43,795 nt of DNA from an uncultured Bacteroidaceae bacterium. GTDB taxonomy: Bacteria > Bacteroidota > Bacteroidia > Bacteroidales > P3. The notes under the pieces are model-generated. The model did not search any database, was not told where the DNA came from, and worked only from the letters and a program-made list of their open reading frames with translations. The first letter of the stretch is position 1. Each line of letters starts with the position of its first letter. Both the position numbers and the translations under genes were made by a program. The stretch covers positions 4,658 through 48,452 of the forward strand of contig CAZVEO010000001.1 of assembly GCA_964626385.1 (NCBI GenBank), in the 5' to 3' direction. This document shows positions 1 through 43,795 of this stretch, in pieces.

Positions 1-113
1 TTTTTTTGCAACCCGCAAATAACAAACATATAAATAATAGAAAAAGATTATACTTTATCATTTTGCTTGACTCTTTTTTGGCTTGCAAAAATACAAATTT
101 TATAAAAAAAATA

Positions 114-121
114 TAACTTTG
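114..121 (+). promoter_or_regulatory. Candidate Bacteroidota -7 promoter box (TAACTTTG)
   Basis: Exact TAnnTTTG match ending 27 nt upstream of the ATG at 148. Confidence 0.4.
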
Positions 122-147
122 CATAACATAAAAAAACTGAGAATATT

Positions 148-1554
148 ATGACCATACAATTTTTGGGTGCTACAAGAGAAGTAACAGGTAGCAAACATTT
201 GATAACAACCGATATTGGCACAAAAATACTTTTGGATTGCGGTATGTATCAAGGCAAGGGCTTGGAAACTTATAATGATAATATGGACTTAGGTTTTGAA
301 CCAAAGGAAATAGATTATTTGATTCTTTCCCATGCACATATTGACCACTCAGGGCTTATACCTTATATAATAAAGAAAGGGTTTAAAGGCACGGTGCTTT
401 GTACTCCAGCCACAAGGGATTTGTGTGCTATAATGTTGCCTGACTCGGGTAGAATACAAGAGTTGGATACCATAACCTTTAACAAAAAAAGAGAAAAACA
501 GGGCTTGCCTACAATAGAACCTATATATACGGAAGAGGATGCTCGTTTGAGTATGCAATGTTTTGTCAGCATACCATATGATAGAGAAATAAGGTTTGGA
601 GATTTTTCCCTTATGTTTACGGACAATGGGCATATATTAGGTAGCGCAACTTGTAATATTAAACTTTATTCTAAAGACAGAGAAAAACCTATTAGTGTAG
701 CCTTTACAGGAGATATAGGCAGATATGAAGGCAGAATACTTAAAGCACCTCAGCGTTTTCCTCAAGCCGATTATGTTATTATGGAATCCACATACGGGGA
801 TAGACAGCACAAAGCAGTAACTCAGAGCGATGATGATTTGTTGGATGTTGTAAAATATACTTGTGTTCAAAAACGAGGCAAACTTATAATTCCTTCTTTT
901 GCAGTAGGTAGAGCTCAAGAGATAATATTTGCGCTTAACAAACTTTGGGAAGAAGATAGGTTGCCAAACATAGATGTTTATGTGGATAGCCCTTTGAGTG
1001 TGAATGCAACAAATATTTTTAAACTTCATACAGAGTGTTTTAATAGCGAAATGATAGAGTTTATGCGTCAAGACCCCGACCCATTTGGTTTTGATAAATT
1101 AAGATACATACAATCCTCGAAAGAAAGCAAGATGTTAAACTTTTCTATGGAACCATGTATTATTATTTCAGCCTCTGGTATGATGGAGGCAGGTAGAGTT
1201 AAGCACCATATAGCCAACAATATAGAAAAACGTTCTACTACAATACTTGGTGTAGGTTATTGCTCACCTACAACACTTGGTCATCGTATTCTTAGAGGAG
1301 ATAAGAATATTTCTATTTTTGGTATTCCTCACAAAGTAAAAGCCGATATTAGAAAATTGGAATCCTATTCTGCTCATGCCGATTGCAATGAGTTGTTACG
1401 CTTTATTGACCATTTGGACAGAGAAAGAACAAAAAAAATTATTGTGGTACATGGTGAGGCACAGACACAAGATAAGTTTGCAAAAACACTTAAATCAAAT
1501 GGCTTTAAGGATGTGTTTATTCCTCAAAAAAGAGATATTCTAAATATAGAATAG
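148..1554 (+). CDS. MBL-fold metallo-hydrolase of the beta-CASP (RNA-metabolising) family
   Basis: 468 aa. HAHIDHSG (HxHxDH) metallo-beta-lactamase motif near the N-terminus, followed by a long beta-CASP-like extension. No competing long frame. Confidence 0.85.
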   Translation: MTIQFLGATREVTGSKHLITTDIGTKILLDCGMYQGKGLETYNDNMDLGFEPKEIDYLILSHAHIDHSGLIPYIIKKGFKGTVLCTPATRDLCAIMLPDSGRIQELDTITFNKKREKQGLPTIEPIYTEEDARLSMQCFVSIPYDREIRFGDFSLMFTDNGHILGSATCNIKLYSKDREKPISVAFTGDIGRYEGRILKAPQRFPQADYVIMESTYGDRQHKAVTQSDDDLLDVVKYTCVQKRGKLIIPSFAVGRAQEIIFALNKLWEEDRLPNIDVYVDSPLSVNATNIFKLHTECFNSEMIEFMRQDPDPFGFDKLRYIQSSKESKMLNFSMEPCIIISASGMMEAGRVKHHIANNIEKRSTTILGVGYCSPTTLGHRILRGDKNISIFGIPHKVKADIRKLESYSAHADCNELLRFIDHLDRERTKKIIVVHGEAQTQDKFAKTLKSNGFKDVFIPQKRDILNIE

Positions 1555-1636
1555 TGTTGAAAAGAAAAGTTTGGCTGAAATATGGTTTTGTCGTTTTTCG
1601 GTCAAACTTTTCTTGTAGATATATTTTTGAAAAATT

Positions 1637-2140
1637 ATGAAAAGTTTTTTTCCCCTTGTAGTTTGTTGCTTACTCTTTGTATGCTATTGTTATGGGCAGA
1701 ATGATGAGGTTTTGTTTGATAAATACAATAATCAACGTTACAATACTTTTATTTGCGATTTTGATTTTGTAACCACATCTGACAGTAATGCCAAGCAAAA
1801 TCTTTATTCTTTAAAAGTCGATAGTATATATTTGTTTTTCTATGACCCATATTGCGAACATTGTCATAAGGAAATAAAACTTCTGAAAAAAAATAAGCAA
1901 CTAAACAGAGCAATTAAAGACTCCTCACTTGTTATTATAACTATACCGCCGGATATAGATTTTTTAACTTGGCAAAAGCAAGTAAAGAAAATGCCAAAGC
2001 AATGGTTAAATGCTTATTCTTTTGATAATGAAAAAATTATTAAAACTTTGCTTTGGAAAGTCCCGGAACTGTTTGTTTTGGATAGACAAAAAAGAATTAT
2101 ACATATAGATATGTACAGACAAGATTTGGAAGATGAATAA
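1637..2140 (+). CDS. Secreted thioredoxin-fold protein with CxxC motif
   Basis: 167 aa. Signal peptide MKSFFPLVVCCLLFVCYCYG and CEHC redox motif. The stop overlaps the aroQ ATG by 8 nt. Confidence 0.6.
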   Translation: MKSFFPLVVCCLLFVCYCYGQNDEVLFDKYNNQRYNTFICDFDFVTTSDSNAKQNLYSLKVDSIYLFFYDPYCEHCHKEIKLLKKNKQLNRAIKDSSLVIITIPPDIDFLTWQKQVKKMPKQWLNAYSFDNEKIIKTLLWKVPELFVLDRQKRIIHIDMYRQDLEDE

Positions 2141-2552
2141 GATACTTATTATAAACGGAGCAAATCTCAACCTATTGGGAAATAGGGAAAAAGAGATTTA
2201 TGGACAGAAATCTTTTGAAGAATACTTAAAGGAATTGCGAGCAAAATACCCAAAAGTAGAGATATGTTATTTTCAGTCCAATATAGAGGGAGAATTGGTT
2301 AATGCTTTGCAAAACAATAAGGCAGATGGAATTATTCTCAATGCTGGAGGTTACACACACACCTCTGTAGTTATAAGAGATGCTATTTTGGCTATAAATA
2401 CTAATGTTGTTGAAGTGCATATATCAAATATTTCGGCAAGAGAAGGATTTAGACACACCTCTTTACTTACCCCTGTGTGCAGAGGATGTATTATGGGTTT
2501 TGGGTTAGAGAGTTATGAATTGGCACTGAATTTTTTTATCAAATCATTTTAA
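2133..2552 (+). CDS. aroQ: Type II 3-dehydroquinate dehydratase
   Basis: 139 aa. ILIINGANLNLLGNRE..IYG N-terminus and HISNI..REGFRH region are typical of type II dehydroquinase. Confidence 0.9.
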   Translation: MNKILIINGANLNLLGNREKEIYGQKSFEEYLKELRAKYPKVEICYFQSNIEGELVNALQNNKADGIILNAGGYTHTSVVIRDAILAINTNVVEVHISNISAREGFRHTSLLTPVCRGCIMGFGLESYELALNFFIKSF

Positions 2553-2623
2553 GTTTTAAAAAATATATTTTTTCTTTTGTTACCTTTGGAGGCTTTTGTA
2601 AACATTGTTATCAAAAAATTTTA

Positions 2624-2631
2624 TAACTTTG
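2624..2631 (+). promoter_or_regulatory. Candidate -7 promoter box (TAACTTTG) for ffh
   Basis: Exact TAnnTTTG match 36 nt upstream of the ATG at 2667. Confidence 0.4.
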
Positions 2632-2666
2632 CACTTTGAAATCAGAAGAAAATAAGAGCAGAAACA

Positions 2667-4004
2667 ATGTTTGAAAATCTATCCGAAAAACTTGATAGAG
2701 CCTTTAAAATCATAAAAGGCAAGGGTAAAATCACAGAGATAAATATCTCTGAGAGTATGAAGGAGGTGCGCAAAGCACTAATAGATGCAGATGTAAGTTA
2801 TTCCATAGCAAAAGAATTTTGCGACAAAGTTAAGCAAAAAGCACTTGGTCAAAATGTCCTTACCAACATAGACCCGGGACAGATGATGGTAAAAATGGTG
2901 CATGATGAATTAGTTACCTTAATGGGAGAAAGCACCGAAGAAATCAACCTAAAAGCCAAACCTTCAATTATTCTTATAGCAGGTTTGCAAGGTAGTGGTA
3001 AAACAACTTTTTCTGCTAAATTAGCCTCTTATTTAAAAAAGAAAAAGAATAAAAAGGTATTGGTTATAGCAGCAGATGTTTATAGGCCTGCTGCTATCAA
3101 TCAATTGCAAGTCCTTTGCGAACAAATAAACGTATCGGTTTTTACAGAAGAGGGAAATAACAACCCTGTGGATTTGGCTCAAAAGGGTATAAAACAAGCC
3201 AAACAAGAGGGAATAGATGCAGTAATAATAGATACAGCAGGACGTTTGGCAGTGGATGAGCAAATGATGAATGAGATTGCCAACATTAAACAAGCCGTTG
3301 TGCCAACGGAAACTCTTTTTGTCGTAGATTCTATGACGGGACAAGACGCTGTCAATACAGCAAAGGCTTTTTATGACAGGTTAGACTATGATGGAGTTGT
3401 GCTTACCAAACTTGATGGAGATACTCGCGGTGGTGCTGCTTTGACTATTAGACATGTGGTCAACAAACCCATTAAATTTATTTCCATAGGAGAAAAATTG
3501 GATGCCTTAGATGTTTTTCACCCAGACCGTATGGCTAACCGTATACTTGGTATGGGAGATATTGTTTCTCTTGTAGAAAAAGCTCAGGAGCAATATGACG
3601 AACAAGAAGCAAGAAAACTTTCCAAAAAGATACGTAGCAATACTTTTGATTTCAATGATTTCCTTTCTCAGATACAGCAAATCAAAAAAATGGGTAACCT
3701 TAAAGATTTGATGGGTATGATACCAGGAGTGGGTAAAATGATGAAAGATGTGGACATTAAGGACGATGCTTTTAAGAGTATAGAAGCTATAATAGGCAGT
3801 ATGACTCCACAAGAAAGAACTCACCCTAATATTATAGATGTTTCCCGTAAGCAAAGAATAGCTAAAGGTAGTGGCACAAAGATAGAGGAAGTCAATAGAT
3901 TGTTGAAACAATTTGAGCAAACAAGAAAAATGATGCAAAGCATAAGTAGTGGAGGTAAAATGAATAAACTTGCTGCTATGCGTAACATTAGAAAAAGAAG
4001 ATAA
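2667..4004 (+). CDS. ffh: Signal recognition particle protein Ffh
   Basis: 445 aa. GLQGSGKTT P-loop, DTAGR and TKLDGD GTPase motifs, and a Met-rich M domain (MGNLKDLMGMIPGVGKMM). Confidence 0.95.
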   Translation: MFENLSEKLDRAFKIIKGKGKITEINISESMKEVRKALIDADVSYSIAKEFCDKVKQKALGQNVLTNIDPGQMMVKMVHDELVTLMGESTEEINLKAKPSIILIAGLQGSGKTTFSAKLASYLKKKKNKKVLVIAADVYRPAAINQLQVLCEQINVSVFTEEGNNNPVDLAQKGIKQAKQEGIDAVIIDTAGRLAVDEQMMNEIANIKQAVVPTETLFVVDSMTGQDAVNTAKAFYDRLDYDGVVLTKLDGDTRGGAALTIRHVVNKPIKFISIGEKLDALDVFHPDRMANRILGMGDIVSLVEKAQEQYDEQEARKLSKKIRSNTFDFNDFLSQIQQIKKMGNLKDLMGMIPGVGKMMKDVDIKDDAFKSIEAIIGSMTPQERTHPNIIDVSRKQRIAKGSGTKIEEVNRLLKQFEQTRKMMQSISSGGKMNKLAAMRNIRKRR

Positions 4005-4035
4005 AATAAAACATATAAAACAATAGTCTTAAATT

Positions 4036-4929
4036 ATGGAGCAAGAGAAGAAAGCACCTATTCTTATAGATGGCAAAGAAATAGCTTCCACTATTAAGGA
4101 GGAAATAAAAAAGGAGGTTGCAGATATATTGGACAAAGGGCTTAGACCACCTCATTTGGTTGCTGTTTTGGTTGGTGAAGATGGAGCAAGTCTTTCCTAT
4201 GTTAAAAGCAAAGAAAAGCAAAGCCAAGAAGTCGGTTTTACTTCTTCTGTGTATAGATTTCCAGTTACCATAACAGAGGAAGAACTTTTGCAAACCATAG
4301 ATTTCCTTAATAAGGATGAAGAGGTAGATGGTTATATAGTGCAAATGCCACTACCGAAACACATAGACGAAAAAAAAGTGATAGCACACATAGACCCAAG
4401 GAAAGATGTTGATGGTTTTCACCCTATCAATGCGGGTAGAATGTTGCTATCCTTACCAAGTTATTTGCCTGCTACACCTTGCGGTATAGTTACATTGTTG
4501 GAAAGAGCAAATATAGAGACAGAAGGTAAAAATTGTGTCGTTTTGGGTAGGAGCGATATTGTTGGTACTCCTATGGCTGTGCTTATGTCAAGAAAAGGAA
4601 AAGATTGCACGGTTACTCTATGTCATTCCAAAACAAAAAACCTTAAGGAGATTTGTCTTCAAGCCGATATAATTATAGCAGCCATAGGCAAACCTGCTTT
4701 TCTCAAAGAAGATATGGTAAAAGAGGGTGCGGTTGTGATAGACGTAGGTATACACAGAATTGAGGATAATAGTGAAAAGGGGTATTATGTTACTGGTGAT
4801 GTAGACTTTAATCAAGTAGCAAAAAAATGCTCTTACATTACACCTGTTCCAGGAGGTGTGGGACCTATGACAATAGTTTCGCTTTTGTCCAATACCCTAA
4901 AAGCATATAAAAAAGAAATATACGAATAA
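4036..4929 (+). CDS. folD: Bifunctional methylenetetrahydrofolate dehydrogenase/methenyl-THF cyclohydrolase
   Basis: 297 aa. [10 protein letters not shown]-terminus plus [11 protein letters not shown] and [10 protein letters not shown] motifs. Confidence 0.95.
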
Positions 4930-5000
4930 TAGATATTTGTTTTACAGTATTTCTTAATCTTTGTTATAATATTAAAGAAATGCTGTAATATTTTTTTCTT

Positions 5001-6152
5001 ATGAAAAACACACCCAAACATATAGCCTTACTTGGTTCTACTGGTTCTATAGGTAGACAAACTCTTGATATAATTAGAAATAACAAAGATTTGTTTGTAG
5101 TAGAGGTTTTGACTGCTGGTTCTAATGCAGAGTTGTTGATAAAACAGGCTTTGGAATTTCAACCTAATGCAGTGGTTATAGCAGATAAAAACAAATACAG
5201 CAAGGTAAAACAAGCCTTACAAAATACATATATAAAAGTCTTTGCAGGAGAAGAATCAATAGTAGATGTAGTAAAGTTTGATGAGATAGATTTGGTTTTG
5301 ACGGCTTTGGTTGGTTTTGCTGGTCTTGCTCCAACAATTTCTGCTATAGAGGAGGGAAAAACCATAGCCTTAGCTAATAAGGAAACTATGGTTGTGGCTG
5401 GTGAGTTGATAACTCGTTTGGCAGAGAGAAATAGAGTAGGAATTATTCCTGTAGATAGCGAACATTCGGCTATATTTCAATGCTTGCAAGGGGAGTATCA
5501 AAACCCTATAAAAAAAATATTACTTACTGCTTCGGGTGGTATTTTTAGAGGAAAGACAGTGGCGGAATTAAAAGAGGTTACAATAGAGCAAGCACTTAAA
5601 AACCCTAATTGGTCTATGGGTAAAAAAGTTACCATAGATAGTGCTACTCTTATGAATAAGGGATTGGAAATGATAGAGGCAAAGTGGCTTTTCAACATAG
5701 AGGCAAAAAATATTATTCCTGTTATTCACCCGCAAAGTATAATACACTCTATGGTGGAGTTTGAGGACGGAAGCATAAAGGCACAAATGTCTTGTCCCGA
5801 TATGCACCTGCCTATAGCTTACGCCTTGAATTTTCCTTTTCGTTTAAAAACGTCACTTGTTGAAACTGATTTTTTTAAATTACAAAATCTAACCTTTGAA
5901 CAACCAGATAGAAAGACTTTTCCTTGTTTGGATTTGGCTTTCTGTGCAATAGAAAAGGGAGGCAATATGCCTTGCATAATGAATGCTGCTAACGAAATAG
6001 CAGTAGAAAAGTTTTTGAAAAAAGAAATATCTTTCCTTGATATTCCAAAAATAATAGAAAAGGCTATGCAAAAATACTCATTTATTGCCAAACCGACATT
6101 GGAAGATTATTTGCTAACCGATAAAGAAGTAAAACAAAGTCTACAGTTTTAA
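5001..6152 (+). CDS. dxr: 1-deoxy-D-xylulose 5-phosphate reductoisomerase
   Basis: 383 aa. LGSTGSIGRQTLD NADPH-binding N-terminus plus PVDSEHSAIFQC and NKGLEMIEA motifs. Confidence 0.95.
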   Translation: MKNTPKHIALLGSTGSIGRQTLDIIRNNKDLFVVEVLTAGSNAELLIKQALEFQPNAVVIADKNKYSKVKQALQNTYIKVFAGEESIVDVVKFDEIDLVLTALVGFAGLAPTISAIEEGKTIALANKETMVVAGELITRLAERNRVGIIPVDSEHSAIFQCLQGEYQNPIKKILLTASGGIFRGKTVAELKEVTIEQALKNPNWSMGKKVTIDSATLMNKGLEMIEAKWLFNIEAKNIIPVIHPQSIIHSMVEFEDGSIKAQMSCPDMHLPIAYALNFPFRLKTSLVETDFFKLQNLTFEQPDRKTFPCLDLAFCAIEKGGNMPCIMNAANEIAVEKFLKKEISFLDIPKIIEKAMQKYSFIAKPTLEDYLLTDKEVKQSLQF

Positions 6153-6234
6153 TTTTTTTATACACCACTAAACAGCACAACCATATTTGCAAGTATTTTT
6201 CTTGTTAGAGTAGGTAAGAGTAAAGAAAAATTAC

Positions 6235-6945
6235 TTATTGTTTTATTGATTTTACTTCTATATATGGAGCGAGTTTTTGAAATGTCTTTTCGTCCATAAT
6301 ATGAACTTTTCTAATCTCTTCTATAGTAGAGAAATTGCCATATTGTTTCCTAAATTCTATTATTGCCTTTGCTAAATAATAATCTATATAAGGGTGATAG
6401 TAAAGGTTTTTAATGTTATCGGTATTGATATCTATTTTTCTCAAATTAGTATCTTTAAGAATTATTTGCGGAGAGATTTTTTCAAAAATAGTGTCATTTA
6501 TTCCTTTTACTTCTTTTAGTTGTTCTTTGCTATAATAACCTCCGAGTCTTTTGCCATAGTTGTATATTCTTTTTGCAAAAACTTTTCCTACACCTTTTAT
6601 CAACTGCAAATCCAAAGTATCAGCAGTGTTGAGGTCAATAATAAAAGTTTTCTTCTCAAAAGTTTTGTTGTGTTGTTTTTCAGTCGTATTGACTTTTTCG
6701 TTATAGGGCGGAGAAGTGTATTGATTTTGTTTGCCTTTACGAAAATAGACTTTTGAAGTTTTTATTTTACTGTCTGTTTCTTTGACTTTGGTATTTGATT
6801 GTTTTGAATATTTTTGTTTGCTTTCTTTGTTTGTAGAAAGAACTGTTATATTATTTCCTTTAAAAACTATAAAAAGCAAAATCAACACCATTCCTGTCAA
6901 TATACCAATAAGGAACATCAAACCTGTTTTGTGTTGATTTTGCAT
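6235..6945 (-). CDS. ComEA-like helix-hairpin-helix DNA-binding membrane protein
   Basis: 236 aa. N-terminal TM helix, a K/T/N-rich linker, then two HhH units (LIKGVGKVFAKRI and EQLKEVKGIN). Confidence 0.7.
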   Translation of the reverse strand: MQNQHKTGLMFLIGILTGMVLILLFIVFKGNNITVLSTNKESKQKYSKQSNTKVKETDSKIKTSKVYFRKGKQNQYTSPPYNEKVNTTEKQHNKTFEKKTFIIDLNTADTLDLQLIKGVGKVFAKRIYNYGKRLGGYYSKEQLKEVKGINDTIFEKISPQIILKDTNLRKIDINTDNIKNLYYHPYIDYYLAKAIIEFRKQYGNFSTIEEIRKVHIMDEKTFQKLAPYIEVKSIKQ

Positions 6946-7007
6946 GATAAAAGAAAAGTGTAAAATTTTACCCTAATAACGTTAAAGTAAAATACTTATT
7001 GTTTTAT

Positions 7008-7895
7008 TTATTGTAAATTGTTTTCTTTATATTGTTTGATAAAAGTATATAATTTCAACATATCCAAACATTTGATATTGGGGTGATTGCTGTGTAGATT
7101 TAGAATAATTATTTGTTTTATCATAGCAAAACAAAGAGAAAAGATTTTTGTGCAATGCAATTTTTCTAATCTTTTATAGGCTTTAACCAAAGTAACATTT
7201 TCCAAAAAAGGTCTGTACAATTCTTGTTTATATAGTAAAGCAAGATTTTTTGAAGCACTGATGGTGTCCAAAATAAATTTATCAGTGTCTTTCAATCCCA
7301 AATGCTCTACCGGGTTGTCTATATAACAAATTTTGTAATCATTTTGTTTTAACTCTTCCCCCAAAAGAGTATCCTCATGTCCATAGCCTTTGATTTTTTC
7401 ATTAAACTGTATTTTTTCAAAAGCCTCTTTTTTTATTAGAAAATTATTTGTTGTAAAGTGTTTTTTACCTTCTTCTTTTTGTTTACCACAGGTCCAATGC
7501 AATAATTTTTCTTTGTCAATACGCTGCTTCTTATTGCAATATATTGTCCCTCCGCAAACAACATCATAATTTTGACCAAATTGCAAATATTTATAAAGAA
7601 AATCTTTTTTTACTATACCGCTATCGCAATCCAAAAACAAAAGAAAATCTCCTTTTGCTTTTTTTGCAAGAAGATTCCTGATTTTGGAACGTCCTATATT
7701 ATGTTTAATCTCTATATAATTGATGCCCGTTGTTAAAAAAAAATCTTTATTACTCCTGCTTATTTCTTGGTTTGTAGAGCAATCATCGGCAAGGATAATC
7801 TCATATTTTGTTGGCAAATTTTCGCATTGTTGCAACAAACTTTCGGCAAGACTTTTTGCATCATAATTATATATGGGTATGAGTATTGAAAGCAT
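7008..7895 (-). CDS. Family 2 glycosyltransferase
   Basis: 295 aa. LSILIPIYN...ILADDCS and a later LDCD motif are typical of GT-A family 2 enzymes. Confidence 0.8.
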   Translation of the reverse strand: MLSILIPIYNYDAKSLAESLLQQCENLPTKYEIILADDCSTNQEISRSNKDFFLTTGINYIEIKHNIGRSKIRNLLAKKAKGDFLLFLDCDSGIVKKDFLYKYLQFGQNYDVVCGGTIYCNKKQRIDKEKLLHWTCGKQKEEGKKHFTTNNFLIKKEAFEKIQFNEKIKGYGHEDTLLGEELKQNDYKICYIDNPVEHLGLKDTDKFILDTISASKNLALLYKQELYRPFLENVTLVKAYKRLEKLHCTKIFSLCFAMIKQIIILNLHSNHPNIKCLDMLKLYTFIKQYKENNLQ

Positions 7896-7918
7896 ACTTT
7901 TGTTATACCATTACTATT

Positions 7919-7962
7919 AAAAAAAAGGTTCTTTAAAGAAGAATAAACTACTTTAAAGAACC
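7919..7962 (-). terminator. Intrinsic terminator downstream of aspA
   Basis: Perfect 12-bp stem (7927-7938 ggttctttaaag / 7951-7962 ctttaaagaacc). On the minus strand it is followed by a U8 run (A8 at 7919-7926 on plus). Confidence 0.7.
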
Positions 7963-8011
7963 CGACATGATGATTAATTAACTATTAAAAAATTAAAACT
8001 TATGAATAAAA

Positions 8012-9472
8012 TTAAAGTTTAGCAAGTATGCCTTCCAATTTTTCCATTATTTTATCTTGGTCAGCTTTAATAGGAAGATTTACAGGTTTTATCATATTCT
8101 CAGGGGCGAAGATAGTATCCAAATCTTCTTTTGAAAGAATATTGTTTTCCAATGCTATTTCATAAACACCTTTACCTGTTTTCTTTGCTATTTTAGCAAT
8201 TCTTGTAGAATTTTTGTAACCAATATAAGGGTTCAAAGCGGTAACAGTACCTATAGCCTTAGCAATAAAGTTTCTGCAATTTTCCTCATCTGCCTCTATG
8301 CCGTCTATACAAAGAGTTCTAAGAGTATCAAAACCATTTGTCAACAAGTTGATAGACTCAAACAAGCAATAAACAGCAACTGGTTCCATAACGTTAAGTT
8401 CCAATTGTGCGTTCTCACTTGCCAACATAACGGCGGTGTCATTACCTATTACTTTGTAGCAAAGTTGGTTCATAACCTCTGGTATAACAGGGTTAACTTT
8501 GCCTGGCATAATAGAAGAACCTGGTTGCATTTCTGGCAAATGTATTTCTGCCAAACCACATCTTGGACCGCTACCCATCAAACGCAAGTCGTTGCATATT
8601 TTTATTGCTCTAAGAGCAGTACGTTTCAATTCGCTGGACAAACCAACCAAAGCAGAAGTATCTGGAGTAGCCTCTATTAAGTTTTCAGCCAAAGTAACAT
8701 CCCAACCAGTGATATCTCTAAGAGCCTTAATACATAATTCTGAATAGCCCGGCTCTGCACAAATTCCTGTACCTATTGCAGTGGCACCCATATTAACCTC
8801 AAGCAAATGTTTTCTTACAGCCTCTACATCTTTTGCAGCTTTTCTCATCATAGTTGCAAATGCTCCAAAACTTTGTCCCAAAGTCATAGGAACACCGTCT
8901 TGCAACTGAGTTCTACCCATCTTAACGATGTTTTTGAACTCATCAGCTTTCTTTTCCAAAGAAGCAGCACAATCGTTGATTGCTTTTATCAATTTCTCAG
9001 TCTCCAAATATAAACCAAAGTGGAAACCTGTTGGATAAGCATCATTAGTAGATTGAGAAGCGTTAGAATGGTCGTTAGGTGAACAATATTTATACTCTCC
9101 TGGTTTGTGTCCCATTATTTGCAATGCACGGTTAGCAATAACTTCATTGGCATTCATATTAACCGTTGTACCTGCTCCACCTTGTATCATATCGCTAAGG
9201 AAGTATTGGTCAAGTTTGCCTTCTTTCATTTCTTCGCAAGCCTGAACCATAGCCTTAAATTGCTCATCAGTCAATTTGCCTTGTGCGTGATTTGCTATTG
9301 CTGCTCCGTGTTTGGTGATAGCAAAACCTTTAATAAAATTAGGATAGGCATTCATAGGAACACCAGAAATTTTAAAATTGTTGAATCCTCTAAGAGATTG
9401 TACTCCATACAATGCATCTACAGGCACATTAAGTTCGCCTATTAAATCGCTTTCTTTTCTAAAATCTGCCAT
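8012..9472 (-). CDS. aspA: Aspartate ammonia-lyase
   Basis: 486 aa. Fumarase/aspartase superfamily signature loop GSSIMPGKVNP. Overall length and N-terminus fit aspartase. Confidence 0.9.
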   Translation of the reverse strand: MADFRKESDLIGELNVPVDALYGVQSLRGFNNFKISGVPMNAYPNFIKGFAITKHGAAIANHAQGKLTDEQFKAMVQACEEMKEGKLDQYFLSDMIQGGAGTTVNMNANEVIANRALQIMGHKPGEYKYCSPNDHSNASQSTNDAYPTGFHFGLYLETEKLIKAINDCAASLEKKADEFKNIVKMGRTQLQDGVPMTLGQSFGAFATMMRKAAKDVEAVRKHLLEVNMGATAIGTGICAEPGYSELCIKALRDITGWDVTLAENLIEATPDTSALVGLSSELKRTALRAIKICNDLRLMGSGPRCGLAEIHLPEMQPGSSIMPGKVNPVIPEVMNQLCYKVIGNDTAVMLASENAQLELNVMEPVAVYCLFESINLLTNGFDTLRTLCIDGIEADEENCRNFIAKAIGTVTALNPYIGYKNSTRIAKIAKKTGKGVYEIALENNILSKEDLDTIFAPENMIKPVNLPIKADQDKIMEKLEGILAKL

Positions 9473-9570
9473 ATTACGTAATAGATTTTTTATATATTTT
9501 GTTATACATTATTTAAATAATATAAGTAACTTATTTTTTATTTATTTATTGTATAAAGTAGCAAAAAAAA

Positions 9571-9822
9571 ACACCCGCGGGGTGTTTTATATGGCAAAAC
9601 CCTTACTTTTTTTTGCATAGGTTGTTATAGGTTAGCATAAGTTGAGATGGGGCACAGCCGTTAAAAAAAAACACATACGCTTAAGCGTCTTATAAAACAC
9701 CCTATGGGTACAGGCACCGCCTGTTTTATAAGACGCAAACCTTTAGCTTCAGGCTTATTTTAATGGCTCTGCCCGTATAGAACAGCCTCAGGCTGTAACC
9801 CATGCTAACCTATAAAAAAAAC
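9571..9822. repeat. Mosaic of short GC-rich palindromic words; forms a three-tier nested inverted repeat
   Basis: Nested arms: 9626-9638/9802-9814 (13 bp perfect), 9650-9663/9761-9774 (12 Watson-Crick pairs, one G-T wobble and one mismatch over 14 positions) and 9685-9699/9722-9736 (15 bp perfect). Words such as caccc-NNN-gggtg, cagcc-tca-ggctg and ttttataag recur at other loci. Confidence 0.8.
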
Positions 9823-9909
9823 AAAAAAACGAAAAAGAAACAACAAAAGAAAAAACAAAAAAACGGTTTACTGGAAATCAATAAGTTACAAATAAAAATT
9901 GTGCACGCG

Positions 9910-9941
9910 TTTGGTCAGGTCAAAAAATGTTCGTAACTTTG
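9910..9941 (+). promoter_or_regulatory. Strong candidate Bacteroidota promoter inside twin element A (-33 TTTG, -7 TAACTTTG)
   Basis: TTTG at 9910-9913 and TAACTTTG at 9934-9941, 20 nt apart. The whole block is conserved with copy B except one base. Confidence 0.5.
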
Positions 9942-9947
9942 TAAGAG

Positions 9948-10073
9948 AAAAAGATACCTACCACAAAATTAACGATTTTTAGTCTTATAACTACTTGATA
10001 ATCAATAAAAACGAATCTTCGTTTCATTTTATCGAAACGAAGATTCGTCGAAATGAAACGAAGATTCATTTTT
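9948..10073 (+). ncRNA. Hypothetical ~125-nt small RNA from the element promoter to a hairpin plus U5
   Basis: Predicted start a few nt after the -7 box. The 3' end is set by the 10011-10025 arm paired to 10055-10068, followed by TTTTT (10069-10073). No conserved ORF. Confidence 0.25.
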
Positions 10074-10249
10074 GCAAAATCCCAATTTCGAAAAATTTTT
10101 CTTCGAAAAACCTCTCGAAAACTCTGAAAATGAGGAAAAAAGCCCGATTTTGACCCTTAAAAAAGGTTAAGTGATTGATAATCAGCAGTAGCCCCCCTGT
10201 TTTTTGCTTTTAAATGGGTATTTACGCGATTTCCCGAAAAAATTTTTTT

Positions 10250-10500
10250 ACCACTTTTTTTATAGGTTTTTATAGGTTACACCCACAGGGTACACCCATA
10301 GGGTGTTTTATAAGGGCATAGCCTTTACTTTTGATAGGTTAGCATAGGTTGTTATAAGTTAGCATAGACACTTAAGCGAAGCCTCAGGTTTTTTTATAGA
10401 TGCATAAGCGTACGTGTTCTTTTAATGGCTTTGCCTTGTAAGACACCCTGTGGGTGTGGCTTTGCTCTTATAAGACAGGCTGTGCCTGTAACTTTTGGCA
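10250..10500. repeat. Second mosaic of the palindromic-word family
   Basis: Contains cacccacagggt, cacccatagggtgttttataagggcatagcc, two ataggttagcat-type words, caccctgtgggtg and acaggctgtgcctgt. Confidence 0.75.
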
Positions 10501-10539
10501 AATTATTTTAAAATATTTTGCTATACAAAAAAAACAAAG

Positions 10540-10547
10540 TAATTTTG
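10540..10547 (+). promoter_or_regulatory. Candidate -7 promoter box (TAATTTTG) for citD
   Basis: Exact TAnnTTTG match 52 nt upstream of the ATG at 10600. Confidence 0.4.
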
Positions 10548-10599
10548 CTACCTATCTTAGTGAAGAATAAAATTAACGCTAAACAAAATAGAAAAAATC

Positions 10600-10881
10600 A
10601 TGGATATGAAACAAGCGTTTGCCGGTACGTTAGAATCCGGCGATATAATGATTAAGATTGAACCAAGTGAAAAAGAAGGCTTGGAGATAAATCTTGATAG
10701 CACTGTTGCTTATCAGTTTGGTGAGCAAATAAAAAGTGTTATAAAAGAAACTCTTAAAGGGTTGAATGTTAACAACGCTATCATCACAGCAACCGATAAA
10801 GGTGCTTTGGATTGTACAATACGCGCTCGAGTTACAGCGGCAGTTGTTAGAGCTACTGGCAAAGATGTTTGGCAGGCCTAA
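10600..10881 (+). CDS. citD: Citrate lyase acyl carrier protein (gamma chain)
   Basis: 93 aa. AGTLESGD motif contains the prosthetic-group serine. First gene of the canonical citD-citE-citF order. The start could be the second ATG at 10606. Confidence 0.9.
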   Translation: MDMKQAFAGTLESGDIMIKIEPSEKEGLEINLDSTVAYQFGEQIKSVIKETLKGLNVNNAIITATDKGALDCTIRARVTAAVVRATGKDVWQA

Positions 10882-10957
10882 ATTTTAGAGTTTTTTTATA
10901 AAAATAATCATTAAAAAAGAACAAAGAGGTTAAAAAACCGCTAAAAATTAAATAATT

Positions 10958-11845
10958 ATGCAAAGGTTAAGAAGAACAATGATGTTTGTTCCGGGTAATA
11001 ATCCTGCTATGATGTCAGACGCTTTTATTTATGGTCCAGACTCAATTATGCTTGATTTGGAGGACTCGGTAACAATGGCAGAAAAAGATGCTGCAAGACT
11101 TTTGGTTCACAATGCATTAAAAACCATAGACTATGGCAATACAGAGATGGTTGTCAGAGTTAATCCATTAAATACTCCATACGGAAAAAAAGACGTTGAA
11201 GCCGTGGTAAAAGCCGGTGTGGACGTTATTCGTATGCCAAAGACTGAGACAGCTGAAGAGGTACAAGAACTTGAGGCTGAAATAGAAAAAGTAGAAAAAG
11301 AGCTTGGGTGCTTGGGTAGAACTCAGATAATGGCTGCCATAGAAAGCACAAAAGGTATAATAAACGCATACGCCATAGCAACCGCTTCCAAACGTATGAT
11401 GGGTATAGCCTTGGGAGCAGAGGACTATTGTGCAAATCTTAAGACCCAAAGAACTCCTTCTGGTGATGAGCTTCTTTTGGCAAGAGAAACTATTGTTGTA
11501 GCAGCAAGAGCGGCAGGTATTTATGCTTTGGATACGGTTTATTCCAATCTTAACGATATGGAAACTTTCCGCAAAGAAGTAGAGCTTATCAAACGTTTGG
11601 GCTTTGATGGAAAGAGTATTATCAACCCTCGTCAAATAGAGATAATCAACGAGGTGTTTACTCCAACAGAAAAAGAGATAGAAAAAGCCAAAACCATAGT
11701 AGCGGCAATAAAAGAGGCTGCTGCAAAGGGTTCGGGTGTTATTGCTGTTAATGGTAAGATGGTTGACAAACCTGTTGTTACAAGAGCAGAGCATACAATA
11801 GAGTTGGCTTTGGCAGCAGGTGTAATTACAAAGGAGGACTTATAA
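10958..11845 (+). CDS. citE: Citrate lyase beta chain (citryl-CoA lyase)
   Basis: 295 aa. RRTMMFVPG N-terminus and LDLEDSV motif of the HpcH/CitE family. The stop overlaps the citF ATG by 1 nt. Confidence 0.9.
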   Translation: MQRLRRTMMFVPGNNPAMMSDAFIYGPDSIMLDLEDSVTMAEKDAARLLVHNALKTIDYGNTEMVVRVNPLNTPYGKKDVEAVVKAGVDVIRMPKTETAEEVQELEAEIEKVEKELGCLGRTQIMAAIESTKGIINAYAIATASKRMMGIALGAEDYCANLKTQRTPSGDELLLARETIVVAARAAGIYALDTVYSNLNDMETFRKEVELIKRLGFDGKSIINPRQIEIINEVFTPTEKEIEKAKTIVAAIKEAAAKGSGVIAVNGKMVDKPVVTRAEHTIELALAAGVITKEDL

Positions 11846-13380
11846 TGAGTACATTGAAAGAAAGAAAATCAGATATAGAAGCCCTTGCTTCCAAAATGGG
11901 CAAACCAGTATATAAGGAAGCTGAGGCAAAGGTTACTACTTTTAGAAAAGATTATCAAAAACAATCTGACAAATTGGTAACCTTAGAAGAGGCTATAAAG
12001 AATAGTGGCTTAGAAAATGGAATGACTATAAGTTTTCACCATCATTTTCGTGGTGGAGACAAAGTGGTAAATATGGTTGTGGATAAGTTGGCTCAAATGG
12101 GATTCAAAAATCTTCGTTTGGCGGCTTCCTCTTTGCAAGATGTACACGAGCCTTTGATAGAGCATATTAAAAATGGTGTTATTACAAGTATTTCTACCTC
12201 AGGTCTTAGAGGAAAATTGGCAGATGCTATTTCTCGTGGTCTGATGAAAGAGCCTGTTGTTTTCCGCTCACATGGAGGAAGAGGTTCGGCTATTGTCAAT
12301 GGCGATGAGCATATAAATGTTGCTTTTATAGGCGCCTCTTCTTCTGACCCTTTGGGCAATGCTTGTGGTTTTTCAAGAAGTGAAAATGCTAAAAGTATTT
12401 GCGGTTCTTTGGGTTATGCTATTCCAGATGCTCAGAACGCAGATAAAGTAGTGATTCTTACAGATGACCTTGTTGCTTACCCTAATACTCCTGCCTCTAT
12501 TTCGGAAAGTTATGTTGATTATGTTGTTGAGGTTGAAAGTGTCGGCGATTCTTCCAAGATAGCCTCGGGGGCAATACGTGATACCAAAAATCCAAGAGAC
12601 ATACTTCTTGCAAAACAAGCAGCAAAGGTTATTATCAACGGAGGTTATTTCAAAGATGGTTTCTCTATTCAGACAGGGTCTGGTGGAGCCTCTTTGGCTG
12701 CAGTTAAGTACATAAGAGAAAGTATGATAGAAAGAGGAATTAAGGCCTCATACGCTCTTGGAGGTATTACTGCTCATATGGTTAAAATGTTTGAAGAGGG
12801 ATTGATAGAAAAACTTATAGATGTACAATCTTTTGACAAAGTTGCCGCTGAGTCTATAAGAGACCACGAAATGCATAAAGAAGCCTCTGCCAATGAATAC
12901 GCTTCAGCAGATGAAAAGGGTAGTGCAACTCACTATTTGGATATGGTAATTCTTTCTGCTTTAGAGGTTGATGTCAATTTCAATGTAAATGTTTTGGTTG
13001 GTTCTGACGGCATTATACGTGGAGCAATAGGCGGACACCAAGATACTGCGGAGGATTCGGCGCTTTCTATTATTGTTTGTCCTTTGTTGAGAGGTAGAAT
13101 ACCTTGTGTTGTAGATGAGGTAACTACTTTGATTACTCCGGGTTCAAGCGTTGATGTTATTGTTACCGAGTATGGTATTGCAGTCAATCCTCGTCGTCCG
13201 GAGATAGCAGAAAGATTGAAAAATGCGGGACTTAACATTGTTGATATTCACGACTTGGCTGCAAAGGCTAAGAGTATAATAGGCACACCTGCTCCTTTGC
13301 CTTTCGGAGATAAGGTTGTAGGCGTGGTTATGAATAGAGATGGTTCAGTGCTTGACGTTATAAAGAATATAGAAGCTTAA
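11845..13380 (+). CDS. citF: Citrate lyase alpha chain (citrate CoA-transferase)
   Basis: 511 aa. Position after citDE, the length and the SFHHHFRGGD region all fit CitF. Confidence 0.9.
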   Translation: MSTLKERKSDIEALASKMGKPVYKEAEAKVTTFRKDYQKQSDKLVTLEEAIKNSGLENGMTISFHHHFRGGDKVVNMVVDKLAQMGFKNLRLAASSLQDVHEPLIEHIKNGVITSISTSGLRGKLADAISRGLMKEPVVFRSHGGRGSAIVNGDEHINVAFIGASSSDPLGNACGFSRSENAKSICGSLGYAIPDAQNADKVVILTDDLVAYPNTPASISESYVDYVVEVESVGDSSKIASGAIRDTKNPRDILLAKQAAKVIINGGYFKDGFSIQTGSGGASLAAVKYIRESMIERGIKASYALGGITAHMVKMFEEGLIEKLIDVQSFDKVAAESIRDHEMHKEASANEYASADEKGSATHYLDMVILSALEVDVNFNVNVLVGSDGIIRGAIGGHQDTAEDSALSIIVCPLLRGRIPCVVDEVTTLITPGSSVDVIVTEYGIAVNPRRPEIAERLKNAGLNIVDIHDLAAKAKSIIGTPAPLPFGDKVVGVVMNRDGSVLDVIKNIEA

Positions 13381-13401
13381 TCTAAAACTAATTAAAAGTA
13401 A

Positions 13402-13440
13402 AGAGGCTGTATTATTTTTATAATACAGCCTCTTTTTTTA
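13402..13440 (+). terminator. Intrinsic terminator after citF
   Basis: Stem agaggctgtattat / ataatacagcctct followed by a T7 run. Confidence 0.75.
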
Positions 13441-13444
13441 TAAA

Positions 13445-13482
13445 AAAACTTGCTTTTTTTACAAGGAAAAGCAAGTTTTTGA
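13445..13482 (-). terminator. Intrinsic terminator after the FKBP gene (minus strand)
   Basis: Stem aaacttgctttt / aaaagcaagttt. On the minus strand it is followed by a U-rich run. Confidence 0.55.
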
Positions 13483-13523
13483 GATACTTTTTTTTACATT
13501 GTATCTTTATGAAAACACATTTA

Positions 13524-14147
13524 TTATTTTTCTATACCCAATAACTCAACTTCAAAGATAAGTGTTGAACCGGATGGAATGCTTCCTACTGGTTGGTTAC
13601 CGTAAGCCAAATCGGCAGGAATAAAGAAACGATATTTGCTTCCAACATTCATCAACTGCACTCCTTCTGTCCATCCTGCAATAACTTGATTTAAGGGGAA
13701 AACAATACTCTCTCCTCTTTGTACTGAGGAGTCAAAAACGTTTCCGTTAAGCAAAGTGCCGTGATAATGTACTCTTACTTTATCGCTTGATTTTGGCTTT
13801 TCTCCTTTACCCTCAGTTATAATAGTATATTGTAAACCGGAAGGAGTTTCTATTACATTCTCATTTTTTCTATTATTTTGCAAGAATGTTTCGCCTTCTT
13901 TTCTGTGTTTACTGCTTTGCTCCATTGCTATTTTTTGCTTTTTAGCATCCATTTCCATTTGCCATGCTTGCATCACAGTGTTTTTTTCTTGCTCGGTCAT
14001 AGAGTTTTCTAATTTGCCTGTTGCTGCTTGCTTAATAGTCTCCACAAATACATCTATATTCAAATCATAGCCTTGTGATACTATACTCTTGCCAATATCC
14101 TCCCCAAGTATATAGGATACTTTATCTTTTTGAGTTTTTAATTCCAT
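13524..14147 (-). CDS. FKBP-type peptidyl-prolyl cis-trans isomerase
   Basis: 207 aa. C-terminal FKBP domain (VRVHYHGTLLNGNVFDSS, FPLNQVIAGWTEG, LIFEVELLGI) after a helical N-terminal domain. Confidence 0.9.
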   Translation of the reverse strand: MELKTQKDKVSYILGEDIGKSIVSQGYDLNIDVFVETIKQAATGKLENSMTEQEKNTVMQAWQMEMDAKKQKIAMEQSSKHRKEGETFLQNNRKNENVIETPSGLQYTIITEGKGEKPKSSDKVRVHYHGTLLNGNVFDSSVQRGESIVFPLNQVIAGWTEGVQLMNVGSKYRFFIPADLAYGNQPVGSIPSGSTLIFEVELLGIEK

Positions 14148-14401
14148 ATTTATTTTTCTATTTTATTTTTTTACTCGCACATATAACGCATTAATAATCT
14201 ATATTATTGCTTGCTATCAATCAATAGTTGAAGAAAATAATTTTTCCAAAATATTACAACTTGTTTTTTTTATATAAGGGAGGAGAAAGAAAAAAAGGCT
14301 GTTTTTTTTGCAGAAAAATATTTTATTCCTTGTTTGGTATTAAAATGTTTTATATCTCTGTGGCTGATAAATTTTATTATAAACTTAAATGATATTCAAT
14401 T

Positions 14402-14716
14402 ATGAGAAAGAATTATTATCTGTTGATTTTCTTAATCTTGTTATTTGTGAGTACTATAAGTTATGCACAAATGCAAGGAATCAACGCAAGTTCAGAAAGG
14501 TATGCACGTAGCCTTCAAACCACAGGCGAATTTGTAAAAGTAAAAAACATTGACAATAGGTCAATACTTACATTATGTAACACAATAACAGGCAATAGTG
14601 TTTTTGTTAAAACAAAAATGGGAACTAATTATATAGAAGTTGGTTTCTTAAATTCAAGTTTTCAAGTTTATGATTTTAGAATCTTGTATGACTCTATCTA
14701 TTTTTGTGGAAAATAG
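14402..14716 (+). CDS. Small secreted hypothetical protein, possibly the 5' part of a frameshifted gene
   Basis: 104 aa with signal peptide MRKNYYLLIFLILLFVSTISYAQ. Another frame is open from 14692 to 14882 and overlaps the stop. Confidence 0.4.
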   Translation: MRKNYYLLIFLILLFVSTISYAQMQGINASSERYARSLQTTGEFVKVKNIDNRSILTLCNTITGNSVFVKTKMGTNYIEVGFLNSSFQVYDFRILYDSIYFCGK

Positions 14717-14916
14717 ATGTTTTAAGTAGTCAATGTTATAAAAAATATGCAACAAGAGTTCTTTTTGACCAACCACAACCATTAGGAAATCCAATGTATA
14801 TTTCTAATCCAATACCAAGTAATATTAATATAGGATTTTTCTCCTCCTCTCAAGATATGTATATAACAACTTGTTCCGATTAAAAATAGATATAAACATT
14901 AAAATAACAAAAAGAT

Positions 14917-16008
14917 ATGAAAAAGATTATTTTTTTCTGTGCAATGTTATGCACAATATTAAGTGTAAAATCACAATGTCTCTGGACATATGTTCCATGC
15001 AATGAGGATACATTGAACATGAGACAATATGAGGATCGGTATTTATTTAATTACTGTCGTAGAGAAGGTTTAAATTTAGATGTTATCTTACCATCAGAAC
15101 AAAATATATCAGATGATGCTTTTGAAGTAGTATATGGGCTTATTCGTCCTTATACTGTCCTACAATATCCTTATAATATTATAACAGATTATGCCCAACC
15201 GTATATTGTAGATACTGCAATAACTATTGCAGGGGTGTCAGGTTATGTTTTTCATAATTTTGATATTATACATAGAGATAAGTATCAGTGTTATAAATGG
15301 TATTTTGAAATATGGGACTCTACTCTTACTAATATACTACGTTCTGTTGATATTACAGACACAAGTGGCGAAAGATATCATTTTCAAACACCTTATTATA
15401 CAGAAGTATTTTTTGATGAACCTCTAACAATATCTGGTAAATTCTATGTAGTATACCACACTCCTGACACATTAAATATAGAATGCCCAATTATCTATTC
15501 TTCTGCTCCTATCGGTGTTGGTGGTAATGTGATGGGAACATCTGTATGTTCTCCTATAACAGAACTACATCCTTTAGTAACTACTTGGAGCGATGGTAAA
15601 ATAGATGACGGCATAAGGACATGGAGTTATATTGGAAAGGAGAAAAATGTTTTTACAGGCGAATCTGAGGGTGATACTATTACTATGTTGTATTTATTCC
15701 CTATTCTTGCGGATACAACAAACGGAGGAGTCACTAGTTCTGATACAACCACTTCTAGTTTGGAAAATATTAATGGTTTAGAATCGATTAGAGTTTTTCC
15801 TAATCCTGCGGAAAATGAAGTAAATATAAATAGTGGTTATAGAATAGAGAGAATATTTTTATATGATGAGAGTAGCAAACTTTTACAAGAAAAAGAAGTA
15901 AAAGCCTATAACTGCAAAATAGATTTGCATTCCTATCCTCAAGGCTCCTACCTGCTAAAAGTCCAAACCACCAAAAACCAAACCACCCACAAAATAATAA
16001 GACAATAG
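14917..16008 (+). CDS. T9SS C-terminal sorting domain-containing secreted protein
   Basis: 363 aa with a signal peptide. The C-terminal ~80 aa (IRVFPNPAENEVNI...GSYLLKVQT) fit the type A Por-secretion sorting domain pattern. Confidence 0.75.
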   Translation: MKKIIFFCAMLCTILSVKSQCLWTYVPCNEDTLNMRQYEDRYLFNYCRREGLNLDVILPSEQNISDDAFEVVYGLIRPYTVLQYPYNIITDYAQPYIVDTAITIAGVSGYVFHNFDIIHRDKYQCYKWYFEIWDSTLTNILRSVDITDTSGERYHFQTPYYTEVFFDEPLTISGKFYVVYHTPDTLNIECPIIYSSAPIGVGGNVMGTSVCSPITELHPLVTTWSDGKIDDGIRTWSYIGKEKNVFTGESEGDTITMLYLFPILADTTNGGVTSSDTTTSSLENINGLESIRVFPNPAENEVNINSGYRIERIFLYDESSKLLQEKEVKAYNCKIDLHSYPQGSYLLKVQTTKNQTTHKIIRQ

Positions 16009-16046
16009 ATTGAGAATTATATTGTTGTGAGTTATTATAGATTGTT

Positions 16047-16131
16047 ATAGGTTAGCATAAGTTATGATAAAAACGGAACACCTAAGTTTTGTCAAATGCT
16101 TAAGTGTGTATCAAAACTTATGCAAACCTAT
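16047..16131. repeat. Palindromic-word family unit (ataggttagcataagtt inverted pair)
   Basis: 17-nt arms at 16047-16063 and 16115-16131 are reverse complements with one mismatch. The same word occurs at 9626, 9802, 10336, 34238, 36209 and 43590. Confidence 0.7.
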
Positions 16132-16150
16132 TATAAAGTTGTATATATAA

Positions 16151-16786
16151 TTAAATAGATTTTATAGGGAAACGAACTACTGTGCGTAATCTTTCGGGTT
16201 TGCAACGACGAGGGTCGCTAAGATATATTTCGTGATGATGTCTAACAATGGAAAAATCTGCCCTATATCCATTATTATTTGCAAACTCTTTCATTAAAGC
16301 AATGGTGGTTGGTGTGTTATCGTATTCTCCTATATGCATACACTGAACACAAAGCCCTTCCTCTATAGTTAAAAATTCTGCAATGGAATAATCTTGTCCT
16401 TTCTTTTTACTTGCTGTTTCTATAGCCCACTGTAAGTTTTCGCGAGTAATAAAATCTGGTAATCTAATAGCAGATATCCATTGAAAATTATCCTTGTCTC
16501 TATAGTCAAATGTTGAACCATCATTTTGCCACCAAAATCCCTCCAATGGAGGAACTATGTATGGTTGGTAATCTTTTATTTTGTAATCTGTTTTATAACT
16601 CATTTTCAAAGTAAAAGCAAGCGTATACAATATGCCAATAGATTGCTTATAGGCTCCATCAACTTCATTGGGACTACCTGAGCCTTTTACGGCAATAAAA
16701 TTAGCAGTAGGAACATTTACAATAGAAGGTTTGCGAGTAGGTAAATAAAACTCCTTGTACTCCTTTTTAAAGTCAAAATTTGTCAT
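16151..16786 (-). CDS. GyrI-like small-molecule-binding domain protein
   Basis: 211 aa. N-terminus FDFKKEYKEFYLPTRKPSIVNVPTANFIAVKGSGSPN is typical of this family. Confidence 0.7.
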   Translation of the reverse strand: MTNFDFKKEYKEFYLPTRKPSIVNVPTANFIAVKGSGSPNEVDGAYKQSIGILYTLAFTLKMSYKTDYKIKDYQPYIVPPLEGFWWQNDGSTFDYRDKDNFQWISAIRLPDFITRENLQWAIETASKKKGQDYSIAEFLTIEEGLCVQCMHIGEYDNTPTTIALMKEFANNNGYRADFSIVRHHHEIYLSDPRRCKPERLRTVVRFPIKSI

Positions 16787-16922
16787 ATAAGTAATTGTTT
16801 TTGTTGTGTTTTGTATAAAAACGTAATTACTTAACTTTTTATTATGTGAAAGGCAGAAGCATTTAATGGTAATTAGGATTAATAGAAGGGCAGTCTAAGT
16901 ATATATTTATTTTATTAATCTT

Positions 16923-16958
16923 AAAAAGGATGCACTGTAAAAAGATGCATCCTTTTTT
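16923..16958 (-). terminator. Intrinsic terminator after korB (minus strand)
   Basis: Stem ggatgca / tgcatcc flanked by A and T runs. The minus-strand RNA ends in UUUUU after the hairpin. Confidence 0.6.
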
Positions 16959-16977
16959 TATTAGAAATAAGTTTATT

Positions 16978-17994
16978 TTAATTAACTTCCCAAGTTTCTC
17001 CAGAGTTAAGCAATTCATCTACATTATGAACAGCTCCATGTTGTTTTTGCTCTTCTTCTTGAGCTTCAAACATTTGGTTATAGGTTGGCTTTTTTACCGC
17101 ACGAATAACTCCAAAGACCATTGGAAACTCCGGCGGACGCATACGAGCAAGCATATGATGAATACCGGTATCCTCTGTTGTTTCATCGTGAATCATAATA
17201 TCCTTTTCTGTTATGCCTTCTCCAATTTTTACAACTTTAAGACTCCTGCCTATCATTACCAAACCTTTATCTCTGTTTTTACCAAAAATCATAGGTTTGC
17301 CATGTTCTACCCATAATTGCCTATCTTCTCTTGTTTCTTTATCTGTTACGTCTGCATGGGTGCCATTATTGAATATCATACAATTTTGCAAAACTTCCAC
17401 GACAGCCGTACCATCGTGAGCAGCCATACGTTCGCAAACTTTTTGCAACGAAACACTTTGAGAATCTATTGCACGAGCAAAAAAAGTTCCTCTAACACCA
17501 AGCACAAGTTCTCCGGGATTTAATTGATAGTCCAAGACACCAAATGGAGAAGTTTTTGTTACTTGGCCCTGTTTTGTAGTTGGAGAGTACTGCCCTTTTG
17601 TCAAACCATATATTCTATTGTTAAACATTATCAAATTAACATCCATATTTCTACGAATAAGATGCATAAAATGATTGCCTCCTATGGCTGTAGAGTCGCC
17701 ATCTCCTGTTGTTATCCAAACAGAAAGATTTGGGTTTGCCATTTTTACTCCTGTGGCTATGGCGGCTGGTCGTCCGTGAATACCATGAAAACCATAGGAA
17801 TTGACATAGTAAGGAAAACGAGAAGAACAACCAATACCAGAAACAATACAATAGTCCTCTTTTCTATAATTTATCTTTGGAAAAACATTGTGAACCGCTG
17901 CAAGTATGGCATGGTCGCCACAACCCGGACACCATTTTACCATTTGACTTGAAGCAAAATCCGCTTTTGTTAGTGTTACATTTGAATGTTCCAT
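16978..17994 (-). CDS. korB: 2-oxoglutarate/2-oxoacid:ferredoxin oxidoreductase beta subunit
   Basis: 338 aa. CPGCGDH motif and a GDGD...GGNH thiamine-PP binding region. Confidence 0.9.
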   Translation of the reverse strand: MEHSNVTLTKADFASSQMVKWCPGCGDHAILAAVHNVFPKINYRKEDYCIVSGIGCSSRFPYYVNSYGFHGIHGRPAAIATGVKMANPNLSVWITTGDGDSTAIGGNHFMHLIRRNMDVNLIMFNNRIYGLTKGQYSPTTKQGQVTKTSPFGVLDYQLNPGELVLGVRGTFFARAIDSQSVSLQKVCERMAAHDGTAVVEVLQNCMIFNNGTHADVTDKETREDRQLWVEHGKPMIFGKNRDKGLVMIGRSLKVVKIGEGITEKDIMIHDETTEDTGIHHMLARMRPPEFPMVFGVIRAVKKPTYNQMFEAQEEEQKQHGAVHNVDELLNSGETWEVN

Positions 17995-17999
17995 AGTTC

Positions 18000-19853
18000 T
18001 TATTTCTCCTCGTTAATTAGTTTATTAAACTCTGTTTTCAATTCAGAAACTTCAAAAGGCAAACCCTGTACTTTATTATATTGATAAAACAAAATACCTT
18101 GAAATTTCATTCTTAAATAATTGACGAATTGTCCCATATTCAACTCGCAAACGATAATCTTTTTGTACCTTCTTAAAATCTCCTCTGTATTCTTTGGTAA
18201 TGGACAGATGTAATTAAAGTGTGTATATGCTATTTTTTTACCTTCTTGCAAAAGCTCATTTACAGCAGTCTTCAATGCTCCATGTGTGCCACCCCAACCT
18301 ACTACAAGTATATCAGCATCTTTATCTCCTTCTACCTCTTGCAATGGAAGTTGGTCGGCTAATCTATCTATTTTTTCTTGACGGAAATGAACCATCTTTT
18401 CGTGATTAAAATTATCGGTTGAGACCTCGCCTTTGCCATCAGTCTTTTCCAAACCGCCTATTCTATGTCTTAAACCACTCATTCCCGGAATTGCCCACTG
18501 GCGTACAAGTGTTTTAACATCTCTTCTATAAGGTTGATATTCTGGGTCGTTAGGTGTTGCAAAAGGAGGGTGAATTTCAGGAAAATCACTCATTTTTGGA
18601 ATTCTAAACAATTGAGAACCATTGCCAAGATAAGCATCCGAAAGAAATATAACTGGAGTCATTGTCTCCAAAGAAAGTTTTGCTGCTTGAAAAGCCCAAT
18701 AAAAGCAATTAGCTGAAGTACTTGGAGCAATAATTATACAAGGTGCTTCTCCATTTCTGCCAAATAAGGCTTGATTCAAATCAGATTGCTCCGTTTTGGT
18801 TGGCAAACCTGTAGAAGGACCTCCCCTTTGAACGTCCACAACAACCAAAGGCAACTCTGTCATAACTGCTAAGCCCAAAGCCTCACTTTTCAAAGATAAG
18901 CCAGGTCCTGATGTAGAAGTACAGCCCAAAGCACCGGCAAAAGAAGCTCCTATTGCAGAACATATACCTGCGATTTCGTCTTCTGCTTGGAAAACTCGCG
19001 CACCGAGTGATTTTCTTTTTGCTAACTCTATCATAATATCCGTTGCCGGAGTAATAGGGTAGGAACCTAGGAAAAGGTTTAAACGAGCCTTTTCTGCTGC
19101 TGCTAACAAGCCCCAAGCAGTTGCTATATTGCCTGTTATGTTGCGATATTTTCCCTTTGGCATTTCAGCAGTATCCACCTGTAATCTTTGCAATGGAATT
19201 TCCTGCACATCAATATTTTCACAATAATTATAACCTGCTTGAATAACTGTCTCGTTAGCCTTAATTACTTCTGGCTTGTTTTTAAACTTTGTTTGCAGGT
19301 ATTCGTCTGCATGGGAAGTTTGTTTACCAAAAATAAAGAATATCATTCCCAAAGCAAACATATTTCTACATTTCAAAGCACTTTTTCTATCGGAAAATAT
19401 ATCCTTAACAGCCTCTAACGTTAGAGAAGTAATAGGCGCTTTGAGTAAATTGTAGGAAGAAAATTCGTCTGTTTCCAAAGGGTTTTGCTCATAACCTGCT
19501 TTTTGTATGGCATCCTCTGTAAAAGTGTCTAAATCTATAATAATTGTAGCACCTTTTCTTGCCCATTTCAAATTAGATTTCAAAGAAGCTGGATTCATAC
19601 AAATCAAAACATCTGCTTTATCGCCGGAGGAATATATTGTTTTTCCTATATGTACTTGGAAACCTGATACACCTGCAATAGTATTGTGAGGCGCTCTAAT
19701 TTCCGCCGGATAATCGGGAAATGTTGCTATATCATTGCCGTCCAATGCAGAAGTATCAGAAAACAAGGTACCTGACAATTGCATTCCATCACCACTATCG
19801 CCTGCAAATCTTACAACTGCATCGTTTTTCTTTATAAACTCTTTCGTTATCAT
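18000..19853 (-). CDS. korA: 2-oxoglutarate/2-oxoacid:ferredoxin oxidoreductase alpha subunit
   Basis: 617 aa, 5 nt upstream of korB. GSYPITPATDI motif and length fit the alpha subunit. Confidence 0.9.
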   Translation of the reverse strand: MITKEFIKKNDAVVRFAGDSGDGMQLSGTLFSDTSALDGNDIATFPDYPAEIRAPHNTIAGVSGFQVHIGKTIYSSGDKADVLICMNPASLKSNLKWARKGATIIIDLDTFTEDAIQKAGYEQNPLETDEFSSYNLLKAPITSLTLEAVKDIFSDRKSALKCRNMFALGMIFFIFGKQTSHADEYLQTKFKNKPEVIKANETVIQAGYNYCENIDVQEIPLQRLQVDTAEMPKGKYRNITGNIATAWGLLAAAEKARLNLFLGSYPITPATDIMIELAKRKSLGARVFQAEDEIAGICSAIGASFAGALGCTSTSGPGLSLKSEALGLAVMTELPLVVVDVQRGGPSTGLPTKTEQSDLNQALFGRNGEAPCIIIAPSTSANCFYWAFQAAKLSLETMTPVIFLSDAYLGNGSQLFRIPKMSDFPEIHPPFATPNDPEYQPYRRDVKTLVRQWAIPGMSGLRHRIGGLEKTDGKGEVSTDNFNHEKMVHFRQEKIDRLADQLPLQEVEGDKDADILVVGWGGTHGALKTAVNELLQEGKKIAYTHFNYICPLPKNTEEILRRYKKIIVCELNMGQFVNYLRMKFQGILFYQYNKVQGLPFEVSELKTEFNKLINEEK

Positions 19854-19906
19854 AAAAAATAAGTTTTGTCTCTCTTTTTATTAAAAACAAATCAAAAATA
19901 GATTTG

Positions 19907-19914
19907 CAAAATTA
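19907..19914 (-). promoter_or_regulatory. Candidate -7 promoter box for korA (TAATTTTG on minus strand)
   Basis: caaaatta on plus is the reverse complement of TAnnTTTG, 54 nt upstream of the korA start. Confidence 0.4.
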
Positions 19915-20034
19915 GTAAATTTATTTATATTAAACATTTTACTACTATAAAAGTAAAAAACACTTTACATTTTAAGGCTCTAACCTTAAAAGATTAAAGC
20001 CTTAAAACTTTAAAAACACTCAAACTAAAAGTTT

Positions 20035-22293
20035 TTATAACGATTTAACGTATTCATTGATACTTTTTGCGGCAACCTTACCTGCACCCATAGCAAGAAT
20101 AACAGTAGCCGCTCCACTGACAATATCTCCTCCTGCAAATACACCCGGACGTGAAGTTGCTTGTTTTTCATCGGCTACAATATTTCCTCTCTTATTGGTC
20201 TCCAAATTATCGGTTGTTGAGGTAATTAGTTTGTTGGCATCTGTTCCAAGTGCCATAATAACACAATCACATTCTATCTCAAACTCTGAGCCTTTCTTTT
20301 CCACAGGTCTTCTTCTTCCGCTCTCGTCTGGCTCACCAAGTTCCATCTCTATACATTTAATACCTTTTACCCAACCGTTTTCGTCAGCAAGTACTTCTAT
20401 AGGGTTGGTAAGAGTTTGGAAATGTATTCCCTCTTCTACAGCGTGGTGTACCTCTTCCTTACGGGCAGGCATTTCGTCTAAAGTACGTCTATAAACAACA
20501 GTTACATCCGAACCCAAACGTTTTGCACTTCTTGCTCCGTCCATAGCAACATTACCACCGCCAACAACAACAGTCTTTTTGCCAACAAATACAGGAGTTT
20601 CATAATCTGAGCGATAAGCTTTCATAAGATTAACTCTTGTTAAAAACTCATTAGCAGAAACAACACCGTTAAGGTTAATACCTCCTATATTCATAAATTT
20701 AGGCGTACCAGCTCCAGAAGCAATATAAACCGCTTTATAACCCATATCAAACAAATTGTCTATGGTAACGCTTTTGCCTATAAGTACATCACATTTTATT
20801 TCAACTCCAAGTTTTGTAACCTCTTCTATTTCTTTTTCTACAACTTTTGTTTTAGGCAGACGAAACTCTGGAATACCGTATGACAAAACTCCGCCACTTC
20901 TATGCAAAGCCTCAAAAATAGTAACCTCATAGCCCATTTTTGCCAAATCGCTTGAACAAGCCAAAGAAGAAGGACCAGAACCAACAACTGCAATCTTGAT
21001 ACCGTTTTTCTTTATATCAATTTTTTCTGTTACATTGTTATCTCTTGCCCAATCAGCAACATATCTTTCCAATTTGCCTATTGCTATAGGGTCGTTCTTT
21101 TTGCCCATAATACAAGAGCCTTCGCATTGGCTTTCTTGAGGACAAACTCTTCCGCAAATAGCAGGAAGTGTGCTACTTTTGTGTATAATCTTTATAGCCT
21201 CTTCGTTGTTGCCTTCTTTTACTTGATGAATAAAGGCAGGTATATCTATATTTACAGGACAAGCCTTAACACATAGAGGATTTTTACAATTCAAACAACG
21301 TGAAGCCTCCATTCTTGCCTCTTGGTCGTTGTAGCCATAGCAAACCTCTTCAAAATTTTTGTTTCTTATTTCTGGTTCTTGTTCTCTTACAGGTACTCTC
21401 TTCTTTTTGTCAAACTCTGCTAAGGACTGCTCAACTGCTGCTGTTAAGTTACATTTATGCTCTTCTGTATTGAAGGCTATTTTGTGAGGAGGAAACATTC
21501 TTTGACGTTTCATAGCCTCATCAAAATCAACTTTATGACCATCAAATTCCGGTCCATCTATACAAGCAAACTTCATTTCTCCGCCCACGCTTACTCTACA
21601 TGCTCCGCACATACCTGTACCATCTACCATAAGAGAGTTAAGAGAAACTATGGTCTTGATACCAAGTTTTTGTGTCATAAGACAAACAAACTTCATCATA
21701 ATCATAGGACCTATGGCTATGCACAAATCATAGTGCTTACCTTTATTATTCACAAGGTCTTCCAAACAATTGGTAACCATACCATGAAAACCATATGAAC
21801 CATCGTCGGTGCAAACATACAAATTGTCGCTTACAGCAGCCATTTCCTTCTCATAAATAAGAGTGGAATGTGATTTTGTACCTATGATAACATCGTGTTT
21901 AATACCGTTCTCCGCCGCCCATTTGGCTTGAGGATAAACCGGAGCAGTACCCAAACCGCCAGCAATAAACACTACGTTTTTGTCCTTTAATTCTTCTATT
22001 TGTTCGAGCATTTCACTTGCATTGCCCAAAGGACCTGCAACATCTCTAAGATATTCTCCTGCTTGTTTTTGACAAAGTTTTTTGGAACCATCTCCAACTA
22101 TTTGAATAACCAATGTAATGGTTTCTTCTTTGCGGTCAAAATCGCATATAGTAAAAGGAAGTCTCTCGTCTTTTTCGTCCTCTACTACTATAACAAATTG
22201 TCCCGGCTCACACTTTTTTGCTACATTTGGAGCCTTGACCTTTAAGAGTACTATATTTTCTGTTAGTTGCTCTCTCTGTAAAATCTTAAACAT
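20035..22293 (-). CDS. Fused NfnA/PyrK-like and NfnB/GltD-like NAD(P)H:ferredoxin oxidoreductase (often annotated as a DHOD-B electron-transfer subunit/glutamate synthase small-chain fusion)
   Basis: 752 aa. The N-terminal FAD/NAD module has a CGACRV 2Fe-2S motif. The C-terminal module has CLNCKNPLCVKACP-type Fe-S motifs and VAVVGSGPSS and VVVGGGNVAMD dinucleotide folds. Confidence 0.85.
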   Translation of the reverse strand: MFKILQREQLTENIVLLKVKAPNVAKKCEPGQFVIVVEDEKDERLPFTICDFDRKEETITLVIQIVGDGSKKLCQKQAGEYLRDVAGPLGNASEMLEQIEELKDKNVVFIAGGLGTAPVYPQAKWAAENGIKHDVIIGTKSHSTLIYEKEMAAVSDNLYVCTDDGSYGFHGMVTNCLEDLVNNKGKHYDLCIAIGPMIMMKFVCLMTQKLGIKTIVSLNSLMVDGTGMCGACRVSVGGEMKFACIDGPEFDGHKVDFDEAMKRQRMFPPHKIAFNTEEHKCNLTAAVEQSLAEFDKKKRVPVREQEPEIRNKNFEEVCYGYNDQEARMEASRCLNCKNPLCVKACPVNIDIPAFIHQVKEGNNEEAIKIIHKSSTLPAICGRVCPQESQCEGSCIMGKKNDPIAIGKLERYVADWARDNNVTEKIDIKKNGIKIAVVGSGPSSLACSSDLAKMGYEVTIFEALHRSGGVLSYGIPEFRLPKTKVVEKEIEEVTKLGVEIKCDVLIGKSVTIDNLFDMGYKAVYIASGAGTPKFMNIGGINLNGVVSANEFLTRVNLMKAYRSDYETPVFVGKKTVVVGGGNVAMDGARSAKRLGSDVTVVYRRTLDEMPARKEEVHHAVEEGIHFQTLTNPIEVLADENGWVKGIKCIEMELGEPDESGRRRPVEKKGSEFEIECDCVIMALGTDANKLITSTTDNLETNKRGNIVADEKQATSRPGVFAGGDIVSGAATVILAMGAGKVAAKSINEYVKSL

Positions 22294-22382
22294 TTCTATT
22301 TTTTTTAAGGTTAATTTTGTTCCTTACTTATATGATTTGTTTTCTTTTATTTAAAGGCTTTTTGCCCAATAAATATTGCTTG

Positions 22383-22390
22383 CAAAACTA
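22383..22390 (-). promoter_or_regulatory. Candidate -7 promoter box for the Nfn-like gene (TAGTTTTG on minus strand)
   Basis: caaaacta on plus is the reverse complement of TAnnTTTG, ~90 nt upstream of the start at 22293. Confidence 0.35.
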
Positions 22391-22485
22391 CAAAAATTTA
22401 ACAATATGGTATAATTTACATAAAAAATTACTCTTGCTTTCTATTAAATAAGAAATAGTATATAAAGCCTTATTTAATTATTCTT

Positions 22486-22938
22486 TTATAATAGCATATC
22501 TTGGTTGGAAAGGCTGAGTTCCATTTTTAATTTGATAAGAAAAGGACGTTTTAAGTATAGTAATAACAACAAAATTATGGGTACTACAACTGACTCAGCC
22601 GATTTGACAAATAATATAGATAGAGAAGCAAGCACCACCAAACCAATATAAGAAAAGAATATTGTTTTGTTTAATTTAAAATAAGTGGAGAGTTTATTTG
22701 TCAAGTTATTATTACTTGCAAGGTCTTTTAACTTGTTTTTATATTTCTTGCTTATAAACAAAGCGACTACCACTACTATTATTTGTATAGCATACATATA
22801 GTGTATAGAGAAAAAATTGTTTTCTCCTTTTGATAAAGGAGAAAATGCATAAAGACAAGCAATTGCTACAATCATAACACTGATAATTACAGCAATAGTC
22901 CAAATAAAACGCAATGTATTCAAATATTTCTTAATCAT
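22486..22938 (-). CDS. Small integral membrane protein of unknown function
   Basis: 150 aa with about four hydrophobic helices. No recognisable motif. Confidence 0.5.
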   Translation of the reverse strand: MIKKYLNTLRFIWTIAVIISVMIVAIACLYAFSPLSKGENNFFSIHYMYAIQIIVVVVALFISKKYKNKLKDLASNNNLTNKLSTYFKLNKTIFFSYIGLVVLASLSILFVKSAESVVVPIILLLLLYLKRPFLIKLKMELSLSNQDMLL

Positions 22939-23089
22939 AACTTTTTTATTAAAAAACGAAGTTAAATGACTTTTATTTCAAATAATACGTTTTTATCCAA
23001 ACAAGTTGTACTAATTTACAAAAACATAGCAAAGTTGTTGATTACAATAAAATACAGAAATTTACGTTTTTTCTTTTTTCAATAATATT

Positions 23090-25126
23090 ATGGCAACAAC
23101 AAATAAAAGCATAGAGGAACGCATAGAAGATATTGCAAAAAGCAACTTAACAAATATCAAAGTAAAATATTATGCAAAAACAGACGGTATAAATGATGAG
23201 ATAGATGAGGCTTTAGCAAAGGCACCAAGCAAATCAGGAGGTAAAGGCAAGAACTACCCAGATATAAAAGTGTTATTGCAAACCAAAGATATGAAGTATT
23301 TGCCTGTGATGATAGAGGTTAAAGGACGAAAGGGAGATTTGATAAAAGTCAATGAAGAGGGGTTGATTGATAACTTAAAAAAAGATAAAACGCCTAACTA
23401 TAAAAATATAACAAAATATGCTGTCAATGGTGCTGTGCATTATGCAGAGGCTATAATAAGAAATACAGAAACATATAAAGAAGTTATTGCCATAGGTATA
23501 AATGGTTATGAGGAGAATAAACAATACAAAACAGAATTGGGAGTTTATTTTCTCTCGCAAGAAAATTTTCTTGTACCTAAAAAGATAGATAATTTTACGG
23601 ACTTATCTTTTCTTAGCAAAGATTATGAAGACACTTTGATGGAAAAGATAAAGAATTTGTCTTTAACTGATGAGGAGTTAGAAAGAAAAGCCAAAGAGTT
23701 TGAAAACGAGATAGAAGTAAAACTCAAAGCTCTTAATCAACAAATGCACGATGTTTATAATATTTCTGTTGGTTCTCGTGTGCAATTGGTTTGCGGAATG
23801 ATAATGGCAGGTTTGGGGGTAAAGGATAAGGTCTCACCTCTTGCAATTACAGACTTAAAAGGAGAAAGCGGAGAAAACTCAAATGACGGAGCAATAATTA
23901 TAAATAAAATATCGGACTTTCTTAACGAAAAACGTTTGCCAAAAGAAAAGAGAGAGATGATTATAAGAGATTTAAAACAAGTATTTATTTCCTCAAATCT
24001 TTGGCGTGCAACTGACGGAGAAAGCAAACTTAAAAATGTTTATGCTACTGTCAAAAAAGATATTATGCCAATATTCACTTCTGCCAAGCATCTTGATTTC
24101 ACGGGTAAATTATTTAATGTTCTTAATGCTTGGGTGGATATTCCTGATAGTGAAAGAAATGACGTTGTGCTTACTCCTCGTTATGTTACAGACTTAATGG
24201 CAAAGATAGCAGGAGTAAATATGGATTCATACGTTTGGGATTATGCTGTGGGTAGTGCAGGTTTTCTTATCTCTTCTATGAAACTTATGCTTAAAGATGC
24301 TGAGCAGAGAATAAAATCACAAAAAGAATTTTCTCAAAAAGTAAGGGATATAAAATGCAAACAGTTGCTCGGTATTGAAAAACGTGCTGATATTTATATG
24401 CTTGCCGTGTTGAATATGATACTTATGGAAGACGGCTCAGCAAATATTCTTCACATGGATTCATTAACCGAATTTGACGGCAACTATGAACAAGGAGAAA
24501 TGAAAGGCAAAGAATTTCCTGCAAATGTATTTTTGCTTAACCCTCCTTATTCGGCAGAAGGTAAAGGTTTTGTTTTTGTGGAAAAAGCCTTGCAAAGAAT
24601 GAAACAAGGTAGAGCAGTTGTCCTTATACAAGAAAATGCTGGAAGTGGCAACGGCTTACCTTACACACAAGACCTTTTAAAGAGAAATACTCTTGTTGCT
24701 TCCATACACATGTCCGATATTTTTTATGGTAAGGCTGGAGTGCAAACGGCTATTTATGTTTTTAACATAGGCATACCTCACAACGAAAAACAATTAGTAA
24801 AATTTATCAACTTTGCTAATGACGGATATACAAGACAAAACCGCAAAAAGTCTTCACAAGACACCAACCTAAAAAACACCGACCACGCCATGGAAAGATA
24901 CGAAGAGGTCGCTAATCTTGTCTTGTATGGTAAGAAATATTTGCATTATCTTTTAGAGGAGGATTATATTGAAGACACTATAACACTTAACGGTAATGAT
25001 TGGACTTTTTCTCAACACAGAAAGATAGATACCATTCCAACCGAAGCGGATTTTAGAAAAGTTGTAAAAGATTATCTTTCTTGGAAAGTGTCAAACGTAA
25101 TAAAACAAGAAGGCGAAAATTTTTAG
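23090..25126 (+). CDS. BcgIA-like Type IIB restriction-modification subunit (N-terminal PD-ExK-like nuclease fused to a gamma-class N6-adenine methyltransferase)
   Basis: 678 aa. YPDIKV...MIEVKG resembles a PD...ExK nuclease core. TPRYVTDLM, VWDYAVGSAGFL (AdoMet motif I) and LLNPPY (motif IV) follow in HsdM/BcgIA order. No HsdR-like gene nearby. Confidence 0.7.
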   Translation: MATTNKSIEERIEDIAKSNLTNIKVKYYAKTDGINDEIDEALAKAPSKSGGKGKNYPDIKVLLQTKDMKYLPVMIEVKGRKGDLIKVNEEGLIDNLKKDKTPNYKNITKYAVNGAVHYAEAIIRNTETYKEVIAIGINGYEENKQYKTELGVYFLSQENFLVPKKIDNFTDLSFLSKDYEDTLMEKIKNLSLTDEELERKAKEFENEIEVKLKALNQQMHDVYNISVGSRVQLVCGMIMAGLGVKDKVSPLAITDLKGESGENSNDGAIIINKISDFLNEKRLPKEKREMIIRDLKQVFISSNLWRATDGESKLKNVYATVKKDIMPIFTSAKHLDFTGKLFNVLNAWVDIPDSERNDVVLTPRYVTDLMAKIAGVNMDSYVWDYAVGSAGFLISSMKLMLKDAEQRIKSQKEFSQKVRDIKCKQLLGIEKRADIYMLAVLNMILMEDGSANILHMDSLTEFDGNYEQGEMKGKEFPANVFLLNPPYSAEGKGFVFVEKALQRMKQGRAVVLIQENAGSGNGLPYTQDLLKRNTLVASIHMSDIFYGKAGVQTAIYVFNIGIPHNEKQLVKFINFANDGYTRQNRKKSSQDTNLKNTDHAMERYEEVANLVLYGKKYLHYLLEEDYIEDTITLNGNDWTFSQHRKIDTIPTEADFRKVVKDYLSWKVSNVIKQEGENF

Positions 25127-25770
25127 ATAGCCCACGCTCAAACAATAAACTTCCAAAAGCGTGGGCATACAAAGAATATCAAATAGGAGGTGAAAAAGGA
25201 TTATTTACATCACGAACAGGAAATTTTGATATTCAGAAGAAACATCTTAATGGAAAAGGCTATTATGTCGTAAGTTCTGGTGAACAGAACAATGGTATTG
25301 TTGGCAAAACAGATGCTAATGCCCTAGTTATAGAAGAAAATACTATAACGGTTGATATGTTTGGTAATGTATATTTTAGAGACCATAAATACAAAATGGT
25401 TACACACGCTCGTGTATTTACACTTGAATTTAAAAGAAGAGAATTGTCTAAAGAAATAGGAATGTACCTTGTTGCACAAATGCAATATTTTAGACAAAAG
25501 TTTTCCTATAGCAATATGGCAAGTTTTGAAAAAATTAAAAATACTACTATTTTACTTCCTATTACTCGTAGCGGAGAAATAGATTTTGCTTTTATGGAGC
25601 AATATATTCGCGAGCTTGAACTCGCTCGTATTCGCGAGCTTGAATTATTTCTAAAAGTTTGTGGATTTAATGATTGCACACTAAACAAAGAAGAACTTTC
25701 AGCAATAGAAAAATTCCGTATGGGGGGGGGGGGAAAAGGGGAAAGAATATCAAATAGATACGCTGCTTGA
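25081..25770 (+). CDS. Specificity (S) subunit, 5' segment: TRD1 plus central helix, ending out of frame after the G12 tract
   Basis: The frame opens at 25057 inside the upstream gene. There is no in-frame ATG before TRD1; the only canonical candidate is TTG 25081. KLPKAWAYKEYQIG and LLPITRSGEIDFAFMEQYIRELE are HsdS/BcgIB-like. Confidence 0.7.
   Translation: MESVKRNKTRRRKFLDSPRSNNKLPKAWAYKEYQIGGEKGLFTSRTGNFDIQKKHLNGKGYYVVSSGEQNNGIVGKTDANALVIEENTITVDMFGNVYFRDHKYKMVTHARVFTLEFKRRELSKEIGMYLVAQMQYFRQKFSYSNMASFEKIKNTTILLPITRSGEIDFAFMEQYIRELELARIRELELFLKVCGFNDCTLNKEELSAIEKFRMGGGGKGERISNRYAA
25722..25733 (+). repeat. Homopolymeric G12 tract inside the S gene (candidate slipped-strand phase-variation site)
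   Basis: 12 consecutive G. The upstream S frame and the downstream TRD2 frame differ by one nucleotide across it. Confidence 0.9.
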
Positions 25771-26278
25771 AAAAGTTAATTGTAAAAAATTAAAATATAA
25801 AGTAGGCGACCTTCCAAAACACCCTACATACGATTACAATTTACCTTGCCTTACATCGGGGACAAATAATCAGGGGTTATCCTGCTATGTACCAAAAGAA
25901 GAAGCAACTATATTAAAAGATGTTATAAGTATTGCATCAAACGGAAGTGCTGGCACAACATACTACCAAGACGATGAATTTACAATTTTGCAAGATGCAT
26001 ATGCTGTTAAATCAAAAAATATAAATTTAACAAAAGAACAATATTTGTACTTGGTAGCAACTATAAATAAACTTACATTGAAGAAATTTTCTTGGACAAA
26101 TAAAGCAGGTTGGCATAAGGTAGCAAAAGAAAAATTTTATCTTCCCGTTTCTGAAAACGGAGAAATAGATTTTGATTTTATGCAGGTGTATATTCGTGCC
26201 ATAGAGAAGCAAGTAATAAAGCACGTTATAGACTGGAAGGACAAAGAAATAGCAGAGACGAAGAAGATATGTAAGTAA
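25733..26278 (+). CDS. Specificity (S) subunit, 3' segment: TRD2 plus distal helix, out of frame with the 5' segment in this sequence
   Basis: The frame after the tract reads EKGKEYQIDTLLEKVNCKKLKYKVGDLP...FYLPVSENGEIDFDFMQVYIRAIE. This parallels the TRD1 start (KEYQI) and end (GEIDF.FM..YIR). The 25988 ORF in the track is its tail. Confidence 0.7.
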   Translation, partial: EKGKEYQIDTLLEKVNCKKLKYKVGDLPKHPTYDYNLPCLTSGTNNQGLSCYVPKEEATILKDVISIASNGSAGTTYYQDDEFTILQDAYAVKSKNINLTKEQYLYLVATINKLTLKKFSWTNKAGWHKVAKEKFYLPVSENGEIDFDFMQVYIRAIEKQVIKHVIDWKDKEIAETKKICK

Positions 26279-26400
26279 AAATTTGTTGTAAGTTAACAGT
26301 ACAACCTCAAATAATTTATACTGATTATTATGGTATTTATGACTATCAAAGTAGAAAATTTGTTTTAGAAAAGTACCAAAGGCAAATTTATAAGAAACTA

Positions 26401-28803
26401 TTAAAATTCAATGGTTATTTTTGCATTAAGCAAAGATGGAGTAAGGTAGTTGGGTACAGGGTAGGTTATATTGTTATTGTCTTTTATATAAGTATAGGAA
26501 ATAATATTTTTATTGTTGAAAACATTTAACCACTCTACATTTAACCAAATACGTTTAATTACTTTAAGAAAGTTTTTCTTTGCCCAAGAGTCCTCTTCAT
26601 CTTTTATTCTAAACGTAAAGGCAAGGTCGGCTCTCATATAATTGGGACGAGAAAGTTCCGTATTTGTATTAGGAATAAAGAAGGGATAGCCACTACCATA
26701 ATTAAAATTCAAATACACTCTCATCCATGGCATTGAAGGTAAGTAGTCTTGAAAACTAACGCTAACATTGACTAATTGGTCGGTTGGGCGTGCAAGATAA
26801 CCTTTGCCATCTCCTTCAATATCTTGTTTTGTTTGCATAAGAGAAAGTGTTAGCCAAGAGTCTATTCCCTTAATAAATTCCCCAAAAAGTTTTATATCTA
26901 AGCCTGTGGCATAACCTACGGCATTGTTTTCTGCGGTGTATCTTAAACGAAGATTATCTACATAATAAGGTATTAAATCCCAAAGATGTTTGTAATATAA
27001 AGAAGAAGTAAGTTTGAAATTTCTTGTCCTTATTTTAAAATTCCAATCAGAAGAAAGCACAAAATGAAGGCTTTTTTGACTCTTTATATTGTGGTTAATT
27101 TCTCCTACAAGATTTCTATACTCTCTATAAAAAGGGTATTGTACATAAAGTCCAGAGGCAAAACGAAATAAAATATCTTGCTTAATTTTTGGCTTATACG
27201 CAAGGCTTACTCTTGGTGAGGGGAAAAACTCTTTATTAAAATCCCAATAATGTCCTCTTGCTCCTAAGTTAAGAAAATAAGTTCCCTTTTCTCTTTTCCA
27301 ATACAAATGACGTTGAATAAAAAAAGTAATACGATTTGAATTAATATCATTTTCACTATTGTACCAATCTTGTACATTAGGAGCAGAGGGTGGGTCGTAA
27401 ATGCCTATTTCATCTCTATTAGAAGGTATAGAATAATCGGCAGAGTCTACCATTTTCCACTCATTAAGTTTATCTGAAGTTACTTCTCTTTGATACTTAA
27501 TGCCCCAAGATAATACCCCGTTTTTGTAGTATTTTTCTCCTTTATGTTCAAAGTTAAAGAGCGTTGCTTTAAGGTTGTTTCTTGCGTGTTCTATGTAGGT
27601 ACCTATACCAAGATCAAATTCCTCATCGCTTGACAATCCTCCCGTCTCGCTCAACCAATATTGCCCTTGTATGTCGTAGGCTTCTTTTTCGTGCGTGGAA
27701 TAGGCTGAGGTGATAAATTTTAGGTGCAAATCTTCCTTCATTTTATAGTTAAGTTTTAAGGCGCCAAACATAGAGGAAAATCTATCTTTTTCTTTTCCAT
27801 CAAAATATACTTTGAATTTTAGAGGGTTGTTTATATCTCCAAAATCCGTTTCTCTATTTTCTGGTTCAAATTCGTATGTATTATCGGAGATATTACCAAT
27901 AAAAGACATCTCCAACTTATTATTTATATCCCAAGTCAAAAATGTTTGAAAATCGTGGAAAGTTGTGTTATAATCGCCCTCTGTTTCCAAAGAATTGAGA
28001 AGGTATTTTGTCGTTTTGTTCCTATAAGAAAATTGATAAGTAAATTTATCCTTAACCCTATCAGCCAAATAAAGTCCTCCACCCAAAAGCCCAAAGGCCA
28101 AACTACCGGAAAATTCTGTAGGTTTTCTATATTTGATATCCAAAACCGATGACATTTTATCTCCATATTCAGAAGCAAAACCGCCAGAAGAAAATTGTAT
28201 ATCGCTAATCATATCAGGGTTAATGAAAGATAAACCCTCTTGTTGCCCGTTTCTAACAAGTATAGGACGAAATATTTCTATATCATTTACATAAACCAAA
28301 TTCTCGTCAAAATTGCCACCTCTTACAGAATATTGCGAGGAAAGTTCATTGTTAGAGGAAACGCCTTCTATTGTCTTAATTACATTTTCCACTCCACCCG
28401 TGGGACCTGCTGCAGTTTTTGCCCAATCAGAAGAAATTCTTGAAACTCCTTCCTCTCTTGCATAGTCGCCTTTTACCTCTACGGCTTGCAAAGTAGTAGA
28501 AGACTCGGTTAAAACAATATTTAAGGTTAGTATTTGTGCTTTTTTTAGAGTTATAGTAGTGTCAAAATCTTTGTATCCAATGCAAGAATATTTTAAATGA
28601 TATTCTTTTCCCACTTGCAAAGAAAGAGAATACTCTCCTTTTTGGTTGGTTGAGGTACCTATGGGTTTTGACAGATTTATAGAACCAATACTAACGTTTT
28701 CTATAGGTTGGTTGTTTTTATTTCTAACCACTCCTTTTACTTGTTGAGCAGATAGAGAAAAACCAACACACAATAGCAATATCAAACAAATATATCGTTT
28801 CAA
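26401..28803 (-). CDS. TonB-dependent receptor with CarboxypepD_reg-like N-terminal domain
   Basis: 800 aa. Signal peptide, VKGVVRNKNNQPIENVSI domain, and a long beta-rich barrel ending in ...KITIEF. Confidence 0.8.
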   Translation of the reverse strand: MKRYICLILLLCVGFSLSAQQVKGVVRNKNNQPIENVSIGSINLSKPIGTSTNQKGEYSLSLQVGKEYHLKYSCIGYKDFDTTITLKKAQILTLNIVLTESSTTLQAVEVKGDYAREEGVSRISSDWAKTAAGPTGGVENVIKTIEGVSSNNELSSQYSVRGGNFDENLVYVNDIEIFRPILVRNGQQEGLSFINPDMISDIQFSSGGFASEYGDKMSSVLDIKYRKPTEFSGSLAFGLLGGGLYLADRVKDKFTYQFSYRNKTTKYLLNSLETEGDYNTTFHDFQTFLTWDINNKLEMSFIGNISDNTYEFEPENRETDFGDINNPLKFKVYFDGKEKDRFSSMFGALKLNYKMKEDLHLKFITSAYSTHEKEAYDIQGQYWLSETGGLSSDEEFDLGIGTYIEHARNNLKATLFNFEHKGEKYYKNGVLSWGIKYQREVTSDKLNEWKMVDSADYSIPSNRDEIGIYDPPSAPNVQDWYNSENDINSNRITFFIQRHLYWKREKGTYFLNLGARGHYWDFNKEFFPSPRVSLAYKPKIKQDILFRFASGLYVQYPFYREYRNLVGEINHNIKSQKSLHFVLSSDWNFKIRTRNFKLTSSLYYKHLWDLIPYYVDNLRLRYTAENNAVGYATGLDIKLFGEFIKGIDSWLTLSLMQTKQDIEGDGKGYLARPTDQLVNVSVSFQDYLPSMPWMRVYLNFNYGSGYPFFIPNTNTELSRPNYMRADLAFTFRIKDEEDSWAKKNFLKVIKRIWLNVEWLNVFNNKNIISYTYIKDNNNITYPVPNYLTPSLLNAKITIEF

Positions 28804-28871
28804 CTTTTTTTCCTTTATTTTTCTTGTATAAGATTTATAAACTTATTTTTTTATCAAATATTTTTTTAGAT

Positions 28872-31400
28872 TTAGTATTCTTCTTTTGGATAAAGAGAGT
28901 TCCACCAAGTATCATCGCCTTTCAACCATTTGGCAAACCAAGCGTAGATTGTGTTATTCCACTTCAAACGTTTATCAAAATCAACTATTCCATGATTTTC
29001 TCCTTTCACTGTGATAAACTCTACTTCTCTGCCCAATATTTTTAGAGCATTATACATTTGTATGCTTTCTCCTATAGGTACATTGGTGTCAGAGGTTCCG
29101 TGTAGTAAAAGTAAAGGAGTATGTATTTTATCGGCATTGAATAGCGGAGAGTGTTTGGTATACAAATCTGGGTTGTTCCAAGGGTAATTATCAGATGTAG
29201 CGGCTCCAGAATAAGAATATCCCCAATAGCCCTCTCCCCAATAGGAAGTAATGTTTGAAATACCAGCATGAGATATGGCACAAGCAAAAATATCTGTCTT
29301 TGTTTGCAAATACTGTGTCATAAAACCTCCATAACTTGCTCCCATACAGCCAATATGTTTATCATCTATAAACTTAAAAGTCTTGCATACTCTTTTTACT
29401 CCTTCTATAATTTCCTCTGCCGTATAATCACCCCAAGCATTAACATGTCTTGCTGCAAACTCTTGTCCCCAGCCTGTTGTTCCACTTGGGTTTATAACAT
29501 ATACGACATAATCTTGTTGAGTATAAAGCCAAGCAGAATATCTCATTTCAAAACTTCTATCCGTTGGAGAACAACCACCATAATAATAAACTATCATAGG
29601 GTATTTTTTTGTAGAATCAAAATTTGCAGGGTAATACAATCGTCCGTCTATATCAAAGTTATGCATACGAAAAGAGAATTTTTCCATTTTTCCTATTGAC
29701 AATTGCTCAAACTCTTGTTTTTTTGGGAAAAATACTTCCTTAACAGTAATAATATTATAATTCACTGTATCCAAAACAGCATGGAATACTCGCTTGGGTT
29801 TGTTATAATTCTCTCCATAATAAACGATTTGACTTTCATCTTGTGATATATCAAAACTATGAACAATATCCACCCCAAGATTTAACAAAGTAAAATTATT
29901 ATCCTTTAAATTATAACGAAATACAGATATGGAGTCCTTGTTTTCGCAAGTAAGATATAAGTTGTTCTTTCTTACTATTACATTTGTAACATTAGGAGAA
30001 AAGTTTTTGCCAAGGGGTGTTATTTTTTTTGTTTCCAAGTTCATCAAATAGATAGAGTAATTGAAAGCGTTGGGTATTTGATTTTTTTTCAATGTAGAGC
30101 CTATTGAGTTAAAAGCCTCATTGCTTGCTTTGAGTACAATGTTTTTTCCATCCATTAAGTATTGTGCCAAAGCAACAAAACCATCGTTTTCTATCAATGT
30201 ATCTATTTTGTTGTTACTTAAATCATATTGATATATATTATTGAATGTAAAAGGGCGCTTGGTTATATCGTCTTTGGTTATAGAAAACAAGAGTTTATTG
30301 TCTTTCACATCATTTAAATAAGTAGAATGAAATGTATGAAATAATTTGCCATAGTGTTCTTTGCTATAGCAGTATAACTCTCTCCTATCTCTCCAGCCCG
30401 GTATTCTATCATCGGGCAAATACATACGATGCAAGTCGCCCGAGGTATTATCTTTTTTGCTAACCTTAGAAAGTATATAAGATATAGAAGAATCATTGTT
30501 GTCATTGTTTAGAAAAGTAATCTCTCCTTCCAAATCCATAGTTTTGTCAAAAACAAGTTTTCTTTCTTTGTTCTCTACGTTTAAGGTATAGAGCTTGTTT
30601 TTATCCTTATAGTATAGCAAATTAGAATTAGGTTTCCATTGATAAGAAGTGATTTTGTTGTCTTCAAAGACTATTTTGTCCTCAGTAGTGTTGCGAACCT
30701 CTATTCTATAAGTAGACTTACCTTTATCATCCGTATTATAATATTTTACCATATAATAGTCTCCGCTCTCCGATATAGTAGTATTATATGGTTTTTCTCC
30801 GCATAGCATTGTCCTTAAAGTAAGTCCGCTTTGAGTAGTTGTATGGTCGTTTTCATTATAAATTAAAGTCCTTATTTTGTAAAAATCGGAGTTTTTGCTT
30901 TGCTCTATCTTTGATTTAAGACACAACACTGCTATCCCTACTATGTGTGTGCCGGGTTCTAATTCTTTTTCTACCAATAGTTTGCTTTCTTCTGTAATAT
31001 CTTCCTCTATACTTGTTTTTTCTTTTACTTGTTCTCCGTCTATAGATACCTTTAACTCTGTATTACAATAAACCTCAAATTTCACCTTTTCTCTTTTGTT
31101 TAAATTTACAGAAAAAAAGTATTTGGCTACATTGTATTCGCTTTTTATAGTTATGGTATCCCATCCGTCCAAAGTGGTTATATATTCGTTTTTATATGTA
31201 TTTTTATTTATCTTTGGTGTTTTAAAATAATCCTTTGCAGAAAATTTTTTGCCTTGATTATTCAAAGAATCCAAAATTATTGGAGAGGAAAAACTTTCCA
31301 TTTCAAAGAAATATTTTGTAATTGGTTTTTGTGCCTTAAGCAAAGGAATACACAATGCAAAAATTATACACGTAAGAGAAAATTTTATTATTCTTTTCAT
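28872..31400 (-). CDS. S9 family serine peptidase (prolyl oligopeptidase/dipeptidyl-peptidase type)
   Basis: 842 aa with a signal peptide. C-terminal alpha/beta hydrolase with GCMGASYGG nucleophile elbow and LLLLHGTSDTNVP and GENHGI Asp/His contexts. Confidence 0.85.
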   Translation of the reverse strand: MKRIIKFSLTCIIFALCIPLLKAQKPITKYFFEMESFSSPIILDSLNNQGKKFSAKDYFKTPKINKNTYKNEYITTLDGWDTITIKSEYNVAKYFFSVNLNKREKVKFEVYCNTELKVSIDGEQVKEKTSIEEDITEESKLLVEKELEPGTHIVGIAVLCLKSKIEQSKNSDFYKIRTLIYNENDHTTTQSGLTLRTMLCGEKPYNTTISESGDYYMVKYYNTDDKGKSTYRIEVRNTTEDKIVFEDNKITSYQWKPNSNLLYYKDKNKLYTLNVENKERKLVFDKTMDLEGEITFLNNDNNDSSISYILSKVSKKDNTSGDLHRMYLPDDRIPGWRDRRELYCYSKEHYGKLFHTFHSTYLNDVKDNKLLFSITKDDITKRPFTFNNIYQYDLSNNKIDTLIENDGFVALAQYLMDGKNIVLKASNEAFNSIGSTLKKNQIPNAFNYSIYLMNLETKKITPLGKNFSPNVTNVIVRKNNLYLTCENKDSISVFRYNLKDNNFTLLNLGVDIVHSFDISQDESQIVYYGENYNKPKRVFHAVLDTVNYNIITVKEVFFPKKQEFEQLSIGKMEKFSFRMHNFDIDGRLYYPANFDSTKKYPMIVYYYGGCSPTDRSFEMRYSAWLYTQQDYVVYVINPSGTTGWGQEFAARHVNAWGDYTAEEIIEGVKRVCKTFKFIDDKHIGCMGASYGGFMTQYLQTKTDIFACAISHAGISNITSYWGEGYWGYSYSGAATSDNYPWNNPDLYTKHSPLFNADKIHTPLLLLHGTSDTNVPIGESIQMYNALKILGREVEFITVKGENHGIVDFDKRLKWNNTIYAWFAKWLKGDDTWWNSLYPKEEY

Positions 31401-31415
31401 TATTTTTTTTTTATT

Positions 31416-31889
31416 TTATTCCAAACTAATATCATCGGGCAAATAAGGACGAATATCCTTATTATAGTGTAACATTTCCCTTACAAAAGAAGAGGAAACA
31501 AAATCTTGTCTTGTATTTGAGAGCATAAAAATGGTTTCTATTTCTGGATTTATAGCCTTATTTATCTCAAATATATTTTTTTCGTATGCAAAGTCCATCT
31601 CATTTCTTAACCCTCTAAGTATATATTTTGCTCCTACTTTAAGGCAATAATCCACAGTCAAACAAGTAAAAGTATCGGATACAATATTATCGTATTTTTC
31701 AAAAGTTTGATTTATCCAAAGCAATCTTTTATCCAAGGGAAAAAGAGTTTTCTTATCTGAATTTTCTCCTATTGCAACTATAATTTTGTCAAACAATGGT
31801 AAGGCACGTAATACTATATCTTTGTGTCCTATGGTTATAGGATCAAAACTACCGGGAAATATGGCTATTTTTTCATTTTTCATTGACAA
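31416..31889 (-). CDS. coaD: Pantetheine-phosphate adenylyltransferase
   Basis: 157 aa with the IAIFPGSFDPITIGHKDIV nucleotidyltransferase motif. Confidence 0.93.
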   Translation of the reverse strand: MSMKNEKIAIFPGSFDPITIGHKDIVLRALPLFDKIIVAIGENSDKKTLFPLDKRLLWINQTFEKYDNIVSDTFTCLTVDYCLKVGAKYILRGLRNEMDFAYEKNIFEINKAINPEIETIFMLSNTRQDFVSSSFVREMLHYNKDIRPYLPDDISLE

Positions 31890-31897
31890 ATTATTTT

Positions 31898-32650
31898 CTA
31901 ATAAGTGCGTTTTCTATTTGGACGAGTGGCTTGTTTGTGTTCTTGCTCCTCATTTATTACATAAATAAGTTTAAAACTCAACCAATTATTCTTAAAACTC
32001 CTTAACCATGTGCGATAATTTGTTTGGTCTACTGCAGGGAAAGAGTTATTAAATTCAAAGTCCTTTCTTATAGGTAACAAAGAGTATTGATATCTTACGT
32101 CAAGTTTGAATTTTTGCCAAATCGTAAAACGGAAATCTCCCACTATTGCCAAATCGTTTTTCAAAAAAGAGGCTTTGGTAAGAGTAGGCCTATCCATACC
32201 TTGAATAAGAGTATCCGGTAAAGTCCAAGACTCCGAAGAGTGTACCAACCTACTATACTGCAATCCTAAGCCCAAAGTAACCCCTCCTCTTTTATCTATG
32301 AAATGCACCATAACAGGAATATCCACATAGTCCAAAGAGGCTTTGTAAATAAAAGGGTCGCCGGCAGTAGATTCCTTTGCTCCTCTTTGAGAATAGTTTA
32401 TCTCCATGGAGACTTGAAATCCTTCGTTTGGCTTGTTGGAATTAAAGGGCAACATTGCTCCTATACCAACCAAAGGTGCAACTTTTTTAAAACCATAAAC
32501 CTCGTCTCCATCTATTTGAGATACATTAAAACCAAGAGATACAAAACCCTTGAAAAACTGAGCTTTAACTTCAAAAGAAGCAAAGCAAAAAATTAGTCCT
32601 ACAAATATAATAAAAGCAATTTTGCTTGATTTTTTATGCTTACCAATCAT
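31898..32650 (-). CDS. Outer-membrane beta-barrel (porin-family/PorT-like) protein
   Basis: 250 aa. Signal peptide ending EVKAQ, then an alternating hydrophobic beta-strand pattern. Confidence 0.6.
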   Translation of the reverse strand: MIGKHKKSSKIAFIIFVGLIFCFASFEVKAQFFKGFVSLGFNVSQIDGDEVYGFKKVAPLVGIGAMLPFNSNKPNEGFQVSMEINYSQRGAKESTAGDPFIYKASLDYVDIPVMVHFIDKRGGVTLGLGLQYSRLVHSSESWTLPDTLIQGMDRPTLTKASFLKNDLAIVGDFRFTIWQKFKLDVRYQYSLLPIRKDFEFNNSFPAVDQTNYRTWLRSFKNNWLSFKLIYVINEEQEHKQATRPNRKRTY

Positions 32651-32776
32651 ATAATAGCAGTATTTTTCAGAATGATTAAACGAAAAATTATCTGTTTTAT
32701 TTTTTTTGTATCCTAATTATTGCATCACACTGTTTTTCTATTTATAGAATTTGTTGTAAAGAGGATGATTTTTTTC

Positions 32777-34132
32777 TTATATTAAACTATCTGCAAATTG
32801 TTGAAAATTCAACCCGTCAAAATTACCCGAGGACATCATAAGAATACAAAGATTTTGCATCTTATTTTGTTTTATATCCTCAATCATTTGATTTTTATCT
32901 GTATAAATTTTTAAATCTTGTTTTTGAAAGGCAGAATAAATTTCCTCTTTGTTCAAATCTGCTAAGCGTTTCAACTCTAAGGCGTGGTGGCTATAATAAA
33001 CCATAGCCATATCGGCTTTGTCCATAGTACCTTTGTATTGTTGCAAAAATTCTTTGGTAAGCGAGGAAAAAGTGTGCAACTCCATACAAGCCATAAGTTT
33101 TCTATTAGGAAACCAATCTTTAATGGCATCTATTGTGGCTTTGAGTTTGGAAGGAGAATGAGCAAAATCTTTGTAAATACTTACGCTGTCGTTTTTCTTT
33201 ATTAGTTGTAGTCGATTTGATGCTCCTTTGAAACTTTGCATAGACAACAAAAATTCTTCGTTTGATATACCTATTTGTTCGCAAGCAAGCATAGCAGCGT
33301 GCATATTCATCAAATTATGCTTTCCAAACACTTGAATAAGGTATTTTTTCTCTTGGTGTATTATATAGGTGTTGCCATTTTCTATTTCATAGGATAGGGC
33401 AGAGTAGGGTAGTTTTTTTATATCTTTGCGAGAGTATTGTGCAATATTTCTAACCTCTTTGTCTTCGTTGCAATAAATGAGAGTGCCGTTGTTTTCTATT
33501 TTGTCGGCAAAGATTTCAAATTGTTTGCAATAGTTTTCAAATGTAGGAAAGACATTTATATGATCCCAAGCAATACCCGTAATTATAGCAATGTTTGGCT
33601 TATATAGATGAAATTTTGGACGTTTGTCAAGTGTTGAGGTTAGATACTCGTCTCCTTCCAAAACCATATACTTACTTTCTTTGCTAAATTTTACCATTAC
33701 TTCAAAACCTTCCAACAACGCTCCAACCATATAATCTGTTTCCACTTTGTTTTCTTGCATAGCGTGAAGTATCATTGCTGTTGTTGTGGTTTTTCCATGA
33801 GAGCCACCAACAACTATACGCGTTTTGTCTTTGGACATTTCATAAAGAAACTCAGGGTAAGAATATATTTTTATTTCTAATTCCTTAGCCTTTAATAGTT
33901 CTGGGTTGTCCTCTTTGGCGTGCATACCAAGAATTATAGCATCCAAATCTTTGCTTATTCTTTCTGTTTTCCAGCCTATTTCTTTGGGTAAAATACCATA
34001 TTTCTCCAATCTTTCTTTGGCAGGAGAAAATATTTCATCATCACTACCACTTATTTCATACCCTTTTAATTTTAGTGCTATTGCCAAATTATGCATTGCA
34101 CTGCCACCTATAGCAATAAAATGTATTCTCAT
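32777..34132 (-). CDS. mpl: UDP-N-acetylmuramate:L-alanyl-gamma-D-glutamyl-meso-DAP ligase (Mur ligase family, Mpl type)
   Basis: 451 aa. MRIHFIAIGGSAMHNLA N-terminus and GGSHGKTTTTAM P-loop. Confidence 0.8.
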   Translation of the reverse strand: MRIHFIAIGGSAMHNLAIALKLKGYEISGSDDEIFSPAKERLEKYGILPKEIGWKTERISKDLDAIILGMHAKEDNPELLKAKELEIKIYSYPEFLYEMSKDKTRIVVGGSHGKTTTTAMILHAMQENKVETDYMVGALLEGFEVMVKFSKESKYMVLEGDEYLTSTLDKRPKFHLYKPNIAIITGIAWDHINVFPTFENYCKQFEIFADKIENNGTLIYCNEDKEVRNIAQYSRKDIKKLPYSALSYEIENGNTYIIHQEKKYLIQVFGKHNLMNMHAAMLACEQIGISNEEFLLSMQSFKGASNRLQLIKKNDSVSIYKDFAHSPSKLKATIDAIKDWFPNRKLMACMELHTFSSLTKEFLQQYKGTMDKADMAMVYYSHHALELKRLADLNKEEIYSAFQKQDLKIYTDKNQMIEDIKQNKMQNLCILMMSSGNFDGLNFQQFADSLI

Positions 34133-34339
34133 CTTTTTTATATGGTTTTCTATTTATCTTTTTTGCGAAATTACAAAAATAAAAAGAAAGTAACGGTTCA
34201 GTCCTTGTGCTAACCTTAAATAACTCATCACAACTCATGCTAACCTATAAAAAGAAAAAAACAAAAAAATAACAAAAAGAAAAACAAAAGAATCGGTTTA
34301 CTGATTATCAATAAGTTATAAAAAAAAAGTGTGCACGCG

Positions 34340-34371
34340 TTTGGTCAGGTCAAAAAATCTTCGTAACTTTG
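34340..34371 (+). promoter_or_regulatory. Strong candidate promoter inside twin element B (-33 TTTG, -7 TAACTTTG)
   Basis: Same block as 9910-9941 with a single substitution in the spacer. Confidence 0.5.
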
Positions 34372-34377
34372 TAAGAG

Positions 34378-34503
34378 AAAAAGATACCTACCACAAAATT
34401 CCCATTTTTTACCCTTATAACTATCTGATAATCAATAATAACGAATCTTCGTTTCGAGAAATCGAAACGAAGATTCGTCGAAATAAAACGAAGATTCATT
34501 TTT
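34378..34503 (+). ncRNA. Hypothetical ~125-nt small RNA, paralogue of 9948-10073
   Basis: Arms at 34441-34455, 34464-34478 and 34485-34498 are identical to copy A. The loop differs, and a T5 run lies at 34499-34503. Confidence 0.25.
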
Positions 34504-34694
34504 GTAAAACCCGCTTAAAGAAAAATTTTTCTTCAAAAAACCTCTCGAAAACGCTGAAAATGAGGAAAAAAGCTCAATTTTACCCCTTCGAAAAAGGTTA
34601 ACTCACTGATAATCAATAGTAGCACCCTTGTTTTTTACTTTTAAATAGGTATTTACGCGATTTCCCGAAAATTTTTTTTGAGTCTTTTTTTTTG

Positions 34695-34702
34695 TATCTT
34701 TG
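34695..34702 (+). promoter_or_regulatory. Candidate -7 promoter box (TATCTTTG) for the MATE gene
   Basis: Exact TAnnTTTG match 51 nt upstream of the ATG at 34754, immediately after the end of twin element B. Confidence 0.4.
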
Positions 34703-34753
34703 CAAATTATTTTTTTGTATATAAAAGAGTGTGTAAGAGATAGAAGAATCTAT

Positions 34754-36124
34754 ATGTTGAGAAAGAAAAAGAGCGATATTTTGTTTTCCATGGTACGCAA
34801 CGGGCAAACAATGACACTTAAACAGCAATTGCATTTGGTGGCATTGTTGAGCATTCCTGGTATATTGGCACAATTATCAAGCATAATGATGCAATATATA
34901 GATGCTTCTATGGTAGGTTCTTTGGGTGCTTCTGCTTCTGCTTCCATAGGTTTGGTTTCTACTTCTACTTGGTTGTTTTGGGGAACTACTTCTATGGCTG
35001 CTATGGGCTTTTCTGTACAGGTTGCTCACTTGATAGGAGCAAAGAAAAATTCGCAGGCAAGAAACGTCCTCAGGCAAGCAATAACTTCTACTTTTGTGTT
35101 TGCTATATTTATGACACTTTTGGCAGTAAGCATATCTCCTTTTTTGCCTTCTTGGTTGGGTGGAGGAGAGGATATAAGAAAAGATGCCACCACATATTTT
35201 TTTATTTTTTCTCTGTCTTTGCCTATCTATCAAATAAATTTTCTTGCAAGCAGTATGCTAAGATGTAGTGGTAATATTCAAGTACCGAGTATTCTCAATG
35301 TTTTGATGTGTGTTTTGGATGTTTTGTTTAATTATCTGTTTATTTTTGTTTGTGGTTTGGGAGTTATGGGTGCGGCTTTGGGTACTTTGGCTGCTGAGGC
35401 GATAACGGCATCGCTTATGATGTATTTTCTTTGTGTTAAGAGCAAAGAGTTAAGCATTTTGCACGAAAAAGGCTCTTTTCTACCTCAAAAAAGTGTTGTT
35501 CTTAAAGCACTTAAAATAGGTCTTCCTATGGGAGTGGAACATGTTGTGTTGTGCGGAGCACAAATATTGACCACTGTTATTGTTGCTCCGTTAGGCAAGT
35601 TTGCCATAGCGGCCAATAGTTTTGGAGTAACAGCAGAAAGTCTTTGTTATATGCCGGGATATGGTATAGCCGATGCCGCTACTACTTTGATTGGGCAGAG
35701 CATAGGAGCCAAACGCAAGGAATTGGTAAAGCGTTTTGCCAATATAACTGTTGTTTTGGGTATTTTTGCAATGACGGTTATGGGAGTGGTTATGTATGTT
35801 TTTGCTCCTTTGATGATGGATATACTGACTCCTGTGCAAGAAATAAGAGATATGGGAGTTTCAGCCCTTAGAATAGAAGCCTTTGCTGAACCAATGTTTG
35901 CTGCAAGTATAGTTTGCTATGGTATTTTTGTTGGAGCAGGTGATACTCTTGTACCTGCCATAATGAATTTGGGCAGTATATGGGCTGTGCGCCTGACCTT
36001 GGCATCTCTTTTGGTTACAACTATGGGACTTAACGGAGTGTGGTTGGCTATGTGTATAGAGTTGTGTTTTAGAGGTGTTATTTTCCTTATGCGTTTGCGT
36101 TGGGGCAAATGGATAAAAATATAA
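34754..36124 (+). CDS. MATE family efflux transporter
   Basis: 456 aa from ATG 34754. The track ORF start at 34700 overlaps the promoter box. About 12 hydrophobic helices and the N-terminal LSIPGILAQLSSIMMQYIDASMVG are typical of MATE. Confidence 0.85.
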   Translation: MLRKKKSDILFSMVRNGQTMTLKQQLHLVALLSIPGILAQLSSIMMQYIDASMVGSLGASASASIGLVSTSTWLFWGTTSMAAMGFSVQVAHLIGAKKNSQARNVLRQAITSTFVFAIFMTLLAVSISPFLPSWLGGGEDIRKDATTYFFIFSLSLPIYQINFLASSMLRCSGNIQVPSILNVLMCVLDVLFNYLFIFVCGLGVMGAALGTLAAEAITASLMMYFLCVKSKELSILHEKGSFLPQKSVVLKALKIGLPMGVEHVVLCGAQILTTVIVAPLGKFAIAANSFGVTAESLCYMPGYGIADAATTLIGQSIGAKRKELVKRFANITVVLGIFAMTVMGVVMYVFAPLMMDILTPVQEIRDMGVSALRIEAFAEPMFAASIVCYGIFVGAGDTLVPAIMNLGSIWAVRLTLASLLVTTMGLNGVWLAMCIELCFRGVIFLMRLRWGKWIKI

Positions 36125-36140
36125 AACACCACATGCATAG

Positions 36141-36198
36141 CCTGTTTTATATGGGCAGAGCGGTTACTTTTTTTAAGGCTCTGCCCATATAAAACAGG
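36141..36198. repeat. Perfect 21-bp inverted repeat built from palindromic-family words
   Basis: cctgttttatatgggcagagc (36141-36161) and gctctgcccatataaaacagg (36178-36198) with a 16-nt T-rich loop. Starts 17 nt after the MATE stop. No 3' U-run. Confidence 0.85.
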
Positions 36199-36304
36199 CT
36201 GTGCCTGTGCTAACCTATAAAAAAGCTATGCCAGAGCTTATGTTGAAACATTTTAAGCCTACAAAAAAAAATCAAAAAAATATTTGTAGGTTTGAGAAAA
36301 TATT

Positions 36305-36312
36305 TAAATTTG
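36305..36312 (+). promoter_or_regulatory. Candidate -7 promoter box (TAAATTTG) for the giant T9SS gene
   Basis: Exact TAnnTTTG match 42 nt upstream of the ATG at 36355. Confidence 0.4.
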
Positions 36313-36354
36313 CCTTATTGAAATATTTGTCATTAATTAAATTCAAAAAAAAAG

Positions 36355-39300
36355 ATGAGAAGAGTTTATTTTTTGTTAATACTTTTAATTATGAGTATTA
36401 GTGGATGGTCGCAGAGTACAGAAGTGACCATAGGAAATGGTGGTAGTACAAGTTTGTATGTACCAACGGGATTGTTTTACAAAAACAGTGCCTCACAAAT
36501 TATTTACCTACAAAGTGAGATAAATACTTCTGGCTATATTGCAGCAATAAGTTTTAAAAACAACTATTCCTCTTCTGATACAAATATTAGAAATATCAGA
36601 GTCTATATGGCTACAACACAACAGAGTGAGTTTGCTACAACTTCTTCGTATCTGTCTTTGGATAGCACTAATTTAGTGTATGAGGGTGCTTGGGTTATAA
36701 CTTATGGGCAGTGGTCGGAAATAGTTCTTGATAATCCTTTTTACTATGATAATACAAGTAATTTGGTTATAGGAATTGAGGACTTTACAGGCTGGTATCC
36801 CGGCAATAATAGATATTGGGAAACTTCCTCAGGTACCAATAGATGTTTGTACAAAAGCTATGACTCAAGCCCTGTTAATATAACTTTTGATGGTTATACA
36901 CCTTCTAAGGCTAATAATTTTCCTAATGTAAAAATGACTTTGGTGCAAAATATATCAGACTATTGTTATGCTCCTCGTAATATAAGACTTGTAGATACAA
37001 CCACTTCTTCTGCTACTATTACTTGGGCTAGTGATGATAATGCTTCTTCGTTTTATTATCAACTAAAACCTTCTACGGATTCTTGGGATGAAAATGGATA
37101 TATAAGTACTACGGATACAATTGTTGTTTTTAGTGATTTGCAAGCGGCAACAACATACGATTTTAGAATATACACTGATTGTGGAATTTCTTCGCAATCT
37201 ACTACAAAAACAATTTCTTTTTCCACCGCTTGTGCTTTGATAGACTCTGTTCCTTATACTTGGAACTTTGAAGCCAACAACACAGGAGGTACAACCACTT
37301 ATCCTTTACCTGCTTGTTGGGACAGAGTGGGTTCTTACCCTTATTCTTATACCTCTACAACTCATGCTGTTAGTGGTAGTAAGGTATTGTATTTTTTTGC
37401 AAATAATAGGTATGGTATACTTCCACAAATAGATACAGATAATTTGCCAATAAACACTTTGCAAATTTCTTTTTATGCAAAAAAGGGTACTGCTACGGGT
37501 AATAATATTCAAGTGGGTGTTATGACAAATATTGCAGATACTTCTACTTTTGTACCTGTTGCAACTTTGGATTTAACCACAAACTATAGGTATTATGACG
37601 TGTCTTTGGAAGAGTATAGTGGAGACGGACAATTTATTGCTATAAAAACATATGGAACAAGTTCATCAGGATACACATATGTAGATGATGTAACCTTAAC
37701 GCTTGCTCCAGATTGCTCGCGTCCTACAGAGGTTAGTATAATGCCTTCTGCTTATGAATTTAGTGCAACGTGGAAATCTACAGCAACTAACTTCGAAATC
37801 TATTACAAGCAAAGTTCAGATGCAACTTATCAAGTAACACATAATTATTCAGAAAATCAACAAGATTCAACATGGAGTGTAACTATTTCGGATGAAATTA
37901 CTCCTAATACCAATTATGATTTTTATATAAAGGCTATTTGTAATGATGGTACTGAGTTGCTTTCGCAAACTTTTAGTTTTACTACATCATGTGTTGCTTT
38001 GGATGTTCCTTATACAATGGACTTTGAAAGCGTAGCTGTTGGAGAGCGTCCTTCATGTTGGTCATTTCTCAATAGCACCTCAACAGGTTTTCCTTACGTA
38101 TCATCGTCTTCTTACAGAGGACATAATTCCGCTAAGGGTTTGGAATTTCGTTCTACATCATCGGTCTCTACGGCTTCTATTGCTATAATGCCAGAATTTA
38201 CAGAGAATATAACCAATCTTTCTGTTGAATTTTGGTCAAAACCCGAATCAAATCCTGCAACTAATAGTTACTCTTCTGGTCGTTTGGAAGTGGGTTATGT
38301 AACCAATCCTTTGGATGCAAGCAGTTTTGTAATGTTAGATTCCATTAGTGTCTATACACTTGAAGACAGTACTTACCACAAATACAGAGTTAATTTTGAT
38401 AACATAGATTTGGGTGATGCCACTACAGGATATATTGCTTTTAGGCACGTATCTAATGGTAATTATTATTGGTATTTGGATGATGTAACAGTAGAGTTAG
38501 TGCCTGATTGCCAAGAGCCCGATCATTTAAATGTAGAGAGTTTTGCTGCTAATAGCGTAGAACTTTCTTGGCAATCAACACAAGAAACTTTAAATCTTTT
38601 ATACAAAGACACCTCATCTGTAGATTGGATAACAATAGAAAACGTATCTTTAAATGAGGACAGTGTGTACGTTTTACAAAACCTATCTCCTAATACAACA
38701 TATCAATGGAAGTTGAGTTTTGTTTGTGCTTCCGATGATGAGACTTATACATCGGAAACAAAACAATTTACAACAGAATGTGTGGGAATAACCACTTTGC
38801 CAATGACTTGGGATTTTGAATCGGGCAATACAGCAGGAACTACATCTAATCCTTTACCTGGATGTTGGAAAAGAATAGGTACAACTTACCCTAGGGTTTA
38901 TTCTTCTTCAACCTATGCACATCAAGGCTCTTATTCTTTGTATTTTAGTGGAAATAGTAAATATGCTATACTTCAACCTATAGATACAACAGTATTGCCA
39001 ATAAATACTCTACAACTTTCATTCTATGCATCACGCAATTCTTATGCTAACAATATTCAAGTAGGTGTTATGACAGACCCTACAGATACAAACACATTTG
39101 TAATTGTAGATACATTTAACATAACTACTTTATATAAACTTTATCAGGTAAGTTTTGCTCTATATCAAGGAACGGGTGAGTATATTGCTTTAAGGTCATA
39201 CGGTAGTAGTAGTGCCTCTATTTATGTTGACGATATGACTTTGGACGTTATTCCTTCTTGTTCTGAGCCAATGAATTTGGATGTAACAGTATCTTCCAAC

Positions 39301-42300
39301 AGTGTAGATGTTACATGGACATCAACAGGTAATGATTTTATTATTTACTATAAAGAAAATGGTGCTTCAGATTATCAGACAACAACAAGTTTTACTGCCT
39401 TAGAGCAAAGTGGCAGTTGGACTGCTACTATTTCCGACCTTACTTCTGCAACTAATTATAACCTATACATTGAGGCTCTTTGTAGTGAAGAGAATATAAG
39501 TTCGGAGACCGTTGTCTTTATGACTTCCTGCATGGCTATTAGTACAGTTCCTAAAACATGGGATTTTGAAACAGCCGATAATAGTTTAGAAACATATCCT
39601 ATGCCTCTTTGCTGGACAAGAATAGGTAACTCTACTACCTATCCTTATTCATTTAGTTATTCTTCAGCTTATTCTGGTTCTCGTGTTTTGTATTTCTCAG
39701 GTACAGACGGAAGATATGCTGTGCTTCCACAAATAGATACTAATGCATTATCATTAAACACATTGCAACTTTCTTTCTATGCAAAGAAGAGCTCTGATGT
39801 TTATAATACAAAAATTCAAGTGGGAATTATGAGTAGCCCTATAGATACTAATAATATAACCCTTGTTTCTTCTATTGATTTGACTACAGATTGGCTTCGA
39901 TATGAAATACCATTCTCTTCATTCTCGGGTTATGGTCAATACATTGTTTTAGAAGAAATATCTGCTTTTTCTGCCTCTGCATACGTAGACCTTATGACCT
40001 TGGAGGCTATTCCTTCTTGTTCTCGTCCAAATGAATTAATGGCTACAAATGTTTTGGAAAATCAAGCAACTATTACTTGGATATCAACAGGAAACAACTT
40101 TGAGGTTTATTATAAACAAAGTTATGATTCTGTTTATACAATGACAACCGATTTTACCTCTTCTACAGAGGATAATAATTGGCAAATAACTCTTAACAAC
40201 TTACAATCTTCTACTAATTATGATATATATGTAAAAGTTATTTGTGAAGACAATTATGAGGATTTCTCCAATGTCTTAACCTTTGCCTCTTCTTGTGCTG
40301 TGATAACCACGGTACCTCAAGATTGGGACTTTGAAACATATGGAAACAACAAAACCATATCATATTCATTACCTCTTTGCTGGACAAGAACAGGACTAAC
40401 TCCTACAACCTATCCTTACTCTTATACTACTGCAGCCAATGCTGTTAGTGGTAGTGGAGTTTTGTATTTTTATGGAAAAAATAAATATGCGGTGCTTCCA
40501 CAGATAGATACCAATATATTACCAATAAACACACTACAACTTTCCTTCTATGCAAAAACAACTTCAACAACCTTTAATGCTTTGCAAGTTGGCGTTATGA
40601 CTGACCCTATGGATACTAATACATTTACACTTATTTCTTCCATACAAATAAACAATAATACTCAAATCACATATGATATTCCTCTTGCCTCATACACAGG
40701 AATAGGAGAATACATTGCTATAAGGTCATATGGTAGTAATACTTCTGCAACTATTTATTTGGATGATTTGCACTTAAGTATTATTCCTACATGTACTCGT
40801 CCGACAAATATAACTGCAACAACCACCGAGCAGCAAGCAACGATTACTTGGAAATCTACAAGCAATAATTTTGAAATCTATTACAAAAAGTGTGAGGATG
40901 AGACTTATACAATGATAACTAACTTCTCTGCAGGTGTATTAGACAGCACTTGGACAACTACTATAACTGACCTTAACCCTGCAACAAACTATGATTTATA
41001 TATTAAGACAACTTGTAGTGATAATACAGAGTTTGAGTCAAATATGTTCTCATTTTCTACCTCTTGTGTGGCAATAAGTACTGTTCCTCAAACTTGGGAT
41101 TTTGAAGCCTGCGGTAATACTATAGAAACTTATCCTTTGCCACTTGGGTGGACAAGAACAGGCTCATCATCTACACAATACCCATACTCCTACACTTCCT
41201 CTTCTTATGCTACTAGTGGAACGAAGACTTTGTATTTTTATGGAAGGAAACAATATGCGGTGCTTCCTCAAATAGATACAAATCAATTACCATTGAACAC
41301 TTTACAACTTTCCTTCTATGGCAAAAGAGGTACCACCGCAGGTAATACCATACAAGTAGGAATTATGACAAATCCTACAGATACCAATACTTTTACACTT
41401 ATATCCAACTTAACATTAACGACTACTCATTTTTATTATGAAGTACCTTTAACCTCTTATGCGGGAACTGGTGGATATATAGCCATTAGGTATTATGGTA
41501 GTAGTACTTCTGCGACTGCGTATTTGGATGATGTAACTTTGGAAATTGCTCCTGCTTGTACTCGTCCTGCAATACTAACAGTAACACCTTCTACTGAAGA
41601 AGTTACTCTTACTTGGAAGTCTTCAGCAGATAATTTTGAAATTTATTATAAGGAAGCGTCTGATTCTATTTACGAAAACACTTCGGATTTTACTGCTACA
41701 ACACAAGATAGTATTTGGACATCAAATCTTTTTGGTCTTACCCCTGCTACTAAATATGATATCTATGTAAAGGCTATATGCGATGATAATTCGGAAGTAA
41801 ATTCATTTGTTTCCTCATTCCGTACTCTATGTTTGGAGGTTTCAGAATTTCCTTATACAGAGGATTTTGAACAATTGTCAGAAACAGATTTGGGATGCTG
41901 GACAAATGAAAATATTTCTGGTTCTACTTCTTGGACAATAAAAACTTCCTCTGTGGGTAAAGTTGCCTATAGAAGTTATACCACTGGTGCAAAATCCCGT
42001 TTGATTTCTCCTATTTTTGATATTACTTCATTATCTCAGCCTAAACTTTCTTATAATTGGGAAGTATGTAGTAGTGGTAACAATTTGGATTCCTTGTATG
42101 TTTATTATAGAACAAATGTTGGAAATGAATGGGTGCTTTTGACTTCACATGGTTCAAGTTATAGTGGAAACAATACCTCTTACACTGCTTCACAATTTGA
42201 TAGTATAATGCTTCCAGATGCAAGCGAAACTTATCAAATAGCTTTTCTTGCTGTTGGTCATAATGGTTATGGAGTATATTTGGATAATGTAGTTGTTAGC

Positions 42301-43371
42301 GATGATGATGGTAGTGTTGTTACTCCTGTTGAGCCTACGGTTGCGACAAATGTTGCTACGAATATTGCACAGACTTCAGTTACTCTTAACGGAACAATAA
42401 CCGATGCAGGCAACCAAACAATTACTGCCAAAGGTTTTGAGTGGAAAGCAACCAACGGAGGCACATACGCTCAACTACTTTCCTCTGATGCAGGCAATAC
42501 TTTTACCTATAATCTTACTAACTTGACGGCAAATACTTCATACACATACAGAGCCTTTGCCACCACAGCCAATGGTACTGTTTATGGAGCAGAAGTAGTA
42601 TTTACTACATTAGAAGCAGGCGAAGAACCTTGCACACCTGTTACAGCAAGTATTACTGAGACTTTGTGTTATGGAGAAACATTCACGTTTAACGGACAGA
42701 CCTATAACGCTACTGGTACATACCAAACGACCGTTGCAGGACAAAACGGAGATTGTGACACCAACTACACAATTAACCTAACTATCTTGCCTCAAAATAC
42801 AGCAAGTATTACTGAGACTTTGTGTAATGGTGAGACATTCACATTTAACGGACAGACCTATAACGCTACTGGTACATACCAAACGACCGTTGCAGGACAA
42901 AACGGAGATTGTGATACCAACTACACAATTAATCTTACCATTTTGCCACAAAATGCTCCAATAAACGATGAGGTTACAATTTCTCAAAGTGAGTTACCTT
43001 ATGAGTATCACGGACAAACATATAATGACTTTGGTACTTATAGCGTAACCTTGCAAGATGAGAATGGTTGCGACCAAGTTTATAACCTTACTCTTGTACA
43101 TAATTCAGGTATTGCAGAAGTTGAGGAAGAATTGACTATTAGTTTATATCCGAACCCAACTGATAACAATGCTACATTAAGAGTTAAAGGCTTAAATGAG
43201 CAAGCGACAATAATAATCACCGACCAACAAGGAAGAGTGATACAGACAAAAGTTTTGCCACAAGGCACAGAGACTTTTGAGATAGAGAGCGAAAGACTTG
43301 CGAGCGGAGTTTATTATATAAGAATACAAACCACTAACACAATAAGAACCGAAAAACTTATTAAAAAATAG
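36355..43371 (+). CDS. Giant modular T9SS-secreted surface protein (MAM/choice-of-anchor-J-like plus FN3-like modules, Cys-rich repeats, T9SS sorting domain)
   Basis: 2338 aa with signal peptide MRRVYFLLILLIMSISGWSQ. Six ~255-aa modules (TWDFE...CW.R.G...YAVLPQIDTN.LP.NTLQLSFYAK...YLDDVTL..P.C.RP then ...TW.ST.NNFEIYYK...TNYD.YIK..C). C-terminal LYPNPTDNNATLRV...GVYYIRIQT sorting domain. Confidence 0.85.
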   Translation: MRRVYFLLILLIMSISGWSQSTEVTIGNGGSTSLYVPTGLFYKNSASQIIYLQSEINTSGYIAAISFKNNYSSSDTNIRNIRVYMATTQQSEFATTSSYLSLDSTNLVYEGAWVITYGQWSEIVLDNPFYYDNTSNLVIGIEDFTGWYPGNNRYWETSSGTNRCLYKSYDSSPVNITFDGYTPSKANNFPNVKMTLVQNISDYCYAPRNIRLVDTTTSSATITWASDDNASSFYYQLKPSTDSWDENGYISTTDTIVVFSDLQAATTYDFRIYTDCGISSQSTTKTISFSTACALIDSVPYTWNFEANNTGGTTTYPLPACWDRVGSYPYSYTSTTHAVSGSKVLYFFANNRYGILPQIDTDNLPINTLQISFYAKKGTATGNNIQVGVMTNIADTSTFVPVATLDLTTNYRYYDVSLEEYSGDGQFIAIKTYGTSSSGYTYVDDVTLTLAPDCSRPTEVSIMPSAYEFSATWKSTATNFEIYYKQSSDATYQVTHNYSENQQDSTWSVTISDEITPNTNYDFYIKAICNDGTELLSQTFSFTTSCVALDVPYTMDFESVAVGERPSCWSFLNSTSTGFPYVSSSSYRGHNSAKGLEFRSTSSVSTASIAIMPEFTENITNLSVEFWSKPESNPATNSYSSGRLEVGYVTNPLDASSFVMLDSISVYTLEDSTYHKYRVNFDNIDLGDATTGYIAFRHVSNGNYYWYLDDVTVELVPDCQEPDHLNVESFAANSVELSWQSTQETLNLLYKDTSSVDWITIENVSLNEDSVYVLQNLSPNTTYQWKLSFVCASDDETYTSETKQFTTECVGITTLPMTWDFESGNTAGTTSNPLPGCWKRIGTTYPRVYSSSTYAHQGSYSLYFSGNSKYAILQPIDTTVLPINTLQLSFYASRNSYANNIQVGVMTDPTDTNTFVIVDTFNITTLYKLYQVSFALYQGTGEYIALRSYGSSSASIYVDDMTLDVIPSCSEPMNLDVTVSSNSVDVTWTSTGNDFIIYYKENGASDYQTTTSFTALEQSGSWTATISDLTSATNYNLYIEALCSEENISSETVVFMTSCMAISTVPKTWDFETADNSLETYPMPLCWTRIGNSTTYPYSFSYSSAYSGSRVLYFSGTDGRYAVLPQIDTNALSLNTLQLSFYAKKSSDVYNTKIQVGIMSSPIDTNNITLVSSIDLTTDWLRYEIPFSSFSGYGQYIVLEEISAFSASAYVDLMTLEAIPSCSRPNELMATNVLENQATITWISTGNNFEVYYKQSYDSVYTMTTDFTSSTEDNNWQITLNNLQSSTNYDIYVKVICEDNYEDFSNVLTFASSCAVITTVPQDWDFETYGNNKTISYSLPLCWTRTGLTPTTYPYSYTTAANAVSGSGVLYFYGKNKYAVLPQIDTNILPINTLQLSFYAKTTSTTFNALQVGVMTDPMDTNTFTLISSIQINNNTQITYDIPLASYTGIGEYIAIRSYGSNTSATIYLDDLHLSIIPTCTRPTNITATTTEQQATITWKSTSNNFEIYYKKCEDETYTMITNFSAGVLDSTWTTTITDLNPATNYDLYIKTTCSDNTEFESNMFSFSTSCVAISTVPQTWDFEACGNTIETYPLPLGWTRTGSSSTQYPYSYTSSSYATSGTKTLYFYGRKQYAVLPQIDTNQLPLNTLQLSFYGKRGTTAGNTIQVGIMTNPTDTNTFTLISNLTLTTTHFYYEVPLTSYAGTGGYIAIRYYGSSTSATAYLDDVTLEIAPACTRPAILTVTPSTEEVTLTWKSSADNFEIYYKEASDSIYENTSDFTATTQDSIWTSNLFGLTPATKYDIYVKAICDDNSEVNSFVSSFRTLCLEVSEFPYTEDFEQLSETDLGCWTNENISGSTSWTIKTSSVGKVAYRSYTTGAKSRLISPIFDITSLSQPKLSYNWEVCSSGNNLDSLYVYYRTNVGNEWVLLTSHGSSYSGNNTSYTASQFDSIMLPDASETYQIAFLAVGHNGYGVYLDNVVVSDDDGSVVTPVEPTVATNVATNIAQTSVTLNGTITDAGNQTITAKGFEWKATNGGTYAQLLSSDAGNTFTYNLTNLTANTSYTYRAFATTANGTVYGAEVVFTTLEAGEEPCTPVTASITETLCYGETFTFNGQTYNATGTYQTTVAGQNGDCDTNYTINLTILPQNTASITETLCNGETFTFNGQTYNATGTYQTTVAGQNGDCDTNYTINLTILPQNAPINDEVTISQSELPYEYHGQTYNDFGTYSVTLQDENGCDQVYNLTLVHNSGIAEVEEELTISLYPNPTDNNATLRVKGLNEQATIIITDQQGRVIQTKVLPQGTETFEIESERLASGVYYIRIQTTNTIRTEKLIKK
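42646..42957 (+). repeat. Two near-identical 156-nt (52-aa) tandem repeats inside the giant gene, followed by a diverged third copy to ~43113
   Basis: ASITETLC(Y/N)GETFTFNGQTYNATGTYQTTVAGQNGDCDTNYTINLTILPQN occurs twice. The DNA copies differ at roughly a dozen positions. Confidence 0.9.
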
Positions 43372-43740
43372 CACCCATAGGGTGTCTTATAAGGGCATAG
43401 CCGTTATAATAGTATAGTTAACGGCTTTGCCCTTTTTGAACAGCCTCAGGCTGCACCCACAGGGTGTTTTATAAGGGCACAGGCATAGCCTGTTTTATAA
43501 GGGCATAGCCGTTATATAAAATCAAGGGACACTTTTCTAAGAAAGGTGGCCCTTTTCTTTTTTATGGATTTTGGTAGGTTATTATGAGTTAGCATAAGTT
43601 GTAATGAATTATGATAAGGGCAAAGCACCCACAAGGTGTTTTATAAGACGCTTAAGCCTATGTGTTTCTTTTAACGGCTTTGCCATATAAAACAGGTTAA
43701 GCCTGCATGCTGTGGCTACAAAAAAAGTTGGCGGGCTTTG
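43372..43740. repeat. Densest array of the palindromic-word family, downstream of the giant gene
   Basis: cacccatagggtgtcttataagggcatagcc, cagcctcaggctg, cacccacagggtgttttataagggcacaggcatagcctgttttataagggcatagcc, cacccacaaggtgttttataagacgcttaagc and aacggctttgccatataaaacagg. Confidence 0.8.
43393..43437 (+). terminator. Intrinsic terminator after the giant gene, built from family words
   Basis: Stem gggcatagccgtta / taacggctttgccc (13 of 14 pairs) followed by TTTTT. Confidence 0.65.
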
Positions 43741-43795
43741 GGGAAGCCTGCCAACTTGGTTAAAAGTGCGTTTATAGAGAAATTATTAAACGCTA

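Follow-up and report, generated by a model that had tools for sequence, protein, structure and literature searches.

The two similar intergenic segments found in a 43.8-kb stretch of DNA from an uncultured Bacteroidaceae bacterium (hereafter the window, meaning the whole stretch analysed) belong to a family that is probably a lineage-specific, high-copy and non-autonomous interspersed repeat, each copy of which carries a complete small predicted transcription unit. The family is previously undescribed, and no account of it was found in the literature on Bacteroidales MITE or REP elements. The core of approximately 390 nt appears usually to lie within mosaics of REP-like hairpins and 10-nt-periodic arrays. 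The proposed unit would begin with a sigma-ABfr-type promoter and an unstructured 5' end of about 27 nt; a three-arm hairpin and the T-run behind it would then end transcription after about 130 nt.

Copies in the window and in a sister genome

A sequence-only reading of the window had described a pair of twin non-coding segments, and these are genuine and colinear: 9799-10262 (copy A) and 34234-34692 (copy B) are 87-89% identical, with homology extending from approximately 9799/34234 (CATGCTAACCTAT) to the T-run at approximately 10262/34692, slightly wider than the span originally given. The mean column identity is 89% in a MAFFT alignment of 9781-10300 with 34216-34730, the ungapped matches returned by a repeat finder are 85% identical over 300 nt and 84% over 102 nt, and the two cores are 87% identical. 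The divergent neighbours, which are housekeeping genes, are also as reported, copy A lying between aspA(-) and citD(+) and copy B between mpl(-) and MatE(+).

From left to right, each copy adjoins a reverse-oriented decamer unit, CATGCTAACCTATAA (9801-9815 in copy A, 34236-34250 in copy B), which is likewise present at about 60% of the copies in the sister genome. The A-rich leader that follows (9816-9863 and, from the sequence and the A/B alignment, 34251-34293, both on the plus strand) is the variable 'head' of the family, which exists in several alternative versions and has a mean diversity of 0.43 among sister-genome copies. Family-wide conservation has its left limit at the box 1 region (CGGTTTACTGGAAATCAATAAGTTAC at 9864-9889(+) in copy A, diversity 0.07; 34294-34319(+) in copy B, with TGATTATCA at 34302-34310), which in some copies directly adjoins a REP hairpin. 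Copy A has the spaced TGATAATCA boxes that had been noted at 9996 and 10176, and copy B has them at 34426 and 34607; the first box of copy A, TGGAAATCA at 9872, is degenerate. Box 2, a palindrome, thus occupies 9996-10004 and 34426-34434, and box 3 occupies 10176-10184 and 34607-34615. The downstream half of the core consists of moderately conserved A/T-rich blocks (10075-10175(+) in copy A, diversity 0.14), and conservation also extends over about 200 nt 3' of the predicted terminator. The conserved tail, TATTTACGCGATTTCCCG, occurs exactly twice; together with an A/T run it forms the right end of the copy A core (10219-10250(+)), while in copy B the tail and right junction span 34650-34684(+), homology to the empty locus restarting at TTTGAGTC, just before the MatE promoter.

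A BLASTN-type check for further copies and for empty sites had been suggested, and both were found in the MAG CAZITO01. This is a close relative, its Mpl protein being 90% identical to that of the window, with 83-90% DNA identity across syntenic genes. At least 55 copies in this MAG are identified by the 19-mer of the -33 block of the predicted promoter, which in 55 of 55 is followed by the same -7 block. Both genomes are incomplete, and the sister-genome loci that were examined amount to about 370 kb. A contig ends inside the element at 38 of the 55 copies; contig breaks within an element are typical of assembly-breaking repeats. All copies in the MAG are intergenic, and the distance from the approximate span of each to the closest ORF of 120 aa or more ranges from 20 to 565 nt. 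Identity among the full sister-genome copies is 83-95% (median 90%), and between these and the window copies it is 73-79%. ORFs called in NCBI assemblies point to further copies of the window type, of which three share a single 38.6-kb contig. The family is not a private duplication, but is dispersed in the sister genome. A chance segmental duplication in this genome only, devoid of function, would accommodate the presence of just two family copies in the 43.8-kb window, but it is refuted by the 55 or more related copies in the sister genome and contradicted by the window-type copies in NCBI assemblies.

The element had not been assignable to any known RNA family, and an Rfam scan of the whole window gave zero matches at the gathering thresholds; more permissive scans yielded sub-threshold matches only, driven by the hairpin. 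No blastn match to the element was detected among PLSDB plasmids or INPHARED phages, and the IMG/VR scans were empty other than for one chance match in a GC-rich coding region. Searches of JGI metagenomes with different conserved blocks returned zero matches, indicating that it is not widespread in them. Neither the window proteins nor the short called ORFs had a record in exact-protein look-ups.

Insertion sites, orientation and flanking mosaics

The two genomes differ in where the element is inserted. The spacer between mpl and MatE measures 621 nt in the window, where it holds the element, and 247 nt in the MAG and three Logan assemblies, where it does not; the 247-nt version contains no match to the element profile. 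Conversely, the site upstream of the gene at 22486-22938 is empty in the window, and the orthologous site in the sister genome is filled. Between aspA and citD the element is present in both genomes, but in opposite orientation relative to colinear flanks, the window copy facing citD and the sister-genome copy facing aspA. Copies cluster by genome rather than by locus. The element has been gained, lost or re-inserted since the divergence of these two uncultured Bacteroidales sister species. Relatives with AspA proteins 96%, 93% and 85% identical have different genes upstream of aspA, without these repeats, and hence provide no clean empty site for copy A, while in closer Mpl relatives (94-96% identical) the contigs end 70-135 nt upstream of mpl, leaving the state of copy B unreadable.

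Several of these features are those of a MITE: the element is small (a core of about 390 nt, under approximately 600 bp), non-coding and multi-copy, and there are orthologous sites filled in one genome and empty in the other, in both directions. The proposal of a non-autonomous mobile element thus draws strong support from copy number and site polymorphism, but neither of the defining hallmarks of a MITE, terminal inverted repeats and target duplications, was detected. The core ends show no consistent terminal inverted repeats, having at best weak, imperfect inverted matches; judged by eye, they rather resemble imperfect direct copies of the box motif. No target-site duplication was seen at copies with unique flanks, and in the filled and empty pair at mpl-MatE the left side is too diverged to place the junction. 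The window contains no transposase (including any of the RAYT, or Y1, type), recombinase or longer autonomous relative, and neither a multi-copy transposase-like protein nor a partial element beside a gene was found in the approximately 370 kb of loci from the incomplete sister genome.

The sequences on either side of the core are themselves repetitive. To the left of copy A lies a mosaic of REP-like GC hairpins and 10-nt-periodic 'decamer' arrays (9553-9800; families D5, D7, D9 and D11), which is a separate repeat family and the usual companion of the element; homology to the aspA upstream region of relatives ends at 9552-9569. To the right is a second mosaic of decamers, REP hairpins and a decamer array (10251-10492), after which homology to the citD upstream region of the sister genome restarts at 10493. 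The order of the modules right of the core is the same in 17 of the 17 full sister-genome copies listed. These flanking modules are 20-40 nt GC-rich imperfect palindromes in extragenic clusters, as REP and BIME sequences are, whereas the 390-nt core is not; one example is CACCCnnnGGGTG then TTTTATAAGGGCAAAGCC, in tandem up to four times. Inverted decamer arrays bracket copy A and about 60% of the sister-genome copies, and are absent at copy B and at 'type II' copies.

Such an arrangement might suggest an inverton, in which a recombinase flips the core between the inverted decamer arrays (ATGCTAACCTAT ... ATAGGTTAGCAT) and thereby drives either neighbour. The reversed element at aspA-citD, with its colinear flanks, the oppositely oriented arrays themselves and the mixed orientation of copies relative to their neighbours would all be in agreement with this. 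However, copy B and the 'type II' copies have no left array, no gene for a recombinase was detected in the vicinity, the neighbouring genes retain promoters of their own, and contigs break inside the core, not at the arrays. Furthermore, copy A has no special derived characters in common with its positional counterpart (L019), and the flip at aspA-citD can thus be explained just as well by two separate insertions at a repeat-rich hot spot. An inverton is consequently considered improbable.

The predicted transcription unit

The textbook Bacteroidota promoter claimed for each copy is borne out by closer inspection. TTTG is found at 9910-9913 and 34340-34343, followed by a 20-nt spacer and then TAACTTTG at 9934-9941 and 34364-34371. 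In copy A the predicted promoter as a whole (9903-9941(+)) consists of the -33 block GCACGCGTTTGGTCAGGTC at 9903-9921, a variable spacer and TTCGTAACTTTG; that of copy B, TTTG plus TAACTTTG, spans 34333-34371(+). From the -33 block to approximately +28, copies A and B differ by a single mismatch, within the spacer, in line with the near-identity first reported. The -33 and -7 blocks are identical in 18 of 18 aligned copies from both genomes (a diversity of zero), while the 8-nt variable stretch of the spacer has a diversity of 0.27 in the same alignment; no copy lacking the 19-mer of the -33 block was found in the approximately 370 kb of sister-genome loci. By its sequence this is a canonical Bacteroidota promoter of the sigma-ABfr type, and it is the most conserved part of the element. 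Fixed -33 and -7 blocks around a free 8-nt stretch at exactly 20-nt spacing are what selection on a promoter predicts, and are not expected from a contiguous protein-binding site or a conversion tract. Gene conversion among copies could nevertheless contribute to their uniformity within a genome.

Transcription is predicted to start near 9946-9950, and the predicted start and first 27 or so nucleotides (9942-9969(+) in copy A, 34372-34399(+) in copy B) are identical in the window copies. Within the MAG the diversity from +1 to +27 is 0.01, yet the two genomes differ from each other by 30% over this stretch. In the predicted fold of the short RNA (z-scores of -4.2 to -5.5) the 5' 60 nt are open and unpaired. 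Complements to 12-mers of the 5' end number nine in the approximately 370 kb, against 2.1 expected (maximum 7), and are mostly of low complexity, and there are none in the window; hence complementarity of the 5' end to other sequences is not clearly above chance.

The three-armed hairpin is likewise real, GAAACGAAGATTC having eight matches where 1.2 would be expected. In copy A these lie at 10013-25(-), 10034-46(+) and 10055-67(+), and in copy B at 34443-55(-), 34464-76(+) and 34485-97(+), the last with one mismatch. The arms of copy A (10012-10025, 10034-10047 and 10055-10067, in a feature spanning 10012-10074(+)) precede the T-run ATTTTTG, and arm 1 can pair either with arm 2 (15 of 15 positions) or with arm 3 (13 of 13); in copy B, where arms and T-run span 34442-34504(+), the corresponding figures are 15 of 15 and 12 of 13. 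The arm hairpin of copy A is predicted to be an intrinsic terminator on both strands. Across 18 of 18 copies arms 1 and 2 pair at 13-15 of 15 positions. Arm 3, after which comes ATTTT, can form 11-13 of 13 pairs with arm 1 or arm 2. Two stem pairs have been altered on both sides between the genomes with pairing kept. Beyond the arm hairpin, covariation is negligible (a covariation term of -0.41 kcal/mol in the consensus fold of 18 copies).

A different view of the same conservation is that the element is purely selfish or structural, one of the intergenic repeat modules that make up a BIME-like mosaic. Its invariant 105-nt block would then be a recognition site for the machinery that moves or copies the element, or a product of gene conversion, and the resemblance to a promoter would be incidental or have consequences only via read-out on neighbours. 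Consistent with this, the same right-hand REP and decamer modules accompany all 17 of the full sister-genome copies listed, these modules are found in the window without the core as well, and the whole module system is missing from more distant relatives. Head and spacer variants are found in all combinations, which suggests recombination among copies, and there are three or four occurrences of the box motif, with one at either end among them, as might be expected of binding sites for a protein. By contrast, the constraint on the promoter blocks and their spacing has the pattern of promoter selection, the hairpin pairing has been kept through two-sided changes, and invariance is limited to one side of the element, with a diversity of 0.16 in the tail. 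Transposases normally need both ends of an element. It seems unlikely, if not negligibly so, that a selfish repeat of this kind provides the full explanation.

Protein coding does not account for the conservation. The only sizeable ORF that had been recognised, 34329-34601(+), is indeed cut short in copy A, to 27 aa, but a minus-strand ORF of 49 aa had been overlooked (9920-10069(-) in copy A, open in nearly all family members; 34350-34499(-) in copy B, where it is intact). This could represent a gene for a small basic protein, 49 aa long in the window and 60 aa long in the sister genome, with the plus-strand RNA as its possible antisense partner: neither window copy interrupts the frame, 18 of 21 sister-genome copies have it at its full 60-aa length, and seven such proteins have been called in public assemblies. 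However, its changed codons comprise 60 synonymous and 215 non-synonymous differences, substitutions at codon positions 1, 2 and 3 number 107, 119 and 145, and changes that create stops are no rarer than in the other five frames, while the invariant blocks are unchanged at all three codon positions. The purifying selection expected of a small protein or type I toxin-antitoxin is thus not evident on the antisense ORF, which upholds the original view of the conservation as non-coding. The -33 block is moreover read in a different frame in each of the two genomes (DLTKRVQ against PDQTRAH), with a stop before it in the window, the repeated NRRF peptide merely mirrors the repeated arms, and no canonical Bacteroidota promoter was seen by eye on the minus strand. 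A small protein gene is hence a very unlikely basis for the element.

The suggestion of a portable promoter or leader fares no better. It would act in cis, as a leader or attenuator and promoter for the gene downstream (the citD operon or MatE), and it is true that both window copies point at such a gene, that the three arms can form alternative hairpins in the manner of an attenuator, and that there is a weak, sub-threshold resemblance to the PyrR and Phe leaders of Rfam (E 0.14-0.26), although these matches fall far below the gathering scores. In the sister genome, orientation relative to a known downstream gene is the same for 11 copies and opposite for six, which point away from the next gene, and three copies lie between convergent genes. 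The upstream regions of MatE and citD are kept with or without the element, the own promoter of MatE being unchanged by its presence, and 250-340 nt of repeats separate copy A from the conserved upstream region of citD. This argues strongly against a role of the element as a cis-acting regulator of its neighbours, and little credence can be given to one.

Relation to known systems and implications

The Correia repeats (CREE) of Neisseria are about 100-155 bp in length, with 26-bp terminal inverted repeats, TA duplications and promoters that are partly made at the junction, and transcription signals of this type can affect neighbouring genes. The present family is like these and similar promoter- or terminator-bearing MITEs in being high-copy, non-coding and strictly intergenic, in its presence or absence at given sites and in carrying transcription signals, but it differs in its length of approximately 390 nt, in having no clear inverted ends or duplications and in that a complete internal unit, from predicted promoter to predicted terminator, is its most conserved part. 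The REP and BIME sequences of enterobacteria and the REPIN-RAYT systems of Pseudomonas often serve as terminators or insertion targets. They too form lineage-specific extragenic mosaics of short GC-rich hairpins in fixed relative order, whereas the core described here is a 390-nt unit with a predicted promoter, rather than a short palindrome, and no RAYT-type (Y1) transposase occurs in the sequence examined. REPs have been described as targets of IS elements (PMC1525189). As in invertons, the putative promoter segment is often bracketed by inverted repeats and is found in opposite orientations at one orthologous locus. Those of the Bacteroidales are fixed upstream of operons for surface structures; here the inverted arrays are missing at many copies, there is no recombinase nearby, the sites are dispersed and variable, and the difference in orientation is between species and at one locus only, aspA-citD.

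Another parallel is provided by small RNAs. Bacteroides thetaiotaomicron has 14 FopS sRNAs, with canonical sigma-ABfr promoters, which act via a conserved 5' end (PMC11697453). The present element resembles FopS and GibS in being a multicopy Bacteroidales family, mostly intergenic, with its own predicted sigma-ABfr promoter, a conserved 5' end that is single-stranded (here by prediction) and more variable sequence downstream, but has at least 55 copies as opposed to at most 15 (PMC11697453), with no relation in sequence detected (no Rfam matches). On either side of the predicted RNA the repeat unit extends further, by about 110 nt upstream and 200 nt downstream, and it is linked to REP-like arrays. 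The earlier candidate of a paralogous sRNA gene fits both the anatomy and the pattern of conservation, the transcript being a predicted one.

If the promoter fires, as we infer, its product would be an RNA of about 130 nt, which might act in trans via its 5' end, like the multicopy Bacteroides sRNAs, or might serve the spread of the element itself. The combination of at least 55 copies, differing sites and a strictly conserved predicted promoter and terminator looks like an sRNA gene that is spreading as a mobile element. It is a tentative possibility that such a gene has turned into a self-spreading one, reaching at least 55 copies per genome of approximately 2 Mb, with its 5' 27 nt re-tuned between sister species. 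The invariant 5' end would fit either a high-dosage trans-acting regulator that co-evolves with its targets or an RNA involved in the targeting or mobilisation of the element. It is less likely that these are cassettes flipped or moved often enough to rewire the transcription of neighbouring housekeeping genes.

The element also has practical consequences, in that it fragments short-read assemblies of uncultured gut Bacteroidales, as seen in the 38 of 55 matches that end contigs, and some copies give rise to spurious protein calls of 49-102 aa in public assemblies. With a silent promoter the family would be one more lineage-specific intergenic repeat, mainly of interest for genome dynamics. 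If the promoter does fire, no other paralogous sRNA family seen in Bacteroidales would come close to this one in size, and a regulatory RNA gene would clearly have spread in the manner of a transposable element. The dozens of copies with identical promoter blocks and 5' end, in different flanks and at different sites in sister species, constitute a natural experiment.

A dispersed intergenic repeat family

The twin segments recognised by eye in the sequence-only reading are genuine homologues: positions 9781-10300 and 34216-34730 share 89% column identity (MAFFT), and the two copies form the longest dispersed repeat of the window (repeat finder, D2 and D12). Homology extends from CATGCTAACCTAT (9801 in copy A, 34236 in copy B) to a T-run (approximately 10262 and 34692), with 87% identity over the core, the approximately 390 nt unit conserved throughout the family. 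The neighbours are as had been claimed, copy A (9801-10249) lying between aspA (-) and citD (+), and copy B (34236-34679) between mpl (-) and MatE (+). A profile search of the fetched DNA found no third copy in the window.

The genome search that had been proposed for further copies revealed a family, not a pair. With a 19-mer of the -33 block as the query and one genome per species, at least 68 matches were found, at least 55 of them in a single MAG, the sister genome CAZITO01 ('uncultured Bacteroidaceae bacterium', GCA_964542225.1); the remaining matches listed, outside CAZITO01, are chance occurrences in GC-rich coding DNA. Every CAZITO01 match with long enough sequence has an identical -7 block after the 19-mer, and profile searching across all the DNA retrieved detected no copies without the 19-mer. 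Identity among full CAZITO01 copies is 83-95% (median 90%), against 73-79% when they are compared with the window copies. The element is spread through intergenic DNA, with 20-565 nt separating each copy (its span being approximate) from the closest ORF of 120 aa or more.

In 38 CAZITO01 matches the element is cut by a contig end, as is typical of repeats at which short-read assemblies break, and several contigs have a copy at each of their two ends. Many contigs (e.g. 7, 10, 25, 28, 32 and 48) begin and end inside the element, with its promoter directed outwards at these ends (loci L003-L069); this implies that how the assembly is fragmented depends largely on the repeat. Scans of JGI metagenomes and IMG/VR, and searches of plasmids and phages, did not find the family, and core, REP and decamer modules were all absent from the loci of more distant relatives covered (approximately 100 kb).

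Anatomy, promoter and predicted RNA

Across the family, the core runs from box 1, (C)GGTTTACTGAnnATCAATAAGTTAC, to ...ATTTC(CCGAAAAAAT...). At least four head versions are found upstream: two A-rich types after a reverse decamer unit, a 45 nt type without decamers, and a direct fusion to a REP hairpin. To the right, all 17 of the full CAZITO01 copies listed share the order T-run, one to four REP hairpins, GTTAC plus T-run and decamer array, an arrangement present in copy A but not in copy B. The spaced TGATAATCA boxes exist in both window copies, the first one in copy A being of degenerate form; the box motif occurs three or four times per element, including near each end, and could be a protein site. 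Two other repeat families, REP-like GC hairpins (CACCCnnnGGGTG then TTTTATAAGGGCAnAGCC) and decamer arrays with a 10 nt period (ATAGGTTAGC ATAAGTTGAG ...), are found with and without the core and are plentiful in the sister genome; mosaics of the two occupy 9553-9800, 10251-10492, 16009-16150, 36118-36212 and 43358-43720 of the window.

The members of the core-element family are subject to promoter-like constraint, and conservation along the element is very uneven. Among CAZITO01 copies, diversity is 0.43 in the head, 0.07 in box 1, 0.27 in the 8 nt promoter spacer, 0.04 in the arms and 0.13-0.19 in the remainder of the element, with values of 0.00 for the -33 and -7 blocks, both of which are identical between genomes too. 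From +1 to +27 the diversity is 0.01, the window copies being 0% different and the genomes differing by 30%. The Bacteroides promoter consensus consists of TTTG and TAnnTTTG. A TTTG-N20-TAACTTTG promoter sequence was confirmed in both window copies, as was the near-identity described around it (a single mismatch between the -33 block and approximately +28 in the MAFFT alignment). A free spacer between invariant -33 and -7 blocks at an exact 20 nt spacing is, on sequence grounds, the signature of selection for a Bacteroides-type promoter.

The three-armed hairpin also stands, with three 13 nt arms (eight matches to the arm motif against 1.2 expected), and the tail TATTTACGCGATTTCCCG has exactly two occurrences. 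Arms 1 and 2 pair at 13-15 of 15 positions in 18/18 aligned copies, while arm 3, always followed by ATTTT(T/C), finds its partner in arm 1 in the window type (12-13/13) and in arm 2 in CAZITO01 copies (up to 13/13). The arm stem has changed on both sides between genomes (TT/AA to GG/CC). Outside this hairpin almost no covariation is seen (consensus fold of 18 copies, term -0.41 kcal/mol), which implies that the element is not a large structured RNA. The RNA predicted from approximately +1 to the T-run would be about 130 nt long, with its first ~60 nt unpaired on folding and a terminal hairpin of fold z = -4.2 to -5.5; the 1:2 hairpin then T-run of the minus strand scored as terminator-like as well.

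The earlier view that conservation is not protein-coding had rested on the plus-strand ORF of copy B, which is indeed interrupted in copy A, and codon and stop tests bear it out for a previously overlooked antisense ORF too. This minus-strand frame runs uninterrupted for 49 aa in each window copy and for the full 60 aa in 18/21 CAZITO01 copies. Its codon changes comprise 60 synonymous versus 215 non-synonymous, substitutions at codon positions 1, 2 and 3 number 107, 119 and 145, changes that create a stop are not less frequent than in other frames, and in the invariant blocks all three codon positions are equally invariant. The -33 block falls in different antisense reading frames in the two genomes, and past the stop codon in the window; the NRRF peptide repeats mirror the repeated arms. 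With codon, substitution, stop and frame statistics all against it, the ORF was rejected as a protein gene and is regarded as an accident inherited with a repeat of low divergence. Seven public gene calls match it, six of window type on NCBI contigs, three of these on a single 38.6 kb contig. The antisense-strand calls of 49-102 aa (10001-10309 of L077, and P0121-P0127) are probably spurious repeat-made proteins.

Site polymorphism between close relatives

CAZITO01 and the window genome are closely related (Mpl 90% identical; syntenic genes 83-90% identical in DNA), and the repeat is polymorphic in site between them, three orthologous loci being comparable. Gene order at mpl-MatE is shared, the spacer measuring 621 nt in the window, where the element is present, and 247 nt in CAZITO01 and three independent Logan assemblies, where it is absent; the MatE promoter region is retained in both states. 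Upstream of 22486-22938 the window has a plain 150 nt spacer, and at the ortholog CAZITO01 carries decamers, a REP hairpin and the core. In genomes more closely related to that of the window (Mpl 94-96% identical), contigs end 70-135 nt upstream of mpl, before the site is readable, which is consistent with a repeat at this position.

At aspA-citD the element is present in both genomes with colinear flanks, oriented toward citD in the window and toward aspA in CAZITO01. This one between-species difference is the sole basis for considering copies bracketed by inverted decamer arrays as possible invertons, and it is explained equally well by independent insertion in a repeat-rich hot spot. No special characters are common to copy A and its positional counterpart. 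Copies cluster by genome, implying turnover or homogenisation after the species split.

The gene upstream of aspA (region 9473-10599 of the window) varies among all relatives examined, with citDEF in the window and sister genome, a CitMHS transporter gene in L070-73, pdxJ in L074-76 and an Orn/Arg decarboxylase gene in L085-89; this indicates a rearrangement hot spot coincident with the repeat cluster. Elsewhere in the window, hsdS (25081-26278), which belongs to a type I restriction-modification locus and codes for its specificity subunit, consists of two separate Methylase_S ORFs of 229 aa and 96 aa and contains an internal 61 nt direct repeat (25550-25610 and 26136-26196). In the relative L082 it is one 401 aa gene. 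Positions 25137-25585 do not align to L082; this suggests, from sequence, a different target-recognition domain, or a gene broken or shuffled. Positions 36355-43371 encode a 2338 aa protein that has fibronectin type III domains and carries a type IX secretion sorting tail. Its gene comprises at least five tandem units of ~765 nt (60-78% identical), includes a near-perfect 156 nt tandem duplication at 42642-42953, and has only 66-75% DNA identity to the sister-genome ortholog.

Nature of the element

Neither a transposase in the window nor multi-copy proteins in approximately 370 kb of CAZITO01 loci were found, and neither inverted ends nor target duplications were clear at element copies. The element is similar in behaviour to Correia-type MITEs but lacks the clear inverted repeats of a MITE; the likeness to BIME mosaics lies in its surroundings. 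The proposed Rfam search matched no family, homology to known sRNAs is not detectable, and no description of the family was found in the literature.

Action in cis on neighbouring genes is unlikely, because orientation relative to the neighbour is mixed (11 same versus 6 opposite) and neighbours retain their own upstream regions. Among the roles originally entertained, a portable promoter or leader is likewise unlikely, while the sRNA gene and the mobile repeat are combined in the preferred reading: the element is most likely a mobile, non-autonomous interspersed repeat bearing a predicted small-RNA transcription unit. Functionally, the nearest precedent is FopS, whose likeness lies in the anatomy of the transcription unit; FopS sRNAs have up to 15 copies and a conserved 5' seed, and are transcribed from canonical sigma-ABfr promoters (PMC11697453). 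By its sequence, the promoter of the present element is predicted to drive transcription of a ~130 nt RNA, which may, if it has a role, act in trans.

What the first reader, a model, noticed from the sequence alone, without database searches (positions are those of the whole stretch)
25722..25733. G12 homopolymer splits the specificity gene exactly between its two recognition domains
The frame carrying TRD1 runs into the G12 tract and stops 37 nt later at 25768-25770. TRD2 is intact in the frame offset by one nucleotide. Losing one G (G11) or gaining two (G14) gives a continuous ~398-aa S protein reading ...EKFRMGGGEKGKEYQIDTLLEK.... Such tracts are classic slipped-strand phase-variation switches. 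A poly-G tract in hsdS that alters specificity is known for the NgoAV Type I system of Neisseria gonorrhoeae. Truncated single-TRD S proteins of Type I systems are known to act as dimers on palindromic sites. The switch could therefore toggle between two methylation and restriction specificities rather than simply on and off. I am not aware of this being described for a Type IIB system in Bacteroidota.
Basis: partly seen in the sequence, partly recalled or inferred. Interest (0 to 1): 0.78.

Follow-up and report, generated by a model that had tools for sequence, protein, structure and literature searches.

The report
Poly-G switch in restriction specificity gene

Summary
G12 at 25722-25733 is the only G/C run of 7 or more in 43.8 kb. 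It frameshifts the S gene between TRD1-CR1 and TRD2-CR2, and G11 or G14 would give a 398-aa S protein. The system is a two-gene BcgI-like (Type IIB-like) RM+S pair in a Bacteroidota chromosome.

Related contigs carry the tract at the same codon position with different lengths. G8 is in frame; G9 and G12 are out of frame. Two alleles with 100% identical TRD2 DNA differ by one G. The out-of-frame TRD2 is under strong purifying selection (dN/dS about 0.12), so this is a live switch and not decay.

The tract position is shared by homologues in Mucispirillum, Bacillota-type contigs and H. pylori. The H. pylori RM protein is 34.5% identical to the window's.

The mechanism is not new. In H. pylori HpyUM032XIII (Lee 2015), G12 splits S1 from S2, RM+S1 alone methylates a palindrome, and G11 fuses them and changes the specificity. 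Krebes 2014 reported G13/G14 variation in HP1471.

Verdict: a new member of a known kind, apparently the first noted in Bacteroidota. Interest is moderate to low.

The parts
23090..25126 (+). RM (A) subunit gene, 678 aa. It has an N-terminal PD-(D/E)XK nuclease motif (P57-D58 ... E76-V-K78) and a gamma-class N6-adenine methyltransferase (GSAGF at 388, NPPY at 484).
   Evidence: Pfam N6_Mtase E 1.1e-15 and a weak VRR_NUC hit. Motif positions. 29% identity over 83% of its length to the Staphylococcus phage phi-42 protein; the same protein is annotated 'bcgIA protein' in phage phiSabovST1. 34.5% identity, E 1e-107, to the H. pylori RM protein of locus L059.
25081..25770 (+). S1 reading frame as it stands with G12: TTG start overlapping A by 46 nt, then TRD1, the CR1 helix, a linker helix, the Gly run and a 12-residue out-of-frame tail (KGERISNRYAA), 229 aa in all.
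   Evidence: The same TTG start is present in L001, L002 and L060. P0007 from L001 is a 230-aa truncated orthologue, 92% identical.
25606..25644 (+). Two copies of attcgcgagcttgaa spaced 24 nt apart, coding the CR1 repeat IRELELAR / IRELELFL.
   Evidence: Read. Homologues have two or three such 8-aa units (P0144 has three). This is analogous to the TAEL/LEAT repeats of Type I CR1 discussed.
25722..25733 (+). G12 homopolymer, the putative slipped-strand switch. It codes the Gly-Gly(-Gly) loop between the linker helix and the first strand of TRD2.
   Evidence: The position is homologous to tracts in L001, L002, L005, L021, L051, L059, L060-L064 and L066-L068; in L015 and L065 the tract lies slightly earlier in the same linker. 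The AF2 model of the in-frame allele P0004 places residues 218-222 (GGVKY; Met217 closes the preceding helix) in a loop between helix 207-217 and strand 223-227.
25768..25770 (+). Premature TGA that ends the S1 frame.
25709..26278 (+). +1 frame carrying TRD2-CR2 (cryptic S2). It joins to S1 only with G11 or G14 and has no start codon of its own before 25988.
   Evidence: There are 177 codons without stops or indels in all six alleles. dN/dS is 0.11-0.13 against alleles L001, L002, L060, L061 and L062.

Best explanation
The locus is a two-gene BcgI-like (Type IIB-like) restriction-modification system: an RM fusion protein plus an HsdS-like specificity subunit. It is inserted among housekeeping genes of a Bacteroidota chromosome.

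The S gene carries a hypermutable poly-G tract in the loop between TRD1-CR1 and TRD2-CR2. Slipped-strand mispairing during replication changes the tract length.

With G11 or G14, a 398-aa S protein with two TRDs is made. It should direct the (RM)2S enzyme to an asymmetric bipartite site (TRD1 half-site, spacer, TRD2 half-site).

With G12 (the state in this assembly) or G13, only S1 is made (TRD1 plus the complete CR1 helix). By analogy with HpyUM032XIII and NgoAV, two S1 molecules pair through CR1 and direct the enzyme to a palindromic site made of two TRD1 half-sites.

The tract therefore acts as a reversible specificity switch for methylation, and probably for restriction, rather than a simple on/off switch.

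Shown here:
- the tract, the frames and the domain boundaries;
- homology to the H. pylori system;
- length polymorphism among relatives;
- selection on TRD2.

Inferred:
- that switching happens in this strain;
- that S1 dimerises and is active;
- that cleavage is of the Type IIB kind.
For: 1. Anatomy: as listed under parts.

2. Length polymorphism at the homologous site in the same clade:
- Window: G12, out of frame.
- L001: G9, out of frame; 91% nt identity over the whole 3.2-kb A-S locus.
- L060 and L061: G9, out of frame.
- L062: G9, out of frame.
- L002: G8, in frame, giving the 401-aa P0004.
- L005: G9, in frame.

3. L001 and L002 have 100% identical DNA over the 545 nt downstream of the tract, yet differ by one G and therefore in frame.

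4. TRD2 shows dN/dS of 0.11-0.13 and no stops over 177 codons between the window and five other alleles, four of which are out of frame like the window. TRD2 must therefore be translated at least intermittently.

5. Natural single-chain S proteins with the window's TRD1 type in both positions exist (P0001, P0002). A TRD1-TRD1 enzyme is therefore viable.

6. The S1 product keeps the whole CR1 helix (residues 173-197 in the P0004 model).

7. The same tract position is seen in other lineages: Mucispirillum L015 (G10, out of frame), contigs L063/L064 (G9), L065 (G11) and L066-L068 (G10), and H. pylori L059 (G9). TRD2 is intact in all of these except L059.

8. Experimental precedent in the homologous H. 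pylori family. In HpyUM032XIII, G12 splits S1 from S2; RM+S1 methylates the palindrome CYAN7TRG; G11 fuses them and gives CYAN7TTC (PMC4450513). HP1471/JHP1364 tracts of G13 versus G14 differ between laboratory stocks (PMC3936762). NgoAV and the REBASE survey of hsdS repeats are in PMC7383803.
Against: - No reads are available, so neither the true tract length in this genome nor within-population heterogeneity is known. A G12 call is error-prone on long-read platforms.
- Among tracts of 9 or more, most alleles found are out of frame (about 10 of 12). This fits random length (two thirds expected) but also fits a stably split gene. My look-ups by half-size proteins bias the sample towards split alleles.
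- L066, L067 and L068 share G10, but they were retrieved through an identical S1 protein, which forces equal length.
- Activity of S1 alone is inferred from a 34.5%-identical relative and is not tested.
- A specificity switch creates unmethylated new sites and a risk of self-restriction. How that is tolerated is unknown.
Confidence: 0.65

Rival explanations
1. The tract is an ON/OFF switch only. The truncated S1 is inactive or unstable, so G12 silences recognition by the whole system and only the G11/G14 form works.
For: Krebes 2014 found both H. pylori 26695 and J99 systems inactive in the wild type, and HP1471/HP1472 stayed inactive even after repair. Most SSR switches in RM genes are on/off.
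Against: The closest experimental case (HpyUM032XIII, also G12) is active with S1 alone, both in the native genome and in E. coli. S1 here keeps the full CR1. Split alleles predominate among relatives, which would be odd if the split state simply meant loss of defence.
Confidence: 0.17
2. Homopolymer miscall or assembly artefact. The real genome has G11 (or G14) and a plain intact S gene.
For: Twelve-base homopolymers are often miscounted by nanopore, PacBio CLR and 454 reads. The platform of this assembly is unknown to me. The fix needs only one base.
Against: Independent assemblies of public runs carry out-of-frame tracts at the same site (L001, L060, L061, L062, L015, L063-L068, L059). A split state is therefore common in nature. 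Even if the count were wrong, a tract of 11 or more G in a 34% GC genome with 4.8% GGG usage remains a contingency locus.
Confidence: 0.1
3. Fixed frameshift and gene decay. The S gene is a pseudogene and TRD2 is a remnant.
For: Non-homopolymer frameshifts in the same linker exist in relatives (L006/L022). The H. pylori L059 TRD2 has an extra stop, leaving only 116 open codons.
Against: TRD2 here has 177 codons without stops or indels and dN/dS about 0.12 across roughly 17% nt divergence. A and S1 are intact. The lesion sits in a reversible homopolymer.
Confidence: 0.04
4. Both proteins are made from one allele. RNA-polymerase slippage or ribosomal +2/-1 frameshifting on the G12 run yields mostly S1 plus a fraction of full-length S, so the cell carries two specificities at once without any DNA change.
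For: Long homopolymers are known to promote transcriptional slippage (my own knowledge, not tested here). This would also explain purifying selection on TRD2 in predominantly out-of-frame alleles.
Against: There is no evidence for it in this data set. In HpyUM032XIII the native G12 genome showed only the palindromic motif and not the fused-form motif.
Confidence: 0.04

Closest known systems
HpyUM032XIII of Helicobacter pylori UM032 (Lee et al. 2015, BMC Genomics, PMC4450513), with Hpy99XXII and HP1471/HP1472 (Krebes et al. 2014, NAR, PMC3936762)
   Same: - A two-gene BcgI-like RM fusion plus S.
- A poly-G tract between S1 (TRD1-CR1) and S2 (TRD2-CR2).
- In UM032 the tract is also exactly G12 in the split state and G11 in the fused state.
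- The tract codes the Gly-Gly loop at the same alignment position.
- An H. pylori chromosomal RM protein (L059, 679 aa) is 34.5% identical to the window's 678-aa A over its full length.
- Its S1 TRD is 45% identical to the window's TRD2.
- S has an unusual start and overlaps RM in both systems.
   Different: - Different phylum: Bacteroidota versus Campylobacterota.
- Different TRDs, so a different and unknown recognition sequence.
- Activity of either form is untested here.
- That L059 is the HP1471/HP1472 locus rests on my own recollection of the 26695 gene order (polA, tmk and coaD as neighbours).
- That HpyUM032XIII is the same orthologous locus is an assumption.
NgoAV Type I system of Neisseria gonorrhoeae (Adamczyk-Poplawska 2011; cited in PMC7383803 and PMC6789123)
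   Same: A poly-G tract in the S gene between the TRDs switches between full-length and truncated HsdS with different specificities. Repeat units in CR1 also matter there.
   Different: NgoAV is a classical Type I system with separate HsdM and an HsdR motor. This system has a single RM fusion protein, no helicase-type R subunit and no sequence relationship beyond the Methylase_S fold.
BcgI, Sau42I and BsaXI (Type IIB RM+S enzymes)
   Same: The gene organisation is A(RM)+B(S). The nuclease motif precedes a gamma-class N6A methyltransferase. The S subunit has an HsdS-like TRD1-CR1-TRD2-CR2 fold.
   Different: These are only distant in sequence: 29% identity to the phage phi-42 protein (Sau42I, by my own knowledge), and no phmmer hit to any PDB chain, BsaXI included. 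None of the three is reported to have a poly-G tract. Double-sided cleavage is not testable here.
SSR-containing hsdS genes surveyed in REBASE (Atack et al. 2020, PMC7383803)
   Same: The SSR lies between the two TRDs and is predicted to switch between full-length and truncated S. G12 tracts are among the examples.
   Different: The survey dealt with Type I hsdS. Its main text mentions neither Type IIB nor Bacteroid*.

Membership tests
BcgI-like (Type IIB / RM+S) restriction-modification systems | One polypeptide carries both a PD-(D/E)XK endonuclease domain and a gamma-class N6-adenine methyltransferase domain. | tested here: met
   Pfam N6_Mtase E 1.1e-15. Motifs P57-D58, E76-x-K78, GSAGF388 and NPPY484. 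tblastn hits to the phage phi-42 protein and to a CDS annotated 'bcgIA protein'. The nuclease domain is supported only by the motif and a sub-threshold VRR_NUC hit.
BcgI-like (Type IIB / RM+S) restriction-modification systems | A separate HsdS-like specificity subunit with two TRDs, encoded next to the RM gene, with no separate HsdR or HsdM. | tested here: met
   Methylase_S in two stretches. The AF2 model of the in-frame allele P0004 shows TRD1-CR1-TRD2-CR2, and the top Foldseek hits are HsdS structures 1ydx and 1yf2 and the BsaXI S subunit 8w0p_C. The neighbouring genes are housekeeping or membrane proteins.
BcgI-like (Type IIB / RM+S) restriction-modification systems | Cleavage on both sides of a bipartite recognition site. 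| not testable with these tools
   This needs biochemistry. Lee 2015 in fact calls the H. pylori relative 'BcgI-like Type IIG'.
H. pylori HP1472/HP1471 (Hpy99XXII, HpyUM032XIII) subfamily with a poly-G-split S | Sequence homology of the RM and S proteins. | tested here: met
   A versus the L059 RM protein: 34.5% identity over 704 alignment columns, E 1e-107. H. pylori S proteins P0140, P0141 and P0143 are 44-45% identical to the window's TRD2 half.
H. pylori HP1472/HP1471 (Hpy99XXII, HpyUM032XIII) subfamily with a poly-G-split S | A poly-G tract in the linker between CR1 and TRD2. | tested here: met
   Junction alignment, L059 G9 and the text of the paper.
H. pylori HP1472/HP1471 (Hpy99XXII, HpyUM032XIII) subfamily with a poly-G-split S | S1 alone with RM gives palindromic methylation, and the fused S gives a different asymmetric site. 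| not testable with these tools
   Shown only for HpyUM032XIII.
Phase-variable (contingency) locus | Tract length differs between closely related strains or cells, giving both in-frame and out-of-frame states. | tested here: met
   G8 (in frame), G9 and G12 (out of frame) occur in one clade. L001 and L002 have identical downstream DNA and differ by one G. Variation within a population of this strain was not tested.
Phase-variable (contingency) locus | The downstream out-of-frame coding sequence is maintained by selection. | tested here: met
   dN/dS 0.11-0.13 over 177 codons with no stops.

The most novel reading that the evidence does not exclude
The poly-G tract at the CR1-TRD2 junction may be an old, selectively maintained feature of one BcgI-like RM+S family that has spread across at least four phyla: Campylobacterota, Bacteroidota, Deferribacterota and Bacillota. 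In this reading the usual state is the split S1 form with a palindromic site, and TRD2 is kept as a cryptic reserve domain under purifying selection. In gut or rumen Bacteroidales it would be an SSR-driven epigenetic and defence specificity switch. The phase-variable RM system described for Bacteroides fragilis works by DNA inversion instead (PMC7641763).
Probability: 0.4. Interest if true: 0.5.

Novelty: new member of a known kind. Interest (0 to 1): 0.35.

Why it matters
If the switch operates in vivo, this bacterium can alternate between two methylation and restriction specificities. That diversifies phage and plasmid barriers within a clonal population, and it could change gene expression through altered m6A patterns (a phasevarion).

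The general principle and this exact architecture are already shown for H. pylori and N. gonorrhoeae. The added value is therefore limited to three points:
- an extension to Bacteroidota and other gut or rumen lineages;
- the observation that the tract sits at a homologous codon position across phyla;
- sequence evidence (dN/dS) that the hidden TRD2 is kept functional.

It also has practical use for annotation. Split S1/S2 genes in this family should not be called pseudogenes.

Tried and rejected
- An exact-product look-up of the window's A protein found nothing. The source genome is not in that collection, so no second assembly of the same strain could be compared.
- The metagenome DNA-pattern scan for the tract flank returned only L058. 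This is a G-rich junk contig with many poly-G runs and no S gene, so it was discarded.
- phmmer of A and of the fused S against PDB sequences gave no hits. The relation to BsaXI and HsdS is visible only at fold level.
- NCBIfam gave only a sub-threshold MADS2 methyltransferase hit and was uninformative.
- I looked for a spare S cassette, an invertase or a recombinase in the window that could point to inversion-type shuffling. There is none.
- tRNA and Rfam scans of the window were empty.
- The promoter and terminator scan around the locus was no better than shuffled sequence.
- An independent start for TRD2 is rejected. There is no ATG/GTG/TTG in that frame between 25709 and 25988.
- The ungapped identities involving L062 are meaningless because of indel offsets, and I ignored them.
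- I did not obtain the HpyUM032XIII sequence itself (KM875507). Its identity with the L059-type locus is therefore assumed.

Full report
**1. Observation**

The window has G12 at 25722-25733. It is the only G or C run of 7 or more in 43,795 nt of 34% GC DNA. Runs of G9 or longer are expected 0.03 times in dinucleotide-preserving shuffles. GGG is the rarest Gly codon in the window's long ORFs, at 4.8%.

The frame starting at TTG 25081 carries TRD1 and the central conserved region. It passes through the tract and stops at TGA 25768-25770. The +1 frame is open from 25709 to 26278 and carries a second TRD and the distal conserved region. That frame has no ATG/GTG/TTG before 25988, so TRD2 cannot be made independently.

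Removing one G or adding two gives a 398-aa protein reading ...EKFRMGGGEKGKEYQIDTLLEK.... This protein matches Pfam Methylase_S in two stretches.

**2. What the locus is**

Upstream, and overlapping S by 46 nt, lies a 678-aa ORF (23090-25126).
- It has an N6_Mtase domain.
- Its motifs are P57-D58...E76-V-K78 (PD-(D/E)XK type), GSAGF388 and NPPY484.
- It is 29% identical over 83% of its length to a protein of Staphylococcus phage phi-42. A near-identical phage protein is annotated 'bcgIA protein'. By my own knowledge, phi-42 encodes the BcgI-like system Sau42I.

There is no HsdR, no separate HsdM, no invertase and no spare S cassette nearby. The neighbours are housekeeping genes: ffh, folD, dxr, citrate lyase, a 2-oxoacid:ferredoxin oxidoreductase and a Mur ligase.

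Also nearby are a TonB-dependent receptor with a CarboxypepD_reg domain and two proteins with the T9SS C-terminal sorting domain. These place the window in Bacteroidota. The best A homologues among species-representative genomes are Bacteroidales MAGs from rumen, at 83% identity.

An AlphaFold2 model of the natural in-frame allele P0004 has mean pLDDT 84.8 and shows this order of elements:
- TRD1;
- helix 173-197 (CR1);
- short helix 207-217;
- loop 218-222 (GGVKY, after Met217 at the end of the helix);
- TRD2 from 223;
- helix 367-400 (CR2).

Its best structural matches are HsdS proteins 1ydx and 1yf2 and, lower in the list, the BsaXI S subunit. The tract therefore codes a Gly loop exactly at the TRD1-CR1 / TRD2-CR2 boundary.

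**3. Relatives**

The S-protein search found hundreds of full-length 380-415-aa homologues, so the two-TRD form is the family norm. It also found P0007, a 230-aa truncated protein 92% identical to the window's S1.

Alleles of the window's clade:

| Locus | Tract | Frame | Note |
|---|---|---|---|
| window | G12 | out | the finding |
| L001 | G9 | out | 91% nt identity over the whole 3.2-kb A-S locus |
| L002 | G8 | in | A 93.5% identical, different TRD1, 401-aa S |
| L060, L061 | G9 | out | two further samples |
| L062 | G9 | out | different flank |
| L005 | G9 | in | Bacteroidales MAG; tract begins in a CGG codon |

L001 and L002 have 100% identical DNA over the 545 nt after the tract, yet differ by one G. 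That is the signature of a hypermutable tract.

Alleles outside this clade, with a tract at or near the same alignment position:

| Locus | Source | Tract | Frame |
|---|---|---|---|
| L015 | Mucispirillum | G10 | out |
| L063/L064 | unnamed contigs | G9 | out |
| L065 | unnamed contig | G11 | out |
| L066-L068 | unnamed contigs | G10 | out |
| L021 | Oscillospiraceae | G7 | in |
| L051 | Lactobacillaceae | G7 | in |
| L037 | Selenomonas | C7 | out |
| L059 | Helicobacter pylori | G9 | out |

In L015 and L065 the tract lies slightly earlier in the same linker. In most lineages the tract codes a conserved GG(V) motif just before TRD2.

Among 50 species-representative loci with an A homologue, five have a G/C run of 7 or more at this junction.

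**4. Is TRD2 alive?**

The 177-codon TRD2-CR2 frame has no stop or indel in any of the six alleles of the window's clade. Between the window and five other alleles, dN/dS is 0.11-0.13 with dS about 0.7-0.8. Four of those five alleles are out of frame, as is the window itself.

A dead remnant would not show this. TRD2 must be translated often enough to be selected, which fits reversible frame switching. Less likely, it fits slippage during expression.

**5. Would S1 work alone?**

S1 keeps TRD1, the full CR1 helix and the linker helix. Natural single-chain S proteins with the window's TRD1 type in both positions exist (P0001, P0002), so a TRD1-TRD1 enzyme is viable.

The decisive evidence is published (PMC4450513). 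In H. pylori UM032 the BcgI-like system HpyUM032XIII has S1 and S2 separated by a G12 tract.
- RM+S1+S2, or RM+S1 alone, methylates the palindrome CYAN7TRG. The native genome shows the same motif.
- RM+S2 is inactive.
- Shortening G12 to G11 fuses S1 and S2 and changes the site to CYAN7TTC.

Krebes et al. (PMC3936762) had already reported that the S genes HP1471 and JHP1364 of the BcgI-like systems carry a poly-G tract that is G14 in the published genomes and G13 in their stocks.

I retrieved an H. pylori chromosomal locus (L059). Its RM protein is 679 aa and 34.5% identical to the window's A protein over the full length (E 1e-107). Its S1 ends in ...NSGGG at a G9 tract, and its TRD is 45% identical to the window's TRD2.

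Its neighbours (coaD, tmk, polA) match my recollection of the HP1470-HP1475 region of strain 26695. The window's system is therefore a homologue of the H. pylori family, with the tract at the homologous position.

**6. Wider literature**

For Type I systems, NgoAV and a REBASE survey establish the same logic. In the survey 7.8% of hsdS genes have SSRs, 'invariably' between the TRDs, and G12 examples are included (PMC7383803; PMC6789123).

Neither 'Type IIB' nor 'Bacteroid*' occurs in the main text of that survey. My other searches found no description of such a tract in Bacteroidota. The phase-variable RM system described for Bacteroides fragilis works by DNA inversion (PMC7641763, listed).

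**7. Rival explanations**

- On/off only (S1 inactive). This is possible, because HP1471/HP1472 could not be reactivated. The closest G12 case argues against it.
- Homopolymer miscall. This cannot be excluded without reads. Split alleles in many independent assemblies show that the state is natural.
- Pseudogene. This is rejected by dN/dS.
- Expression-level slippage. This is untested, and the single-motif methylome of UM032 does not favour it.

**8. Verdict**

The wider novelty claim is not: this is a new member, in a new phylum, of an experimentally characterised kind of switch.

The modestly new points are the positional conservation of the tract across phyla, the selection evidence for the cryptic TRD2, and the occurrence in Bacteroidota. 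Interest is about 0.35.

Noticed in passing
L033 6138-6145, L034 6138-6145, L047 6132-6139: In three Clostridia MAG relatives a G8 tract lies inside the RM (A) gene. It codes (M/A)GGVGG a few codons (three) before the PD...ExK nuclease motif and is in frame in all three. It could be an on/off tract for the enzyme itself.
   Followed up: partly
P0001/P0002, P0005 (L003 1689-2873), L002 2462-3667: There is extensive TRD shuffling within the family. P0001 and P0002 carry the window's TRD1 type in both positions. P0005 carries the window's TRD2 type in position 1 with an unrelated TRD in position 2. L002 has a different TRD1 but TRD2 DNA identical to L001.
   Followed up: partly
window 25606-25644: The CR1 helix contains a tandem 8-aa (24-nt) repeat, IRELELAR/IRELELFL. 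Homologue P0144 has three such units and P0136 has two ELEAERVA units. This suggests copy-number variation that could set the spacer length, as the TAEL/LEAT repeats do in Type I systems.
   Followed up: no
window 25081-25126: The S gene appears to start at a TTG that overlaps the end of the RM gene by 46 nt. The same TTG is conserved in L001, L002 and L060. The H. pylori paper likewise remarks that S lacks a normal start after the RM stop, which hints at translational coupling.
   Followed up: partly
L006 about 8520-8545 and L022 about 1840-1865: Two Melainabacteria MAGs have the S gene split in the same linker region by an identical 1-nt frameshift that is not in a homopolymer. This may be a true pseudogene or a stably split S.
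   Followed up: partly
L037 8575-8581: A Selenomonas relative has a C7 run (coding Pro-Pro) at the same CR1-TRD2 junction, with the S gene out of frame.
   Followed up: partly
L060 4008-7382: In the related contigs the RM+S pair sits next to a UvrD-type helicase and a tyrosine recombinase/integrase, not the TonB-dependent receptor seen in the window. The two-gene module therefore occupies different genomic contexts and is probably mobile.
   Followed up: no
window 36355-43371 and 14917-16008: A 2338-aa protein with many FN3-like repeats and a second 363-aa protein both end in the T9SS C-terminal sorting domain (Por_Secre_tail). This is a Bacteroidota marker and is unrelated to the finding.
   Followed up: no
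L058 (Ga0179593_1696548): The only metagenome hit to the flank pattern is a contig full of G7-G19 runs with no coherent ORFs. It looks like a sequencing or assembly artefact and is a chance match.
   Followed up: yes
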